This document shows, one piece after another, positions 1 through 45,381 of a stretch of DNA of 45,381 nt. The translations under genes and the position numbers were made by a program. The stretch is from Candidatus Saccharimonadota bacterium (GTDB lineage: Bacteria > Patescibacteriota > Saccharimonadia > Saccharimonadales > Saccharimonadaceae). A model generated the notes under the pieces. That model was not told where the DNA came from, made no database searches, and was given only the letters and a program-made list of their open reading frames with translations. Where the stretch lies: assembly GCA_013332965.2 (NCBI GenBank), contig JABCPR020000048.1, positions 1 through 45,381 of the forward strand, read 5' to 3'. Each line of letters opens with the position of its first letter. Within the stretch, counting starts at the first letter, position 1.

Positions 1-13
1 AGATAAGGACAAG

Positions 14-36
14 AAAAAAGACCTTTTGGGTCTTTT
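14..36 (-). terminator. Intrinsic terminator closing the tRNA-Ala/minihelix transcript
   Basis: Minus strand reads AAAAGACC-CAAAA-GGTCTTTTTT: hairpin plus U-tract. Confidence 0.7.
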
Positions 37-38
37 GT

Positions 39-74
39 TGGTGGAGTATCTAGCGGGGGGACGCTAAATACCCC
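39..74 (-). ncRNA. Candidate tRNA-Ala minihelix (acceptor-stem mimic)
   Basis: Minus strand GGGGTATTTAGCG-TCCCCC-CGCTAGATACTCC-ACCA: 13-bp stem with G3:U pair, A discriminator and CCA end. Confidence 0.5.
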
Positions 75-96
75 ATGGCTGATTTTATCAGAAAAA

Positions 97-173
97 TGGT
101 GGAGTAACAGGGATTCAAACCCTGGACCTCTGCCTTGCAAAGGCAGCGCTCTAATCAGCTGAGCTATTACCCC
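97..173 (-). tRNA. tRNA-Ala (TGC)
   Basis: GGGGTAA/TTACTCC acceptor stem with G3:U70, anticodon arm CTGCC-TT-TGC-AA-GGCAG, encoded CCA. Confidence 0.95.
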
Positions 174-182
174 AGTGGAATT

Positions 183-211
183 ATATTAGCAAAGAATAAG
201 TTTAATGTCAA
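183..211 (-). promoter_or_regulatory. sigma70 promoter for tRNA-Ala
   Basis: Minus strand TTGACA-17 nt-TAATAT with extended TGn. Confidence 0.75.
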
Positions 212-329
212 TAAAAAAGATAGAGTGACTAATAAATATTAATGAGGATGGAGGAGTGGGTATAGTGATAGATATAAATGACAGCATGGCATTAAAATAT
301 ATTATAAAATAATAATTAACTTTAGCATA

Positions 330-358
330 TTGACAAAGTGCTTCTGTTATTGTATAAT
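330..358 (+). promoter_or_regulatory. Consensus sigma70 promoter for the KGG gene
   Basis: TTGACA (330-335)-17 nt-TATAAT (353-358). Confidence 0.8.
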
Positions 359-459
359 ACAAGACATAAGCCAAAAGGTGCGTCAGAGAGAGACACTTTG
401 AGGTGGTGAGGGGAACAATAACAATTATTAATATTTCTGGTGGGCAGAAAGAGAATTAA

Positions 460-666
460 ATGGCAGGAACTAAACAAGGTGGCCTTAAGGCTGCAGCAAC
501 TAACCGTGAGAAATACGGTAAAGACTTTTACGCAAAGATCGGCCAAAAAGGTGGACGATTAGGTTGTACTGGTGGATTTGCAGCAAACCCTGCACTTGCA
601 AAAATTGCCGGTGCTAAAGGTGGTCGTATTACACGACGTGGCCCAGCTAAGAAAAATGTTGCTTAA
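460..666 (+). CDS. KGG-motif (stress-induced, YciG/Con-10-like) small basic protein
   Basis: Repeated IGQKGG / AGAKGG motifs and GGFAAN; own promoter and terminator. Confidence 0.85.
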   Translation: MAGTKQGGLKAAATNREKYGKDFYAKIGQKGGRLGCTGGFAANPALAKIAGAKGGRITRRGPAKKNVA

Positions 667-721
667 TTTAAAGATTAATAACTTATTAGCTTAAAATATT
701 AGCTAGATCCATCTAGAAATT

Positions 722-749
722 GACGAACCCAGAAATGGGTTCGTTTTTT
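722..749 (+). terminator. Intrinsic terminator
   Basis: GACGAACCCA-GAAA-TGGGTTCGTT followed by T-tract. Confidence 0.85.
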
Positions 750-829
750 ATAATGTTCGGATTTTTATTAAAAGAGGTTATGGATAAATAACTTAAATGT
801 GATATATTATAGAGAGAAAAGGAGGTGAT

Positions 830-1189
830 ATGAATTTTAATGAATACCAAGAAAGTGCACGAAAATACGACACTTTCTCTTATGAAGATTTTGTAAGGGC
901 GGGATCAAAAGTGTCCGATGTTGGCGTTTTGGAGAAGGTATTAGGGATTGCTGGTGAGGCTGGTGAGGCATGTGACAAAATTAAAAAGATTATTCGTGAC
1001 AACGATGGTGTGGTGACAGATGAGAAACGCCTAGAGATCATAAAAGAATTTGGTGATGTCTTGTGGTATCTTGCAATGGTTTCGCGATATCTTGGAGTGG
1101 AATTTAATGAGGTGGCAGAGATAAATCTAAAGAAGCTCGAAGATCGATTTCAGAGAAACCAGATTCATGGGGCGGGCGATAATCGCTAG
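830..1189 (+). CDS. MazG-like NTP pyrophosphohydrolase
   Basis: LGIAGEAGE...KEFGDVLWYL...NLKKL motifs; AGGAGG RBS. Confidence 0.85.
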   Translation: MNFNEYQESARKYDTFSYEDFVRAGSKVSDVGVLEKVLGIAGEAGEACDKIKKIIRDNDGVVTDEKRLEIIKEFGDVLWYLAMVSRYLGVEFNEVAEINLKKLEDRFQRNQIHGAGDNR

Positions 1190-1261
1190 AGGTTTAAATT
1201 TGAAGTCTTAGACTCCAAACACTTAAAAAAATAGGTATTGAGAGTTTTGGGCCTTTCGGGC

Positions 1262-1756
1262 TTAGATTAAATCGCAATGGGGGCAATACCAGGTTTGGTT
1301 TTTATCCTGAAACATGGTAAGGCCGCATTTTTTGCAAGTAGTTTTTTGGTGGAGCCAACGACGGTAGGTATCAAGATGAGCTTCGGCAAAATCTTGGTTG
1401 AAAATTAGGTGATATTTTGTTTGTAGATTAGGGTGATTCTCGAGAATTGTTTGGGCCGCATGCCAGGCTTCGGTTTCGATCTTGATACGATCGATGGAAA
1501 GCTGAAAGTTACGATGGCCAGAAATGGCATGACCTAGTTCGTGGAGTAGTTGGAGGGCAAAATCTTGAAAGGAATTGTTTGTATCATTTGGGTTACTAGG
1601 CTCGTAAAAAATAGTGTTTGGCGGGCGGAAGAGGAAGCGGGGGCCGGGTTGAAAGCAAAAATTAGGATAGAGGGATTTTAGGTCAGCAAGAAAATTGGAG
1701 AACGGGCTGTTTGATGACTGTTTTTTTATTTGATTAGAAGAATTTGCCTGACTCAT
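1262..1756 (-). CDS. Hypothetical protein with HExxH motif and C-terminal zinc ribbon
   Basis: LLHELGH...E motif and CKKC...CPHC; start moved to the ATG at 1756, 7 nt after a TATAAT box. Confidence 0.7.
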   Translation of the reverse strand: MSQANSSNQIKKQSSNSPFSNFLADLKSLYPNFCFQPGPRFLFRPPNTIFYEPSNPNDTNNSFQDFALQLLHELGHAISGHRNFQLSIDRIKIETEAWHAAQTILENHPNLQTKYHLIFNQDFAEAHLDTYRRWLHQKTTCKKCGLTMFQDKNQTWYCPHCDLI

Positions 1757-1860
1757 TAAAAATATTATAGGTGGAGGTGGAAAAAATAAAAAGAATAAGA
1801 GGGAAGAGATGTGGGCAGAGAATGTAAGAGATGGATGGTAAGTGAGCCATAGACACACGC

Positions 1861-1889
1861 TTTACAAACAGGGGTGGATTTGGTATATT
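1861..1889 (+). promoter_or_regulatory. Probable rpsA promoter
   Basis: TTTACA-17 nt-TATATT with TGn extension. Confidence 0.55.
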
Positions 1890-1999
1890 AAAAGATAGAT
1901 TCGGGTTCGTTCATTTGGGAAAAATAGCTTAGAGGTATAAATGTTAAGTGGGAAGATTTTTCTTAAGTGAACGGGCCTGAAGAAAGGAAAATATAAGTA

Positions 2000-3067
2000 A
2001 TGGCTGATGCCAAAAAAATCACAATGGACGAATTGCTTGCTTCTGCTAGTGATTCAGTCAAAAAAGTAGTCGCTGGAGATACTGTTTCTGGTGTAGTACT
2101 TTCAGTAAAGAAACACGAGATTTTGATTGATCTCGGTGCACAGGGTGTTGGTTTAGTACCACGCCGTGAAGCTTCTTTTGCCCGCAACCTTGAGGTTGGC
2201 CAGGAAGTTTCTGCTTCAGTTATCGATCCAGAAATGGAAGACGGTACTGTACTTCTTTCACTCCGTAAGGCTGTGAAGGATAAGGGCTGGGATGAAATCC
2301 AGGCTAAGATGGACGCTGCGGAAATCGTGGAGGTTACTCCATTTGATGCCAACCGTGGTGGTCTTTTGGTCGAATACGAAGGAATCCGTGGCTTCTTGCC
2401 AGTATCACAACTTTCTGCAGAGCACTACCCACGCGTAGGTTCAGCAGATAAGGATGAGATTTTGCAACGTCTTAACTCTCTTGTTGGTAAGGGAATTAAG
2501 GTGAGAATTCTTGATGCTAACAAGAAAGATAACAAGCTTATTTTCTCTGAGAAGGAAGCTGTTAAGGATGGTCTTGCTGCTCGCTTTGCTGAGCTTCACG
2601 TTGGTGATGTAATCAAGGGTATTGTGACTGGTGTAGTCGATTTTGGCGTTTTCGTAAATGTTGAAGGTATTGAAGGTTTGATTCATATCTCTGAAATTTC
2701 TTGGGAACGTGTAAATAATCCTTCTGACTACGTGAAAGTTGGTGATGAAATCGAAGCAAAGATTATTGCTATCGACAAGGAGCGTTTGAGCCTTTCAATG
2801 AAGCAGCTCGTTGCTGATCCATGGCTTTCAGAAGTTGAGAACCTAAAGAAAGGTTCAAAAGTTGAGGGAACTGTAACTCGTATCACTCCATTTGGTGCAT
2901 TTGTACAGATTTCACCAGCTGTTGAAGCTTTGGTCCACGTCTCTGAACTTGGTGAAGGTAATGATGTTGATCCTGAAAAGATCTTTACTCTTAATGAGCG
3001 CAAGAGCTTTAAGGTGCTTGACATTGATCGTGAAGGTCGCAAGATTTCACTTTCAGTCGCTAAATAA
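2000..3067 (+). CDS. rpsA: 30S ribosomal protein S1 (four S1 domains)
   Basis: Repeated S1 motifs (FGVFV..EGLIHISEIS, FGAFV..EALVHVSEL). Confidence 0.92.
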   Translation: MADAKKITMDELLASASDSVKKVVAGDTVSGVVLSVKKHEILIDLGAQGVGLVPRREASFARNLEVGQEVSASVIDPEMEDGTVLLSLRKAVKDKGWDEIQAKMDAAEIVEVTPFDANRGGLLVEYEGIRGFLPVSQLSAEHYPRVGSADKDEILQRLNSLVGKGIKVRILDANKKDNKLIFSEKEAVKDGLAARFAELHVGDVIKGIVTGVVDFGVFVNVEGIEGLIHISEISWERVNNPSDYVKVGDEIEAKIIAIDKERLSLSMKQLVADPWLSEVENLKKGSKVEGTVTRITPFGAFVQISPAVEALVHVSELGEGNDVDPEKIFTLNERKSFKVLDIDREGRKISLSVAK

Positions 3068-3077
3068 TTAGAGGACT

Positions 3078-3107
3078 AAAAAGAACCCCGTAACAGGGGT
3101 TCTTTTT
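3078..3107. terminator. Bidirectional terminator between rpsA and peroxiredoxin
   Basis: AAAAAGAACCCC-GTAACA-GGGGTTCTTTTT. Confidence 0.85.
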
Positions 3108-3120
3108 GTGGTTGAATAAA

Positions 3121-3798
3121 TTATTTATTCAATGGTTTGTGACAGAGCCACCAATCTTCACAGGTAAATTCGCCGGCTTTTGCTGCGGCAAAACGTTCCT
3201 TGACAGTGGCAATGTCTTTGGCTGGAGGGACAATAACGTCGGCACCGAAGAGTTCGTTGTTTGGCCAGTCGGCAGGAAGAGCAACTTTGTGTTCTTCTGA
3301 AGTCTGGAGGCCTTTAACAATACGAATTAATTCATCCATATTGCGACCAAGCTCTTGTGGGTAATAAAGGATGGCGCGGACTTTGCCTTCTGGATCAATG
3401 ACGAAGACGGCACGGACAGTATTGGTGTCATGGTTTTTACCTGGATGGATGAAACCAAGCTTGCCGGAAACGAGGCCAGTGTCAGCAATGATTGGGAACT
3501 CGATTTCAACATCGAAGTGCTCCTTGATCCATTCAGTCCACTTGATGTGGGAGAAGACCTGGTCAACGGAAAGACCGAGAAGTTCAGTATTCATCTCGCG
3601 GAATTTAGCGTAATTCTTCTGGAAGGAAACGAATTCGGTAGTACAGACTGGAGTGAAGTCGGCTGGATGGCTAAAAAGAACAAGCCATTTGCCAGCGTAG
3701 TCGCCAGGTAAAGTTTTTGGACCATGAGTGGTTTGAACTTGCATGGTTGGCAGCATTTCACCAATAAGAGGGATATGCTGAATTTCATTATCGTTCAT
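3121..3798 (-). CDS. Peroxiredoxin, Prx6 subfamily
   Basis: [12 protein letters not shown] active site, GRN, C-terminal CEDWWLC; start at ATG 3798 with AAGGAG RBS. Confidence 0.92.
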
Positions 3799-4003
3799 AA
3801 AAATCTCCTTGTTAAGGTTTGTGTATTTTTTGGTCGGGAAGACCCCTAATTTTTTTATCAAAGTTGTGTTATTAAAACACAGTTAATCAATTTCAAGGTC
3901 GTATGCGACCATTTCTATTCTAACATAGAAACAAATTATGGGAAGAGTAATGTGATAGAATGGAGTTAATAAAAAATGAGCAGAATTGGGGAAATGATTA
4001 GCG

Positions 4004-4666
4004 ATGTTAGGTAATGATAGCCTGAAAAGATGGAAGAAGATAATATGTTTTATATTTGGTATTTTATTTTTGGTTATAATAACACTGATATTATATATGT
4101 TTAATGTGATACCTCATCGGCAATTTACTAATGAGGATTTTGGGATTGAAACTTATAAAAGCTCTGTTGATAAGGATGGGGATGGGATTGATGACCAGCC
4201 AGATTTTTTACAAAGCGTGCGGAGTTATATTGCAACAAAACCGAAATATAAAAGTAAATATTATAGGACAGGTTATCCAGATGACGGGTTTGGGGTTTGT
4301 ACGGATGTGATTGCTTTTGGACTTAGGGGAGCTGGATATGATTTGATGGAGCTGGTGAATGCTGATATTAAAGCGAATAAGAAAATGTATCAACTAGATG
4401 TTGTGGATAAAAATATTGATTTTCGCCGAGTAAATAATTTAAGGATATTTTTTGAACGTAATGCGAAGTCTTTAACGACAGATCTAACAGATATAAAAGA
4501 ATGGCAGGGTGGAGATATAATTGTGTTCAAGACGCATATTGGTGTAGTATCGGATAAAAGAAATTGGCGAGGAATACCTTTTATTATTCATAATGGTGGA
4601 CTTCATTTTGAAGAAGACATACTAGAGTACCGGACGGATATTGTGGGTCATTTTAGGATGAGCTAG
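4004..4666 (+). CDS. DUF1287 family membrane-anchored protein
   Basis: N-terminal TM helix; GVCTDV, NIDFRRV and HIGVVSD motifs. Confidence 0.8.
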   Translation: MLGNDSLKRWKKIICFIFGILFLVIITLILYMFNVIPHRQFTNEDFGIETYKSSVDKDGDGIDDQPDFLQSVRSYIATKPKYKSKYYRTGYPDDGFGVCTDVIAFGLRGAGYDLMELVNADIKANKKMYQLDVVDKNIDFRRVNNLRIFFERNAKSLTTDLTDIKEWQGGDIIVFKTHIGVVSDKRNWRGIPFIIHNGGLHFEEDILEYRTDIVGHFRMS

Positions 4667-4717
4667 GTTTTAATATGTGATTTTAAACAATAATCCTAAA
4701 AATCTAAGAGGAGAAAA

Positions 4718-5311
4718 ATGGATAAGCTTACATATAAATATTACAGAAAAAATGGCGGGAAAAAAGTATTCATTGTCTTGCATGGTAGTGGACCAGTTGG
4801 CGTGGAGACTAGCTTTATTGCATCTATTTTTGATGCTATCGCAACAACAAAGAATAGTGTCATCGGTTTTAATTTCCCATTCTGTGATCGCGAAGAAGTT
4901 AACTCGAGTGGATCAGAACTAAAAGAAGAGGTGGGCGCACTAAAGTGTGTGATGGATTTTGTCCACTCAGAGGGCTATGAAGAAATTGGGATTATAGCAA
5001 AATCTCTTGGTGGTATTATCGCTAGTTACTATTTGGAGCAATACCCAGATAGTAAAATAGATTTAACAATTTTAGGATACATTCCAAATGAGATTAGACA
5101 AAATGCGATCATAAATAATTTAAGTCTTGTTATTCAAGGTGAAAATGACCGTTTCGCATCGCCATCTAAAATTAAAGAACTTGTTAATGAATCAGTTGAG
5201 GTCGTTGCCATAATAAATGCAGATCATAGTTATAGGAATGAGAAAAAAGAACCTATATATCAGGGTCTTGTAATTAAAGAACTACTTGAATGGACAAAGA
5301 GAAAAAAGTAA
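4718..5311 (+). CDS. Alpha/beta hydrolase family protein
   Basis: LHGSG, AKSLGG nucleophile elbow, QGENDRF and ADH triad motifs; GAGGAG RBS. Confidence 0.8.
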   Translation: MDKLTYKYYRKNGGKKVFIVLHGSGPVGVETSFIASIFDAIATTKNSVIGFNFPFCDREEVNSSGSELKEEVGALKCVMDFVHSEGYEEIGIIAKSLGGIIASYYLEQYPDSKIDLTILGYIPNEIRQNAIINNLSLVIQGENDRFASPSKIKELVNESVEVVAIINADHSYRNEKKEPIYQGLVIKELLEWTKRKK

Positions 5312-5381
5312 GGTTGTTTATAGTTTTAAGTTTTACAGAATTATATAGTGTTTTAATATAACTTAGGAGAGGTAGTATAAC

Positions 5382-5404
5382 AAAAAACAGACCTTTAGGG
5401 TCTG
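5382..5404 (-). terminator. Terminator after tRNA-Asn
   Basis: CAGACC/GGTCTG stem with U-tract on the minus strand. Confidence 0.65.
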
Positions 5405-5415
5405 AATTTTCATAG

Positions 5416-5490
5416 TGGCTCCCCCGGTCAGGCTCGAACTGACAACCTCGAAGTTAACAGCTTCTTGCTCCACCATTGAGCTACAGGGGA
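5416..5490 (-). tRNA. tRNA-Asn (GTT)
   Basis: TCCCCTG...GAAG-CT-GTT-AA-CTTC...GTTCGAGCC...GGGGGAGCCA cloverleaf; promoter TTGCAT-17-TATAAT at 5531-5503. Confidence 0.95.
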
Positions 5491-5598
5491 ATCTATGGAG
5501 AGATTATAACGCAACCGGCGCAGCAATGCAAGGGGTTTTGAAACGAGATAGTTGATGCAAAATGATATAATAGTTTTTAGAGATTAGTAGAGGTTAAA

Positions 5599-6345
5599 AT
5601 GAAACAGCTTGAGAAATTGTTGAAGATTCAGGATATTATCGTTGAGACAGAAAAGGAACAGAAAAAGATTATTAATGGCATTTCTTTTGAGGTTAATGAG
5701 GGTGAGACGGTAGTGATTTTGGGGCCGAATGGGGCGGGAAAATCGACTCTAGGTGCAGCCTTGATGGGGGATAGGAGGTATAAAATTACGAGGGGAAAGA
5801 TTGAGTTTTGCGGGCAAGAGGTTAGTATGATGGATACTGACAAACGCGCCTTGCTTGGGATGATGATGACAATGCAGAGTCCAGTAGAGATCCCAGGGAT
5901 TTCTACAACTGAGGTGATTCGAAATGCTTTGATGGCTAGGGGTGAGAGGTTGCCACTTGATACGGTTCGGGAGCGAATTTCGACAGTGTGTAAAAAGTTA
6001 AAAACAAATATTTTCTTTGCGGAAAGAGACTTAAATGTGCAGTTTTCTGGAGGTGAGAAGAAGAAGAATGAAATTTTGCAAGCGATGGTTTTAAAACCAA
6101 AGCTTTTGATTTTGGACGAGATAGATTCAGGACTTGATGTGGATGCGACAGAAAAAATTTCAGAGATGCTAGCGGAACTTACAAAAGAAACTAGAGCTGC
6201 GTTTTTGGTGATTACACACAATATGCGGGTCTTAAAACATTTATCTGTGGATAAGGTGTTGATTTTGAAAGATGGAAAAATAGTGCGAACGGGTGGAGAT
6301 GAACTCATAAGAGAGGTGGAGCCTGAGGGATTTCAGAATTTATAA
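5599..6345 (+). CDS. sufC: Fe-S cluster assembly ATPase SufC
   Basis: GPNGAGKST, QSPVEIPG, FSGGEKKKNEILQ and LDEIDSGLDVDA motifs. Confidence 0.93.
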   Translation: MKQLEKLLKIQDIIVETEKEQKKIINGISFEVNEGETVVILGPNGAGKSTLGAALMGDRRYKITRGKIEFCGQEVSMMDTDKRALLGMMMTMQSPVEIPGISTTEVIRNALMARGERLPLDTVRERISTVCKKLKTNIFFAERDLNVQFSGGEKKKNEILQAMVLKPKLLILDEIDSGLDVDATEKISEMLAELTKETRAAFLVITHNMRVLKHLSVDKVLILKDGKIVRTGGDELIREVEPEGFQNL

Positions 6346-6377
6346 TAGAAGACTTAAGAGATGATAGGTGTGAAAAG

Positions 6378-7763
6378 ATGATGAAGGAGATAAAGAAAAA
6401 TAGAGGTTTAACTACAGAATATATCAGGGAGCTTTCTGCGCGAAAAAAAGAGCCAAAATGGATGTTGGAGCTTAGACTTTTAGGGCTTTCATATTGGGAA
6501 AAACTGAAGATGCCAGCATGGGCGCCGGATATTACAGAACTAAATCTTGATGACATTTTGATGTATGTGGAGCCGAAGAAAGAGATGGTAGGTAGCTGGG
6601 ATGAAGTGCCGGCGGAGATCCGGGAAACTTTTGAGCAGCTTGGAATCCCAGAGGCTGAACGTGAGCATTTGGCTGGGGTGGGAGCACAATATGATTCGGA
6701 AGTGATTTACCATAATCTGAAGGAGCAGATTGCGAAGAAGGGTGTAGTGTATTTGCCGATGGAAGAGGCGGTGGCAACAACTCAGAAGCCTAGGGAAGAG
6801 GTGATTCGTCAATATGGTGTGGATGTAGCGGAGATTTTAAAGAAGCATTTTATGAAATTAATTTCTGAATCTGACCATAAATTTGCGGCGTTACATGCGG
6901 CAGTCTGGAGTGGTGGTTCGTTTATTTATATACCCAAGAATGTCAGTGTAGAAATTCCGATTCAGAGCTATTATCGTTTGAACGCACCGGGGGCAGGGCA
7001 GTTTGAGCATACTTTGATTATTGTCGATGAGGGATCGGACTTGCATTTTATCGAAGGCTGTTCAGCACCAAAATACACAGTCTCAAATTTACATGCAGGC
7101 AGCGTGGAGCTTTATGTGAAGAAAAATAGTAGGCTAAAATTTTCGACCGTAGAAAGCTGGTCAAAAAATGTATTCAATTTGAATACAAAAAGAGCATACG
7201 TTGAGGAGGATGGGGCGATTGAATGGGTTACTGGATCATTTGGATCGCGAATTTCAATGCTTTATCCAATGGGAATCCTGGCTGGGGCTAGAGCAAAAAT
7301 GGAGTACACTGGTGTAACTTTTGCGGGTGCTGAACAAAATCTTGATACAGGTGCAAAAGTTGTTCATATCGGACCAAATACTTATTCAATGATGATGGCA
7401 AAATCTTTAAGTAAAGATGGTGGAATTTCAACTACACGAACATTGGCTAAGATTTGCAAAACGGCGGTGGGAGCAAAGTCATATACGGACTGTAAATCAC
7501 TGATTTTGGATGATAAATCGATCTCAAACGCGATTCCGGAAGTGAAGGTGGAATGTGACGATGCGGAGGTCTCACATGAGGCTAGTGTGGGGAAAATTTC
7601 AGATGAGGCAATTTACTATTTGAAGACACGAGGAATTTCTGAGGATGAGGCGAGGGCTATGATCGTGCGAGGATTTACGGGGGATATATCGAAAGAACTA
7701 CCAATTGAGTATGCAATGGAAATGAATAATTTAATTAAGATGGAAATGGAAGGAACCGCATAA
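6378..7763 (+). CDS. sufB: Fe-S cluster assembly scaffold SufB
   Basis: LGIPEAE...GVGAQYDSEV, GQFEHTL, EGCSAP, HEASVG and ELPIEYA motifs. Confidence 0.93.
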   Translation: MMKEIKKNRGLTTEYIRELSARKKEPKWMLELRLLGLSYWEKLKMPAWAPDITELNLDDILMYVEPKKEMVGSWDEVPAEIRETFEQLGIPEAEREHLAGVGAQYDSEVIYHNLKEQIAKKGVVYLPMEEAVATTQKPREEVIRQYGVDVAEILKKHFMKLISESDHKFAALHAAVWSGGSFIYIPKNVSVEIPIQSYYRLNAPGAGQFEHTLIIVDEGSDLHFIEGCSAPKYTVSNLHAGSVELYVKKNSRLKFSTVESWSKNVFNLNTKRAYVEEDGAIEWVTGSFGSRISMLYPMGILAGARAKMEYTGVTFAGAEQNLDTGAKVVHIGPNTYSMMMAKSLSKDGGISTTRTLAKICKTAVGAKSYTDCKSLILDDKSISNAIPEVKVECDDAEVSHEASVGKISDEAIYYLKTRGISEDEARAMIVRGFTGDISKELPIEYAMEMNNLIKMEMEGTA

Positions 7764-9001
7764 TGTATCGGGAGGAATTTGAAATTTTTGAGTTGGCGCC
7801 GGAATTAATCGATCCAATGATGCCTTTTGTATATCTAGATAGTGCGGCAACTATGCAGAGACCGAAACAGGTGATCGAGAAAGTTTCCGAGTACTATAAG
7901 ACACTAAACGCCAATCCATTAAGAGGATTGTATAAAATAAGTGAACAGTCTACGAGATTGCTAAACCAGACTCGTACTAAGGTAGCTGAGTATATAGGCG
8001 CAGGGGCAGATGAGGTGATTTTTACTAAGAATGCCACTGAGGCAATAAATTTGGTTGCAAATGGAGTAAGAGAGTTGATTGGGGATGGGAAAATCTTGAT
8101 TAGTCTAGATTCACACCATAGTAATATATTGCCATTCACCGAGAGATATGGTGAACGGGTTTTGATCTGTGAAGATGTGGTGACGGAATACATGAAGTTG
8201 AAATCGGTGGGGGAGCAAAGCACGGATGTGAAAATTGTGGCTTTGACAGGACTTTCAAATGTTACTGGTAATGAACAGATTGAGACGGTACAAAAACTAA
8301 GAAAAGTAGGTTTTAATGGATTGATCTTGCTTGATGCAGCGCAGTTGATTGCACATCGAAAAATTAACCTTGAGATGCTTGATGTGGATTTTTTGGCGTT
8401 TTCGGGACATAAGATTGGTGCACCAATGGGCATAGGAGTGCTTTATATGCGTCGAGAGCTTATGGAAAAGGTCAAACCATTGAATTATGGCGGGGAGATG
8501 GTGGATGCCGTAGAAATTGCTGAGAATGCGCGAGAAGAGGCAAATAAGACTAGCGATCCTGTTATGGTGCGGGCGGATTATGCGTTTGGGCCTCAGAAGT
8601 TTGAAGGTGGAACAATTGATATGGGCGGAGTGGTTGGACTCTTGCAGGCGATTAGCTTTTGGAATAAAAATAATAAAGACGAAGAGCTATTTGCTGAGAC
8701 TAGAAAATTGACTGAATATGCCGTGGAGAAACTATCTGCAATTTCAGACTTAGAACTTTTTTATGGCAAAAATGGCATAATTTTATTTAATATTAGGGGA
8801 GTGCATCCACATGATACGGCTCAGATTTTGAGTAATTATGGTGTGATGGTGCGGGCTGGATGGCATTGTGCAGAGCCAGTATTGACGAAGCGAAAAATTG
8901 GCCCAGCGGTGCGTGTGAGTTTGATGTTTTATAACACAAGATCCGAAATTAATTATTTGGTATCAATTTTGGGAAAGATTCGTAAGGAGATGGGGCTTTA
9001 A
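7763..9001 (+). CDS. sufS: Cysteine desulfurase SufS
   Basis: YLDSAAT, FSGHK (PLP lysine), HPHD and RAGWHCA catalytic Cys. Confidence 0.9.
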   Translation: MYREEFEIFELAPELIDPMMPFVYLDSAATMQRPKQVIEKVSEYYKTLNANPLRGLYKISEQSTRLLNQTRTKVAEYIGAGADEVIFTKNATEAINLVANGVRELIGDGKILISLDSHHSNILPFTERYGERVLICEDVVTEYMKLKSVGEQSTDVKIVALTGLSNVTGNEQIETVQKLRKVGFNGLILLDAAQLIAHRKINLEMLDVDFLAFSGHKIGAPMGIGVLYMRRELMEKVKPLNYGGEMVDAVEIAENAREEANKTSDPVMVRADYAFGPQKFEGGTIDMGGVVGLLQAISFWNKNNKDEELFAETRKLTEYAVEKLSAISDLELFYGKNGIILFNIRGVHPHDTAQILSNYGVMVRAGWHCAEPVLTKRKIGPAVRVSLMFYNTRSEINYLVSILGKIRKEMGL

Positions 9002-9066
9002 TTATTCTTTAAATTAAAATATTTTTTGAGTAAAAAGTAAGCTAAAGATAGAGGATTGAGTAAAAA

Positions 9067-9471
9067 ATGTATGATGAGATATTGCTAGAGCATAATCTAT
9101 ATCCAAAGAACAGGGGCGAGTTGGAGGGGGCAGAAATAAGAAAGGAATTAAAAAATGCCAGTTGTGGCGATAAAATTTTTGTTCAGCTAAAAATTGAGGA
9201 TGGAGTGATTGTGGATGGTAAATTTACTGGGCATGGATGTGCAATTTCTTTAGCTTCGGCAGATTTAATGATTGAGACGGTGAGAGGGAAGACTTTAGAA
9301 GAAGTGAAGGAATTGAGCGATTTATTTAGAGAGATGATTCTTGAAAATGAGAAGTTTAATGCGGACGGCGGGTTGGAAAAAATGGGAGAGGCAAGAGCCC
9401 TAGAAATAGTCTCGAGGATGCCAGCGAGGGTAAAATGTGCGGAATTAGCGTGGCAAGTTTTTAAGTCATAA
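9067..9471 (+). CDS. sufU: SufU sulfur-transfer protein
   Basis: NASCGD, GHGCAIS and PARVKCA motifs. Confidence 0.9.
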   Translation: MYDEILLEHNLYPKNRGELEGAEIRKELKNASCGDKIFVQLKIEDGVIVDGKFTGHGCAISLASADLMIETVRGKTLEEVKELSDLFREMILENEKFNADGGLEKMGEARALEIVSRMPARVKCAELAWQVFKS

Positions 9472-9528
9472 AAAGCTTGTGTTTATAGCCCACGCGACTT
9501 ATAATGGGATTAGTTTGAGGAGAAATAA

Positions 9529-9999
9529 ATGATAAAGGTGGACGAAAGGTTCTTGGCGGAGGTGGGATTACAAAATCTTCCTGAACCACAGAAAGAGGCG
9601 TTAGTGGCCGAGATTCAAGTTGAGCTCGAAAATCGCGTCGGTGAAAAAATGAGTGAGGGGATGACTCCTGAACAACTTGAAGAATTTGACGGGATTATGC
9701 GAAAAGACCGCAATGTGATGATCAGGTTCTTATCGAAGCTCGGCGACTATCGACAAGACGAAATTTATCAGAAATTACTGCAGAAATACAATGTTACAGA
9801 AGGAACGCTAGAGATTTTAGGGGAGTACTTAAGCGTGAAGTGGATACAGTTGAACCGACCGGACTATGCAAAAGTTGCACAAGATATCGAAAGCGAGTTT
9901 AAGCAGGAAATTATTCGAAGTCATGATGAGATAATTGAGGTGCTTAGACAAGCCGAAGCTCAAGAGGCAGCGACCGAGCCGATGCCAATATCAGTTTAG
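9529..9999 (+). CDS. DUF5663-like helical protein (CPR-typical)
   Basis: ELENRVG..MSEGMT..QLEEF..W...NRPDY pattern recalled from CPR proteins; GAGGAG RBS. Confidence 0.7.
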   Translation: MIKVDERFLAEVGLQNLPEPQKEALVAEIQVELENRVGEKMSEGMTPEQLEEFDGIMRKDRNVMIRFLSKLGDYRQDEIYQKLLQKYNVTEGTLEILGEYLSVKWIQLNRPDYAKVAQDIESEFKQEIIRSHDEIIEVLRQAEAQEAATEPMPISV

Positions 10000-10023
10000 T
10001 TAAACAAAAACTGAAAAAATAGT

Positions 10024-10053
10024 AGAAAGCCCAGAAGTGATTCTGGGTTTTCT
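10024..10053. terminator. Bidirectional terminator
   Basis: AGAAAGCCCAGAA-GTGA-TTCTGGGTTTTCT between convergent genes. Confidence 0.75.
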
Positions 10054-10086
10054 GTTGAGAATTTAGGATTTTGATTATTATTTTGA

Positions 10087-10905
10087 TTATTTCATGTAGC
10101 CGTTGTAGAAGGAATTTGCATCCATGGGTTTGCGACCGAGTGGCTGCAAACGATCGATGATGATGTTTTGATTGTCGCCGCACGTGAATTTGATTTTGGC
10201 GCGGTTATCTGCTTCTGTTTTTGTATCTAGATGGGCTTCCAAGATAATACATTCATGATCACCAATCTTAAGTTTGCTTTTTGGGAAAGTTTGAAAAGCG
10301 CGAATCTGATTTAAGAGATTCATTGCAGACTTTTTGAGATCTAGTTGAGACATTGAAGTATCGAATTTTGAGGTATAGGTGGCTTCCTTATCATTTTGTG
10401 GTATTGGAATTGGTAGAGAATTGAGGTGTTCAACCAACCATGTAGTGGCGTGAGTGGAGAGAGTCTGATATATCTCGGATTTTGCAGGATATTCGGAACT
10501 AAATTCATCAGATTTAATGGTGGTTTGGTAATAAATTGGGCCGGCGTCCATGGCTTTAACGAGTTTCATAACTGAGACGGAAAAATCTTGGTCACCATTT
10601 AGAATTGCGGATTCAATTGGTGAGGCTCCTCGATATTTTGGTAGTAATGATGGGTGAATATTAAGAATGCCGATTGGCTCAAAAAGTTCAAGGATGTCAG
10701 ATTTTATAATAACACCGAAGCTTGCGAGGATACCGAAGAGAGAAGGGGTGGCACTTTTGAGACGTTTGACTTCATCGAGGTCGGTCTTGTTTTTGGCATG
10801 AAAAACAATTTTACAAGTGCCTGAATTCTCAATACATTGTTTTGTGAATTCGGCAAGAGGGCCGTTGCCGAAAAAGATAATCTTGTTTTGCCTAGCTTTA
10901 TTCAT
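10087..10905 (-). CDS. fmt: Methionyl-tRNA formyltransferase (short form)
   Basis: NIHPSLLPKYRGASPI and MDAGPI motifs; ATG at 10905 overlaps the def stop. Confidence 0.9.
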   Translation of the reverse strand: MNKARQNKIIFFGNGPLAEFTKQCIENSGTCKIVFHAKNKTDLDEVKRLKSATPSLFGILASFGVIIKSDILELFEPIGILNIHPSLLPKYRGASPIESAILNGDQDFSVSVMKLVKAMDAGPIYYQTTIKSDEFSSEYPAKSEIYQTLSTHATTWLVEHLNSLPIPIPQNDKEATYTSKFDTSMSQLDLKKSAMNLLNQIRAFQTFPKSKLKIGDHECIILEAHLDTKTEADNRAKIKFTCGDNQNIIIDRLQPLGRKPMDANSFYNGYMK

Positions 10906-11470
10906 CGCCGAATAATTCAGGATTATTTTTGATACGTGAGTCATAGTCAAGTGGTTTGAGATCACCGTCTTTGTCGAGTTCAAAAAAGGCTTTTTTATCA
11001 TCTTTAATATGATCAATGAAGAGGATGCCGTCGAGATGATCAATTTCATGCGCAAGGGTACGCGCAAGGTTGTCTTCGGCTTTGATACGAACTTCGGTAC
11101 CATCAATAAGTTTGGCTTTTACGCGAAGTTTGGAATAGCGGGGAACGAGGCCGTAGATAAAAGGTACGGATAAACAACCTTCATAGTCACTAACTAGTTT
11201 GCCGCTAGCCTTGATTACTTCAGGATCAATAAGGGCGGTAAAGCTGGCATTTGATTTATCGTCAAGATCATCACGAATGATAATGATGCGTTTATTAATA
11301 CCGAGCTGAGGTGCGGCCATGGCTGCAGAAAGCTCGTGTGGATGTTCTTTTTCCCATTCTAGGCTGGCATCAACCATCTGTTTGATGATTTGGTGAGTCT
11401 CTTCAGTAACATGATTAACCTTGGTTGAAGCCTTGCGAAGACGTGGGTCGGGTACAGTAATAATATTCAT
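10898..11470 (-). CDS. def: Peptide deformylase
   Basis: AAPQLG, EGCLS and HEIDHLDG motifs. Confidence 0.95.
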   Translation of the reverse strand: MNIITVPDPRLRKASTKVNHVTEETHQIIKQMVDASLEWEKEHPHELSAAMAAPQLGINKRIIIIRDDLDDKSNASFTALIDPEVIKASGKLVSDYEGCLSVPFIYGLVPRYSKLRVKAKLIDGTEVRIKAEDNLARTLAHEIDHLDGILFIDHIKDDKKAFFELDKDGDLKPLDYDSRIKNNPELFGDE

Positions 11471-11647
11471 ATCTATATTATAACCTTTTTTGGTTGTTTA
11501 TAAAGTATAAGCAGTATTCTCCTAACAGGGGTAAAATAAGAAAAGTGAAGATTTTAAAGAGGCTATGCTTGTGTTTTTGGGAAAAAGGACTATATTCAAG
11601 ACAGAGAGATAAGCTACATAGATAAAAGTAGACAATATAAACGTTAC

Positions 11648-11822
11648 TCTGATGTGAAAGAGAATATGTAGAGACGAGGTATTTACTTATCTTTACAAAA
11701 TATTATATGAAGGATTAAAACCCTTTATATACTTTCTGCGAATAAGGATTAGATTTATAGGATTTAAATCATGATCCTAGCTCATCTAAATAAATCAAAT
11801 TTCTATTCTCTTTCACATTAGA
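11648..11822 (+). ncRNA. Candidate structured sRNA (or MITE-like element)
   Basis: Perfect 15-bp inverted repeat (11652-11666 / 11804-11818) enclosing two further hairpins. Confidence 0.35.
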
Positions 11823-11839
11823 TTAAGGTTTGAGACTAT

Positions 11840-11869
11840 AAAAAATACCCCCAGGGAGGGGTGTTTTTT
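11840..11869. terminator. Bidirectional terminator at the priA 3' end
   Basis: AAAAAATACCCC-CAGGGA-GGGGTGTTTTTT. Confidence 0.8.
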
Positions 11870-11873
11870 ATAT

Positions 11874-13847
11874 CTAGAGGAGGGAAGGTGGATCAAGAAT
11901 GTAGCGGAGATTTGAGAGAGAAGCGTGGGTTTGAGTAGAAAGAATAGCGGAAATAAGAGATTGTCTTGAGGTGGCTTTAATAATAATCTGCCAGGTATAC
12001 CCACTAGGGGAGAACTCATGAAATGCTGGAGTAGGTGCGGAAAGAAAAATATTCTTTTCGGAGCGGAGGAGGGTATGGAGTTCGCGAATTTTCTTAATGG
12101 TAGTTTGTTCGGTTTTTTGAGTAATATAAAGTTTGGCCATATAAAAGTATGGTGGGAAATGACCCTGTTTACGTTTGGCTAGGAGATATTGATAGGCTGA
12201 AAGATAATCATTTTTGATGGCAAATTGAATAATGGGGTGATCCGGTTGATAGGTTTGGATAAAAACAGATGCTTCGTCTAAATGGCCACGGCCAACACGG
12301 CCGATGACTTGGGTGAGGAGATGGAAGCTTCTTTCTTCCGAGGAGTAATCTGGTAAACTAAGACCGCCGTCAGCTTGAACAATGCCAACCGTGGCAAGTT
12401 TAGGTAGATCAAGTCCTTTGGCGAGCAACTGAGTGCCGACAAGGATATCGATTTCGCCAGCTTTAATTTGTTGATAGAGCTGGTTGAGGGAATTTTCGGT
12501 AGTATTATCGGCGTCGAAGCGAGCGATTTTGGCATTTTTGAAGAGTTTTTTGAGTTCTGTTTCTAGTAATTTAGTGCCAAAGCCTTTATGAATAATGTCA
12601 GTATGAGAGCAGACCGGGCAAACTTTAGGTACTGGCTCAGTATGACCACAAGTGTGGCAAACTAATTTAAAGCTGTCACTGTGAAGGGTGAGTGGCAGGG
12701 CGCAGTTTGGACAAAGAGCTTGCCAGCCACAGTGAGTACAAATTGTAAGCGGAGCGGAACCACGGCGATTATGGAAGATAAGTGTCTGCTGATGCTTTTC
12801 AAGGTTCTGAACAATATTTTTAATCAGGGAATCAGAGAAGTAACGGTTTTTTGTAAAACTGTTGGAATTTTTTAGATCGATTAGTTCGATTTTAGGGGTA
12901 AAAGCGGTCTCTTTGGCGCGCTTGGTTAGTGAAACATAGGCGTGATTTTTTTCTGCAAGATAATAATCTTCGATGAGGGGAGTGGCAGTTCCGTATATAC
13001 AGTCAATATTTTTAGTGTTCGCTATAAAACTAGCAAGACGGAGGGCGGAGTAGCGAGGCGGATTTTCTTGGTAATAGGCGGGATCGTGAGCTTCGTCAAT
13101 AATAATAAGGCCAAGATTTTGGAGTGGAGAAAAAATGGCTGAACGTGCGCCGATGATTATGAGTGGCTGATTGCTACTTATGATTTTTTGCCAGGTTTGA
13201 TGACGACTAGCTTCAGTTTGTTTGGAATGTATGGTGATAACGGAATCAGGGAAAAAGCGTTGAAACTCTTGTACGAGTTGAGATGTGAGGGAAATTTCGG
13301 GAACGAGAATAATGCTGGAATGGGATTTTTTGAACTGCTCCATGGCGAGAGTGAGATAGAGATTGGTCTTACCGGAGCCAGTGATTCCATGCAGGAGCTT
13401 GGTATGGGATTTGATTTTTTGGAGATTTTCGAGGGCAGTTTTCTGAGATTGGTTAAGGGGAATGTCTTGAGGTGATTGAGTAGCTTTTGTGGTATTTTTC
13501 TCCTCGGACAATTTACGACGATTCTTGATGAGGCCTTTTGGAAGTAAGAGATTGGCTATGGCGGGCAATGGAGAAAGGTAATACTGGCTAAGCCAGAGAG
13601 CTGATTTTAGGAGGTGACTGGGGAGCGGCGGGAGGTTTAAGGGGGTGTGGATGGATTTGATTTTGTAGGGGAGATTTTCTGGCGGTGTGGTGGATTTATA
13701 AATAATGCCGGGGGTGATAGCTTTGCCAAGTGGGATGAGGACGATTTGTCCAGGTGCAAGTTTATCGGGTGAGCTATAGGTCAGTAAACTCTCCGATGGA
13801 TCGGTAGTCTGGCGGAAAATTTTGGTGGGGATGACCTGGTAATACAT
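11874..13847 (-). CDS. priA: Primosomal protein N' (replication restart helicase)
   Basis: GITGSGKT, DEAH, four CxxC pairs, QVIGRVGR; start at ATG 13847. Confidence 0.95.
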   Translation of the reverse strand: MYYQVIPTKIFRQTTDPSESLLTYSSPDKLAPGQIVLIPLGKAITPGIIYKSTTPPENLPYKIKSIHTPLNLPPLPSHLLKSALWLSQYYLSPLPAIANLLLPKGLIKNRRKLSEEKNTTKATQSPQDIPLNQSQKTALENLQKIKSHTKLLHGITGSGKTNLYLTLAMEQFKKSHSSIILVPEISLTSQLVQEFQRFFPDSVITIHSKQTEASRHQTWQKIISSNQPLIIIGARSAIFSPLQNLGLIIIDEAHDPAYYQENPPRYSALRLASFIANTKNIDCIYGTATPLIEDYYLAEKNHAYVSLTKRAKETAFTPKIELIDLKNSNSFTKNRYFSDSLIKNIVQNLEKHQQTLIFHNRRGSAPLTICTHCGWQALCPNCALPLTLHSDSFKLVCHTCGHTEPVPKVCPVCSHTDIIHKGFGTKLLETELKKLFKNAKIARFDADNTTENSLNQLYQQIKAGEIDILVGTQLLAKGLDLPKLATVGIVQADGGLSLPDYSSEERSFHLLTQVIGRVGRGHLDEASVFIQTYQPDHPIIQFAIKNDYLSAYQYLLAKRKQGHFPPYFYMAKLYITQKTEQTTIKKIRELHTLLRSEKNIFLSAPTPAFHEFSPSGYTWQIIIKATSRQSLISAILSTQTHASLSNLRYILDPPSLL

Positions 13848-13940
13848 TGGAACTATTTTAGCATAAGTAAAGAGATGAGGTATTTGTTGTGAGAAATACA
13901 AAATTTTGGTATACTGATTTGAAAGAAAAGTGAGGTAAAA

Positions 13941-14240
13941 ATGTTGGATATATTCATTACATCCAGGGTCCGACGGAAAATTTTGGTGGTTTTCGCGAAG
14001 TATCCAGATTTTAAGACACACGTAAGAGCGTTATCAAAACTGATTCATGAAGATCCAGGAAATATTCAGAGAGAATTAAAGCGACTCGAAAAAGGTAATT
14101 TTTTGATTGTGACAAAAAAAGGAAATACAACAATTTATCAAACCAATAAACAATTTCCAATTCTGAAGGAACTTCAGGGAATTGTAATCAAGAGCAAGCA
14201 GATGGTGCCGGGCTCAAAACAAAATAAAACAATTCAGTAA
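13941..14240 (+). CDS. Winged-helix (ArsR-like) DNA-binding protein
   Basis: SRVRRKIL...HVRALSKLI...NIQRELKRLE wHTH pattern; GAGG RBS. Confidence 0.75.
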   Translation: MLDIFITSRVRRKILVVFAKYPDFKTHVRALSKLIHEDPGNIQRELKRLEKGNFLIVTKKGNTTIYQTNKQFPILKELQGIVIKSKQMVPGSKQNKTIQ

Positions 14241-14252
14241 TAAAAAATCGTC

Positions 14253-15863
14253 ATGACGAGGATTTTTGAGGGATTACTGAAGAAACGGGGGGTGAACCAT
14301 GATTTTTTGAGTCCAAAATATAGGGTGGATCTTGCAGAGAAATTACCGGATATTGAGATAGCAGCGAGTCGAATAGCTGAGGCGGTCGCAAAGCAAGAAA
14401 CCGTATTGGTGTATGGTGATTATGATGTGGATGGAGTGACAGCAAGCACGTTAATGTATGATTGCTTGCGGCTTTCTGGGATCAAGAATGTGTCAGTGAT
14501 GCTGCCGGATCGTTTCATTGATGGATATGGAATGGGAGAGAGAGTAGTAGGGCGGGCGGAGGAACTGGGCGCTACGTTGATTATTACAGTGGACTGTGGT
14601 AGCAATAATGCGGAAGTGATTGACAAATTAAAGGCACGTGGGGTGGATGTGATTGTGACGGATCATCATGAAATTATGAAAGAAATACCAGAGGGGGCGA
14701 TCGCGGTAGTGAATCCGAAGCGGGATGAGCAGTCGGAAATAAGGGAGCTTTGTGGATGCGGGGTGGCGTTTTTGGTTATGCAGAAAATGGTGAACTTGGG
14801 TTATATTCCAGAGGGGCGGGAGAAGTGGTATTTGGATCTAGTCTTGATCGGAACTCTGTGTGACTCGATGACGATAGATTCAGTAAACCGGATGCTGAGT
14901 TTTTATGGTATGAAGGTTCTGAAGAAAACTAGAAGGCCAGGCTTAATTGAACTATTAAAGGCCTCAAAAGCAAATAAGATTAATTCAGAAACAATTGGAT
15001 TTCAGCTTGGGCCAAGATTAAACGCGGGTGGAAGAATGGAGTCTGCGGAGATTTCTTTGAAGCTTTTGATGACAGAGAATCATCAAGATGCGAATAAATT
15101 AGCCATGAAATTGAATGAGTTAAATATGGCAAGGCGAGAGAGTCAGAAGAAGGCGATTTCTGAGATTGCAGCACCGGAGGATGATGTGATTGTGGTGGCT
15201 GGAGAGTGGCATGAGGGGGTGCTGGGGATTATCGCGGGTAGATTGGTAGAAAAATATCATAAGCCGGCATTTGTTTTGTCGGAGGTAGGACAGGGGGTAC
15301 TGAAGGGGTCGGGGAGGTCGTTTGGTGAGTTTAATTTAGCAGAAGCATTGAAAGCTTGCAAAAATGTGATTATTGGCGGAGGTGGCCATGCGGCGGCGTG
15401 CGGGGTAAAAGTGGAAGCACAGAAATTGGATGACTTTCGGAAGAAGGTGAATGAATATTATGCAGGCCTGGGACTTATTGAACAAGAAAAATATTTGGAG
15501 CCGCAAGCGGATATTAAATTAGAGGATTTTTCAGAACTGAATTTGGCCTTGATGGATGAAATTAAGAGTCTGGAACCTTTTGGAAATGGGAATTTAGAAC
15601 CGATTTTTCAACTAGTAGACGTAAAAATAGTACGAGTTAATAAAATGGGGGCAGAGGGGCAGCATTTGCGACTTGATGTGGCAGATGTATCTGAAAAACA
15701 GATAAAACTGGTAGCTTTTAATGCGCCGGAAGAGTGGCTAAATTTGACGGTTGGTGCGAGAGCTGATATTTGGATTAACTTAGTGGAGAATGAGTGGCAG
15801 GGAAATCGAAGCGTGGAAGGGCGAATTTTAAGAATTAAAAAGTCCTCTGTTGAAAAAATGTAG
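14253..15863 (+). CDS. recJ: Single-stranded DNA exonuclease RecJ
   Basis: GDYDVDG, TVDCG, TDHH, PRLNAGGR and GGGH motifs. Confidence 0.95.
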   Translation: MTRIFEGLLKKRGVNHDFLSPKYRVDLAEKLPDIEIAASRIAEAVAKQETVLVYGDYDVDGVTASTLMYDCLRLSGIKNVSVMLPDRFIDGYGMGERVVGRAEELGATLIITVDCGSNNAEVIDKLKARGVDVIVTDHHEIMKEIPEGAIAVVNPKRDEQSEIRELCGCGVAFLVMQKMVNLGYIPEGREKWYLDLVLIGTLCDSMTIDSVNRMLSFYGMKVLKKTRRPGLIELLKASKANKINSETIGFQLGPRLNAGGRMESAEISLKLLMTENHQDANKLAMKLNELNMARRESQKKAISEIAAPEDDVIVVAGEWHEGVLGIIAGRLVEKYHKPAFVLSEVGQGVLKGSGRSFGEFNLAEALKACKNVIIGGGGHAAACGVKVEAQKLDDFRKKVNEYYAGLGLIEQEKYLEPQADIKLEDFSELNLALMDEIKSLEPFGNGNLEPIFQLVDVKIVRVNKMGAEGQHLRLDVADVSEKQIKLVAFNAPEEWLNLTVGARADIWINLVENEWQGNRSVEGRILRIKKSSVEKM

Positions 15864-15886
15864 CGTATCTGGTATAATCTCGGCAT

Positions 15887-16105
15887 ATGGCAATCAAAGT
15901 AACTAGAAAAGACCAGGGAGAGGCAAACGAAAATATTATTCGTCGCTTTAATCGTAAGGTTTTACAGAGTGGAATTATGCCACTAGCAAAATCACAACTT
16001 CGTTTTTTAAAGCCAATCTCAAAGCGTGAACGTCGTCGTAAAGCAATTTTACGCGAAATCCGCAAGGCAGAAAAAACTGAGCGAATCAAACTTGGTTTAA
16101 AGTAA
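15887..16105 (+). CDS. rpsU: 30S ribosomal protein S21
   Basis: Basic 72 aa, E..E..IRRFNRKV..SGI...F.KP; promoter TTGAAA-17-TATAAT and downstream terminator. Confidence 0.8.
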   Translation: MAIKVTRKDQGEANENIIRRFNRKVLQSGIMPLAKSQLRFLKPISKRERRRKAILREIRKAEKTERIKLGLK

Positions 16106-16108
16106 TGA

Positions 16109-16135
16109 GAAGACCCCACTAGAGGGGTCTTTTTT
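16109..16135 (+). terminator. Intrinsic terminator
   Basis: GAAGACCCC-ACTAGA-GGGGTCTTTTTT. Confidence 0.8.
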
Positions 16136-16153
16136 ATGGTATACTATTTCCGT

Positions 16154-16690
16154 ATGAAACTATTATTTTTAGGGGGTCCCGGAACTGGCAAGAGTACAGT
16201 TGGGAATAGACTAGCGAATGATTTAAACTGGCCATGGATTTCATCAGGGGCAATCCTTCGGGAGAGCAAGGAACAGTGGGTGATCGAGCGATTAAAAACT
16301 GCACAATTATTTGATGACGAAATGGTCTCTGAACTGGTTTTTTCAAGACTTTCAGGTATAGAAAATGCAATTATTGACGGGTATCCACGTACTTTAAGGC
16401 AGGCGGAGATTATTGTTGACCGAGGACTCAAGATTGATTATATTGTTGAGCTGGTGGTGCCTTTTGAAGAGATTATGCGACGATTATCTCTTCGTGGACG
16501 CAGTCAGGATGTGCCAGAAATTATTGAGGAACGTCAGGCAGATTATGAACGTAGTCGTAATGAGATTGTGGCGTACTTGGTGGGGAACGGTGTAAAACTT
16601 TTGACGGTAGATGGAGTGGGAGAGGTTGATGAAGTTTATAAGCGAACGGTTTCAATAATCCGTAATGAAATTAATAATAATTTAAAATAA
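16154..16690 (+). CDS. Adenylate kinase-family NMP kinase (short LID)
   Basis: GGPGTGKST, ISSGAILR, DGYPRTLRQA and RGRSQD motifs; start at ATG 16154. Confidence 0.85.
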   Translation: MKLLFLGGPGTGKSTVGNRLANDLNWPWISSGAILRESKEQWVIERLKTAQLFDDEMVSELVFSRLSGIENAIIDGYPRTLRQAEIIVDRGLKIDYIVELVVPFEEIMRRLSLRGRSQDVPEIIEERQADYERSRNEIVAYLVGNGVKLLTVDGVGEVDEVYKRTVSIIRNEINNNLK

Positions 16691-16727
16691 AACGCCTATG
16701 GGGGCGTTTTTTATGAAAGGAGAGAAA

Positions 16728-17258
16728 ATGATTCTAATTTACGGTCCAGCAGGTTCAGGGAAGTCAACTCAAGGTCGTCTACTTGCGGAAAAATTGGGGA
16801 GGACCTGGCTTTCAGCAGGTCAATTAATCCGTGATTCTCATCGTTTTGATGAATATACGAGTAAGGGTGCGATGATCCCGGAGAATATTTTAGTTGATCT
16901 GCTTTGGGAGAATATGAAGGCTGTGTTTGATCGTGGCGGCGAAGTGGTATTTGATGGGCAACCTGGGTCAGTAGAACAGGTTGGAATGTTGGAAAGATGC
17001 GGAGTTTTTAAACATACGGAGTTCGTAGTTCTATTAAAAGTACCAGAAGAAGAACTTTTGAAGAGGCTGGCAACTAGGGGGAGAGAAGATGATAATATTG
17101 AAGTCTGGAAACAAAAAATTACTTACTTTGAACAAAAAAGTTATTCATTTTTAACAGAGATGAAGACTAAAAATGTGAAGATTTTTGAGGTTGATGGTGT
17201 GGGGACTATTGAAGAAGTGAACGAGCGTATAATGAACTTATTCAAAGAAAATAAATAA
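16728..17258 (+). CDS. Second adenylate kinase-family NMP kinase
   Basis: GPAGSGKSTQ, SAGQLIR, DGQPG and RGREDD motifs; AAGGAG RBS before ATG 16728. Confidence 0.85.
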   Translation: MILIYGPAGSGKSTQGRLLAEKLGRTWLSAGQLIRDSHRFDEYTSKGAMIPENILVDLLWENMKAVFDRGGEVVFDGQPGSVEQVGMLERCGVFKHTEFVVLLKVPEEELLKRLATRGREDDNIEVWKQKITYFEQKSYSFLTEMKTKNVKIFEVDGVGTIEEVNERIMNLFKENK

Positions 17259-17273
17259 GAGTTCTAAAGGCAT

Positions 17274-17302
17274 AAAAAATAAGGCGTAAGGCCTTATTTT
17301 TT
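17274..17302. terminator. Bidirectional terminator
   Basis: AAAAAATAAGGC-GTAAG-GCCTTATTTTTT. Confidence 0.8.
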
Positions 17303-17315
17303 GTAGATTATTTTT

Positions 17316-18074
17316 CTATTCTTCTGGACAGTTTGGCAGGGTAAGAACTTCATAGCCATCTTCGGTGACGAGAATAGTATGCTCGCAGTGACAGCCGATA
17401 GATCCATCAGATAAGACGACGTCCCAGCCATTTTCCTTATTAACATGATTGTATGGCTTACCTAGGGAAGACATCGGTTCAATACAGAGGGTATCACCTG
17501 GCTTTAAGACGTAACCGTGACCACGTTTGCCATAGTTTGGAACCTCTGGTTCCATGTGCATAGATTTACCAATGAAGTGTCCAACATAATTTTCAATTAC
17601 TCCGAGATGACCACGGCGAAGGACGGTTTCGACGGCATAGCCTATGTCACCAAGATGAACACCCGGGGCAATAGTGTGAATACCAGCCCAAAGACTTTTT
17701 TCAGTGGTTTTAATCATTTGCTTGACAGCTGGATTAGCTTTACCTACTGTGGTAGTAAAGGCGGCGTCAGTATGGTATCCCTTATAGCCGATGACAAGGT
17801 CGAAGGAAACCTTGTCGCCATCTTGGAGGGCGTAATCCGAATTTGGAGCCCCGTGAACTAGCTCGTCATTAACTGAGATACAGATAGCGCCAGGAAATTT
17901 TTCTGGCAAGTCATCATAGGAGACGTGGGCGCCAGCGTCGGTGATTTTTTGACGAACCCAGGCATCAAGTTGGCGTTTTGTCATACCAACGTCAACATAA
18001 TCCCTAAGTTCGGCGAGGAGGGTACCTAAGATTTTGCCACCCTCGCGCATGGCATTAATTTTTTGCATATCCAT
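17316..18074 (-). CDS. map: Type I methionine aminopeptidase
   Basis: CISVNDELVHG, D..D, GHFIG..MH, IEPM and EHTILVT motifs. Confidence 0.93.
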   Translation of the reverse strand: MDMQKINAMREGGKILGTLLAELRDYVDVGMTKRQLDAWVRQKITDAGAHVSYDDLPEKFPGAICISVNDELVHGAPNSDYALQDGDKVSFDLVIGYKGYHTDAAFTTTVGKANPAVKQMIKTTEKSLWAGIHTIAPGVHLGDIGYAVETVLRRGHLGVIENYVGHFIGKSMHMEPEVPNYGKRGHGYVLKPGDTLCIEPMSSLGKPYNHVNKENGWDVVLSDGSIGCHCEHTILVTEDGYEVLTLPNCPEE

Positions 18075-18129
18075 AGAAGAATTATAACACCGATATAAAA
18101 TTTAAAATGTTTATGTTATAATACGAAAT

Positions 18130-19362
18130 ATGAATGCCCAGTCGCCTCATTTTATGTTAGGAATCGATGTCGGCACGCAATACATTCGTGCGGTGGCACT
18201 TTCTGAGTACTTAGGTGAAATCTCAGTGATTGCAAATGCTGAGGTGAGAAATAATGGTGGTATGAGTAAGGGGGTTATCACAAATTTGAGTGGACCGGTG
18301 CCGGCTTTACAGAGAGCGATGCTTGAAATAGACAAAATTAGTGGTAAATCTCTTGATAATGCTTATACTTCGATAAATGGTTCGCATGTTGGTGCGGTAA
18401 AAACTCAAGGGATGATTTCGATTATGGGGGGAGAGGTGATTTCGAATAATGATTTAGGCAGGATTCGTGAAATTTCACTTGCTGGTGTGATTCCAAATAA
18501 CAGGGAAGCGTTGGCGATTATTCCACTGAATTATACCGTTGATGGTCAATCTGGGATTCGCGATCCACTTGGGATGAATGGAATGAAGCTTGAGATGCAA
18601 GCAAGTGTGGTTTCTGCGTTAACTCCTTCTTGTGTGAATTTAAGAAAACTAACAGGTGAAGCGGGGATTGAAACTGACAGGATTGTACCAACTGCAATGG
18701 CAGCAGCACGACTAGTGTTGACCGAACAGCAGAAGGAGAATGGCGTGGCATTGGTTGATTTTGGGGCCTCGACGACTAGTGTTGCGGTATTTATGGACGG
18801 ATTTTTACAGCATTATGAAGTATTAAATGCGGGTGCAAATAATATTACAAATGATTTAGCTATTGGCTTAGCAGTGAATCCTTCGATCGCGGAGGAGATA
18901 AAATTACGCTACGTATCGGCGGATTTTCCAGAGAGCGATCGTCAAATAACGACTAAGATTGCCGATGAAACAATAAGTTTTACGAAAGATGAAGTGAATC
19001 AAATCGTGAGAGAGCGGCTGATTGACATTTTTGAGCGAGTTGAAAAGATTTTAAAAGCAGCTGGATATGCACAGAAATTGCCTGAGGGATTAGTAATTGT
19101 TGGCGGTGGCGCAATGATGCGAAATTTGGATAAATTTGTAAAAGATTTACTCGGAATGGCCGTAAGGATTGGAACTTCTGAGGTGAAGTTAAGTGGAGTC
19201 TATGACTTAGTAGATAATCCAAAGTATGCAACGGCAGTAGGTTTAGCACTAATGATGATGGATGACGGAATGATGCTCGGGGAAACTGGTCATGAGTCTG
19301 AGGGCGGTGGATTCTTTTCAATCTTCAATATTTTTAGAAAAAATAAATCTTTTCTCAAATAA
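18130..19362 (+). CDS. ftsA: Cell division protein FtsA
   Basis: GIDVGT, DPLGM, VDFGASTT, ITNDLA and GGGA motifs; precedes ftsZ. Confidence 0.92.
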   Translation: MNAQSPHFMLGIDVGTQYIRAVALSEYLGEISVIANAEVRNNGGMSKGVITNLSGPVPALQRAMLEIDKISGKSLDNAYTSINGSHVGAVKTQGMISIMGGEVISNNDLGRIREISLAGVIPNNREALAIIPLNYTVDGQSGIRDPLGMNGMKLEMQASVVSALTPSCVNLRKLTGEAGIETDRIVPTAMAAARLVLTEQQKENGVALVDFGASTTSVAVFMDGFLQHYEVLNAGANNITNDLAIGLAVNPSIAEEIKLRYVSADFPESDRQITTKIADETISFTKDEVNQIVRERLIDIFERVEKILKAAGYAQKLPEGLVIVGGGAMMRNLDKFVKDLLGMAVRIGTSEVKLSGVYDLVDNPKYATAVGLALMMMDDGMMLGETGHESEGGGFFSIFNIFRKNKSFLK

Positions 19363-19429
19363 ATACTTAACTAGATCTAAAAATGTGCTAAACTAGAATT
19401 AGTTATTTGTTAGATAGTGAGGAAAAAAG

Positions 19430-20632
19430 ATGCCTGAAATAAAACCGACAGAGGTGGAGACAAAAGCAAGCATTAAAGTTGTGGGGGTTGGGGGTGCCGG
19501 TGGATCTGCAGTGAACCGTATGAAAGAGGTTGGTCTTTCTGGTGTGGAATTTATTGCAATCAATACCGATGCACAAGCATTACACCACTCAAATGCTGAT
19601 ACAAAAGTACATATTGGTAAGGGGTTGGGTGCTGGTGGTGATCCTGAGAAGGGTCAGTCTGCTGCTGAAGAAAGCCGCGAGAATATCAAGGAGTCACTCA
19701 AGGGTGCCGATATGGTCTTTATTACTCTTGGTGCTGGTGGTGGAACTGGTTCAGGTGCTGGTCCAATCGTAGCTAAGGAAGCAAAAGATCAGGGTATTTT
19801 AACCGTTGGTGTAGTAACTCGCCCATTTACTTTTGAGGGTGCACAAAGGAAACGTAACGCCGATAAGGCTATTGATGAGATGACTGGTGCGGTGGATGCT
19901 TTAATTACGATTCCTAACGACCGTTTGCTTCAGACGATCGATCCAAGAACTCCACTTCTTGAGACTTTCAAGATTGCTGATGATGTCCTTCGTCAGGGTG
20001 TTCAGGGTATCTCTGAGTTAATTACTGAACATGCATTGATTAACCTCGACTTTGCCGACGTGAAAGCAATTATGAAAGATGCTGGCTCTGCTCTTATGGG
20101 TATTGGTCGTGCTTCTGGTGAAAATCGTGCAAAATTGGCTGCACAACAGGCTATCGAGTCTCCACTTATTGAAGTTAAGATTGATGGGGCTCGCGGTGTA
20201 CTCTTCTCAGTGGCTGGTGGATATGATATGTCTATGTCTGAAATCCAGGAAGCTGCCGAAGAGATTACTGGTGCAGTTTCTCCAGATGCTAACATTATCT
20301 TTGGTGCCTCAATTCGCCCAGAGCTTCAGGATGAGATTGTAATCACCGTGGTTGCAACTGGATTTGACTCTGATGTTTACCGCAAGAAACGCGCAGAAGA
20401 GGAAGAGCAGAAACGAACCGACGAGGCCTTGTCTCGTGTTGAAAGCTTAAGAAACCAACAAGTTGTTGAGAATGTGCCAAGCTTTACACAGAATGTAAAC
20501 GAACAGACAACGGCAGAGGAATTTGCAGCTGCGCCAAAGGAAAACATTTGGGATAGGATTGGCAAGCAAGACGATGAAGAGGATCTTGAAGTTCCGCCTT
20601 CATTAAGAGCTAAACTACGCGGGAAGAAATAA
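19430..20632 (+). CDS. ftsZ: Cell division protein FtsZ
   Basis: GGGTGSG tubulin signature, [15 protein letters not shown] and C-terminal EVPPSLR. Confidence 0.98.
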
Positions 20633-20703
20633 GAAATATGGTCGGAGTAATCTGACCATATCTATTTAAGACTGACGGTGATATAAAACTGGTGGAGGTA
20701 AAA

Positions 20704-21159
20704 ATGCAAGTTGGTGTAAAAATTGGAGATAGTAAAGTACTTGAAAGTCGCGAGACTCCAGACGGCCTAATGATACGACGTCGTCGAGTCACAGCAGACG
20801 GCCGTCGTTTTACTACCTACGAGCGTATTGAGATGCCACCACTTTCCGTAATGAAACGAAGCGGCAATCGAGAGCCATTTGATCGAGATAAGCTGCACAC
20901 GGCAGTAAATCGTAGTGTGGGAAAATTTTTCCAATCAGAGCTTGAGATTGAAGATGTAGTGAATAAGGTAGTTGAAAAAGTCTATTCTTTGGGGCGAGAT
21001 GTGGTTTATTCAAAAGAAATTGGACAGGCAATTCTCGATGTTTTAGCAAAAACAAATGAAGTGGCCTATGTACGTTTTGCGAGTGTGTTTCTGCAGTTTA
21101 AAACCCTAGATGAATTTGAGCGAATCATTAGACAGCAAAGAGAAAAACGGGAGGATTAA
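20704..21159 (+). CDS. nrdR: Transcriptional repressor NrdR, lacking the zinc-ribbon cysteines
   Basis: SKVLESR...IRRRR...RFTTYER, ATP-cone KRSG.REPFDR.K and VAYVRFASV; GGAGG RBS before ATG 20704. Confidence 0.9.
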   Translation: MQVGVKIGDSKVLESRETPDGLMIRRRRVTADGRRFTTYERIEMPPLSVMKRSGNREPFDRDKLHTAVNRSVGKFFQSELEIEDVVNKVVEKVYSLGRDVVYSKEIGQAILDVLAKTNEVAYVRFASVFLQFKTLDEFERIIRQQREKRED

Positions 21160-21425
21160 TGAGAATTGTAGTTGTAGTTAAGAGACAATCAGAGTATTTT
21201 CGAGAGGCAGATGAGTGGCGAGTGGAATTTAGCCGAGAGACTGGCCAGACGGTGGAAATAGTAGATCCTGAAACGATTGAAGGTGAGATCTTTGCATCAG
21301 CAAGAGATATTATGCAATATCCGTGTGTTGTGGTACTCGGAGCTGGGGGTGAAGTGGTCAAAAAATGGAGCGGTTCACCTTTGCCACAATTTGATCAAGT
21401 GAGTTACGTGTTACGTAGCGTGTAA
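21159..21425 (+). CDS. Small hypothetical protein, possibly thioredoxin-like fold
   Basis: Coupled to nrdR by TAATG overlap; DIMQYP..V...G....W.G..P pattern. Confidence 0.65.
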   Translation: MRIVVVVKRQSEYFREADEWRVEFSRETGQTVEIVDPETIEGEIFASARDIMQYPCVVVLGAGGEVVKKWSGSPLPQFDQVSYVLRSV

Positions 21426-21446
21426 AAGTATTGTATAATAGAGGGG

Positions 21447-22148
21447 ATGGAAACCAGGGAGAAAGCTCTAATGTTTTTTTTGGAGGCGAGAAATTGGCCT
21501 GGTTTTTCTGTGTCTTGGGAAAAACATTCAAGGAATGTGGCGAAGATCGCGGAGGCGGTGGCCATGGCGGTAAATAAATATCAGGAAGAATATCTGAAAT
21601 TACCTAGTGAAATTAACGTGGATGAGGCTTATGCGGCAGGACTTTTGCATGATATTGGCCGAACTTTGGAAGAAAATCCAGGACTTAGGCACCCAATTAT
21701 CGGATATGAATTTTTAAAGAGTGTGGGGCTGGAGATTCCAGCACAGATTTCGATGACTCATACTTATTATGATTATCATAAAATTGATCGAACAGAGTTC
21801 TGGGAAGAGATAGATGAGGCGAGTACAAAATTTACTCAGGATTACATGCAAACTGCTGAACTCACCGATATTGATCTATTAATACAGCTTGCGGATAATA
21901 TGGGACATAATTCGGGGATTATGACGGTGTCGGATCGTTTTTGTGAGATTTTGAGTCGACACAGGATTCGTAGCGCAACAGATCATGTGCGGGCGCTATA
22001 TAACCTAAAGCAGTACTTTGATAAAAAAGCCGGAATAAATATATATGAATTATTCAGGGATGAGATTATACGAACAACGATGATAGAACCTAATGGAATC
22101 ATGAGAGAAAGACAACAAATTACCGACGAAACGGAGGAAAAATTATGA
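21447..22148 (+). CDS. HD-domain phosphohydrolase
   Basis: HSRNVA, GLLHDIGR, HP..G and LAD motifs. Confidence 0.85.
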   Translation: METREKALMFFLEARNWPGFSVSWEKHSRNVAKIAEAVAMAVNKYQEEYLKLPSEINVDEAYAAGLLHDIGRTLEENPGLRHPIIGYEFLKSVGLEIPAQISMTHTYYDYHKIDRTEFWEEIDEASTKFTQDYMQTAELTDIDLLIQLADNMGHNSGIMTVSDRFCEILSRHRIRSATDHVRALYNLKQYFDKKAGINIYELFRDEIIRTTMIEPNGIMRERQQITDETEEKL

Positions 22149-25054
22149 AATATCAAGCAAATACAAGACGAAGAGCGGGTGAATACGAGAAGGCAATCGT
22201 AGAATTTTGGAAGAAGAATCGAGTTTTTGAGAAGTCGATTGAGCAACGTGATATAAACAACTCATATGTTTTTTATGATGGACCTCCATTTATTACGGGT
22301 TTGCCACATCACGGTACTTTACTTTCTTCAATTGTAAAGGATGCAGTGCCTCGCTTTTGGACGATGCGTGGCAAGAGGATTGAACGTCGTTGGGGGGGGG
22401 ATTGTCATGGGTTGCCAGCAGAAAACTTTGTTGAGAAACAGTTAGGAATTCAGGACCGCCGCGAGATTGGTACAAAGTGGCCATTAGCGACCTATATTAC
22501 TAAGGCGCGTGAATCGATGGTTTCAAATTCTGAGGCTTGGGAGGGGGTGATTGAGCGTGTAGGTCGTTGGGTAGATTTTCGCGGGGCTTATCGTACGATG
22601 GATAAAAACTTCATGGAATCGGTTTGGTGGGCTTTTAAAACGCTCTATGAACAGGGAAAAATCTATGAAGGTCGTAAGGTCTTGATGTATGATACGAAAT
22701 TCTCAACACCGGTCTCAAAGATGGAAGTCAATATGGATAATGACGCCTATCAGACCGTGACTGATCCTTCGGCATATGTAAAGTTTGAAATTGTAAGTGA
22801 GGGGAAGCTGAAGGGGGTGAAGCTACTCGCCTGGACTACTACACCTTGGACTTTGCCAGCGAATTTATGTCTAGCAATCAATGAAGAGCTTGAGTACAAA
22901 ATGTACTCAGTAGGGGATGAAAAACTAATTTTAGCTTCCAGTTTGGCTGCAAAAGTATTGGGTGACACTCAAGAGTTGATGACGCTTTCTGGTAAAGATC
23001 TAGTTGGCTTAGAATATGAGCCTCTGATGCGTAACTTTGAGAAGTCTGAGTGTAAGAAAAATACATATAAGGGCGTGGCGGCAGATTTTGTTTCCAGCAC
23101 GGAAGGTACGGGAATCGTGCACATTGCTCCGGCTTATGGTGAAATGGACTATCAGTTGAGTTTGGATCAGGATATTGATTTTGTTGATTTACTAGACGAA
23201 AGCGGTTATTACTTAGAGAGTGCTAAAGAATGGTTGAATAACCTGGGGGTGCGTGATACTGATGAATCTGGAATTGAGATTTGGTCGGCTAATAAGTTTA
23301 TTGCTAAGATCCTAGAAGAGAAGGGTATTGTGTTTAAGATTGAGTATATTAAGCACGAATATCCATTTAACCCTCGTTCAAAACAGAGGATTATATATCG
23401 AGCTTTTCCTAGCTGGTTTTTTGCAGTTAAGGATATGAAGCCAAAGCTGATTGAGGAAAATGAGAATATTAACTGGTTCCCAGAATACCTAAAACATGGG
23501 CGATTCGAGAAAAATATAGAAGCAGCACCAGATTGGAATTTATCGCGTGATCGTTTTTGGGCGACTGCGATGCCGGTCTGGAAGGGCGATAAGGGTACAG
23601 TGAAGGTAGTTGGTTCCTACGATGAGTTGTATGAACTCTCAGGGGTGAGACTTGAGGATTACCATCGCCCTTGGGTGGATGAGATTGAGTTTGACGTTGA
23701 TGGTGAGCATTTTAAGCGAATTGATAAGGTGCTTGATTGTTGGTTTGAATCTGGCTCGATGCCATTTGCGCAATTGCATTACCCATTTGAAAATAAAGAG
23801 AAATTTGAGAAAAACTACCCAGCTGATTTTATTGTGGAATATGTGGGACAGGTGCGTGCTTGGTTCTACTATGTTCATGTAATTAATACCGCCTTGTTCG
23901 GTCATAATGCCTTTAAGAATGTAATTACGACGGGAACAGTAGCCGGGAATGATGGTCGCAAGATGTCGAAGTCACTGGGAAACTATACTGATCCGAATGA
24001 ATTGATGGATAAGTACTCGGCAGACGCTTTAAGATTCTTGATGCTTTCATCGCCAGTACTTGCCGGTGAGGATTTTGCTCTGATCGATAAGGATGTATCT
24101 GATGTAGCACGAAAACTGTCGATGATTTGGAATGTATATGATTTCTTTACAATGTATGCTTCGGTTGATGGTTTTGATTCAAATCAGGCAGTTAGTGTAT
24201 CAAAATTAGAGAATCCACTAGATATTTGGCTGGTTTCGAAGGTTTATGTGTTGCGGAACCAGATTACGGCTGGAATGGAAGAATATAATATTCCGGGGGC
24301 CTTATCTGAGGTATTGGCCTTTATTGATGATCATTCAAACTGGTTCGTTAGGAGATCAAGGAGGCGTTTCTGGAAGTCGGAAGACGATAATGACAAGAAT
24401 GCGGCCTATTCGACCCTGTATTATGTCTTGGTTTATTTAGCAAAAATCTTGGCACCATTTACGCCATTTCTTGCAGAAGAGTTATATCAGAAGATGACTG
24501 GAGCTGGAATTGATTCTAGTATGGTTGAATCTGTGCATCTACTGGATTGGCCAGAAGCGGGCGAAATTAATCTGGAAGTACTTGATAAGATGGCTCGTAC
24601 TCGCGAGATAATTACAGAAGGTTTGGCGCTAAGAATGCAGCGAAACGAATTTGAGGACCAGATTAAGGTCAGGCAGCCACTAGCTAAGTTTGTCTACAAG
24701 GGTGAAAGTCTTGGTGAATTTTATGAGAAGATTATCGCCGAGGAGGTGAACGTAAAGACGGTTGAAAATGGTGATGAGACGTGGCTTGATAAAACGTTGA
24801 CACCAGAGCTTCAGGCAGAAGGATTTGTGCGAGAACTAATTCGTTTTGTGCAGGCCGCTAGAAAGAAGGCTGGACTTGAGGTTGACGATAGAATTAAGCT
24901 ATCACTGAATATTGAAGTTGAGCCTGAGTGGCAAGAGACTCTGAAGAATGAAGTTCTAGCGGTTGAACTTGTTAAGGATGGGAACTTTGCCTATGACGAG
25001 ATCGTAAAAGTGAATGGGGAAAATGTGACGATCTCATTAGAGAAGGCTGCGTAG
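22145..25054 (+). CDS. ileS: Isoleucine-tRNA ligase, type 2
   Basis: YDGPPF..GLPHHG, WTTTPWTLP, KMSKS; type-2 C-terminus without the zinc finger. Confidence 0.95.
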   Translation: MKYQANTRRRAGEYEKAIVEFWKKNRVFEKSIEQRDINNSYVFYDGPPFITGLPHHGTLLSSIVKDAVPRFWTMRGKRIERRWGGDCHGLPAENFVEKQLGIQDRREIGTKWPLATYITKARESMVSNSEAWEGVIERVGRWVDFRGAYRTMDKNFMESVWWAFKTLYEQGKIYEGRKVLMYDTKFSTPVSKMEVNMDNDAYQTVTDPSAYVKFEIVSEGKLKGVKLLAWTTTPWTLPANLCLAINEELEYKMYSVGDEKLILASSLAAKVLGDTQELMTLSGKDLVGLEYEPLMRNFEKSECKKNTYKGVAADFVSSTEGTGIVHIAPAYGEMDYQLSLDQDIDFVDLLDESGYYLESAKEWLNNLGVRDTDESGIEIWSANKFIAKILEEKGIVFKIEYIKHEYPFNPRSKQRIIYRAFPSWFFAVKDMKPKLIEENENINWFPEYLKHGRFEKNIEAAPDWNLSRDRFWATAMPVWKGDKGTVKVVGSYDELYELSGVRLEDYHRPWVDEIEFDVDGEHFKRIDKVLDCWFESGSMPFAQLHYPFENKEKFEKNYPADFIVEYVGQVRAWFYYVHVINTALFGHNAFKNVITTGTVAGNDGRKMSKSLGNYTDPNELMDKYSADALRFLMLSSPVLAGEDFALIDKDVSDVARKLSMIWNVYDFFTMYASVDGFDSNQAVSVSKLENPLDIWLVSKVYVLRNQITAGMEEYNIPGALSEVLAFIDDHSNWFVRRSRRRFWKSEDDNDKNAAYSTLYYVLVYLAKILAPFTPFLAEELYQKMTGAGIDSSMVESVHLLDWPEAGEINLEVLDKMARTREIITEGLALRMQRNEFEDQIKVRQPLAKFVYKGESLGEFYEKIIAEEVNVKTVENGDETWLDKTLTPELQAEGFVRELIRFVQAARKKAGLEVDDRIKLSLNIEVEPEWQETLKNEVLAVELVKDGNFAYDEIVKVNGENVTISLEKAA

Positions 25055-25103
25055 AGATCTTAAAATATTGCGCGTGATAGGGTAAGGACTAAACCTAAAA
25101 GAT

Positions 25104-25133
25104 AAAAAGAAGCCGGATCCAGGCTTCTTTTTT
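25104..25133 (+). terminator. Intrinsic terminator after ileS
   Basis: AAAAAGAAGCC-GGATCCA-GGCTTCTTTTTT. Confidence 0.85.
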
Positions 25134-25214
25134 ATGTGTCGATGTGGACGGCAAGCATGTTGATGTAAATGGCAAGTATATTTGACAAATAGCAAAATAT
25201 GGAGGTTTTATGTG

Positions 25215-25243
25215 TTGACAAATTAGCATAAACATGATAGTAT
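25215..25243 (+). promoter_or_regulatory. sigma70 promoter with no gene immediately downstream
   Basis: TTGACA-17 nt-TAGTAT with TGn. Confidence 0.6.
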
Positions 25244-25684
25244 TTTAACTAGTTAGATAATAAATAAAAACAAAAAGCAAAAAATAAATAAATCTAACAG
25301 ATAGGAGCGGCGGGGAAGATAAAGAAGGGGGACGAATGGGGGTAAACTAGATTTCAATTTTAATAATGGAAGGATAGAGCCAATGTAGTGAGGTAAGTAG
25401 CTTATTATAATTGAATAAACGGAGAGGATCTACATAAGATAAAAGAAAAAATAAAATTATAACGAAAGGAGCGCGCCTAAAGAATAAGAAATAGACTAAG
25501 TAGCGAAAGGAGATAAAAATAGGAAGAAGCTGATTCCAGTCGACCATTAATAAACAAGAACTGGAGACAGCAAGCATTAAATTAAATTAGAAAAATTAAA
25601 TAAATTATTCACTAGTATTTTAAAAATATGCTACAATGAATAAAAGCCAATAAAAATAAATATAATATAAAAAAAGGGGAAAAT

Positions 25685-25801
25685 ATGACGTTTGAATTTT
25701 TCAACGACGAATCTGGATATACTTTAAAGAAAACTGTTAGTGCTGAGGCACAGGCAAAAATAGTCGCAAGACTTGGACGTGCAACTTTAAAGCTTGCATA
25801 A
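25685..25801 (+). CDS. 38-aa small protein MTFEFFNDESGYTLKKTVSAEAQAKIVARLGRATLKLA
   Basis: TGCTACAAT extended -10, AAGGGGA RBS, and a terminator directly after the stop. Confidence 0.65.
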   Translation: MTFEFFNDESGYTLKKTVSAEAQAKIVARLGRATLKLA

Positions 25802-25816
25802 CTAAAATATTTAATT

Positions 25817-25849
25817 AAATAGCATCTCGACAGAGGTGCTATTTTTTTT
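25817..25849 (+). terminator. Intrinsic terminator
   Basis: AAATAGCATCTC-GACA-GAGGTGCTATTTTTTTT. Confidence 0.85.
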
Positions 25850-26079
25850 GTATAAAATAATTATTCAGGATAATTTTAGAGTAGCTGTGTTGGTTTGTGA
25901 CTATATAAAAAATGTATTCAGATTTTACATTTTTGGTGTACAAATGTTGCCTGAACTGAGAAGGAATTACTGTATAAAAATTTAAATAAAATGATTGACT
26001 ATTTTTACCACTAGCGATATTATGGGGGCATAAAAGTCATATTTTTAACACAAACAATAACGGAAGGATCTTTGTCATT

Positions 26080-26466
26080 ATGATGGAAGATAAAACACAG
26101 AATCCTGACCTAACTTCATTAGGTGAAGCCCTAGATGAAGCTAGTCTTGCAGGAATGTCGCAAGATCAATTAATTGGTCTATTTGTTGACGAATTAATTA
26201 ACGAGAAAGGAGTTGAGGCTTCTGAACTTGAAAGAGATAGAATCGCAGAAAGACTTAAGGATGCGGTTATGACAGAGATTTTGATGAATATGCCGGATTA
26301 TCTTGTAAACAGGATTAATGAGAGCTTTGATAATGGTACTGCGTCAGATGCTTTATTTGATGAGGCGGTTGAAGAATCTGGAATCGATGCAAATAAGATT
26401 GCAGAAAAAGTTATGATTAAGTTTAGGGATGATTATTTAAACGGTAAAATTGGAGAGGAAAAATAA
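26080..26466 (+). CDS. Acidic helical hypothetical protein (possibly DUF5663-related)
   Basis: 128-aa ORF; promoter TTGACT-17-TATTAT at 25995-26023. Confidence 0.75.
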   Translation: MMEDKTQNPDLTSLGEALDEASLAGMSQDQLIGLFVDELINEKGVEASELERDRIAERLKDAVMTEILMNMPDYLVNRINESFDNGTASDALFDEAVEESGIDANKIAEKVMIKFRDDYLNGKIGEEK

Positions 26467-26467
26467 T

Positions 26468-28747
26468 ATGGGAAATCCTGAAAATAGGGGCGGAAATGCA
26501 TTAAATAGTGATGGTGGAAGAAACGATGCTTTTGATGCATGGAATAAGGTGTTAGCTTCTAAAGCTTCTTGGGAAGAAAGGGCCAAGCAGATAGCTGAGG
26601 AGGTAAAAGGGGTGTCTTCTTGGAGAAATGCTGGAGGCTATGAGCCTGGTTATAAATCTGAATGGACGGATACAGCTACTGATAAAACAAATGATAAGGC
26701 GGATAACGTTAATCGTGTCGATAATGCTAGTATTGCTAGTGAGCCAGCAAAAAACGAATATACTTACCATATTAATCCAGAAGATGTTCGAGGTGTTGAT
26801 CCGGAATTAGTAGTGGATATTAATGGTATTCTTAAAAACATGAATCAGGATAAGGACAAAAGTGCAGAAAAAAGTCCTAACGAAGATAAATCTTCTGTAG
26901 TGAATACTACTGAAAAAAATGGCAATAATAAAAATGGGGTTGATACAAAAAAAGATAGCGTAGATAGTGTTAAAACACCGGATGATGGAAACTTCGCAAA
27001 TAAGGAGCAGATAGAGAAAGAAGTTACAAAGAATTGGAAGAGTCTAAAAAGATACGAAGAGGCTTCGGCATTAAATTCTGAAAATCTTGAAAAGAAACGT
27101 GGTTTGGTAGCTGGCATCCTCGAAAAGATTAAAACTTCTGGTTTCGGAAAGAGGGTTGCGATTAGGGCGATTATTACTGTTCTTACTGGAATGACTTTGT
27201 TTCCGATTTTTAATCCAGGCGCGAGAGCAAAAAAAGGTAATATGGCTCTTAATAATCAAACCGCAATTGAGTCTACCCAGGATACGCTTGATGTGGCAGA
27301 AGATAATCAGAACGTATTAGATGAAACAAATGCTGAAAAAACTGATGGCATGATTGAGGTGACTACTGAGTCTGGTGATAAACTCATGGTCGACGGGACT
27401 CTTAGAGGATCAAATAATTTTAATAACTTCTTCGATACTGCCAATAAAAGGAGTAAGCAGGCCTTAACTACTCGTGACGGGCGATTAGCTAATGAACGTG
27501 AGGTTTATGCAGAAGCTGAATCTGATCCTGCAAAAAGGGATGAATACACTAAGATAGGTATTGAGAGCTTAAATAATACAAGACTAGAAATTCCAAAGCT
27601 GTCACTTGACCTATATGTATTGGGTTATTTTGGTGAGAATACGCTTTCTGATGAAGAGCTTGAACAAAAGAGTTTTGAGTTGACTCAAAATCCTGATGCA
27701 TATAAAAACGCGTGTGAGTGGCGAAAGAATTTTGAGAACGAAAAACGTGAAAAGGGCTTTAAGTATAAGCTTGATTTTACAGATGGGGACTTTCTATCAC
27801 AGTATGCAAGGACATTTAAGGACAAGAATGGCGTTGATCATGTAATGGTTAAGGGCGATAGTTTTGTGGACAACGAAACTGGTAGATTGCTTCTTGTCGA
27901 GGTAAATGATCAAGGGGTGCCTTTGTTAGAATTGCCGGAATACTTCTCGGCGAAAAAACGAGGATTGGAGCGATCTGGGGTTAGCTTTGCTGGCCTAAAT
28001 GAGCAGCAAATTAGGGCTAAGGTTAATGGTTATAAGTATAAAGGCGAGGAACTTGGATGCGATCAGCTATGTTTTGAACGAATACCAAATAAACATCCAG
28101 ATGATTTTACGAAGACCCCTGAAGATCACAGCACTCCTGAGGATTCTTCAACGCATAACTATATAACTCCAACTCCTAATAAGGAACCTGTGCCAGTCCC
28201 TACACCTGAACCAGAGCCAGAGCCACAAACTCCAGGTGAAAATACAGTTACTCCAAATAATAATCCACAGAATAATCCAAATGATAATCCAGGTGATAAA
28301 CCAGGTAACAAACCAAATAATAACCCAAATGACAACCCAGGTGATAATCCTGGTGGAAAGACTGTGGAACTAGAAGGTAAGACTGATCATGTTGGTGTAG
28401 ACTTTGATCAAAATGATAATGAGGCTACTGGTACTGAAACTGATCAGAATAGGTCAGTTGCGATAAAGGACGAAGGAGAGAATATTATTCTCGAAAATGG
28501 GGCTGGCGACGTCGAAGAAAACGGTCAAGCATTTGCTGAACAGGCAGGAAACGAGTATAAGGCAACCATCGGAGACAAGAGCGAGGACAATGAAAGAACA
28601 GTCGAAGTTGGGGATGTAGATACTGATAGCAGAACAACTGTAGAGGCAGCTCAGACATTTGAAAACGATGATCATACCGTGAATGAGAAGGCAGACGAAG
28701 ATTCAAATGGATTTGAAAATTTCACGTACGAAAATCTATTTAATTAA
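26468..28747 (+). CDS. Large acidic hypothetical protein with internal hydrophobic helix and Pro/Asn repeats
   Basis: ~759 aa from ATG 26468 with GAGGA RBS; VAIRAIITVLTGMTLFPIF segment; PEPEPEP and NNNPNDNPGD repeats. Confidence 0.85.
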   Translation: MGNPENRGGNALNSDGGRNDAFDAWNKVLASKASWEERAKQIAEEVKGVSSWRNAGGYEPGYKSEWTDTATDKTNDKADNVNRVDNASIASEPAKNEYTYHINPEDVRGVDPELVVDINGILKNMNQDKDKSAEKSPNEDKSSVVNTTEKNGNNKNGVDTKKDSVDSVKTPDDGNFANKEQIEKEVTKNWKSLKRYEEASALNSENLEKKRGLVAGILEKIKTSGFGKRVAIRAIITVLTGMTLFPIFNPGARAKKGNMALNNQTAIESTQDTLDVAEDNQNVLDETNAEKTDGMIEVTTESGDKLMVDGTLRGSNNFNNFFDTANKRSKQALTTRDGRLANEREVYAEAESDPAKRDEYTKIGIESLNNTRLEIPKLSLDLYVLGYFGENTLSDEELEQKSFELTQNPDAYKNACEWRKNFENEKREKGFKYKLDFTDGDFLSQYARTFKDKNGVDHVMVKGDSFVDNETGRLLLVEVNDQGVPLLELPEYFSAKKRGLERSGVSFAGLNEQQIRAKVNGYKYKGEELGCDQLCFERIPNKHPDDFTKTPEDHSTPEDSSTHNYITPTPNKEPVPVPTPEPEPEPQTPGENTVTPNNNPQNNPNDNPGDKPGNKPNNNPNDNPGDNPGGKTVELEGKTDHVGVDFDQNDNEATGTETDQNRSVAIKDEGENIILENGAGDVEENGQAFAEQAGNEYKATIGDKSEDNERTVEVGDVDTDSRTTVEAAQTFENDDHTVNEKADEDSNGFENFTYENLFN
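28170..28355 (+). repeat. Coding Pro/Asn-rich tandem repeats
   Basis: TPEPEPEPQTP and 4-aa NP/KP units. Confidence 0.7.
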
Positions 28748-28797
28748 AAGTTAGCTAAATTCAATATTGTAGAGTCATAAAAATAAAAAGGAGAGAA

Positions 28798-30132
28798 ATG
28801 AGAATAAACACAAATACAAAAACTTGGGATGCGTGGCGCCGAACGGCGCACCGTATCCTACCGGCGGTAGGATTAGTCGCCTTAGGGGCCGTAGCGACTA
28901 TTCCAGCTGCGGATACTCATGCGTATGATACGTGGGGCCCAGAACGACCAACCTATACATGGGATAAACCTGCAGATCATGCAACGATGAACTCGATTAC
29001 TAATAACCGAGCGCTTGGCGATGAACGAAACTTCGTAAGGATTAAGAAGGTCGGCAGCCAAGATAAATTTGGTGACAATGTAGTAGCTGAGCCAGGTGCT
29101 GAATATGAGGTGCAGGTCTTCTTTCACAATAATGCGGCAGCTAATCTTAATGATAGGACTGGACGTACCTATGCACAAAATTTACGCTTAGTCATGCAGG
29201 AAATCCCTGAAAATATTCAAAAGGGTGAGAATGTAATGATTAAAGGTACAATCTCGGCTACTAATACTAGCCCGCTTGAGGTTTGGGACACTGCTTATAT
29301 GCAGGCTAATGAATCGGTGTCACTGAGATATATTCGTGGTTCTGCAAGAATTTATAACCAGGGTGCATTGAATAATAAACTGATTGACGATGATGCATTA
29401 TTTGGAAAGAATGGTGGAACTCGTCTAGGGTTTGACCACTGGGGTCTTTTACCAGGCTGTAATGAATATTCTGGCCATGTTTCTTTTAGAATCAGGGTTG
29501 ATAAGTCTGCATTTGATATGGACAAGACTGTATCTAAAGATACCGCAAATGATTATAAGAATACGATTGACGCTGAGCCTGGCGAGACACTTGATTTTAA
29601 GATTTTATTTAAGAACACAGGAACTACATTGTTAAAAAATGTTATTACTTATGACCTCCTTGGTAAGGGAATGTCATTTATTCCTGGGACGACTAGAATC
29701 TTCAATATTACTCATCCAAATGGTACTTTTGAGAAGGATGATTTATTTACTAATGGGTTTAACATCGGTGACTACAAGGCTGGTATGGAGGCAACGATTA
29801 CCTATAAGGTAAAAATCGATGACGATGAAAAAATGTATCCATGTGGTCAGACTGTGGTTATTGAGAATAATTCTGCGGTTGGCGTAAAGACCGTAACGAT
29901 CCATGATAAAGTAAAGGTCCGTGTAACTCGTAAATGTAAAGATACGCCAAAAGAGACTCCGAAACCAGATCCAAAGACTCCTGAGACGCCAAAGGAACTT
30001 CCACATACTGGTGCTTCGGAAGTTGTATTGGGGATCGTGGTCGCAGCTGTGATCGGTATTGGTGGTGCTTACTATATCGCCTCAATGAAGCAGCTTAACA
30101 AGCTTGAATCTGCCGCTAAAGGCAAAAAGTAA
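28798..30132 (+). CDS. Secreted DUF11/Ig-like protein with LPxTG-type sorting signal
   Basis: Signal peptide, KTV...AEPGETLDFKI.FKNTG, Pro/Lys linker, LPHTG, TM helix and basic tail. Confidence 0.85.
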   Translation: MRINTNTKTWDAWRRTAHRILPAVGLVALGAVATIPAADTHAYDTWGPERPTYTWDKPADHATMNSITNNRALGDERNFVRIKKVGSQDKFGDNVVAEPGAEYEVQVFFHNNAAANLNDRTGRTYAQNLRLVMQEIPENIQKGENVMIKGTISATNTSPLEVWDTAYMQANESVSLRYIRGSARIYNQGALNNKLIDDDALFGKNGGTRLGFDHWGLLPGCNEYSGHVSFRIRVDKSAFDMDKTVSKDTANDYKNTIDAEPGETLDFKILFKNTGTTLLKNVITYDLLGKGMSFIPGTTRIFNITHPNGTFEKDDLFTNGFNIGDYKAGMEATITYKVKIDDDEKMYPCGQTVVIENNSAVGVKTVTIHDKVKVRVTRKCKDTPKETPKPDPKTPETPKELPHTGASEVVLGIVVAAVIGIGGAYYIASMKQLNKLESAAKGKK

Positions 30133-30226
30133 TAATTAGTAGGAAATAAAGAAAAATATCACTGGTCATCTTTGGGAGAATAAAGAATGCCCAGATTGAA
30201 TAAAATATTTATACAGCTTACTATTC

Positions 30227-30368
30227 GCACATTAAAACCTGAGTATCGCAGAAAAATAAAAAATATTTTTCGACATTGTGAATAGGACTTGGGCGCACAT
30301 TATTATGGCACATTAGTTTAGATAATTCATGTAATATTGTCTGAATTTATATACAATTTTGCACATTA
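30227..30368 (+). repeat. Four GCACATTA direct repeats
   Basis: Copies start at 30227, 30295, 30308 and 30361. Confidence 0.6.
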
Positions 30369-30508
30369 AAATATGACTCAATTTTCTCACTTTTAAATTT
30401 TAAAATCTTAACTTTCTCGCAGTTAGTTTAGATACTTAGAGTGATGCGTTGCTTTTTATAGGGAGATATGATAAAATTATTCCTAGTTATTACTAAATAA
30501 GGAATATT

Positions 30509-30817
30509 ATGAAAAAGGCAGTTGTACTCATCGGCGGCAAACAATATGTCGTTGCTGAGCAAGAGACCCTACGGGTGGACCTCCTCCCGGCAGGAACAAA
30601 AGAGCTCGAAACTGGCGCATTACTTCTGATTGATGGAGATAAAATTACTGTAGGTACTCCTGAAGTCAAGGGCGTAAAGGTTTCAGCTAAGGTGGTTGAA
30701 GAGAAGATCGCTGGTGATAAAATTCGCGTAATTCGTTACCACTCAAAGAAGCGTGTACATAAGGAAACTGGACACCGCCAAAAATATAGTTTGATTGAAA
30801 TCACTTCAATTAAATAA
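30509..30817 (+). CDS. rplU: 50S ribosomal protein L21
   Basis: GGKQY.V, VGTP.V and GHRQKYS.IEI motifs. Confidence 0.95.
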   Translation: MKKAVVLIGGKQYVVAEQETLRVDLLPAGTKELETGALLLIDGDKITVGTPEVKGVKVSAKVVEEKIAGDKIRVIRYHSKKRVHKETGHRQKYSLIEITSIK

Positions 30818-30829
30818 TCTTGGGGGACG

Positions 30830-30856
30830 AAAAAGACTCGAACTCGAGTCTTTTTT
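30830..30856 (+). terminator. Intrinsic terminator
   Basis: AAAAAGACTCG-AACT-CGAGTCTTTTTT. Confidence 0.85.
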
Positions 30857-30881
30857 AGTGTTTATGGTAATATATAGATAT

Positions 30882-31685
30882 ATGGCGACGGTGATTTGTA
30901 TAACTAATCAAAAAGGGGGTGTTGGAAAAACGACTACGGCGGTTAATTTGGCGTATTTTCTAGCAAAAGATAAAAAGAAAACACTTTTAGTTGATTTTGA
31001 CCCACAGGGAAATGCCACTTCTGGTCTTGGTATTGACAAGGCTCCACTGGAAGAGAGCTATGAAAAAACTGGTACTAGTGCAACAATGTCAGAAGTTTTG
31101 CTTGGCCAGAAAGAGATTAAAGAAATTATTTTGAATACTAAATTTAAAGAGCTTGATTTGGCTCCGGTAACACCACAATTAGCTAATGCCGAAGTAAATT
31201 TAGCGAGTTTGGATAAAAAATTTATTCAACTTAGGAATGCTATAAATCGAGTAAAAGATTTATACGATTACGTAATTATCGATTCACCACCAAGTTTATC
31301 ACTTTTAACGGTAAACGGTATGATTGCATCGGACTACCTTTTATTGCCGGTTCAGACTGAATTTTATGCTCTGGAAGGCGGGGCGCAGCTGCTTGATTCT
31401 GTAAAATTAGTGCGTAAGGCCATGAATCCTGATTTGAAGCTCTTAGGGGTGCTTGCAACTATGTATGACAAGCGAACTTCGCTTTCTGTGCAGGTGGTTG
31501 AGGAGATTCAGAAGTATTTTAAAGATAAGGTATTTAAGACCTTAATTCCAAGAAATGTGAGGCTGGCGGAAGCGCCGAGTCATGGGGTGCCAGTGGGGGC
31601 TTATGATCCATTTAGTAAGGGATCGCGTGCATATAAGGATTTAGCTAAAGAAGTAATTAAGCGCGTGGAAAAAGGAGAAAAATAA
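30882..31685 (+). CDS. parA: Chromosome partition ATPase ParA/Soj
   Basis: NQKGGVGKTT, DFDPQGNAT, IDSPPSL and RNVRLAEAPS motifs; start at ATG 30882. Confidence 0.95.
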   Translation: MATVICITNQKGGVGKTTTAVNLAYFLAKDKKKTLLVDFDPQGNATSGLGIDKAPLEESYEKTGTSATMSEVLLGQKEIKEIILNTKFKELDLAPVTPQLANAEVNLASLDKKFIQLRNAINRVKDLYDYVIIDSPPSLSLLTVNGMIASDYLLLPVQTEFYALEGGAQLLDSVKLVRKAMNPDLKLLGVLATMYDKRTSLSVQVVEEIQKYFKDKVFKTLIPRNVRLAEAPSHGVPVGAYDPFSKGSRAYKDLAKEVIKRVEKGEK

Positions 31686-32533
31686 TGGCCGGTAGAGGAC
31701 TCGGGAGAGGGTTTGATAGTCTGATCCCTACAGATATTGTAGAGAATGATTTTGATATTACTGCGTCTCAGGACGCAAAAGAAAGCCAGTTGATTGAGCT
31801 TGATCTCTCGCTGATTGTTCCGGATGAAGATCAGCCACGTAAGGATTTTTCCGAAGAAGCATTGGCGGCACTGGCTAATTCGATTCGTGAGCATGGAGTG
31901 TTGCAGCCAATCGTCGTCGTTAAGGATGGAGCCAAATATAAAATTGTTGCCGGCGAGAGGCGATACAGAGCGTCAAAACTAGCTGGTTTAGAGAAAATTC
32001 CGGCAATTATTCGTACACTCGACGCACAAAATAGACTGGAGCTTTCTATTATTGAAAACGCTCAACGCGAAGATTTGAATGCGATTGAAATGGCGACTGC
32101 ATATGCAAAGCTAAAAAACCAATTTAATTTGAGTCAATCAGAGATTGCAGTGAGAGTAGGAAAAAGCGAATCTTCGATTGTGAATACGATGAGGCTGCTA
32201 AACCTTCCAGATGAAGTTAAACATGCGATGATTGAACACAATCTTACTGAAGGCGTGATGAGGCCGTTAATCTCGGCAGACGCGGAACTTGTAAAGAAAG
32301 TATTACCACTAATCATTGAGGAGGGGTGGTCAGCAAGGCAGGTAGAGCGTTATATCGCGGAACACAAAAAACGTAGCTCGGCGAAAATTGTGAAGGAAAA
32401 TGTTTTTTTGAGACAGGAAGAAGATTTGAGCGCAAAATATGGGGCAAGAGTGAGAGTGCGAGGGAGGACTTTAACTCTGGCATGCAAGAACGATGAAGAA
32501 TTAAAGCGTTTGATTGATAGACTTTCGGACTAG
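31685..32533 (+). CDS. parB: Chromosome partition protein ParB/Spo0J
   Basis: GLGRG, QPRKDF, HGVLQPI, AGERRYRA and IENAQREDL motifs. Confidence 0.95.
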   Translation: MAGRGLGRGFDSLIPTDIVENDFDITASQDAKESQLIELDLSLIVPDEDQPRKDFSEEALAALANSIREHGVLQPIVVVKDGAKYKIVAGERRYRASKLAGLEKIPAIIRTLDAQNRLELSIIENAQREDLNAIEMATAYAKLKNQFNLSQSEIAVRVGKSESSIVNTMRLLNLPDEVKHAMIEHNLTEGVMRPLISADAELVKKVLPLIIEEGWSARQVERYIAEHKKRSSAKIVKENVFLRQEEDLSAKYGARVRVRGRTLTLACKNDEELKRLIDRLSD

Positions 32534-32601
32534 TTGAGAAGACTCTGGATTGAATAAGAAAGTTGTTCAATAAAAAATATAAGGAGCTTTGCGAAAACAA
32601 A

Positions 32602-34224
32602 ATGGTAGACGTAGATAAGGAAACTGATCTGAATAAAAAAGTTGTACATACAGAGGCCAAAGGTGATATGGATAAAAAGGTAGTACGACCAGAGACCAAA
32701 GGTGATTTGAATAAAAAAGTAGTACGACAAGAGGCCGATGATGGAGTGAATAAAAAAGTTGTACAACCAGAGACTGATGGCGAAAGAGTGAAAAAGGCAA
32801 TTGAGTTTGCGAAAAAGGCACATGAGGGGCAGAAGCGAAAAACGGGGGAGCCTTATATTATTCATCCGATGGCAGTAATGCGGACCTTGATGGACTGGGG
32901 AATGGATGAGGATACCATAATTGCCGGCGTTTTGCATGACACTGTAGAAGATACAGAGGTGACACTGGAAGATATTAAGAGGGAATTTGGTGAATCGGTG
33001 GCCTTTTTGGTGGACGGAGTGACGAAAATTGGTAAGGCAAGACAGGGGATGCGAGATATTGATACCTATTTGCCGGCTACCAGAGACAATTTATTAAGGT
33101 TACTAGTCGCAACAGGGGCGGATATTCGAGTTCTGATTATTAAACTTGCGGATAGATTGCATAATTTAAGGACGCTTTCGGCGCTTTCGCCGGAAAAACA
33201 GAAGAAAATTGCCAAGGAAAGCCTAGAAATTTTTGCGCCACTTGCGGATAGATTGAATATGGGGAAACTTAGGGTGGAAATGTCTGATATTGCCTTTTCA
33301 TATGTGGATCCAAAGAGATATAAAGAACTAAAGGAAATCATTGAGAAGCGGAATCAGTCTGCCGAGAAGGCCTTAAAAAGGATAAAAAATGAGGTCAGTA
33401 CTGTACTGACACGCGAAAAAATCAATTTTGAGATAAACGGACGAGTAAAATCGGTCTATTCTTTGCATAAGAAGTTGGCGAAATACAATCAAAATATCGA
33501 TGAAGTGTATGATTTGACAGCTTTACGAGTGATTGTGGATGATATTACGAGTTGTTACCTAGTTTTAGGTTTAATTCATTCGTTATATACGCCCATGACG
33601 GGGAGAATTAAGGATTATGTGGCGGTGCCAAAACAAAATGGTTATCAATCGCTACATACGACGGTGATTACCCCTGATAAGAGGATTGTGGAGTTTCAGA
33701 TTCGCACAAAGGATATGCATGAATATGCCGAGAGAGGGCTTGCGGCGAGCTTCTATTATAATGAGCAGAAGCTGACGGAGAGCTATAAAACAGGAAAGAT
33801 TCAGCATTTACCAACTAACTTATTGTGGATTTCAGAACTACAGATGGCGGCAGCAAAACTAAGAGACGGTAAACAAATCGACCTAAAGAAGCTGAAATTG
33901 AACCTTTTTGCAGATAAAATTTTTGTCTATACGCCAAAAGGTGACATTATCGACCTTCCGATGGGAGCTTTGCCACTTGACTTTGCGTACAGACTGCATT
34001 CGGAGCTGGGTGGACATGTGATGGGGGCAAAGATTAATGGTAAATTATCTAATTTGAACACAAAATTAAAGAGCGGCGATGTGGTGGAAATTATTACGAG
34101 CAAGAACCAAATGGTGAGGCCGAGCTGGTTGGATAAAATTATTACACCACATGCAAGGGCGAAAATTAAACAGCAACTTGGTAAAACTTTTGAGTCAATA
34201 ATGGGTTCAAAGAAAAAGCAATAG
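32602..34224 (+). CDS. rel: RelA/SpoT homologue (HD + synthetase + TGS, C-terminally short)
   Basis: HEGQKRKTGEPYIIHP, LHDTVED, GRVKS, KQNGYQSLHT, EFQIRT and TPKG...DFAY motifs; start uncertain. Confidence 0.92.
   Translation: MVDVDKETDLNKKVVHTEAKGDMDKKVVRPETKGDLNKKVVRQEADDGVNKKVVQPETDGERVKKAIEFAKKAHEGQKRKTGEPYIIHPMAVMRTLMDWGMDEDTIIAGVLHDTVEDTEVTLEDIKREFGESVAFLVDGVTKIGKARQGMRDIDTYLPATRDNLLRLLVATGADIRVLIIKLADRLHNLRTLSALSPEKQKKIAKESLEIFAPLADRLNMGKLRVEMSDIAFSYVDPKRYKELKEIIEKRNQSAEKALKRIKNEVSTVLTREKINFEINGRVKSVYSLHKKLAKYNQNIDEVYDLTALRVIVDDITSCYLVLGLIHSLYTPMTGRIKDYVAVPKQNGYQSLHTTVITPDKRIVEFQIRTKDMHEYAERGLAASFYYNEQKLTESYKTGKIQHLPTNLLWISELQMAAAKLRDGKQIDLKKLKLNLFADKIFVYTPKGDIIDLPMGALPLDFAYRLHSELGGHVMGAKINGKLSNLNTKLKSGDVVEIITSKNQMVRPSWLDKIITPHARAKIKQQLGKTFESIMGSKKKQ
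32626..32781 (+). repeat. Four 39-bp (13-aa) tandem repeats in the rel 5' end
   Basis: DLNKKVVHTEAKG / DMDKKVVRPETKG / DLNKKVVRQEADD / GVNKKVVQPETDG. Confidence 0.9.
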
Positions 34225-34258
34225 CGGAATAAAAATAATTAAATTAATAAAAAAATAG

Positions 34259-34302
34259 AAAGTAAGCTAAGCGGAAAGAAAAAAGCTTTAGCTTACTTTT
34301 TT
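34259..34302 (+). terminator. Probable terminator after rel
   Basis: AAAGTAAGCTAAGC...GCTTTAGCTTACTTT followed by T-tract. Confidence 0.65.
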
Positions 34303-34362
34303 GTTAATTCATCTCTATAAACTCAGTAAAAAAGATGTCGCTTATGATATAATCAGAATTAA

Positions 34363-36117
34363 ATGAAAGTTAAGCAAATGCGGAAACGAACGGACTTGAT
34401 TAGGGTACTGCTTGCGCTTTGTTTTATTTTGATTGTTGCGAGGATGTATGACCTACAGATCGTATCGCATCAAAAATATGTTGACCTGGCGATGTCGCAA
34501 CAGACGATGCAGAATACAATTTTTGCAAAACGCGGCGAAATCTATATGATGGATGGGGATAATACCACGCCAGTAGTGATGAACGAGAAGGTTTATACGA
34601 TTTCGGTGGATCCATTTTTGTTGCGCAGTGAGGGTGGGAAGGAGCTAAAAGAAGATGAGGCAAAAATCGATCAGCTGGTGCAGGGTTATGCGGTAAATAC
34701 TTGGGATAAAGTATTCGCAAATGAGGCGTCGCGATATGCTGTGATTGCAAAAAATGTGCCATATGAAAGAGCAAAACAGATTAAAGAAGCAAAAATTACT
34801 GGTGTTTATGCGCAGGGCTCAACTAAACGAGTGTATCCGGAGGGGGATTTGGCGGCACAAGTGTTGGGGTTTGTGAATGCTGATGGAAAAGGGCAATATG
34901 GAATTGAGGGAAGCTTAAATAAGGAATTAACTGGTGTAAATGGTATCTTGAAGACAGTAAAAGACGTCAATAACATTCCGCTAACAATCGGGAAAAATAA
35001 CGTACGTGTGCCGGCGCAGGACGGAAAAAACGTAGTATTGTCGATTGATCGTAATATCCAGAAGAAAACTGAAGATGCAATTAAGGCCACTATAGAAAAG
35101 TTTCATGTAACAAATGCTTCGGCAGTGGTGATGAACCCAAGAAATGGCCAGATCTTGGCGATGGCGAGGACTCCAACCTATAATCCGGCTGAATATGCAA
35201 AGGTAACGGATGCGCGTGCATTTCAGACAGATGTGACGATGTCGGCTTTTAATCCGGCCTCAGTTTGTAAGACATTTGCACTGGCGGCGGCGGTGGATAG
35301 TGGCGTGATGACGCCGGAAACAACTTATAATAATACTGATCTTGTAACGATTGACGGTTGGCCGATTCAGAATGCGATTAAGGGGCATACTGGGAACATT
35401 TCAATGCAAGAGGTGTTGACGTATTCTTTGAACACTGGCTCGATTCAGGCTTTGAGGTTACTTGGCGGCTCGGAGACGGAGATCACTTATCAGGGCAAAG
35501 AAAAGCTTTATGATTATTACTATAATAGGTTTGGACTGGGGAAATATACTGGAATTGAGCTAGCAGAATCTAAAGGTACAGTGATTCCACCTACGGATAT
35601 TGATGGTACGAATGCGCGTTATGCGAATATGACGTTTGGTCAGAGTTTGGATTTGACGATGATACAGGTGGCAACAGCTTTTTCAGCGGTGGTGAATGGT
35701 GGTGATTATTACACGCCAACATTGGTGGCGGGGGAGATCAAAAATGGGGAGTTTGTGCGTGATACTTTGAAGGAACGTGATCATCAGGCGATTGAGTCGT
35801 CAACTAGCGAGACAATGCGAAAGATGCTACATACTGCGAGATTGGTTTTTCCAAATGTGAAATATTATGATGAGGGAGTTTATGTCGGCGGTAAGACTGG
35901 TACGGCGCAGGTGGTAAAAAACGGTAAATACACCTTTGATGAGACGATTGCGACTTATATTGGTTATGGGGCTAGATCAGAGACGGATTATCCTGAATAT
36001 GTGATTATGACAAAAGTTTGGGAGGACAATCGAAGGCTAGACGGTGGGATGAATGCCAAGCCAATTTTTGATGAGATTAGTCAGTTTATGGTAAACTATT
36101 TAAAGATGAGGAGGTAA
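34363..36117 (+). CDS. ftsI: Class B penicillin-binding protein (FtsI-like)
   Basis: N-terminal TM, RGEIY, RVYP, GQYGIE; SVCK (SxxK), SLN and KTG motifs. Confidence 0.88.
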   Translation: MKVKQMRKRTDLIRVLLALCFILIVARMYDLQIVSHQKYVDLAMSQQTMQNTIFAKRGEIYMMDGDNTTPVVMNEKVYTISVDPFLLRSEGGKELKEDEAKIDQLVQGYAVNTWDKVFANEASRYAVIAKNVPYERAKQIKEAKITGVYAQGSTKRVYPEGDLAAQVLGFVNADGKGQYGIEGSLNKELTGVNGILKTVKDVNNIPLTIGKNNVRVPAQDGKNVVLSIDRNIQKKTEDAIKATIEKFHVTNASAVVMNPRNGQILAMARTPTYNPAEYAKVTDARAFQTDVTMSAFNPASVCKTFALAAAVDSGVMTPETTYNNTDLVTIDGWPIQNAIKGHTGNISMQEVLTYSLNTGSIQALRLLGGSETEITYQGKEKLYDYYYNRFGLGKYTGIELAESKGTVIPPTDIDGTNARYANMTFGQSLDLTMIQVATAFSAVVNGGDYYTPTLVAGEIKNGEFVRDTLKERDHQAIESSTSETMRKMLHTARLVFPNVKYYDEGVYVGGKTGTAQVVKNGKYTFDETIATYIGYGARSETDYPEYVIMTKVWEDNRRLDGGMNAKPIFDEISQFMVNYLKMRR

Positions 36118-36123
36118 AAAACT

Positions 36124-37158
36124 GTGCAGAATAATTTGGATGGAAATGCTCTATATGGATTACTGCTGGCGCTGGGTAGTTTTTTATTCGCAATGTTTTT
36201 GACGCCTTTTTATACAAATTTAGCCTATAAGTATCATTTTTGGAAAAAACAGAAGAAAACCACGGTACAGGGCGATGCTTTGCCGATCATGACGAAGCTG
36301 CATGCACATAAATTTAAGCGAGTTTTTCCAACGATGGCGGGAATTATTGGAGTAGTCGTGGTGGCAGTGGTAACCTGGTTTTGCAACTGGAATCGTGCGG
36401 AGACCTGGCTGCCATTTGCGGGATTCTTGGGTGGCGCCTTGGTGGGGCTGATTGATGATGCGATTAACGTATTTGGAACGGGGGCTGGGGCGGCAGGTTT
36501 AAGGGCGCCAGTAAAATTCTCAATGATTACAATTGTGGGTTTGATGTTGGGCTGGTTTTTTACATATAAGTTAGGTTGGACCGGTATTCATTTGCCATTT
36601 CATGGAGACTTTGAACTGGGCGCAATTCCGATGATGTTGTTGTTTGCCTTCTCTGTAGTGGCAACTTCAAATGCAGTTAATATTTCGGACGGACTAGATG
36701 GTTTGGCCGGAGGGCTGGCAATGGTGGCATACGGTTCTTTTGGGGTAATTGCGTTATTTCGGGGTCAAATTGCACTATTCGCATTTTGTATGACCGTGGT
36801 TGGGTGGTTACTCTCTTATGTGTGGTTTAATGTTCCACCAGCTCGTTTCATGATGGGCGACGTGGGGTCATTTGCTTTAGGATCTGGTCTTGGTGTGGTG
36901 TCGATGATGACAAACTCATTCTTCCTGCTACCTGTAATCGGCTTATTGTTTGTGGTTGAGGCTGGTTCGTCCTTAATTCAGATGACCTCAAAACAGTTGT
37001 TTCATAGGAAAATCTTTTTATCGGCACCAATTCACCATCATCTTGAAGCAAGTGGATGGGGGGAGGCAAAAATTGTTATGCGTTTTTGGGTAATTGCTGG
37101 GGTAATGGGAATTATCGGGATATTTATTGCAATGTCAGGGGGAATCATCCCGCAATAA
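36124..37158 (+). CDS. mraY: Phospho-MurNAc-pentapeptide transferase
   Basis: PTMAG, GLIDD, NAVNISDGLDGLA, FMMGDVGS and APIHHHLE motifs. Confidence 0.95.
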   Translation: MQNNLDGNALYGLLLALGSFLFAMFLTPFYTNLAYKYHFWKKQKKTTVQGDALPIMTKLHAHKFKRVFPTMAGIIGVVVVAVVTWFCNWNRAETWLPFAGFLGGALVGLIDDAINVFGTGAGAAGLRAPVKFSMITIVGLMLGWFFTYKLGWTGIHLPFHGDFELGAIPMMLLFAFSVVATSNAVNISDGLDGLAGGLAMVAYGSFGVIALFRGQIALFAFCMTVVGWLLSYVWFNVPPARFMMGDVGSFALGSGLGVVSMMTNSFFLLPVIGLLFVVEAGSSLIQMTSKQLFHRKIFLSAPIHHHLEASGWGEAKIVMRFWVIAGVMGIIGIFIAMSGGIIPQ

Positions 37159-37167
37159 GGTGGTGTA

Positions 37168-38691
37168 GTGTTTATGCGTAAACATCAGACAGATAAGAAT
37201 ATCTTTATTGCAACCTTTGTTCTGGTATTAATCGGAACGATTATGGTGAGTATTATTGGGCCATCCTATACGAATATCCAGAATATTTCTTATGGTAAAA
37301 ATGATGATCCGAGCTCGACAATTAAGAGCCAGATTTTGTTTGTAGTGTTAGCTTTTATTGCGATGATGGCGCTTTTAAAAATGCCACTAAGGGGCTCGGC
37401 GGAACGTAATGAAAGGAAGAAGAACTCGAAATTTTGGCAAGCTTTTGCTGGAATATTTGAACATCTGCCGGGTATCATGATGCTAGGTAGTTTAATTATC
37501 TGTGCAATTATGATGATCCCAGGGGTACCATTCGTAAGATGCGCACTGGGTGGATGTAGGTGGCTGAATATTGGTCCGATTCCGCTACAGGTGGCAGAAT
37601 TAGTGAAATTTAGTGCGATTTTTTATTTAGCAAAGGTCTGTACAGATTGTAGAAATGTCGACGGGTTTGATGGTAAGAAAGCTGGACGTAGTGGAATGCA
37701 TCGAGTGATGACTAATGTGGGTGCGAAGGATAATGGCCGTATAGGATTCTCCGGTGACTATAGCAGTAGCGGGCGTAACTTAGGTGGCTATGGCACGAGA
37801 GGTGGAAAGCAAAATGCTAAAAGACTTGGGGGATTTTTAAAGCCGGATACGGTTCTATATATGCTAATCGTAGACAGAAAACTTGATTTTAAGCTGATAC
37901 ACAAAAGAATTGAGGCATTTAAGGCTCAAAAAGATGGCTGGGCCTTTTGGGTGAAATTTTTGGTGCCTTTTGCGGCAGCTGAGTACTTTATCGTGATCGC
38001 ACAGAAGGATTTAGGATCAGGGTTACCTCTGGCAGCGATGGCCTTTGCAATGCTTTTAGTTAGTGGAGTGAGGCTTAAAACTTTTGCGGTAGTGCTTGCT
38101 GTGGGGTTAACACTAGCAGTATTTTCGATGGTATTAGTGCCACACCGTAGGGAGCGTTTGAAAACTTTCTTTAGTGGGAAGGTAACTAGTAGTGAATCGA
38201 CAAATTCGGAAGATAAAAGTAAGGATGCTGAAACTTATCATATTAATAATGCTTTGATTGCGATTGGGTCAGGAGGATTATTTGGAGTGGGAATCGGCAA
38301 TAACGTACAGACGGCTGGATATTTGCCAGAATCAATTACCGACTCGATGTTTGCCGTGATTGGGGAAACGATCGGATTTGTGGGGATTTTGGTGGTGCTG
38401 TTTTTCTACTATATGTTGCTTTCGAGGATGCTGAAAGTAGCGGATTGTACGAAGGATAGCTATTACCAATTGGTGACGATTGGGGTATTTGCTTGGCTAG
38501 CTGGACATGTGGTGGTGAATATAGCTGCAATGACGGGCTTAGCTCCGGTAACTGGTATTCCGCTGCCGCTACTCTCGAAAGGTGGAACGAGTTTGATTAT
38601 GAATATGGCAATCATAGGCTTGGTTTTAAATATTTCACAATATACAATGAGAGCAGATGTTTTGGATGCTGAAAGGAGAAAAATAAAGTGA
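37168..38691 (+). CDS. ftsW: SEDS peptidoglycan polymerase FtsW with a large loop insertion
   Basis: RW...Q.AELVK, QKDLGS, GSGGLFGVG, YLPESITD and PVTGIPLPLLSKGGTS motifs. Confidence 0.9.
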   Translation: MFMRKHQTDKNIFIATFVLVLIGTIMVSIIGPSYTNIQNISYGKNDDPSSTIKSQILFVVLAFIAMMALLKMPLRGSAERNERKKNSKFWQAFAGIFEHLPGIMMLGSLIICAIMMIPGVPFVRCALGGCRWLNIGPIPLQVAELVKFSAIFYLAKVCTDCRNVDGFDGKKAGRSGMHRVMTNVGAKDNGRIGFSGDYSSSGRNLGGYGTRGGKQNAKRLGGFLKPDTVLYMLIVDRKLDFKLIHKRIEAFKAQKDGWAFWVKFLVPFAAAEYFIVIAQKDLGSGLPLAAMAFAMLLVSGVRLKTFAVVLAVGLTLAVFSMVLVPHRRERLKTFFSGKVTSSESTNSEDKSKDAETYHINNALIAIGSGGLFGVGIGNNVQTAGYLPESITDSMFAVIGETIGFVGILVVLFFYYMLLSRMLKVADCTKDSYYQLVTIGVFAWLAGHVVVNIAAMTGLAPVTGIPLPLLSKGGTSLIMNMAIIGLVLNISQYTMRADVLDAERRKIK

Positions 38692-39941
38692 AAATCTTAG
38701 TTGTTGGTGGTGGTTCAGGTGGACATATTACGCCAGCTATGTCGGTGATTCGTGAAATTTTTCATAAGTATCCAAATACGCAAGTGGAATTTTGGACTGA
38801 TCGAAAGTATTATAAAAATATTTCCAATTTAGCAAACGAAATGGCGGTTTCGTGGGGTGAAGAAGAAGGGGTGAGCCGAAAAAATAAGCAATATATAAGA
38901 GTGCGTAAGATTTTTGCGGGAAAATTTAGGCGTTATCATGGTTTGAAAATTAAGGATTATTTCGATAATGGGGCGAAAACATTTTTCGATGTAGTATTTG
39001 GAAACTTGGTGGGGGCGTTTGGGTTCTTGTTGGGGCTGGTGCAGGGCTTTTTGAGGTTATTAGGTAAGAAAAACCGTCCAGATGTAATTTTTTTGAAAGG
39101 TGGATTTGTGGGCTTGCCGGTGGGGATGGTGGCTGGGATTTTGAAAATTCCATACGTGATTCATGAATCTGACGCGGTATTTGGGTTGACTAATCGTATT
39201 TTAATGAAGAAGGCAGCTAAGATTGCTACTGGGGTGCCAGTACAGGCGGAAAAATATGGGGCGGAAATTGCCTCTAAGATTGAATGGGTAGGGATTCCAG
39301 TGGCACCGGAGTTTGCGCCGGTTAGTCCTTCTTTGCAGAGTGAGCTAAAAAGAGAACTAGGCTTTAATTCGAGGAAGAAATTAGTGGTGATTACCGGTGG
39401 ATCCCAGGGGTCGGAGCATTTAAACACCGCAACAAGGGCGATTCTGGAAAGATTGCTTGAAGATGCAAGCGTGGGGCTGATTGCTGGTCGTAAGTATTAT
39501 GATGAGATGCTAGAATTAAAGGATTTTGAAAAATGGAATAGAGCGAAGCTGGATTCAGATTTTCGAATGTGGAGTTTTTCGCCAAAAATGCACGAGATAT
39601 TGGGGGCAGCGGATTTGGTAGTTTCAAGAGCAGGAGCTACGACGATTTCCGAGCTGGCAGCACTGGAGAAGCCTGTAATTCTGGTACCTTTTGAGAAGCT
39701 ACCAGGTGGGCATCAAGCAAAAAATGCGGAGAGGCTACAGAAAGCTGGGGCTGTGGAAGTGGTTTCGGATGCAAAAATGGAGGAAAAGCCAGAACTACTG
39801 CTTTCAAAGATTAAGGAACTACTAGATGACGATGAGAAGCGCGTGGGGTTAGCTTTTAATTTAAAGAAAATTGCAAAGTCTGACGCGTCTGTACGGATGA
39901 TGGAAATTATAATGGAAACAAAAAATAGGAAGCGTAGATGA
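38688..39941 (+). CDS. murG: Lipid II GlcNAc transferase MurG
   Basis: GGGSGGHITP, KGGFV..P, HESD, GGSQGS, SRAGATT and HQAKNA motifs. Confidence 0.93.
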   Translation: MKILVVGGGSGGHITPAMSVIREIFHKYPNTQVEFWTDRKYYKNISNLANEMAVSWGEEEGVSRKNKQYIRVRKIFAGKFRRYHGLKIKDYFDNGAKTFFDVVFGNLVGAFGFLLGLVQGFLRLLGKKNRPDVIFLKGGFVGLPVGMVAGILKIPYVIHESDAVFGLTNRILMKKAAKIATGVPVQAEKYGAEIASKIEWVGIPVAPEFAPVSPSLQSELKRELGFNSRKKLVVITGGSQGSEHLNTATRAILERLLEDASVGLIAGRKYYDEMLELKDFEKWNRAKLDSDFRMWSFSPKMHEILGAADLVVSRAGATTISELAALEKPVILVPFEKLPGGHQAKNAERLQKAGAVEVVSDAKMEEKPELLLSKIKELLDDDEKRVGLAFNLKKIAKSDASVRMMEIIMETKNRKRR

Positions 39942-40477
39942 AATTAGGAAGAACGATTGCGGGTGGTCGTGAGGCGGTCGAGAGCGATTTGGTACGACAA
40001 AAATTTATTGAGAAGCGTGAACGAAAAAAACGATTACAGTTGATTTTGTTGGGTGCGGTAATTGTGGCGACTGTAGTATCTGGAACTTTAATAGTCCGAG
40101 GGGCTCTGCAAAAAACGCCAACAGTAAACCAGAAGCGAGTGGAGGTGGAAAAATATACGCCAACTGTAGAAATTATTGATGAAGACACTTCGAATATGAT
40201 TACAGAACGCATTAAACAGTACGTGGCTCTAATGGAAAAAGATGTACGTGATGTGGGAATGAGAGTAACGAAGGCGATTATTCCAGCTGGTAAGGCACGA
40301 GAAGTGGATATTTATCTTGAGGGTAGGGATGAGTATTATAAATGCAATTTAGATAGGGGGACGGCTGAAACGGTTGAAGATATCGTGAGGATGATAGGAT
40401 ACCTCAAAAAACAGGGAGTGATGGCAGGATATGTGGATGTGAGGCTTGAGGGGCGAGCATATTATAAGGCAAAATAG
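39938..40477 (+). CDS. Bitopic protein, truncated FtsQ/DivIB-like
   Basis: Single TM helix, C-terminal YVDVRLEGRAYYK resembling the FtsQ YxDxR motif; follows murG. Confidence 0.65.
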   Translation: MKLGRTIAGGREAVESDLVRQKFIEKRERKKRLQLILLGAVIVATVVSGTLIVRGALQKTPTVNQKRVEVEKYTPTVEIIDEDTSNMITERIKQYVALMEKDVRDVGMRVTKAIIPAGKAREVDIYLEGRDEYYKCNLDRGTAETVEDIVRMIGYLKKQGVMAGYVDVRLEGRAYYKAK

Positions 40478-40519
40478 TGTGTAGAACTAATAGATAAAAT
40501 ATGAATAAATAAATTAATT

Positions 40520-40545
40520 AATCCCCGGGTGACCGGGGATTTTTT
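40520..40545 (+). terminator. Intrinsic terminator ending the ftsI operon
   Basis: AATCCCCGG-GTGA-CCGGGGATTTTTT. Confidence 0.88.
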
Positions 40546-40872
40546 AGGGTTATGCGAGGCTGCTAAGTCCTGTATTAAAGATGGGCTGGATTTGGTTCTG
40601 GCCTGTTCGGTTTGTTCGGTTTTTAAAATAAGGGAAACTACAGAAAAGATTTGGTTTTTTGACGAAGGGCGGATTTTTAATAAAAAAATGTATGTTTGTT
40701 AAAAAATAGCTGTATTTATTAAAAAATAAAAGTAGGGTACTTGCAATAAAAATAACTTGGAGAGATTAGATTTTTCAAGTGTGTCCTGTTCGGTTATTTA
40801 GAAAATGGAATAATAAAAACGCAAGAAGGGAATAATTATATTATTAATTTTTTTATAGATACAGACAAAAAG

Positions 40873-41074
40873 TTTTGCACAGTTGTGGAAAACTGTATAA
40901 AATAATTGTTTTAAAATAACAGGGGTGGGATTAGTCCTTATATATTCATACATAACGGGGGAGATTTGCATTATATGTGAACATGTGGAAAAGTTTGTTG
41001 AAAAATGTCCGAAAAAATGTGAAAAAGCACTTGCATTATGTGCGTAATGGCGCTAAACTAATGTCAGTGGATAA
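40873..41074. promoter_or_regulatory. Cluster of DnaA-box-like repeats around a sigma70 promoter
   Basis: TGTGGAAAA (40884, 40984), TGTGAAAAA (41018), AGTGGATAA (41066); TTGCAT-17-TAAACT at 41031-41059. Confidence 0.55.
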
Positions 41075-41547
41075 CAAAACAAAAACCCACAAACAAAAAG
41101 ATTAAATATGAATAATCAAGCGACAAAAACTACGAAAGAAGAAATGGATTACGAAGTAATTCGCTTGGTGAAGAAGAGCGGCAGTTAAAAAGGTATCTTT
41201 TTGGCACATTAAAAAATGTTTGAGGTCGGTCAACTAGGAGTCTTGGCGCGCGTTTAGGAAACGCGTCATCAAAACCACTAGCACATCTATAAACACCTCC
41301 CAATTAACTCAACAAACAACCTACACAATAAGTCTCTCAACGGTTATAGTCATATATTCAGTCTTGCATTGGATGAAACTATAGCAGCATTTATTGTATA
41401 GAAAAACAATTAAGAAATTGCAGTAATAAATCTTAATTAACAAACAAAAAACATACAAAAACAAACACGCTAAAATTTCTAGTTGAGCGATCTCAAACTA
41501 AAAAGCTTCTATATAACAGAGATGAAAATCTTTGATATAATAGAGGT

Positions 41548-42426
41548 ATGGAAGAGCTTCATAAGCCAGTGTTACTATCAGAAGTTCTCGAGATTTTGCA
41601 GCCTAGCGCGGGCGAGTCGTATTTAGACTTGACGGCAGGTTATGCAGGTCATGCGGGAAAGATTTTGGCGGTTACGCGGAATTATAAAGAGTCGGTCTTA
41701 GTGGATCGAGACATTAATGCAATTAATTTTCTATCGAAGAAGTACCCAGATGGTGAATTCGGACTTGAAATGTTGCACGAAGATTTTTATAATGCGGCGC
41801 AGTCTTTAATCGAGTGTGGAAAAACTTTTGATATGATATTAGCTGATTTTGGAGTATCTTCACCGCAACTGGATAATTCAGAGCGAGGTTTCTCATTTAT
41901 GCACGAAGGGGAACTGGATATGCGAATGGATCAAACGCAGGAGTTGTCAGCGGAAACGATTGTGAATCACTGGTCGGAGAAGAAACTGATTGAAATCTTC
42001 GAACGATATGGTGAGGAATCATCGGGGCTGGCAAGAAAACATGCGAGAGAAATCGTATATAACAGACCATGGAAAACTACTAAAGAGCTTGCGGATGCTT
42101 TAAGTCCGAAAGGATGGTTTGGGAAGCACCCAGCAACCAAGGTTTTTCAAGCAATTCGGATTGCAGTAAACGAGGAGCTTTCGATTATCGAGAATACTCT
42201 ACCGTTGATTCCGAAACTACTGAAACCAAATGGACGCATTGCGATTATTACTTTTCATAGCCTAGAGGATAGGTTGGTGAAGCAGTATTTTAAGCAGGTG
42301 AGTTCACTTGGAGAAGAGTCTGAACTGGAAATTCTGACAAAAAGTCCAATTGTTGCGGGAATGGATGAATTAGTTATCAATCCAAGAGCAAGAAGCGCAA
42401 AACTGAGAGCAGCTAGAAAAATTTAG
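41548..42426 (+). CDS. rsmH: 16S rRNA m4C1402 methyltransferase
   Basis: HKPVLL, DFGVSSPQLD..ERGFSF, FQAIRIAVNEEL, FHSLEDR and NPRARSAKLR motifs. Confidence 0.97.
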   Translation: MEELHKPVLLSEVLEILQPSAGESYLDLTAGYAGHAGKILAVTRNYKESVLVDRDINAINFLSKKYPDGEFGLEMLHEDFYNAAQSLIECGKTFDMILADFGVSSPQLDNSERGFSFMHEGELDMRMDQTQELSAETIVNHWSEKKLIEIFERYGEESSGLARKHAREIVYNRPWKTTKELADALSPKGWFGKHPATKVFQAIRIAVNEELSIIENTLPLIPKLLKPNGRIAIITFHSLEDRLVKQYFKQVSSLGEESELEILTKSPIVAGMDELVINPRARSAKLRAARKI

Positions 42427-42511
42427 GATAAGAAATTAGACTAAAAATAGCTTGAACGGGAGTGCTGAAGGTTTTTGGGATGATAAAAATAAAAATAAAA
42501 AAGGAGGCTAT

Positions 42512-42577
42512 ATGCCAAAGCAAATCATTGTAAAAAACGCTTCTCGAGCACAGAAAATCAAAGTTAATTTTCGCTAG
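42512..42577 (+). CDS. 21-aa basic peptide MPKQIIVKNASRAQKIKVNFR (candidate leader peptide)
   Basis: AAAGGAGG RBS after an A-rich tract, immediately before a structured region. Confidence 0.5.
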   Translation: MPKQIIVKNASRAQKIKVNFR

Positions 42578-42620
42578 AGAAAGTTAATTCTAAATCTAGG
42601 TTGATGTAAATCTCCTGATT

Positions 42621-42840
42621 TTGAATGTATCAGGCCTTAGGGCCTGCTATCGGGAAGCTTTCGGAAACGACGGAGTCCCGACACGGTTGTAAAGTCAACT
42701 GGGAAACGTGTTTAATAAAAAAAGATATGACCTTCCCGGAAGCCCTTATTAGCGATGCGGTGGTGCGGCTAATAAGAGCTTTCGGACTATGATTACGGGG
42801 CAACTTCGCTAAACGAAGGCGCACCGACCAAGATACACAA
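42621..42840 (+). ncRNA. Candidate multi-stem, pseudoknotted structured RNA
   Basis: GC-rich island closed by TGTATC/GATACA, five internal helices, a GAAA tetraloop and loop-tail complementarity. Confidence 0.55.
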
Positions 42841-42952
42841 ATAAAACAAACAACAAAAACAATATAAACATAAATTCAGGTTAAACTCTAATTAAAATCT
42901 TTATTTTTGCTGAGAAGATTTTAGCGAGAGTTTACATAAAGCGAGGAAAATA

Positions 42953-43363
42953 ATGCAGAGTGGAGCAAGAACTATGCGCCAACAGGGTTTTGGCGGTTTT
43001 AATGGCATGCGCGGTATCAATGATCGTCCCCAAACTAGCTATTTAGCTAATTCTGTAAGTTCTGGTTATTCACGCAATCGAAATACGGTGCGTCATCAAG
43101 CGCGTGGAATCGGTCGTTTTTCAGCAATTGCTATTTTGGTTATTGAGATTTTCACAATCGGACTTTTTTATGTCTCTCAACAGGGTAATGTGACAAGTTA
43201 TGATTACAATATGAACAAGATTGATACGCAGATTGCAAACTTGGAAGCCGAGCGTGACGATTTAAAAGTTGAGCAGGCGAGATTGAACTCGATTGCAAAG
43301 AATGCGAAGTCAACGGTGGCGGCCAATATGGAAACCGCACAAGTTGCTGGCTATGCTGACTAA
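42953..43363 (+). CDS. FtsL-like cell division protein
   Basis: Cytoplasmic tail, one TM helix, leucine-zipper coiled coil; lies downstream of rsmH. Confidence 0.7.
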   Translation: MQSGARTMRQQGFGGFNGMRGINDRPQTSYLANSVSSGYSRNRNTVRHQARGIGRFSAIAILVIEIFTIGLFYVSQQGNVTSYDYNMNKIDTQIANLEAERDDLKVEQARLNSIAKNAKSTVAANMETAQVAGYAD

Positions 43364-43516
43364 TTTTGAAGAATAAATATTATTGACTGAGTGATTCTTG
43401 GTGTTATCGTATAATTAACACTAACATTTTCTTATTCTCTATAAATATGGTAAAATAGGAGTAATTTTTACGCATTAAGCCTGTTTCTAGGATGGGCAAA
43501 ACAGGGAAGGAGAAAA

Positions 43517-45292
43517 ATGGCGGAGACCCAAGAGAAGATTATTCAGATCGCAGGCTCAATCACGGTAGATGAATTGGCGGAGGCACTCGGGCTTTCGGTA
43601 ACCGCATTGATTGGCGAACTTTTTAAGCAGGGAATTATGGCGACAATTAATCAGCGCCTAGATTTTGATACTGCAAGCTTGATTATCGATGAACTGGAAA
43701 TTAAGAACGTAAAACTTGAACGTAAGAATACGGCAACAAAGCCATCGAATTTTCATAGTGAATTATCAGAGAAGGCCGTGTTGCGACCACCAGTAGTGGC
43801 GGTGATGGGGCACGTTGATCACGGTAAGACAACTTTACTAGACTCGTTGCTACACAAAAAGACAGTTGAGGGTGAGGCTGGTGGGATTACTCAACATATC
43901 TCGGCTTATCAGTTGAAACATGATGACCGCCTAATTACGTTCCTAGATACTCCTGGACATGAGGCCTTTGCGGCGATTCGTCAACACGGTGCGATGTTGA
44001 CCGATATTGTGGTGATTGTAGTAGCAGCAGATGATGGTGTGAAACCACAGACTGTGGAGGCAATTAAGTTTGCTCAGAGCGCAAACGCGAAGATTATCGT
44101 GGCAATTAATAAGATTGACCGCGAAGGGGCTGATATTCCGCGTACCATGGCGGATTTGGCGCAACACGGCTTGCAGCCTGAGGAGTGGGGTGGCGATATT
44201 ACAATGGTGCCGATTTCAGCCAAGCGTGGGGATAACCTAGAAAAATTGTTGGATATGATTTTACTTACGGCTGATCTTGAAGAGTTGAAGGCAGATGTGG
44301 AAATCCCAGCTGAGGGACTTGTGATTGAGTCTCACATGGAGGTTGGAAAAGGCTCTGTGGTGAATTTGCTGGTAACTGGCGGTGAACTAAAGACTGGTAA
44401 ATTTGTGGTGGCTGGAAGCGCTTATGGCAAGATTCGTACGATGATGGACTTCCGCGGTAAGCCAAAGGGGAAAGCGACTCCGTCGACTCCAGTGACTGTA
44501 ACTGGCTTTAAGGAATTGCCTAACTTCGGTGATCGTTTTATCGAGGTGAAGGATGAAAAGACTGCGAGAAAGCAGGCACTACTGAACGCTCAAGTGGAGG
44601 CTTCAGAGACGGCTTCGGCAAACGTAACTTCTACGGATCTTCTTCGCATGATGAATACGGCGGATAATTCAAAGGGCTTTAATGTGATTATTAAAGGTGA
44701 TGTGCTTGGCTCCGTGACATCCGTAATCGATTCTTTGAAGATGATTGATACAAAGGGTGAGATTTCTCTAAATATTGTATCTTCTGGCGTGGGTGACGTG
44801 ACCGAAAATGACGTCTATATGGCGGAAGGTGATAATACCGTGGTGTATGGTTTTAACGTGAATGTGCCAACTAATATTGTGAAGTTAGCAGCGAGAGATG
44901 GCGTGGAGATTCGCAATTATCGCGTGATTTATGAACTACTAGATGACGCTAAGGCTTCAATGGAGAACTTGCTTGATGATGAGGTAGTTGAGGAAGAAAC
45001 TGGCGAAATGAAGATCAAGGGCGTGTTTAGGACCGAACGTACGGCGATTATTGCTGGTGGTGAGGTGTTAACTGGCCGCGTTGGGGCTGGGATGCTGGGG
45101 CGAGTCTACCGCAATAAAGAGCTGATTGGCGAGGTTTCAGTAGATTCAGTGCAGAAGGAAAAAATGCAAGTGACCGAGTTGGTGGCTGGTGAAACGGGTG
45201 GTATTGCCTTCAATCTGGAGAAGAAGCTGGTGATTGAGCTTAATGACCGCGTGAAGTTCTTTACAAGGGAATTGCGTAAGAAGAAGCTCTAA
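43517..45292 (+). CDS. infB: Translation initiation factor IF-2 (short N-terminus)
   Basis: RPPVVAVMGHVDHGKTT, GGITQHI, DTPGHEAF and NKID motifs; AAGGAG RBS. Confidence 0.97.
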   Translation: MAETQEKIIQIAGSITVDELAEALGLSVTALIGELFKQGIMATINQRLDFDTASLIIDELEIKNVKLERKNTATKPSNFHSELSEKAVLRPPVVAVMGHVDHGKTTLLDSLLHKKTVEGEAGGITQHISAYQLKHDDRLITFLDTPGHEAFAAIRQHGAMLTDIVVIVVAADDGVKPQTVEAIKFAQSANAKIIVAINKIDREGADIPRTMADLAQHGLQPEEWGGDITMVPISAKRGDNLEKLLDMILLTADLEELKADVEIPAEGLVIESHMEVGKGSVVNLLVTGGELKTGKFVVAGSAYGKIRTMMDFRGKPKGKATPSTPVTVTGFKELPNFGDRFIEVKDEKTARKQALLNAQVEASETASANVTSTDLLRMMNTADNSKGFNVIIKGDVLGSVTSVIDSLKMIDTKGEISLNIVSSGVGDVTENDVYMAEGDNTVVYGFNVNVPTNIVKLAARDGVEIRNYRVIYELLDDAKASMENLLDDEVVEEETGEMKIKGVFRTERTAIIAGGEVLTGRVGAGMLGRVYRNKELIGEVSVDSVQKEKMQVTELVAGETGGIAFNLEKKLVIELNDRVKFFTRELRKKKL

Positions 45293-45303
45293 GATATAGG
45301 ATT

Positions 45304-45381
45304 TGAAGATATTTATTTTTTAAAACATACTTAAGGCTGAAAGACCTGAAGATATTTATGTTTTGAAAACACACTCAAGGC
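45304..45381 (+). repeat. Imperfect ~34-bp direct repeat at the window edge
   Basis: TGAAGATATTTATTTTTTAAAACATACTTAAGGC (45304-45337) vs TGAAGATATTTATGTTTTGAAAACACACTCAAGGC (45347-45381). Confidence 0.75.

What the first reader, a model, noticed from the sequence alone, without database searches (positions are those of the whole stretch)
39..74. Genome-encoded tRNA-Ala minihelix downstream of tRNA-Ala
Seen: 22 nt downstream of tRNA-Ala and just before the terminator, the minus strand reads GGGGUAUUUAGCG-UCCCCC-CGCUAGAUACUCC-ACCA. This is a 13-bp hairpin that keeps G1:C72, G2:C71, G3:U70, A73 and CCA but has no D, anticodon or T loop. Its seventh pair is U:A where the tRNA has A:U, a compensatory difference that suggests the pairing is maintained. 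Established: AlaRS charges minihelices through G3:U70 and A73, and Fem ligases such as FemX read the Ala acceptor arm. Inference: a natural alanylatable mini-RNA that could donate Ala outside translation (peptidoglycan bridges, lipid alanylation) or act as an AlaRS or RNase P decoy.
Basis: partly seen in the sequence, partly recalled or inferred. Interest (0 to 1): 0.8.

Follow-up and report, generated by a model that had tools for sequence, protein, structure and literature searches.

The report
Genome-encoded alanine minihelix RNA gene
This is a real, conserved small RNA gene of Saccharibacteria that keeps only the alanine-accepting arm of a tRNA and probably hands alanine to cell-wall enzymes instead of to the ribosome.

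Summary
Window 74..39 (minus strand) is a 13-bp hairpin with G1:C72, G2:C71, G3:U70, A73 and an encoded CCA. It sits 22 nt after tRNA-Ala(UGC) and just before a terminator.

It is not a one-off. Diverged copies occur across the genus (Candidatus Nanosyncoccus, TM7 G3) and the order Saccharimonadales. In 56 distinct sequences the stem covaries heavily. G3:U70 and ACCA never vary, including in searches that left them free.

The copies behave like genes. They are either slotted among tRNA-Ala/tRNA-Ile genes, sometimes inside the rRNA spacer, or stand alone with their own promoter and terminator.

In 13 standalone hairpin loci and 2 mini-cloverleaf loci (9 GTDB families), the RNA abuts an operon encoding a MurF-like ligase, an α/β-hydrolase, a DegT aminotransferase, a FemAB transferase and a PgdA-like deacetylase. 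Of 40 minihelix genomes, 36 have FemAB, against 124 of 361 without one.

The genus's AlaRS lacks the elbow-binding C-Ala domain. Synthetic Ala minihelices are known AlaRS and FemX substrates (PMC2175331).

Best reading: a dedicated, anticodon-less alanyl carrier RNA for Fem-type cell-envelope synthesis. Charging and use remain unproven. No Rfam family or paper describing it was found.

The parts
183..211 (-). Sigma-70-type promoter for the tRNA-Ala/minihelix transcript (-35 TTGACA, 17-nt spacer, TG-extended -10 TAATAT)
   Evidence: Consensus scan (10 of 12 matches, TG before the -10). It is a consensus match only; no transcript data are available.
97..173 (-). tRNA-Ala(UGC) with an encoded CCA
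   Evidence: ARAGORN; Rfam RF00005, 68.3 bits.
75..96 (-). 22-nt spacer ending in CAU directly before G1 of the minihelix. It is the presumed RNase P leader, with U at -1.
   Evidence: Sequence. (C/T)AT precedes G1 in 27 of 27 distinct genus copies, and A-2 is invariant in 56 of 56. The 20 order-level copies fetched came from a pattern that required AT.
62..74 (-). 5' arm of the minihelix (positions 1-13; G1, G2, G3, G4)
   Evidence: Fold; covariation.
56..61 (-). C-rich hexaloop UCCCCC. It is typical of the genus but is replaced by UUCG, GNRA or other tetraloops elsewhere.
43..55 (-). 3' arm of the minihelix (includes U70, C71, C72)
   Evidence: Fold; covariation.
39..42 (-). Discriminator A73 and the encoded CCA 3' end
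   Evidence: Sequence. ACCA is invariant in all copies, including the 16 of 16 well-formed hairpins found with position 73 left free. No CCA-adding enzyme was detected in the nearest genome, G001.
16..36 (-). Intrinsic terminator of the tRNA-Ala/minihelix unit
   Evidence: 8-pair stem plus T-run. Comparable terminators follow the minihelix in many relatives.

Best explanation
Window 74..39 (minus strand) is a gene for a 36-nt 'minihelix' RNA. It is the acceptor arm of tRNA-Ala stacked on a short extra helix, with no D arm, anticodon arm or true T loop.

Proposed steps, each marked as shown or inferred:
1. It is co-transcribed with tRNA-Ala(UGC) from the upstream promoter. *Inferred* from the promoter and terminator layout.
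2. RNase P cuts after the conserved U-1, as it does for tRNAs. The encoded ACCA becomes the 3' end after trimming, or after RNase P cleavage of a following tRNA. *Inferred.* RNase P RNA is present, and no CCA-adding enzyme was detected in the nearest genome.
3. AlaRS charges it with alanine through G3:U70 and A73. In this lineage AlaRS lacks the C-Ala domain that grips the tRNA elbow. *Inferred* from invariant identity elements and from published work on synthetic minihelices.
4. With no anticodon arm it cannot decode. The Ala-minihelix therefore acts as a dedicated alanyl donor for a FemAB/FemX-like transferase. That enzyme belongs to a conserved cell-envelope operon: MurF-like ligase, α/β-hydrolase, DegT aminotransferase, FemAB, PgdA-like deacetylase. 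*Inferred* from gene neighbourhood and co-occurrence.

This would separate the cell-wall demand for alanine from translation, much as the non-proteogenic tRNA-Gly species do in Staphylococcus.
For: **Structure is under selection.**
- In 27 distinct genus copies, 91.1% of cells are paired against 77.6% in shuffles. Double-sided changes number 57 against 19.6, and 0 of 500 shuffles reach this. Slid registers give 47-55% paired.
- In 56 distinct genus and order copies, 89.5% are paired against 68.7%. Double-sided changes number 150 against 48, again 0 of 500. Pair 5:68 shows 4 pair types and pair 6:67 shows 6.

**Identity elements are fixed while the rest of the stem varies freely.**
- With positions 3, 70 and 73 left free in a metagenome scan, 16 of 16 well-formed hairpins had G, U and A. 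The scan was truncated and the copies are closely related.
- A covariance model run over 151 genomes of the order found no G3:C70 variant. The six hairpin or mini-cloverleaf hits outside the motif search all keep G3:U70 and ACCA (L392, L397, L389, L390, L391, L393), and the second copy in L201, found by the looser scan, does so too.

**It is laid out like a gene.**
- It lies 0-43 nt after a tRNA or just before one, on the same strand. In some genomes it lies in the 16S-23S spacer.
- Elsewhere it stands alone with a TGnTAnnAT extended -10 box and its own terminator.

**It is linked to Fem.**
- All 14 loci fetched because a FemAB gene lay on the same contig showed the RNA (12 hairpins and 2 mini-cloverleaves) at the head of the MurF-like/ABH/DegT/FemAB/deacetylase operon: 37-178 nt from its first gene in 13 of them, with two extra ORFs between in G428. 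G512 adds a 13th hairpin case with one extra ORF between. Orientation varies.
- The orthologous operon exists in the window's nearest genome, G001. Its MurF-like protein is 41% identical to that of G389.
- In one 401-genome draw of the order, 36 of 40 minihelix genomes are FemAB-positive, against 124 of 361 others. Fisher's exact p = 5.6e-12, which is overstated because relatives are not independent.

**Other neighbours point the same way.** Single cases or single genera lie directly after alaS (G656), 48 nt after an MprF-like aminoacyl-lipid synthase in a FemAB-negative genome (G757), and directly before murF-ddl (G543).

**Enzymology is in place.**
- AlaRS is 636 aa and ends after the editing domain, with no C-Ala.
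- RNase P RNA scores 196 bits in G001.
- Published work shows that synthetic Ala minihelices, a 24-nt microhelix and a duplex all function in the AlaRS-FemX(Wv) coupled assay. C71 and C72 are critical for FemX (PMC2175331; abstract and section 21 read).
Against: **No direct evidence.** Nothing shows that the RNA exists as a discrete species, is charged, or is used by a Fem enzyme.

**In the window's own genus the link to Fem is not discriminating.**
- The minihelix is not next to the Fem operon there.
- FemAB is present in 5 of 5 minihelix-bearing genomes and in 5 of 5 minihelix-free genomes.
- The five minihelix-free genomes have no copy detectable with the covariance model. The RNA is therefore dispensable for Fem function there.
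- Only about 65 of 369 genus genomes carry it, by the strict motif and my hand tally.

**Exceptions at order level.** Four of 40 minihelix genomes lack detectable FemAB. Two of them are near-complete (G530 99%, G757 98%).

**Weak points in the supporting arguments.**
- Conserved synteny in small genomes can persist without any functional link.
- The amino-acid specificity and the acceptor substrate of this FemAB paralogue are unknown. Its best NCBIfam match, FemX alanyltransferase, scores 61 bits against a 500-bit cut-off.
- The invariance of pairs 1-4 in alignments A1 and A3 is partly imposed by the search motifs.
- The MprF-like adjacency is a single case; 12 other MprF-like loci have no minihelix nearby.
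Confidence: 0.6

Rival explanations
1. RNase P 'punctuation' element. The hairpin serves only as an RNase P cleavage site. It frees the upstream tRNA's 3' trailer from the terminator hairpin, or separates neighbouring tRNAs and rRNAs, and the released fragment has no role of its own.
For: - In the window and many relatives it sits between the last tRNA and the terminator, or between tRNAs, sometimes 0-1 nt from the next tRNA.
- Some copies lie in the rRNA spacer.
- U at -1 and the 3' RCCA are what bacterial RNase P prefers (recalled knowledge).
- RNase P RNA is present.
Against: - Many copies are standalone genes with their own promoter and terminator and no tRNA nearby.
- RNase P does not need G3:U70. 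Yet this easily lost wobble pair is kept in all 56 distinct copies and in every model-found copy, while positions 5-13 vary freely.
- This reading does not explain the adjacency to the Fem operon or the enrichment in FemAB-positive genomes.
Confidence: 0.1
2. Regulator or decoy. The minihelix binds, and may be charged by, AlaRS, or it binds EF-Tu, RNase P or a tRNA-targeting toxin. It acts by titration or sensing, for example by reporting alanine supply, and does not donate alanine.
For: - The identity elements for AlaRS are conserved.
- One copy lies directly downstream of alaS and is co-oriented with it (G656).
- Distribution within the genus is patchy, as expected for an accessory modulator.
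- Over-expressed synthetic minihelices are reported to inhibit E. coli growth. I saw only the title, in the reference list of PMC9976931.
Against: - A pure decoy does not explain the linkage to a FemAB operon across 9 families, nor the co-occurrence with FemAB.
- G1:C72 and G2:C71, the pairs FemX reads (PMC2175331 abstract), are also invariant, although the search motifs largely imposed this.
Confidence: 0.12
3. Alanyl donor for a different acceptor system. Candidates are aminoacyl-lipid synthesis by MprF-like enzymes, or a puromycin-like A-site substrate that releases stalled peptides from the ribosome.
For: - In FemAB-negative G757 the minihelix lies 48 nt after a 772-aa MprF-like gene (LPG_synthase_C, E 4.9e-70).
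- Four of 40 minihelix genomes lack FemAB.
Against: - LPG_synthase_C is missing from the window's genus (0 of 5 genomes) and family (0 of 5).
- Twelve other MprF-like loci have no minihelix nearby.
- tmRNA is present in 5 of 5 and SmpB in 4 of 5 genomes tested, so a standard rescue system exists.
- There is no evidence at all for a ribosomal role.
Confidence: 0.08
4. Decaying remnant of a duplicated tRNA-Ala gene, an att-site scar or an assembly artefact, with no function.
For: - It lies next to a tRNA-Ala and shares the first six acceptor pairs with it.
- Some loops resemble a shrunken T loop, GGTTCGCC. This fits an origin from tRNA-Ala by internal deletion.
Against: - The same sequence is found in independent assemblies (G001, G019 and others).
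- The family spans an order and shows compensatory changes.
- Both arms are present, unlike an att duplication.
- No integrase or phage genes occur among the 37 window proteins scanned.
Confidence: 0.02

Closest known systems
Synthetic tRNA-Ala minihelix (acceptor-TΨC stem-loop), used since 1989 as a model AlaRS substrate and later as a FemX substrate
   Same: - A helix of about 12-13 bp capped by a small loop, with G1:C72, G2:C71, G3:U70, A73 and a single-stranded CCA, and no anticodon.
- Such RNAs are charged by AlaRS and used by FemX(Wv) in vitro (PMC2175331 section 21). Francklyn & Schimmel 1989 was seen only as a reference-list entry.
   Different: - Those are laboratory constructs. This one is encoded in genomes, conserved and covarying across an order.
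- Its loop is not a T loop. It is UCCCCC in the genus and UUCG, GNRA or another tetraloop elsewhere.
- Its charging has not been tested.
Non-proteogenic tRNA-Gly isoacceptors of Staphylococcus aureus, dedicated to FmhB/FemA/FemB
   Same: The proposed logic is the same: a separate aminoacyl carrier reserved for Fem transferases, so that cell-wall synthesis does not compete with translation (PMC7826273 abstract).
   Different: - Those are full-length tRNAs with anticodons. They escape EF-Tu through T-arm changes and are recognised through their D and T arms.
- The RNA here lacks those arms entirely and has alanine identity.
- The link to Fem rests here on gene neighbourhood and co-occurrence, not on biochemistry.
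tRNA-like domain of tmRNA
   Same: Alanine identity (G3:U70, ACCA), no anticodon, charged by AlaRS.
   Different: - tmRNA is about 350 nt, carries a tag reading frame and works with SmpB.
- These genomes have a normal tmRNA (5 of 5) and SmpB (4 of 5) elsewhere.
- The minihelix has no coding part.
Armless or hairpin-like mitochondrial tRNAs of nematodes and mites
   Same: Extremely reduced tRNA-derived RNAs.
   Different: Those keep the anticodon arm and still decode (PMC12221289, title and abstract in a search listing only). This RNA keeps only the acceptor end.

Membership tests
Canonical tRNA (Rfam RF00005; tRNA-Ala) | Cloverleaf with D, anticodon and T arms | tested here: not met
   ARAGORN calls only the two true tRNAs in the window. 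Rfam gives no tRNA match at 39-74 even at E<=10. The fold is a single 13-bp hairpin.
Canonical tRNA (Rfam RF00005; tRNA-Ala) | Acceptor end with alanine identity: G3:U70, A73, 3' CCA | tested here: met
   Sequence and fold. The elements are invariant in 56 distinct homologues and in copies found with these positions unconstrained.
tRNA-Ala minihelix (works-like class: AlaRS- and FemX-competent acceptor helix) | Continuous helix of about 12 bp mimicking the acceptor/T-stem stack, small loop, single-stranded NCCA | tested here: met
   13 bp plus a 6-nt loop plus ACCA. Homologues have 12-14 bp, some with one mismatch or bulge.
tRNA-Ala minihelix (works-like class: AlaRS- and FemX-competent acceptor helix) | Is aminoacylated with alanine by AlaRS | not testable with these tools
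   Context only: a single AlaRS gene that lacks C-Ala. In vitro charging or charge-sequencing is needed.
Dedicated cell-wall aminoacyl carriers (e.g. S. aureus non-proteogenic tRNA-Gly) | Serves a Fem-family transferase | tested here: inconclusive
   - For: 15 loci next to a FemAB operon (13 hairpins and 2 mini-cloverleaves) in 9 families, and 36 of 40 against 124 of 361 co-occurrence.
- Against: in the window's genus FemAB is present with or without the RNA, and 4 of 40 carriers lack FemAB.
Dedicated cell-wall aminoacyl carriers (e.g. S. aureus non-proteogenic tRNA-Gly) | Full-length tRNA with an anticodon that evades EF-Tu | tested here: not met
   There is no anticodon arm at all. EF-Tu binding cannot be tested here.
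tmRNA | mRNA-like domain with a tag ORF and pseudoknots; about 350 nt | tested here: not met
   The RNA is only 36 nt. Separate tmRNA genes score 66-80 bits in 5 of 5 genus genomes.
Intrinsic terminator | GC-rich hairpin directly followed by a U-tract | tested here: not met
   The hairpin is followed by ACCA and then by a separate terminator at 36..16.
att-site duplication or tRNA gene remnant of a mobile element | Direct repeat of the tRNA 3' part only, with integrase or mobile genes adjacent | tested here: not met
   Both the 5' and 3' acceptor strands are present. No integrase or phage domains occur among the 37 window proteins scanned. The feature is conserved across an order.

The most novel reading that the evidence does not exclude
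Saccharimonadales encode a class of anticodon-less aminoacyl-carrier RNAs: minihelices of about 36 nt and mini-cloverleaves of 63-66 nt with alanine identity. They are made like tRNAs, charged by a C-Ala-less AlaRS, and reserved for non-ribosomal alanylation of the cell envelope by FemX-like enzymes, and in some lineages by MprF-like enzymes. This would be a living example of the acceptor-stem 'operational code' working without any anticodon, and an RNA counterpart to a carrier protein.
Probability: 0.5. Interest if true: 0.92.

Novelty: categorically new. Interest (0 to 1): 0.88.

Why it matters
- **A laboratory model found in nature.** tRNA minihelices have been laboratory constructs and a hypothetical ancestor of tRNA for over 30 years. 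A conserved, genome-encoded alanine minihelix would show that modern cells use the acceptor-stem code on its own.
- **A new way to split amino-acid supply.** It would be a new solution to dividing an amino acid between translation and cell-wall synthesis, in bacteria with roughly 0.6-1.0 Mb genomes.
- **A handle on an unknown pathway.** It points to an uncharacterised envelope pathway in Saccharibacteria: MurF-like ligase, DegT aminotransferase, FemAB and deacetylase. These epibionts' surface chemistry is central to their parasitic lifestyle.
- **Practical consequence.** tRNA finders and Rfam miss these genes, so they are currently unannotated.

Tried and rejected
- **tmRNA replacement: rejected.** tmRNA was found in 5 of 5 and SmpB in 4 of 5 genus genomes.
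- **MprF-type lipid alanylation as the general partner: rejected for this genus.** PF09924 was found in 0 of 5 genomes and in 0 of 5 of the family. Twelve MprF-like loci elsewhere had no minihelix. One adjacency, in G757, remains as an anecdote.
- **Conserved mini-ORF starting at the ATG that overlaps G1: rejected.** The reading frames differ in length, and one copy stops after two codons (read from the sequences).
- **Second motif class GGGGTAGTTTCG...CGACTCCACCA.** I first took it for tmRNA 3' ends. It looks like protein-coding sequence, judged from its flanks, and I dropped it.
- **Apparent hits outside the order: rejected.** Of 30 loci folded, none had the 12-13-bp helix. The three best lie inside ORFs of 283-565 aa on the other strand.
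- **First covariance model R1.** It also matched whole tRNA-Ala genes as large insertions, so its alignment A2 was not used.
- **Calls that returned nothing usable.**
  - The window's own assembly is not held.
- **Literature.** Seven full-text searches found no description of a natural minihelix gene or of Fem enzymes in Saccharibacteria. Subscription-only papers are not covered.

Full report
**1. The observation**

- On the minus strand the window carries, in this order:
  - a TG-extended promoter at 211..183;
  - tRNA-Ala(UGC) at 173..97 with an encoded CCA;
  - a 22-nt spacer;
  - the 36-nt sequence GGGGTATTTAGCGTCCCCCCGCTAGATACTCCACCA at 74..39;
  - an intrinsic terminator at 36..16.
- The 36-mer folds into 13 uninterrupted pairs, a 6-nt loop and a free ACCA. 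The energy is -19.9 kcal/mol and z = -6.3, and 0 of 200 shuffles fold as well.
- Pairs 1-6 equal those of the neighbouring tRNA-Ala.
- The surrounding 45 kb is ordinary chromosome. It encodes S1, Suf, PriA, RecJ, FtsA/Z, IleRS, ParAB, RelA/SpoT, PBP, MraY, FtsW, MurG and IF2. None of the 37 proteins scanned has an integrase or phage domain.

**2. It is a conserved gene family**

*Organism*
- The window's own assembly is not held. The nearest genomes are 0.6-1.0 Mb.
- Public record titles for identical or near-identical copies read Candidatus Nanosyncoccus, Candidatus Saccharibacteria or TM7 oral taxon 351.

*Distribution in the genus*
- Two relatives carry the same 240-nt locus at 98-99% identity.
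- The motif GGGGT-N(14-40)-ACTCCACCA hit 111 of 369 genus genomes. The reversed control hit 14 by my count.
- By my hand tally, 65 genomes carry true hairpins. The remaining hits are what look like protein-coding matches or 3' halves of tRNA-Ala.

*Covariation*
- Twenty-seven distinct genus sequences aligned (A1) give 91.1% paired cells against 77.6% in shuffles. Double-sided changes number 57 against 19.6 (0 of 500 shuffles), and slid registers give about 50%.
- In a 401-genome draw of the order, the motif ATGGGG-N(16-36)-CTCCACCA hit 62 genomes. Forty of these carry real minihelices: 38 were checked by folding and 2 by eye.
- Their stems are almost unrelated in sequence but keep the same architecture.
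- Fifty-six distinct sequences (A3) give 89.5% paired against 68.7%. Double-sided changes number 150 against 48 (0 of 500). Four to six pair types occur at positions 5:68 to 8:65.

*Taxonomic limits*
- A scan of one genome per prokaryote species for the C-loop form returned 114 loci, and I judged 56 of them minihelices. All 43 of those that carried a printed title are Saccharibacteria records.
- In a 401-genome phylum draw, the only minihelices were 4 genomes of the window's own family. The best-looking outside hits lie inside long ORFs.
- Within what was searched, the family is confined to Saccharimonadales.

**3. The alanine identity is what is conserved**

- The motifs fixed pairs 1-4 and ACCA, so invariance in A1 and A3 is partly built in. 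Two searches relaxed this.
All 16 well-formed hairpins have G, U and A. The rest are GC-rich non-hairpins.
  - A covariance model built from A3 and run on 151 genomes of the order found no G3:C70 variant. Every additional real hit keeps G3:U70 and ACCA, and one also has G4:U69.
- Loops are not conserved. UCCCCC(C) dominates in the genus, and UUCG, GNRA, CUUACG and other loops occur elsewhere. The business end is therefore the acceptor helix.
- Three genomes carry a 63-66-nt 'mini-cloverleaf' instead. It has a 7-8-bp alanine acceptor stem plus ACCA, and three short arms capped by 3-4-nt loops, with no anticodon loop.
- ARAGORN and Rfam do not call any of these RNAs.

**4. Anatomy as a gene**

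- In tRNA clusters the minihelix lies on the same strand as the tRNAs, 0-43 nt after tRNA-Ala or tRNA-Ile or shortly before one. It is preceded by (C/T)AU in nearly all copies.
- In some genomes it lies in the rRNA operon as 16S, tRNA-Ala, minihelix, tRNA-Ile, 23S. This includes G019, which is 99% identical to the window at this locus, so the window's genome probably has a second copy (inference).
- Standalone copies have a TGnTAnnAT extended -10 box ending about 10-11 nt before G1, and their own terminator.
- The nearest genome has RNase P RNA at 196 bits. It has no detectable CCA-adding enzyme at 95% completeness, which fits the strict encoding of CCA.
- Processing by RNase P is inferred, not shown.

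**5. What it is for**

*The neighbouring operon*
- A FemAB (PF02388) search of the same 401-genome draw found the family in 160 genomes. It also showed that many standalone minihelices lie about 3 kb from a FemAB gene.
- I fetched 14 such loci, 12 hairpins and 2 mini-cloverleaves. In 13 of them the RNA lies 37-178 nt from the 5' end of one conserved operon, co-directional in some and divergent in others. In the fourteenth, G428, two extra ORFs lie between.
- A further case, G512, has one extra ORF between. This gives 13 hairpin and 2 mini-cloverleaf loci in 9 GTDB families.
- The operon encodes, in order:
  - a MurF-like ligase (~426 aa; 116 bits against the 288-bit murF cut-off);
  - an α/β-hydrolase (~230 aa);
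  - a DegT/DnrJ/EryC1 aminotransferase (~396 aa);
  - a FemAB protein (~341 aa);
  - a PgdA-like polysaccharide deacetylase.
- The orthologous operon is present in the window's nearest genome. Its MurF-like protein is 41% identical to that of G389, and G001 has a DegT::FemAB fusion plus a second FemAB.

*Co-occurrence*
- FemAB is found in 36 of 40 minihelix genomes and in 124 of 361 others. Fisher's p = 5.6e-12, which is overstated because relatives are not independent.

*Other neighbours point the same way*
- G656: directly after alaS.
- G543 and its genus: directly before murF-ddl.
- G757, which is FemAB-negative: 48 nt after an MprF-like aminoacyl-lipid synthase.

*Enzymology*
- AlaRS here is 636 aa and ends after the editing domain, so it lacks C-Ala.
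- Published biochemistry shows that Ala minihelices, a microhelix and even a duplex work in the AlaRS-FemX(Wv) coupled assay. FemX reads C71 and C72, while AlaRS reads G3:U70 (PMC2175331, abstract and section 21).
- S. aureus keeps separate non-proteogenic tRNA-Gly species for its Fem enzymes (PMC7826273, abstract).

**6. What speaks against it**

- Nothing here shows the RNA, its ends, its charging or its use.
- In Nanosyncoccus the RNA is patchy, at about 65 of 369 genomes.
- FemAB is present in 5 of 5 carriers and in 5 of 5 non-carriers.
- The five non-carriers have no copy detectable with the covariance model. The RNA is at most an accessory donor there.
- Four of 40 carriers lack FemAB, two of them near-complete genomes.
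- Synteny can persist by inertia.
- The paralogue's amino-acid and acceptor specificities are unknown.
- The MprF-like adjacency is a single case.

**7. Verdict**

- That this is a real, selected RNA gene with alanine acceptor identity: about 0.9.
- That its job is to feed a Fem-type envelope transferase: about 0.55-0.6.
- Rivals:
  - an RNase P punctuation element;
  - an AlaRS or EF-Tu decoy or regulator;
  - a donor for another acceptor system;
  - a dead remnant, which is essentially excluded.
- No Rfam family matches it. Seven literature searches found no description of it. A 2023 review of tRNA identity mentions minihelices only as synthetic models in the passages I read.
- One unpublished genome, G402, was in the draws.

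Noticed in passing
L077 (G019 C45) 1-736; L038 (G053 C16): A second, diverged minihelix lies in the rRNA operon spacer, in the order 16S, tRNA-Ala(UGC), minihelix, tRNA-Ile(GAU), 23S. G019 is 99% identical to the window at the finding's locus, so the window's genome probably has two minihelix genes.
   Followed up: partly
L447 5248-5310 (+); L448 1116-1178 (+); L393 (G480 C69 6484-6546, -): RNAs of 63-66 nt with a 'mini-cloverleaf' shape: a 7-8-bp alanine acceptor stem (G3:U70) plus ACCA, and three short arms capped by 3-4-nt loops, with no anticodon loop. They occupy the same spot beside the MurF-like/FemAB operon. ARAGORN and Rfam do not call them.
   Followed up: partly
L400 (G427 C11 23838-23915, -): A tRNA-like gene with an alanine-type acceptor stem, for which ARAGORN reports a four-base anticodon (agtc) and no amino-acid assignment.
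   Followed up: no
L434 1036-2946 (-) (G023); also G001, G043, G003, G012: AlaRS in this genus is a single gene of about 626-663 aa. It ends right after the editing domain (tRNA_SAD) and so lacks the C-Ala/DHHA1 domain that binds the tRNA elbow.
   Followed up: partly
G001 whole genome: No PolyA_pol/CCA-adding enzyme domain was found at 95% completeness, while RNase P RNA type A is present at 196 bits. All tRNA genes seen in these loci encode their CCA.
   Followed up: partly
L452 6089-8320 (-) (G001 C20): A 743-aa open frame fuses a DegT-type aminotransferase to a FemAB domain inside the envelope operon. In other genomes the two are separate genes.
   Followed up: no
L467 2987-5386 (G757 C1): In a FemAB-negative genome the standalone minihelix lies 48 nt after the stop of a 772-aa MprF-like protein (LPG_synthase_C, E 4.9e-70). 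This is a single case; 12 other MprF-like loci have none.
   Followed up: yes
L471 1026-3007 (-) (G656 C10): Here the minihelix lies directly downstream of alaS, is co-oriented with it, and is followed by a terminator. The two are probably co-transcribed.
   Followed up: no
L474 (G560 C1 523500-534500): The unit tRNA-Ala, minihelix, tRNA-Ile sits between the 16S and 23S rRNA genes but on the opposite strand.
   Followed up: no
L470 4751-6346 (G392 C34): A standalone minihelix lies between a PgeF/YfiH-like gene (Cu-oxidase_4) and ksgA. By my recollection, PgeF-type proteins edit peptidoglycan precursors that carry the wrong residue in place of L-Ala.
   Followed up: no
window 26450-28747 (+) and 1262-1858 (-): A 765-aa ORF and a 198-aa ORF with no Pfam match at E<=1e-5.
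   Followed up: no

What the first reader, a model, noticed from the sequence alone, without database searches (positions are those of the whole stretch)
42614..42952. ~220-nt multi-helix, probably double-pseudoknotted RNA between rsmH and ftsL
Seen: closing helix TTG..TGTATC (42621-42631) / GATACACAA (42832-42840); AGGCC-TTAG-GGCCT; TCGGGA (42650) / TCCCGA (42676) capped by TCG-GAAA-CGA; CACG/CGTG enclosing GTTG-TAAAGT-CAAC plus unpaired TGGGAAA that can pair with TTCCC (42733); GGAAGC/GCTTTC + CTTATTAGC/GCTAATAAG whose loop GGTGGTGCG can pair with CGCACC-G-ACC (42820-42829); and CTTCG-CTAAA-CGAAG. An alternative hairpin CCTGAT/ATCAGG (42614-42634) competes with the closing helix. An A/C-rich linker and a long AT hairpin then precede the ftsL RBS. 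I could not match it to RNase P, tmRNA, SRP, T-box or intron cores. Inference: an undescribed riboswitch, ribozyme-like or scaffold RNA in the division locus.
Basis: partly seen in the sequence, partly recalled or inferred. Interest (0 to 1): 0.8.

Follow-up and report, generated by a model that had tools for sequence, protein, structure and literature searches.

The report
New structured RNA upstream of ftsL
A conserved, folded RNA that matches no catalogued family sits in front of the cell-division gene ftsL in one genus of tiny oral and gut bacteria (Nanosyncoccus), just after an overlooked 21-residue gene; its function is still unknown.

Summary
The conserved core is window 42626-42793 on the + strand. 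It has a short hairpin P1, a variable P2 region carrying RAGUY and GUGU, an A-rich linker, the near-invariant AUGACCUUC, a long hairpin P3 and an NCUAWG tail. P1 and the outer stem of P3 covary strongly: 97.3% of cells are paired, with 124 double-change cells against 32.8 in shuffles.

A covariance model finds one copy in 139 of 151 genomes of the genus. It finds none in 147 genomes of 94 sister genera, and none in 149 genomes from other genera of the order. Rfam 15 gives no credible hit for the window or for three diverse homologs.

It is widespread in the order.

Best reading (about 0.5): a cis-acting leader or sensor RNA of the micropeptide-ftsL transcript. Ligand, protein partner and mechanism are unknown. 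I judge it a new RNA family of a familiar kind.

The parts
41548..42426 (+). rsmH (16S rRNA m4C1402 methyltransferase, MraW family), the upstream gene
   Evidence: PF01795, E 9.5e-86; ORF list
42480..42511 (+). Conserved A-rich leader (UGAUAAAAAUAAAAA) and strong Shine-Dalgarno AAAGGAGG (GGAGG at 42503-42507) of the small gene. It may also hold a promoter, which was not shown.
   Evidence: Conserved in the alignments. The SD lies upstream of every sORF listed. The sigma-70 scan found no site here.
42512..42577 (+).
   Evidence: Present in every related locus that holds the spacer; 48 distinct peptides with synonymous and conservative changes. Profile hits in 102 of 301 class-level genomes, one per genome. 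No Pfam or NCBIfam family.
42578..42625 (+).
   Evidence: Length and sequence vary widely among relatives; helix test
42626..42793 (+). Conserved RNA core (match to covariance model R1)
   Evidence: 74.8 bits, E 2e-14, the only match in the window on either strand
42631..42646 (+). P1 hairpin CAGGCC-UUAG-GGCCUG
   Evidence: 6-bp helix, 96.9% paired, 4 of 6 pairs with changes on both sides;
42650..42681 (+). P1a: extra hairpin UCGGGA...UCCCGA with a GAAA tetraloop tip. It is specific to the window's subclade (the same rows as the 13 of 71 sequences with the type-i P3 loop).
   Evidence: Stem variants CGGGAA/GUCCCG, CGGACC/GGUCCG, CGGGUC/GACUCG and CGAACG/AGUUCG. Absent from most of the genus.
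42682..42713 (+). P2 region: local stem(s) presenting RAGUY (AAAGUC at 42691-42696), followed by the near-invariant GUGU(UU) at 42708-42713
   Evidence: [AG]AGU[UC] in 67 of 71 and GUGU in 68 of 71 unique sequences. The local stem differs between subclades. No covariation support in the test.
42714..42726 (+). A-rich linker
   Evidence: Alignments
42727..42735 (+). Near-invariant AUGACCUUC, unpaired in the model
   Evidence: AUGACCUU in 69 of 71 unique sequences; invariant columns. Not a conserved ORF start.
42736..42785 (+). P3 long hairpin (outer stem CCGGAAGC/GCUUUCGG, inner stem CUUAUUAGC/GCUAAUAAG, tip GAUGCGGUGGUGCGG)
   Evidence: Outer 6 bp are 97.7% paired, with 5 of 6 pairs changing on both sides. 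Every homolog folds a 12-20-bp hairpin at this place.
42786..42793 (+). 3' tail ACUAUGAU (family consensus NCUAAG or NCUAUG)
   Evidence: CUA[AU]G in 54 of 71 unique sequences
42796..42826 (+). P4 hairpin (CGGGGC/GCACCG with a UUCG-CUAAA-CGAA tip), present only in the window's close clade
   Evidence: 89.8% paired in 8 sequences, with one compensatory pair (UA in 5, CG in 3)
42830..42882 (+). A/C-rich, G-poor linker
   Evidence: Sequence. Across 46 unique linkers the composition averages 49% A.
42883..42933 (+). AT-rich hairpin AAACUCU...AGAGUUU, specific to the close clade
   Evidence: Conserved in the alignment; absent from more distant relatives
42941..42949 (+). ftsL ribosome-binding region GCGAGGAAA
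   Evidence: The motif (A/U)GCGAG(G/A)A precedes the ftsL start in the 46 linkers listed
42953..43363 (+). ftsL-like gene (FtsL/DivIC-type, weak family scores), the downstream gene
   Evidence: TIGR02209 E 0.0054 and PF04977 E 0.0083, both below their cut-offs. Synteny holds in relatives.

Best explanation
Window 42626-42793 (+ strand) encodes a member of a previously uncatalogued structured RNA family confined, as far as searched, to one Saccharibacteria genus. Record titles call it Candidatus Nanosyncoccus.

Shown:
- The architecture is a hairpin P1; a variable P2 region that keeps RAGUY and GUGU unpaired; an A-rich linker; the invariant AUGACCUUC; a long hairpin P3 whose sequence is free to change as long as it pairs; and an NCUAWG tail.
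- There is one copy per genome. It always lies on the coding strand, between a conserved 21-aa gene and ftsL.

Inferred: the RNA is transcribed as part of the micropeptide-ftsL mRNA. It acts in cis as a leader that binds a small molecule or a protein, using the invariant single-stranded nucleotides held together by P1, P2 and P3. Binding then sets how much FtsL is made, most likely at the level of translation or mRNA stability, because no terminator follows it and Rho was not found.

The ligand or partner is unknown, and so is the direction of control.
For: Fold. MFE z is -5.47 on the + strand.

Covariation.
- P1 plus the outer stem of P3 are 97.3% paired. They show 124 double-change cells against 32.8 +/- 7.1 in shuffles (0 of 500 shuffles reach this), and slid controls are 24-55% paired.
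- RNAalifold on the model-fitted alignment finds both-side changes in 11 of 12 pairs.

Strand. There are many G-U and U-G pairs (for example GU in 30 and 16 sequences, UG in 12). On the other strand these would be A-C mismatches.

Distribution.
- 139 of 151 genus genomes match, 98 of 102 among high-quality ones; 138 have a single match and one has two.
- Of five genus genomes without a hit that I inspected, two carry divergent copies, one is cut by a contig end, and two gave no ftsL match at all.
- 0 of 147 genomes in 94 other genera of the family match, and 0 of 149 from other genera of the order.

Context.
- rsmH, the spacer and ftsL are syntenic in 80 of the 82 related loci (L001-L082). The other two loci end at a contig edge.
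- The RNA tail lies 35-214 nt (median 72.5) from the ftsL AUG in 46 unique linkers.
- No terminator-like site lies between the RNA and ftsL in the window. The organism does use classic terminators, as the sequence after the gene ending at 40477 shows (printed).

RNA rather than coding. Frames opened at the AUG of AUGACC contain stops in many relatives, and the fourth codon changes so as to keep P3 paired.

Sensor-like pattern. AUGACCUU is kept in 69 of 71 unique sequences while the adjoining helices vary freely.
Against: - There are no transcript data.
- I found no conserved expression platform. The linker to the ftsL RBS varies in length and sequence. Pairing of the core with the ftsL RBS is ordinary (-6.3 kcal/mol, rank 16 of 41 gene starts in the window).
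- There is only one copy per genome and one gene context, so no regulon points to a ligand.
- Sister genera manage with the same micropeptide gene plus a simple hairpin and a short spacer. The RNA is therefore not needed for ftsL expression in general.
- The P2 local stem failed my covariation test: 66.3% paired against 66.0% in shuffles, with no double changes.
- No tertiary contact could be verified.
Confidence: 0.5

Rival explanations
1. It is a stable non-coding RNA in its own right, cut out of the operon transcript. It acts in trans or as a small RNP, possibly together with the basic 21-aa peptide encoded just upstream.
For: The 21-aa product is basic, has no acidic residue and is translated from a near-perfect SD. 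Gene and RNA are always adjacent in the genus. The invariant single-stranded motifs could be a protein-binding site. The linker to ftsL varies and shows no recognisable platform.
Against: The peptide gene occurs across the order without this RNA: 102 of 301 genomes carry the gene, while the RNA was found in no genome outside the genus. No promoter-like or terminator-like site flanks the RNA. No second target with conserved complementarity was found: the one strong hit, the infB RBS, is limited to the close clade.
Confidence: 0.2
2. It is a constitutive mRNA element with no ligand. It could be a folding, processing or stability module, or a ribosome stand-by or decoy site, that tunes translation of ftsL after the highly translated small gene.
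For: The core reads as an A-rich tract plus AUGAC. This resembles the SD-less, A-rich ftsL start regions of sister genera, such as ...AAAAAUAUGACAUAC in L087. A strong hairpin begins 9 nt after that AUG. The invariant ACCUUCC is pyrimidine-rich and resembles an anti-SD: the 16S rRNA 3' end of a genus member reads ...UUACCUCCUUU.
Against: Invariance of about 25 scattered unpaired nucleotides across a genus whose rsmH proteins have diverged to 62-71% identity is more than a stability hairpin usually needs. The frame behind the AUG is not conserved. The resemblance to sister-genus start sites is a short motif and could be chance.
Confidence: 0.2
3. It is a diverged member of a known RNA family (T-box, RNase P, a riboswitch class, the mraW motif or a ribozyme) that the models missed.
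For: The P3 tip GGUGGUGCGG loosely recalls the T-box sequence, and CACCA after P1 recalls a tRNA 3' end. Both resemblances are from memory, not from a tool.
Against: Rfam 15 (4227 models) gives no hit at gathering score. At E<=10 it gives only eukaryotic miRNA, snoRNA and lncRNA noise. Three diverse homologs gave 0 hits at E<=10. RNase P RNA is found elsewhere at 196 bits. GGUGGUG and CACCA do not occur in the same subtypes.
Confidence: 0.03
4. It is a chance fold or a short protein-coding region (MTFPEAL...) rather than a functional RNA.
For: An ORF of 55 aa (42625-42792) overlaps the region, and the sub-frame from AUG 42727 ends at the UGA of CUAUGA.
Against: Homologous frames hold in-frame stops in many relatives. 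Compensatory changes keep the helices. Wobble positions of 'ACC UUC' do not vary.
Confidence: 0.02

Closest known systems
Orphan riboswitch candidates and cis-regulatory leader motifs found by comparative genomics, e.g. the lysM-TM7 motif of Weinberg et al. 2017 (PMC5737381; I read only passages returned by a term search)
   Same: A structured element in an apparent 5' UTR of a cell-envelope or division gene in TM7/Saccharibacteria. It has conserved unpaired nucleotides, covarying stems and a narrow taxonomic range, and its ligand is unknown.
   Different: No sequence or structure match: Rfam, which I recall includes those motifs, gave nothing. The gene context is different (ftsL rather than lysM). 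The term search found no mention of ftsL or mraW in that paper.
mraW RNA motif (Actinobacteria; recalled from memory as an Rfam family, not seen in any call)
   Same: A structured RNA associated with the mraW/rsmH end of the division cluster.
   Different: As I recall it, that motif lies upstream of mraW in Actinobacteria. This RNA lies downstream of rsmH and upstream of ftsL in Saccharibacteria. No Rfam model matched.
T-box leader RNAs
   Same: A multi-helix leader whose conserved loop nucleotides include a GGUGGU-like string in the window's subtype.
   Different: No match to any Rfam model, T-box included. No terminator or antiterminator is present. The downstream gene is not an aminoacyl-tRNA synthetase or amino-acid gene. 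The GGUGGUG tip is present in only 13 of 71 unique family members.
Ribosomal-protein leader RNAs (autoregulatory rRNA mimics)
   Same: A highly expressed small basic protein is encoded next to a structured RNA on the same transcript. This would suit feedback binding.
   Different: The RNA lies downstream of the small gene, not upstream. There is no extended similarity to a genus member's 16S rRNA (best shared words 7-12 nt). The small protein matches no ribosomal protein family.
GAAA tetraloop / 11-nt receptor tertiary module (motif recalled from memory)
   Same: 5'-YAUGA...NCUAAG-3' flanking P3 resembles UAUGG/CCUAAG. The window also carries a GAAA-capped hairpin (P1a).
   Different: No helix continues beyond the would-be receptor, and a 5-nt CCUUC bulge intervenes. 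The window itself has CUAUG rather than CUAAG. P1 loops are not uniformly GAAA. This is untestable with these tools and remains a lead only.

Membership tests
Any Rfam 15 family (4227 models, including RNase P, tmRNA, SRP, T-box, riboswitch classes and self-cleaving ribozymes) | Covariance-model score at or above the curated gathering threshold | tested here: not met
   Window: only two tRNAs elsewhere reach the threshold. In 42400-43000 at E<=10 there are 7 hits, best E 1.3, all 40-75 bits below their thresholds and all eukaryotic families. Homologs L082, L045 and L019 gave 0 hits at E<=10.
Bacterial RNase P RNA | It would be the genome's RNase P RNA | tested here: not met
   RF00010 matches elsewhere in the nearest genome (G001 contig 21, 196.3 bits, E 1.5e-64).
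T-box riboswitch | Stem I with specifier loop plus T-box/antiterminator sequence competing with a terminator, upstream of aminoacyl-tRNA or amino-acid genes | tested here: not met
   No Rfam T-box match. No terminator-like site between the RNA and ftsL. The downstream gene is ftsL.
Riboswitch (general kind) | Conserved aptamer: covarying helices around highly conserved unpaired nucleotides | tested here: met
Riboswitch (general kind) | Location in the 5' UTR of the regulated gene, on the same strand | tested here: inconclusive
   Position and strand fit in all loci. No transcript data could be obtained.
Riboswitch (general kind) | Expression platform: terminator, or SD-sequestering alternative pairing | tested here: not met
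   No terminator. The linker is variable. Pairing of the core with the ftsL RBS is unremarkable. Rho was not found in 3 of 3 genus genomes.
Riboswitch (general kind) | Specific ligand binding | not testable with these tools
   Needs in-line probing or similar.
Self-cleaving ribozyme | Match to a known catalytic core, or demonstrated cleavage | tested here: not met
   No Rfam ribozyme model matched. Cleavage itself cannot be tested here.
Protein-coding small ORF starting at AUG 42727 | Open frame and amino-acid conservation across relatives | tested here: not met
   In-frame stops occur in many relatives, and residue 4 varies with P3 pairing.
Independent sRNA gene | Own promoter and intrinsic terminator | tested here: not met
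   No promoter-like or terminator-like site flanks 42626-42793 on the + strand in a simple consensus scan. The scan is crude.

The most novel reading that the evidence does not exclude
The RNA is a genus-specific sensor, either a riboswitch for a metabolite or second messenger or the receptor for the adjacent 21-aa peptide. It gates synthesis of the divisome protein FtsL, and so ties cell division of an obligate epibiont with an 0.8-Mb genome to a signal such as host-derived precursors or cell-envelope status. It would be built on an aptamer fold with no known relative.
Probability: 0.3. Interest if true: 0.8.

Novelty: new variant of a known kind. Interest (0 to 1): 0.6.

Why it matters
Saccharibacteria have tiny genomes with little non-coding DNA. 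A 130-170-nt RNA kept in almost every species of a genus is therefore very likely to do something. No RNA control of ftsL turned up in my searches, and little is known about how these obligate epibionts time division. A leader RNA with a ligand-pocket-like conservation pattern in front of ftsL, next to a micropeptide gene conserved across the order, gives two concrete and cheap experimental handles on that question. At the least it is a well-supported candidate for a new Rfam family, with about 140 genomes and strong covariation. It also corrects annotation: the small gene is below the size that, as far as I know, gene callers usually report.

Tried and rejected
1. Known family: Rfam at gathering score and at E<=10 on the window and three homologs gave nothing credible.
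2. RNase P: found elsewhere in the nearest genome.
3. DNA-level search: BLAST found only 2 full-length matches in 61 relatives, so I moved to synteny and a covariance model.
4. ORF reading of AUGACC...: rejected.
6. Any conserved upstream partner for ACCUUCCC: duplex energies against the region upstream of the core are no better than shuffles (mean z -0.14, n=70 unique sequences). G-rich tracts in one subclade could pair with it, but they are not general.
7. Kissing contact between the P2 loop (UAGAGU) and the P3 tip (GCUCUG): complementary in the 42 of 71 sequences with the type-ii tip. The same P2 motif is kept in sequences with short or different tips, and the single tip variant (GCACUG in L068) is not compensated. 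Unproven.
8. P2 local stem CGGU/ACCG: 66.3% paired against 66.0% in shuffles, with 0 double changes, on a MAFFT alignment of 21 sequences. Not supported as aligned.
9. Rho-dependent control through the C/A-rich linker: the Rho RNA-binding domain PF07497 was not found in 3 of 3 genus genomes, while 9 of 14 control genomes ring.
10. rRNA mimicry (RsmH substrate or r-protein site): only 7-12-nt shared words with a genus member's 16S rRNA.
11. Sequestering of the infB RBS: the core pairs with GGGAAGG of the infB RBS at -13.7 kcal/mol, the best of 41 gene starts. But infB follows ftsL only in the close clade, and 4 of 5 other genus genomes have a different RBS (-2.9 to -5.4 kcal/mol).
12. Homologs outside the genus: none found with R1. 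Large searches use stricter filters, so weak relatives could be missed.
14. RNAalifold on the fitted alignment added no further helices.

Full report
WHAT IS THERE

The window is from a Saccharibacteria (TM7) genome. Related contigs found through the upstream protein are titled Candidatus Nanosyncoccus / TM7 G3 HMT-351. Nearest genomes are 0.5-1.2 Mb.

The gene order is:
- rsmH, 41548-42426 (PF01795, E 9.5e-86).
- A 526-nt spacer.
- An FtsL/DivIC-like gene, 42953-43363, with weak family scores below cut-off.
- infB.

The spacer is not empty of genes. At 42512-42577, behind a near-perfect Shine-Dalgarno (AAAGGAGG), lies a 21-codon ORF, MPKQIIVKNASRAQKIKVNFR.

IS THE FOLD MORE THAN CHANCE?

Positions 42600-42850 fold to -84.1 kcal/mol (z -5.47; 0 of 200 dinucleotide shuffles as good). 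The reverse strand scores nearly the same (z -5.17), so energy alone does not give the strand.

KNOWN FAMILIES

- Rfam 15 at gathering thresholds finds only two tRNAs, elsewhere in the window.
- At E<=10 the region gives 7 hits. The best E is 1.3, and all are eukaryotic miRNA, snoRNA or lncRNA models far below threshold.
- Three diverse homologs gave 0 hits at E<=10.
- RNase P RNA is elsewhere in the nearest genome at 196 bits.

RELATIVES

A nucleotide search found full-length matches in only 2 of 61 related genomes. I therefore collected loci by synteny.
- The rsmH protein returned 80 loci, 78 of them Saccharibacteria.
- Counting also L001-L004, an ftsL-like gene follows rsmH in 80 of 82 related loci. 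The other two end at a contig edge.
- The spacers range from about 250 to 1050 nt. Nearly all share the string YAUGACCUUCC, followed by a hairpin of entirely variable sequence and then GGNCUAAG.
- Read as protein, the frame from that AUG has stop codons in many relatives, and its fourth codon changes in step with the pairing partner. The conservation is therefore at the RNA level.

STRUCTURE

I aligned 59 of the 66 unique core sequences. I left out L023, L031, L033, L049 and L077 as divergent, and the window stood in for its near-identical copies L001 and L009. I tested two helices.
- P1 is a 6-bp hairpin: 96.9% paired, with 4 of 6 pairs changing on both sides.
- The outer 6 bp of P3 are 97.7% paired, with 5 of 6 pairs changing on both sides.
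- Together they are 97.3% paired, with 124 double-change cells against 32.8 +/- 7.1 in shuffles (0 of 500 reach it). Slid controls are 24-55% paired.
- Each homolog folds a 12-20-bp hairpin at the P3 position.
- Frequent G-U and U-G pairs (for example GU in 30 and 16 sequences, UG in 12) would be A-C mismatches on the other strand. The RNA is therefore read from the + strand, the coding strand of both neighbours.

Between P1 and P3 lies a region whose local stems differ between subclades, but which keeps RAGUY (67 of 71 unique sequences) and GUGU (68 of 71). The commonest local stem (CGGU/ACCG) did not pass my covariation test: 66.3% paired against 66.0% in shuffles.

The P3 tip comes in three forms:
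- UUACUUAUNGCUCUG in 42 of 71 unique sequences.
- GAUGCGGUGGUGCGG in 13 of 71, the window's type.
- Short or other loops in 16 of 71.

The window's subclade also has two extras: a GAAA-capped hairpin P1a (42650-42681), whose stem covaries among that subclade, and, in the closest clade only, a hairpin P4 (42796-42826) with one compensatory pair.

I tested these on 8 close relatives that differ from the window by about 14%.
- The closing helix is 58.7% paired.
- The loop pseudoknot loses two pairs in 5 and 6 of 8 sequences, and its target forms the 3' strand of P4.
- The GGGAA/UUCCC pseudoknot never varies. Its GGGAA arm is absent outside this clade.
- Across 70 unique spacers, the region upstream of the core is no more complementary to ACCUUCCC than shuffled sequence (mean z -0.14).

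DISTRIBUTION

A covariance model of the core (R1) gave these results.
- It hits the window once, at 42626-42793: 74.8 bits, E 2e-14.
- I searched 79 sources: the window plus 78 loci. I left out the near-identical L001, L002 and L005-L011, and also L083-L085. This gave 74 matches, and none fell in the five loci from other genera.
- Whole-genome searches found one copy in 139 of 151 genomes of the genus, 98 of 102 among high-quality ones. One genome had two matches.
- Of five genus genomes without a hit that I inspected, two carry divergent copies plus the small gene, one is cut by a contig end, and two gave no ftsL match at all.
- Outside the genus I found nothing: 0 of 147 genomes of 94 other genera of the family, and 0 of 149 genomes from other genera of the order. 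These large searches use stricter filters, so 'not found', not 'absent'.

THE SMALL GENE

The small gene is present in every related locus that holds the spacer. It occurs as 48 distinct peptides with synonymous and conservative changes.

In five other genera a homologous ORF of 19-21 aa (MPIQVK.SSR.Y.VKV..) sits in the same place. It is followed only by a simple hairpin and a short A-rich spacer before ftsL.

A profile search found it once per genome in 102 of 301 class-level genomes. All hits were in the window's order and none in the other orders sampled.

The gene matches no Pfam or NCBIfam family.

HOW IT MIGHT WORK

Position, strand, single copy and the lack of any terminator-like site between the RNA and ftsL point to a leader on a micropeptide-ftsL transcript.
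- The organism does use classic terminators elsewhere, as the sequence printed shows.
- The RNA tail lies 35-214 nt (median 72.5) from the ftsL start in 46 unique linkers. I dropped 18 loci where my RBS pattern failed.
- Invariant unpaired nucleotides framed by freely covarying helices are what ligand- or protein-binding RNAs look like.

Against a textbook riboswitch:
- I found no expression platform.
- Core-RBS pairing is ordinary: -6.3 kcal/mol, rank 16 of 41 gene starts.
- Rho was not found (0 of 3 genus genomes).
- A striking 7-bp match to the infB RBS is confined to the close clade.
- I found no rRNA mimicry.

I therefore commit, at about 0.5, to a cis-acting sensor or leader of ftsL with unknown effector. 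The main rivals, at about 0.2 each, are a processed stable RNA or RNP with the micropeptide, and a ligand-free translational or stability element.

NOVELTY

I found no description of this RNA.
- Listings from five searches showed nothing relevant.
- Term searches inside Weinberg 2017 (PMC5737381) and Narunsky 2024 (PMC11109978) found no ftsL, mraW, rsmH or Saccharibacteria motif of this kind. I read only the passages those term searches returned, not the supplements.

It is a new RNA family of a familiar general kind.

Noticed in passing
window 42512-42577 (+), with SD at 42501-42508: A conserved 21-aa basic micropeptide gene (MPKQIIVKNASRAQKIKVNFR) lies between rsmH and ftsL. It is present in all related loci that hold the spacer (48 distinct peptides). 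Homologs of 19-21 aa sit at the same place in other genera. A profile finds one copy in 102 of 301 class-level genomes, all in the window's order. It matches no Pfam or NCBIfam family. It may deserve its own report.
   Followed up: partly
window 42804-42818; L019, L020, L052, L061 and L080 (P1a tips); L087 hairpin loop: The hairpin module UUCG-CUAAA-CGAA recurs at different positions in different subclades: the P4 tip in the window, the P1a tip in others. CGCUAAAC also sits in the loop of the post-sORF hairpin of another genus. It resembles the 3' end of the small gene (...UUCCGCUAA).
   Followed up: partly
window 40478-41547: About 1.07 kb upstream of rsmH has no ORF of 80 aa or more, and no mraZ was noticed. 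Two blocks (about 41203-41347 and 41437-41507) are conserved across the genus at 70-90% identity. There is no Rfam hit, and the first block folds no better than shuffles (z -0.79).
   Followed up: partly
window 43490-43519 (infB RBS ACAGGGAAGGAGAAAAAUG): GGGAAGG is perfectly complementary to the RNA core CCUUCCC (-13.7 kcal/mol, the best of 41 gene starts in the window). It is conserved only in the close clade where infB follows ftsL. Four of 5 other genus genomes have a different RBS.
   Followed up: yes
L087, L089, L086 and L090 (other genera), ftsL start regions: In sister genera ftsL starts without a Shine-Dalgarno, behind an A-rich tract, often as ...AAAAUAUGACA.... This resembles the RNA's invariant AAAAUAYAUGACC. 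In Nanosyncoccus, ftsL instead has a GCGAGGA RBS.
   Followed up: no
L069, L073 and L079, upstream of the core: Extra P1-like hairpins (AUGGGCC-GAAA-GGCUCACCA and variants) are repeated upstream of the core in some long spacers. L079 gives a second partial model match at 3922-3967.
   Followed up: no
L022, L041, L043, L044, L050, L053, L062 and L074, just 5' of P1: One subclade carries G-rich tracts (e.g. GGGGGAUGGGGGAGAC) directly upstream of P1. These could pair with CUUCCC but are not general.
   Followed up: partly
genomes G001, G109 and G112: The Rho RNA-binding domain (PF07497) was not found in 3 of 3 genus genomes that are 95-100% complete.
   Followed up: yes
window about 40521-40548: A classic intrinsic-terminator-like hairpin, CCCCGGGUGACCGGGG followed by UUUUUU, lies after the gene that ends at 40477 (sequence printed). 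The organism appears to use such terminators, and none follows the RNA.
   Followed up: no
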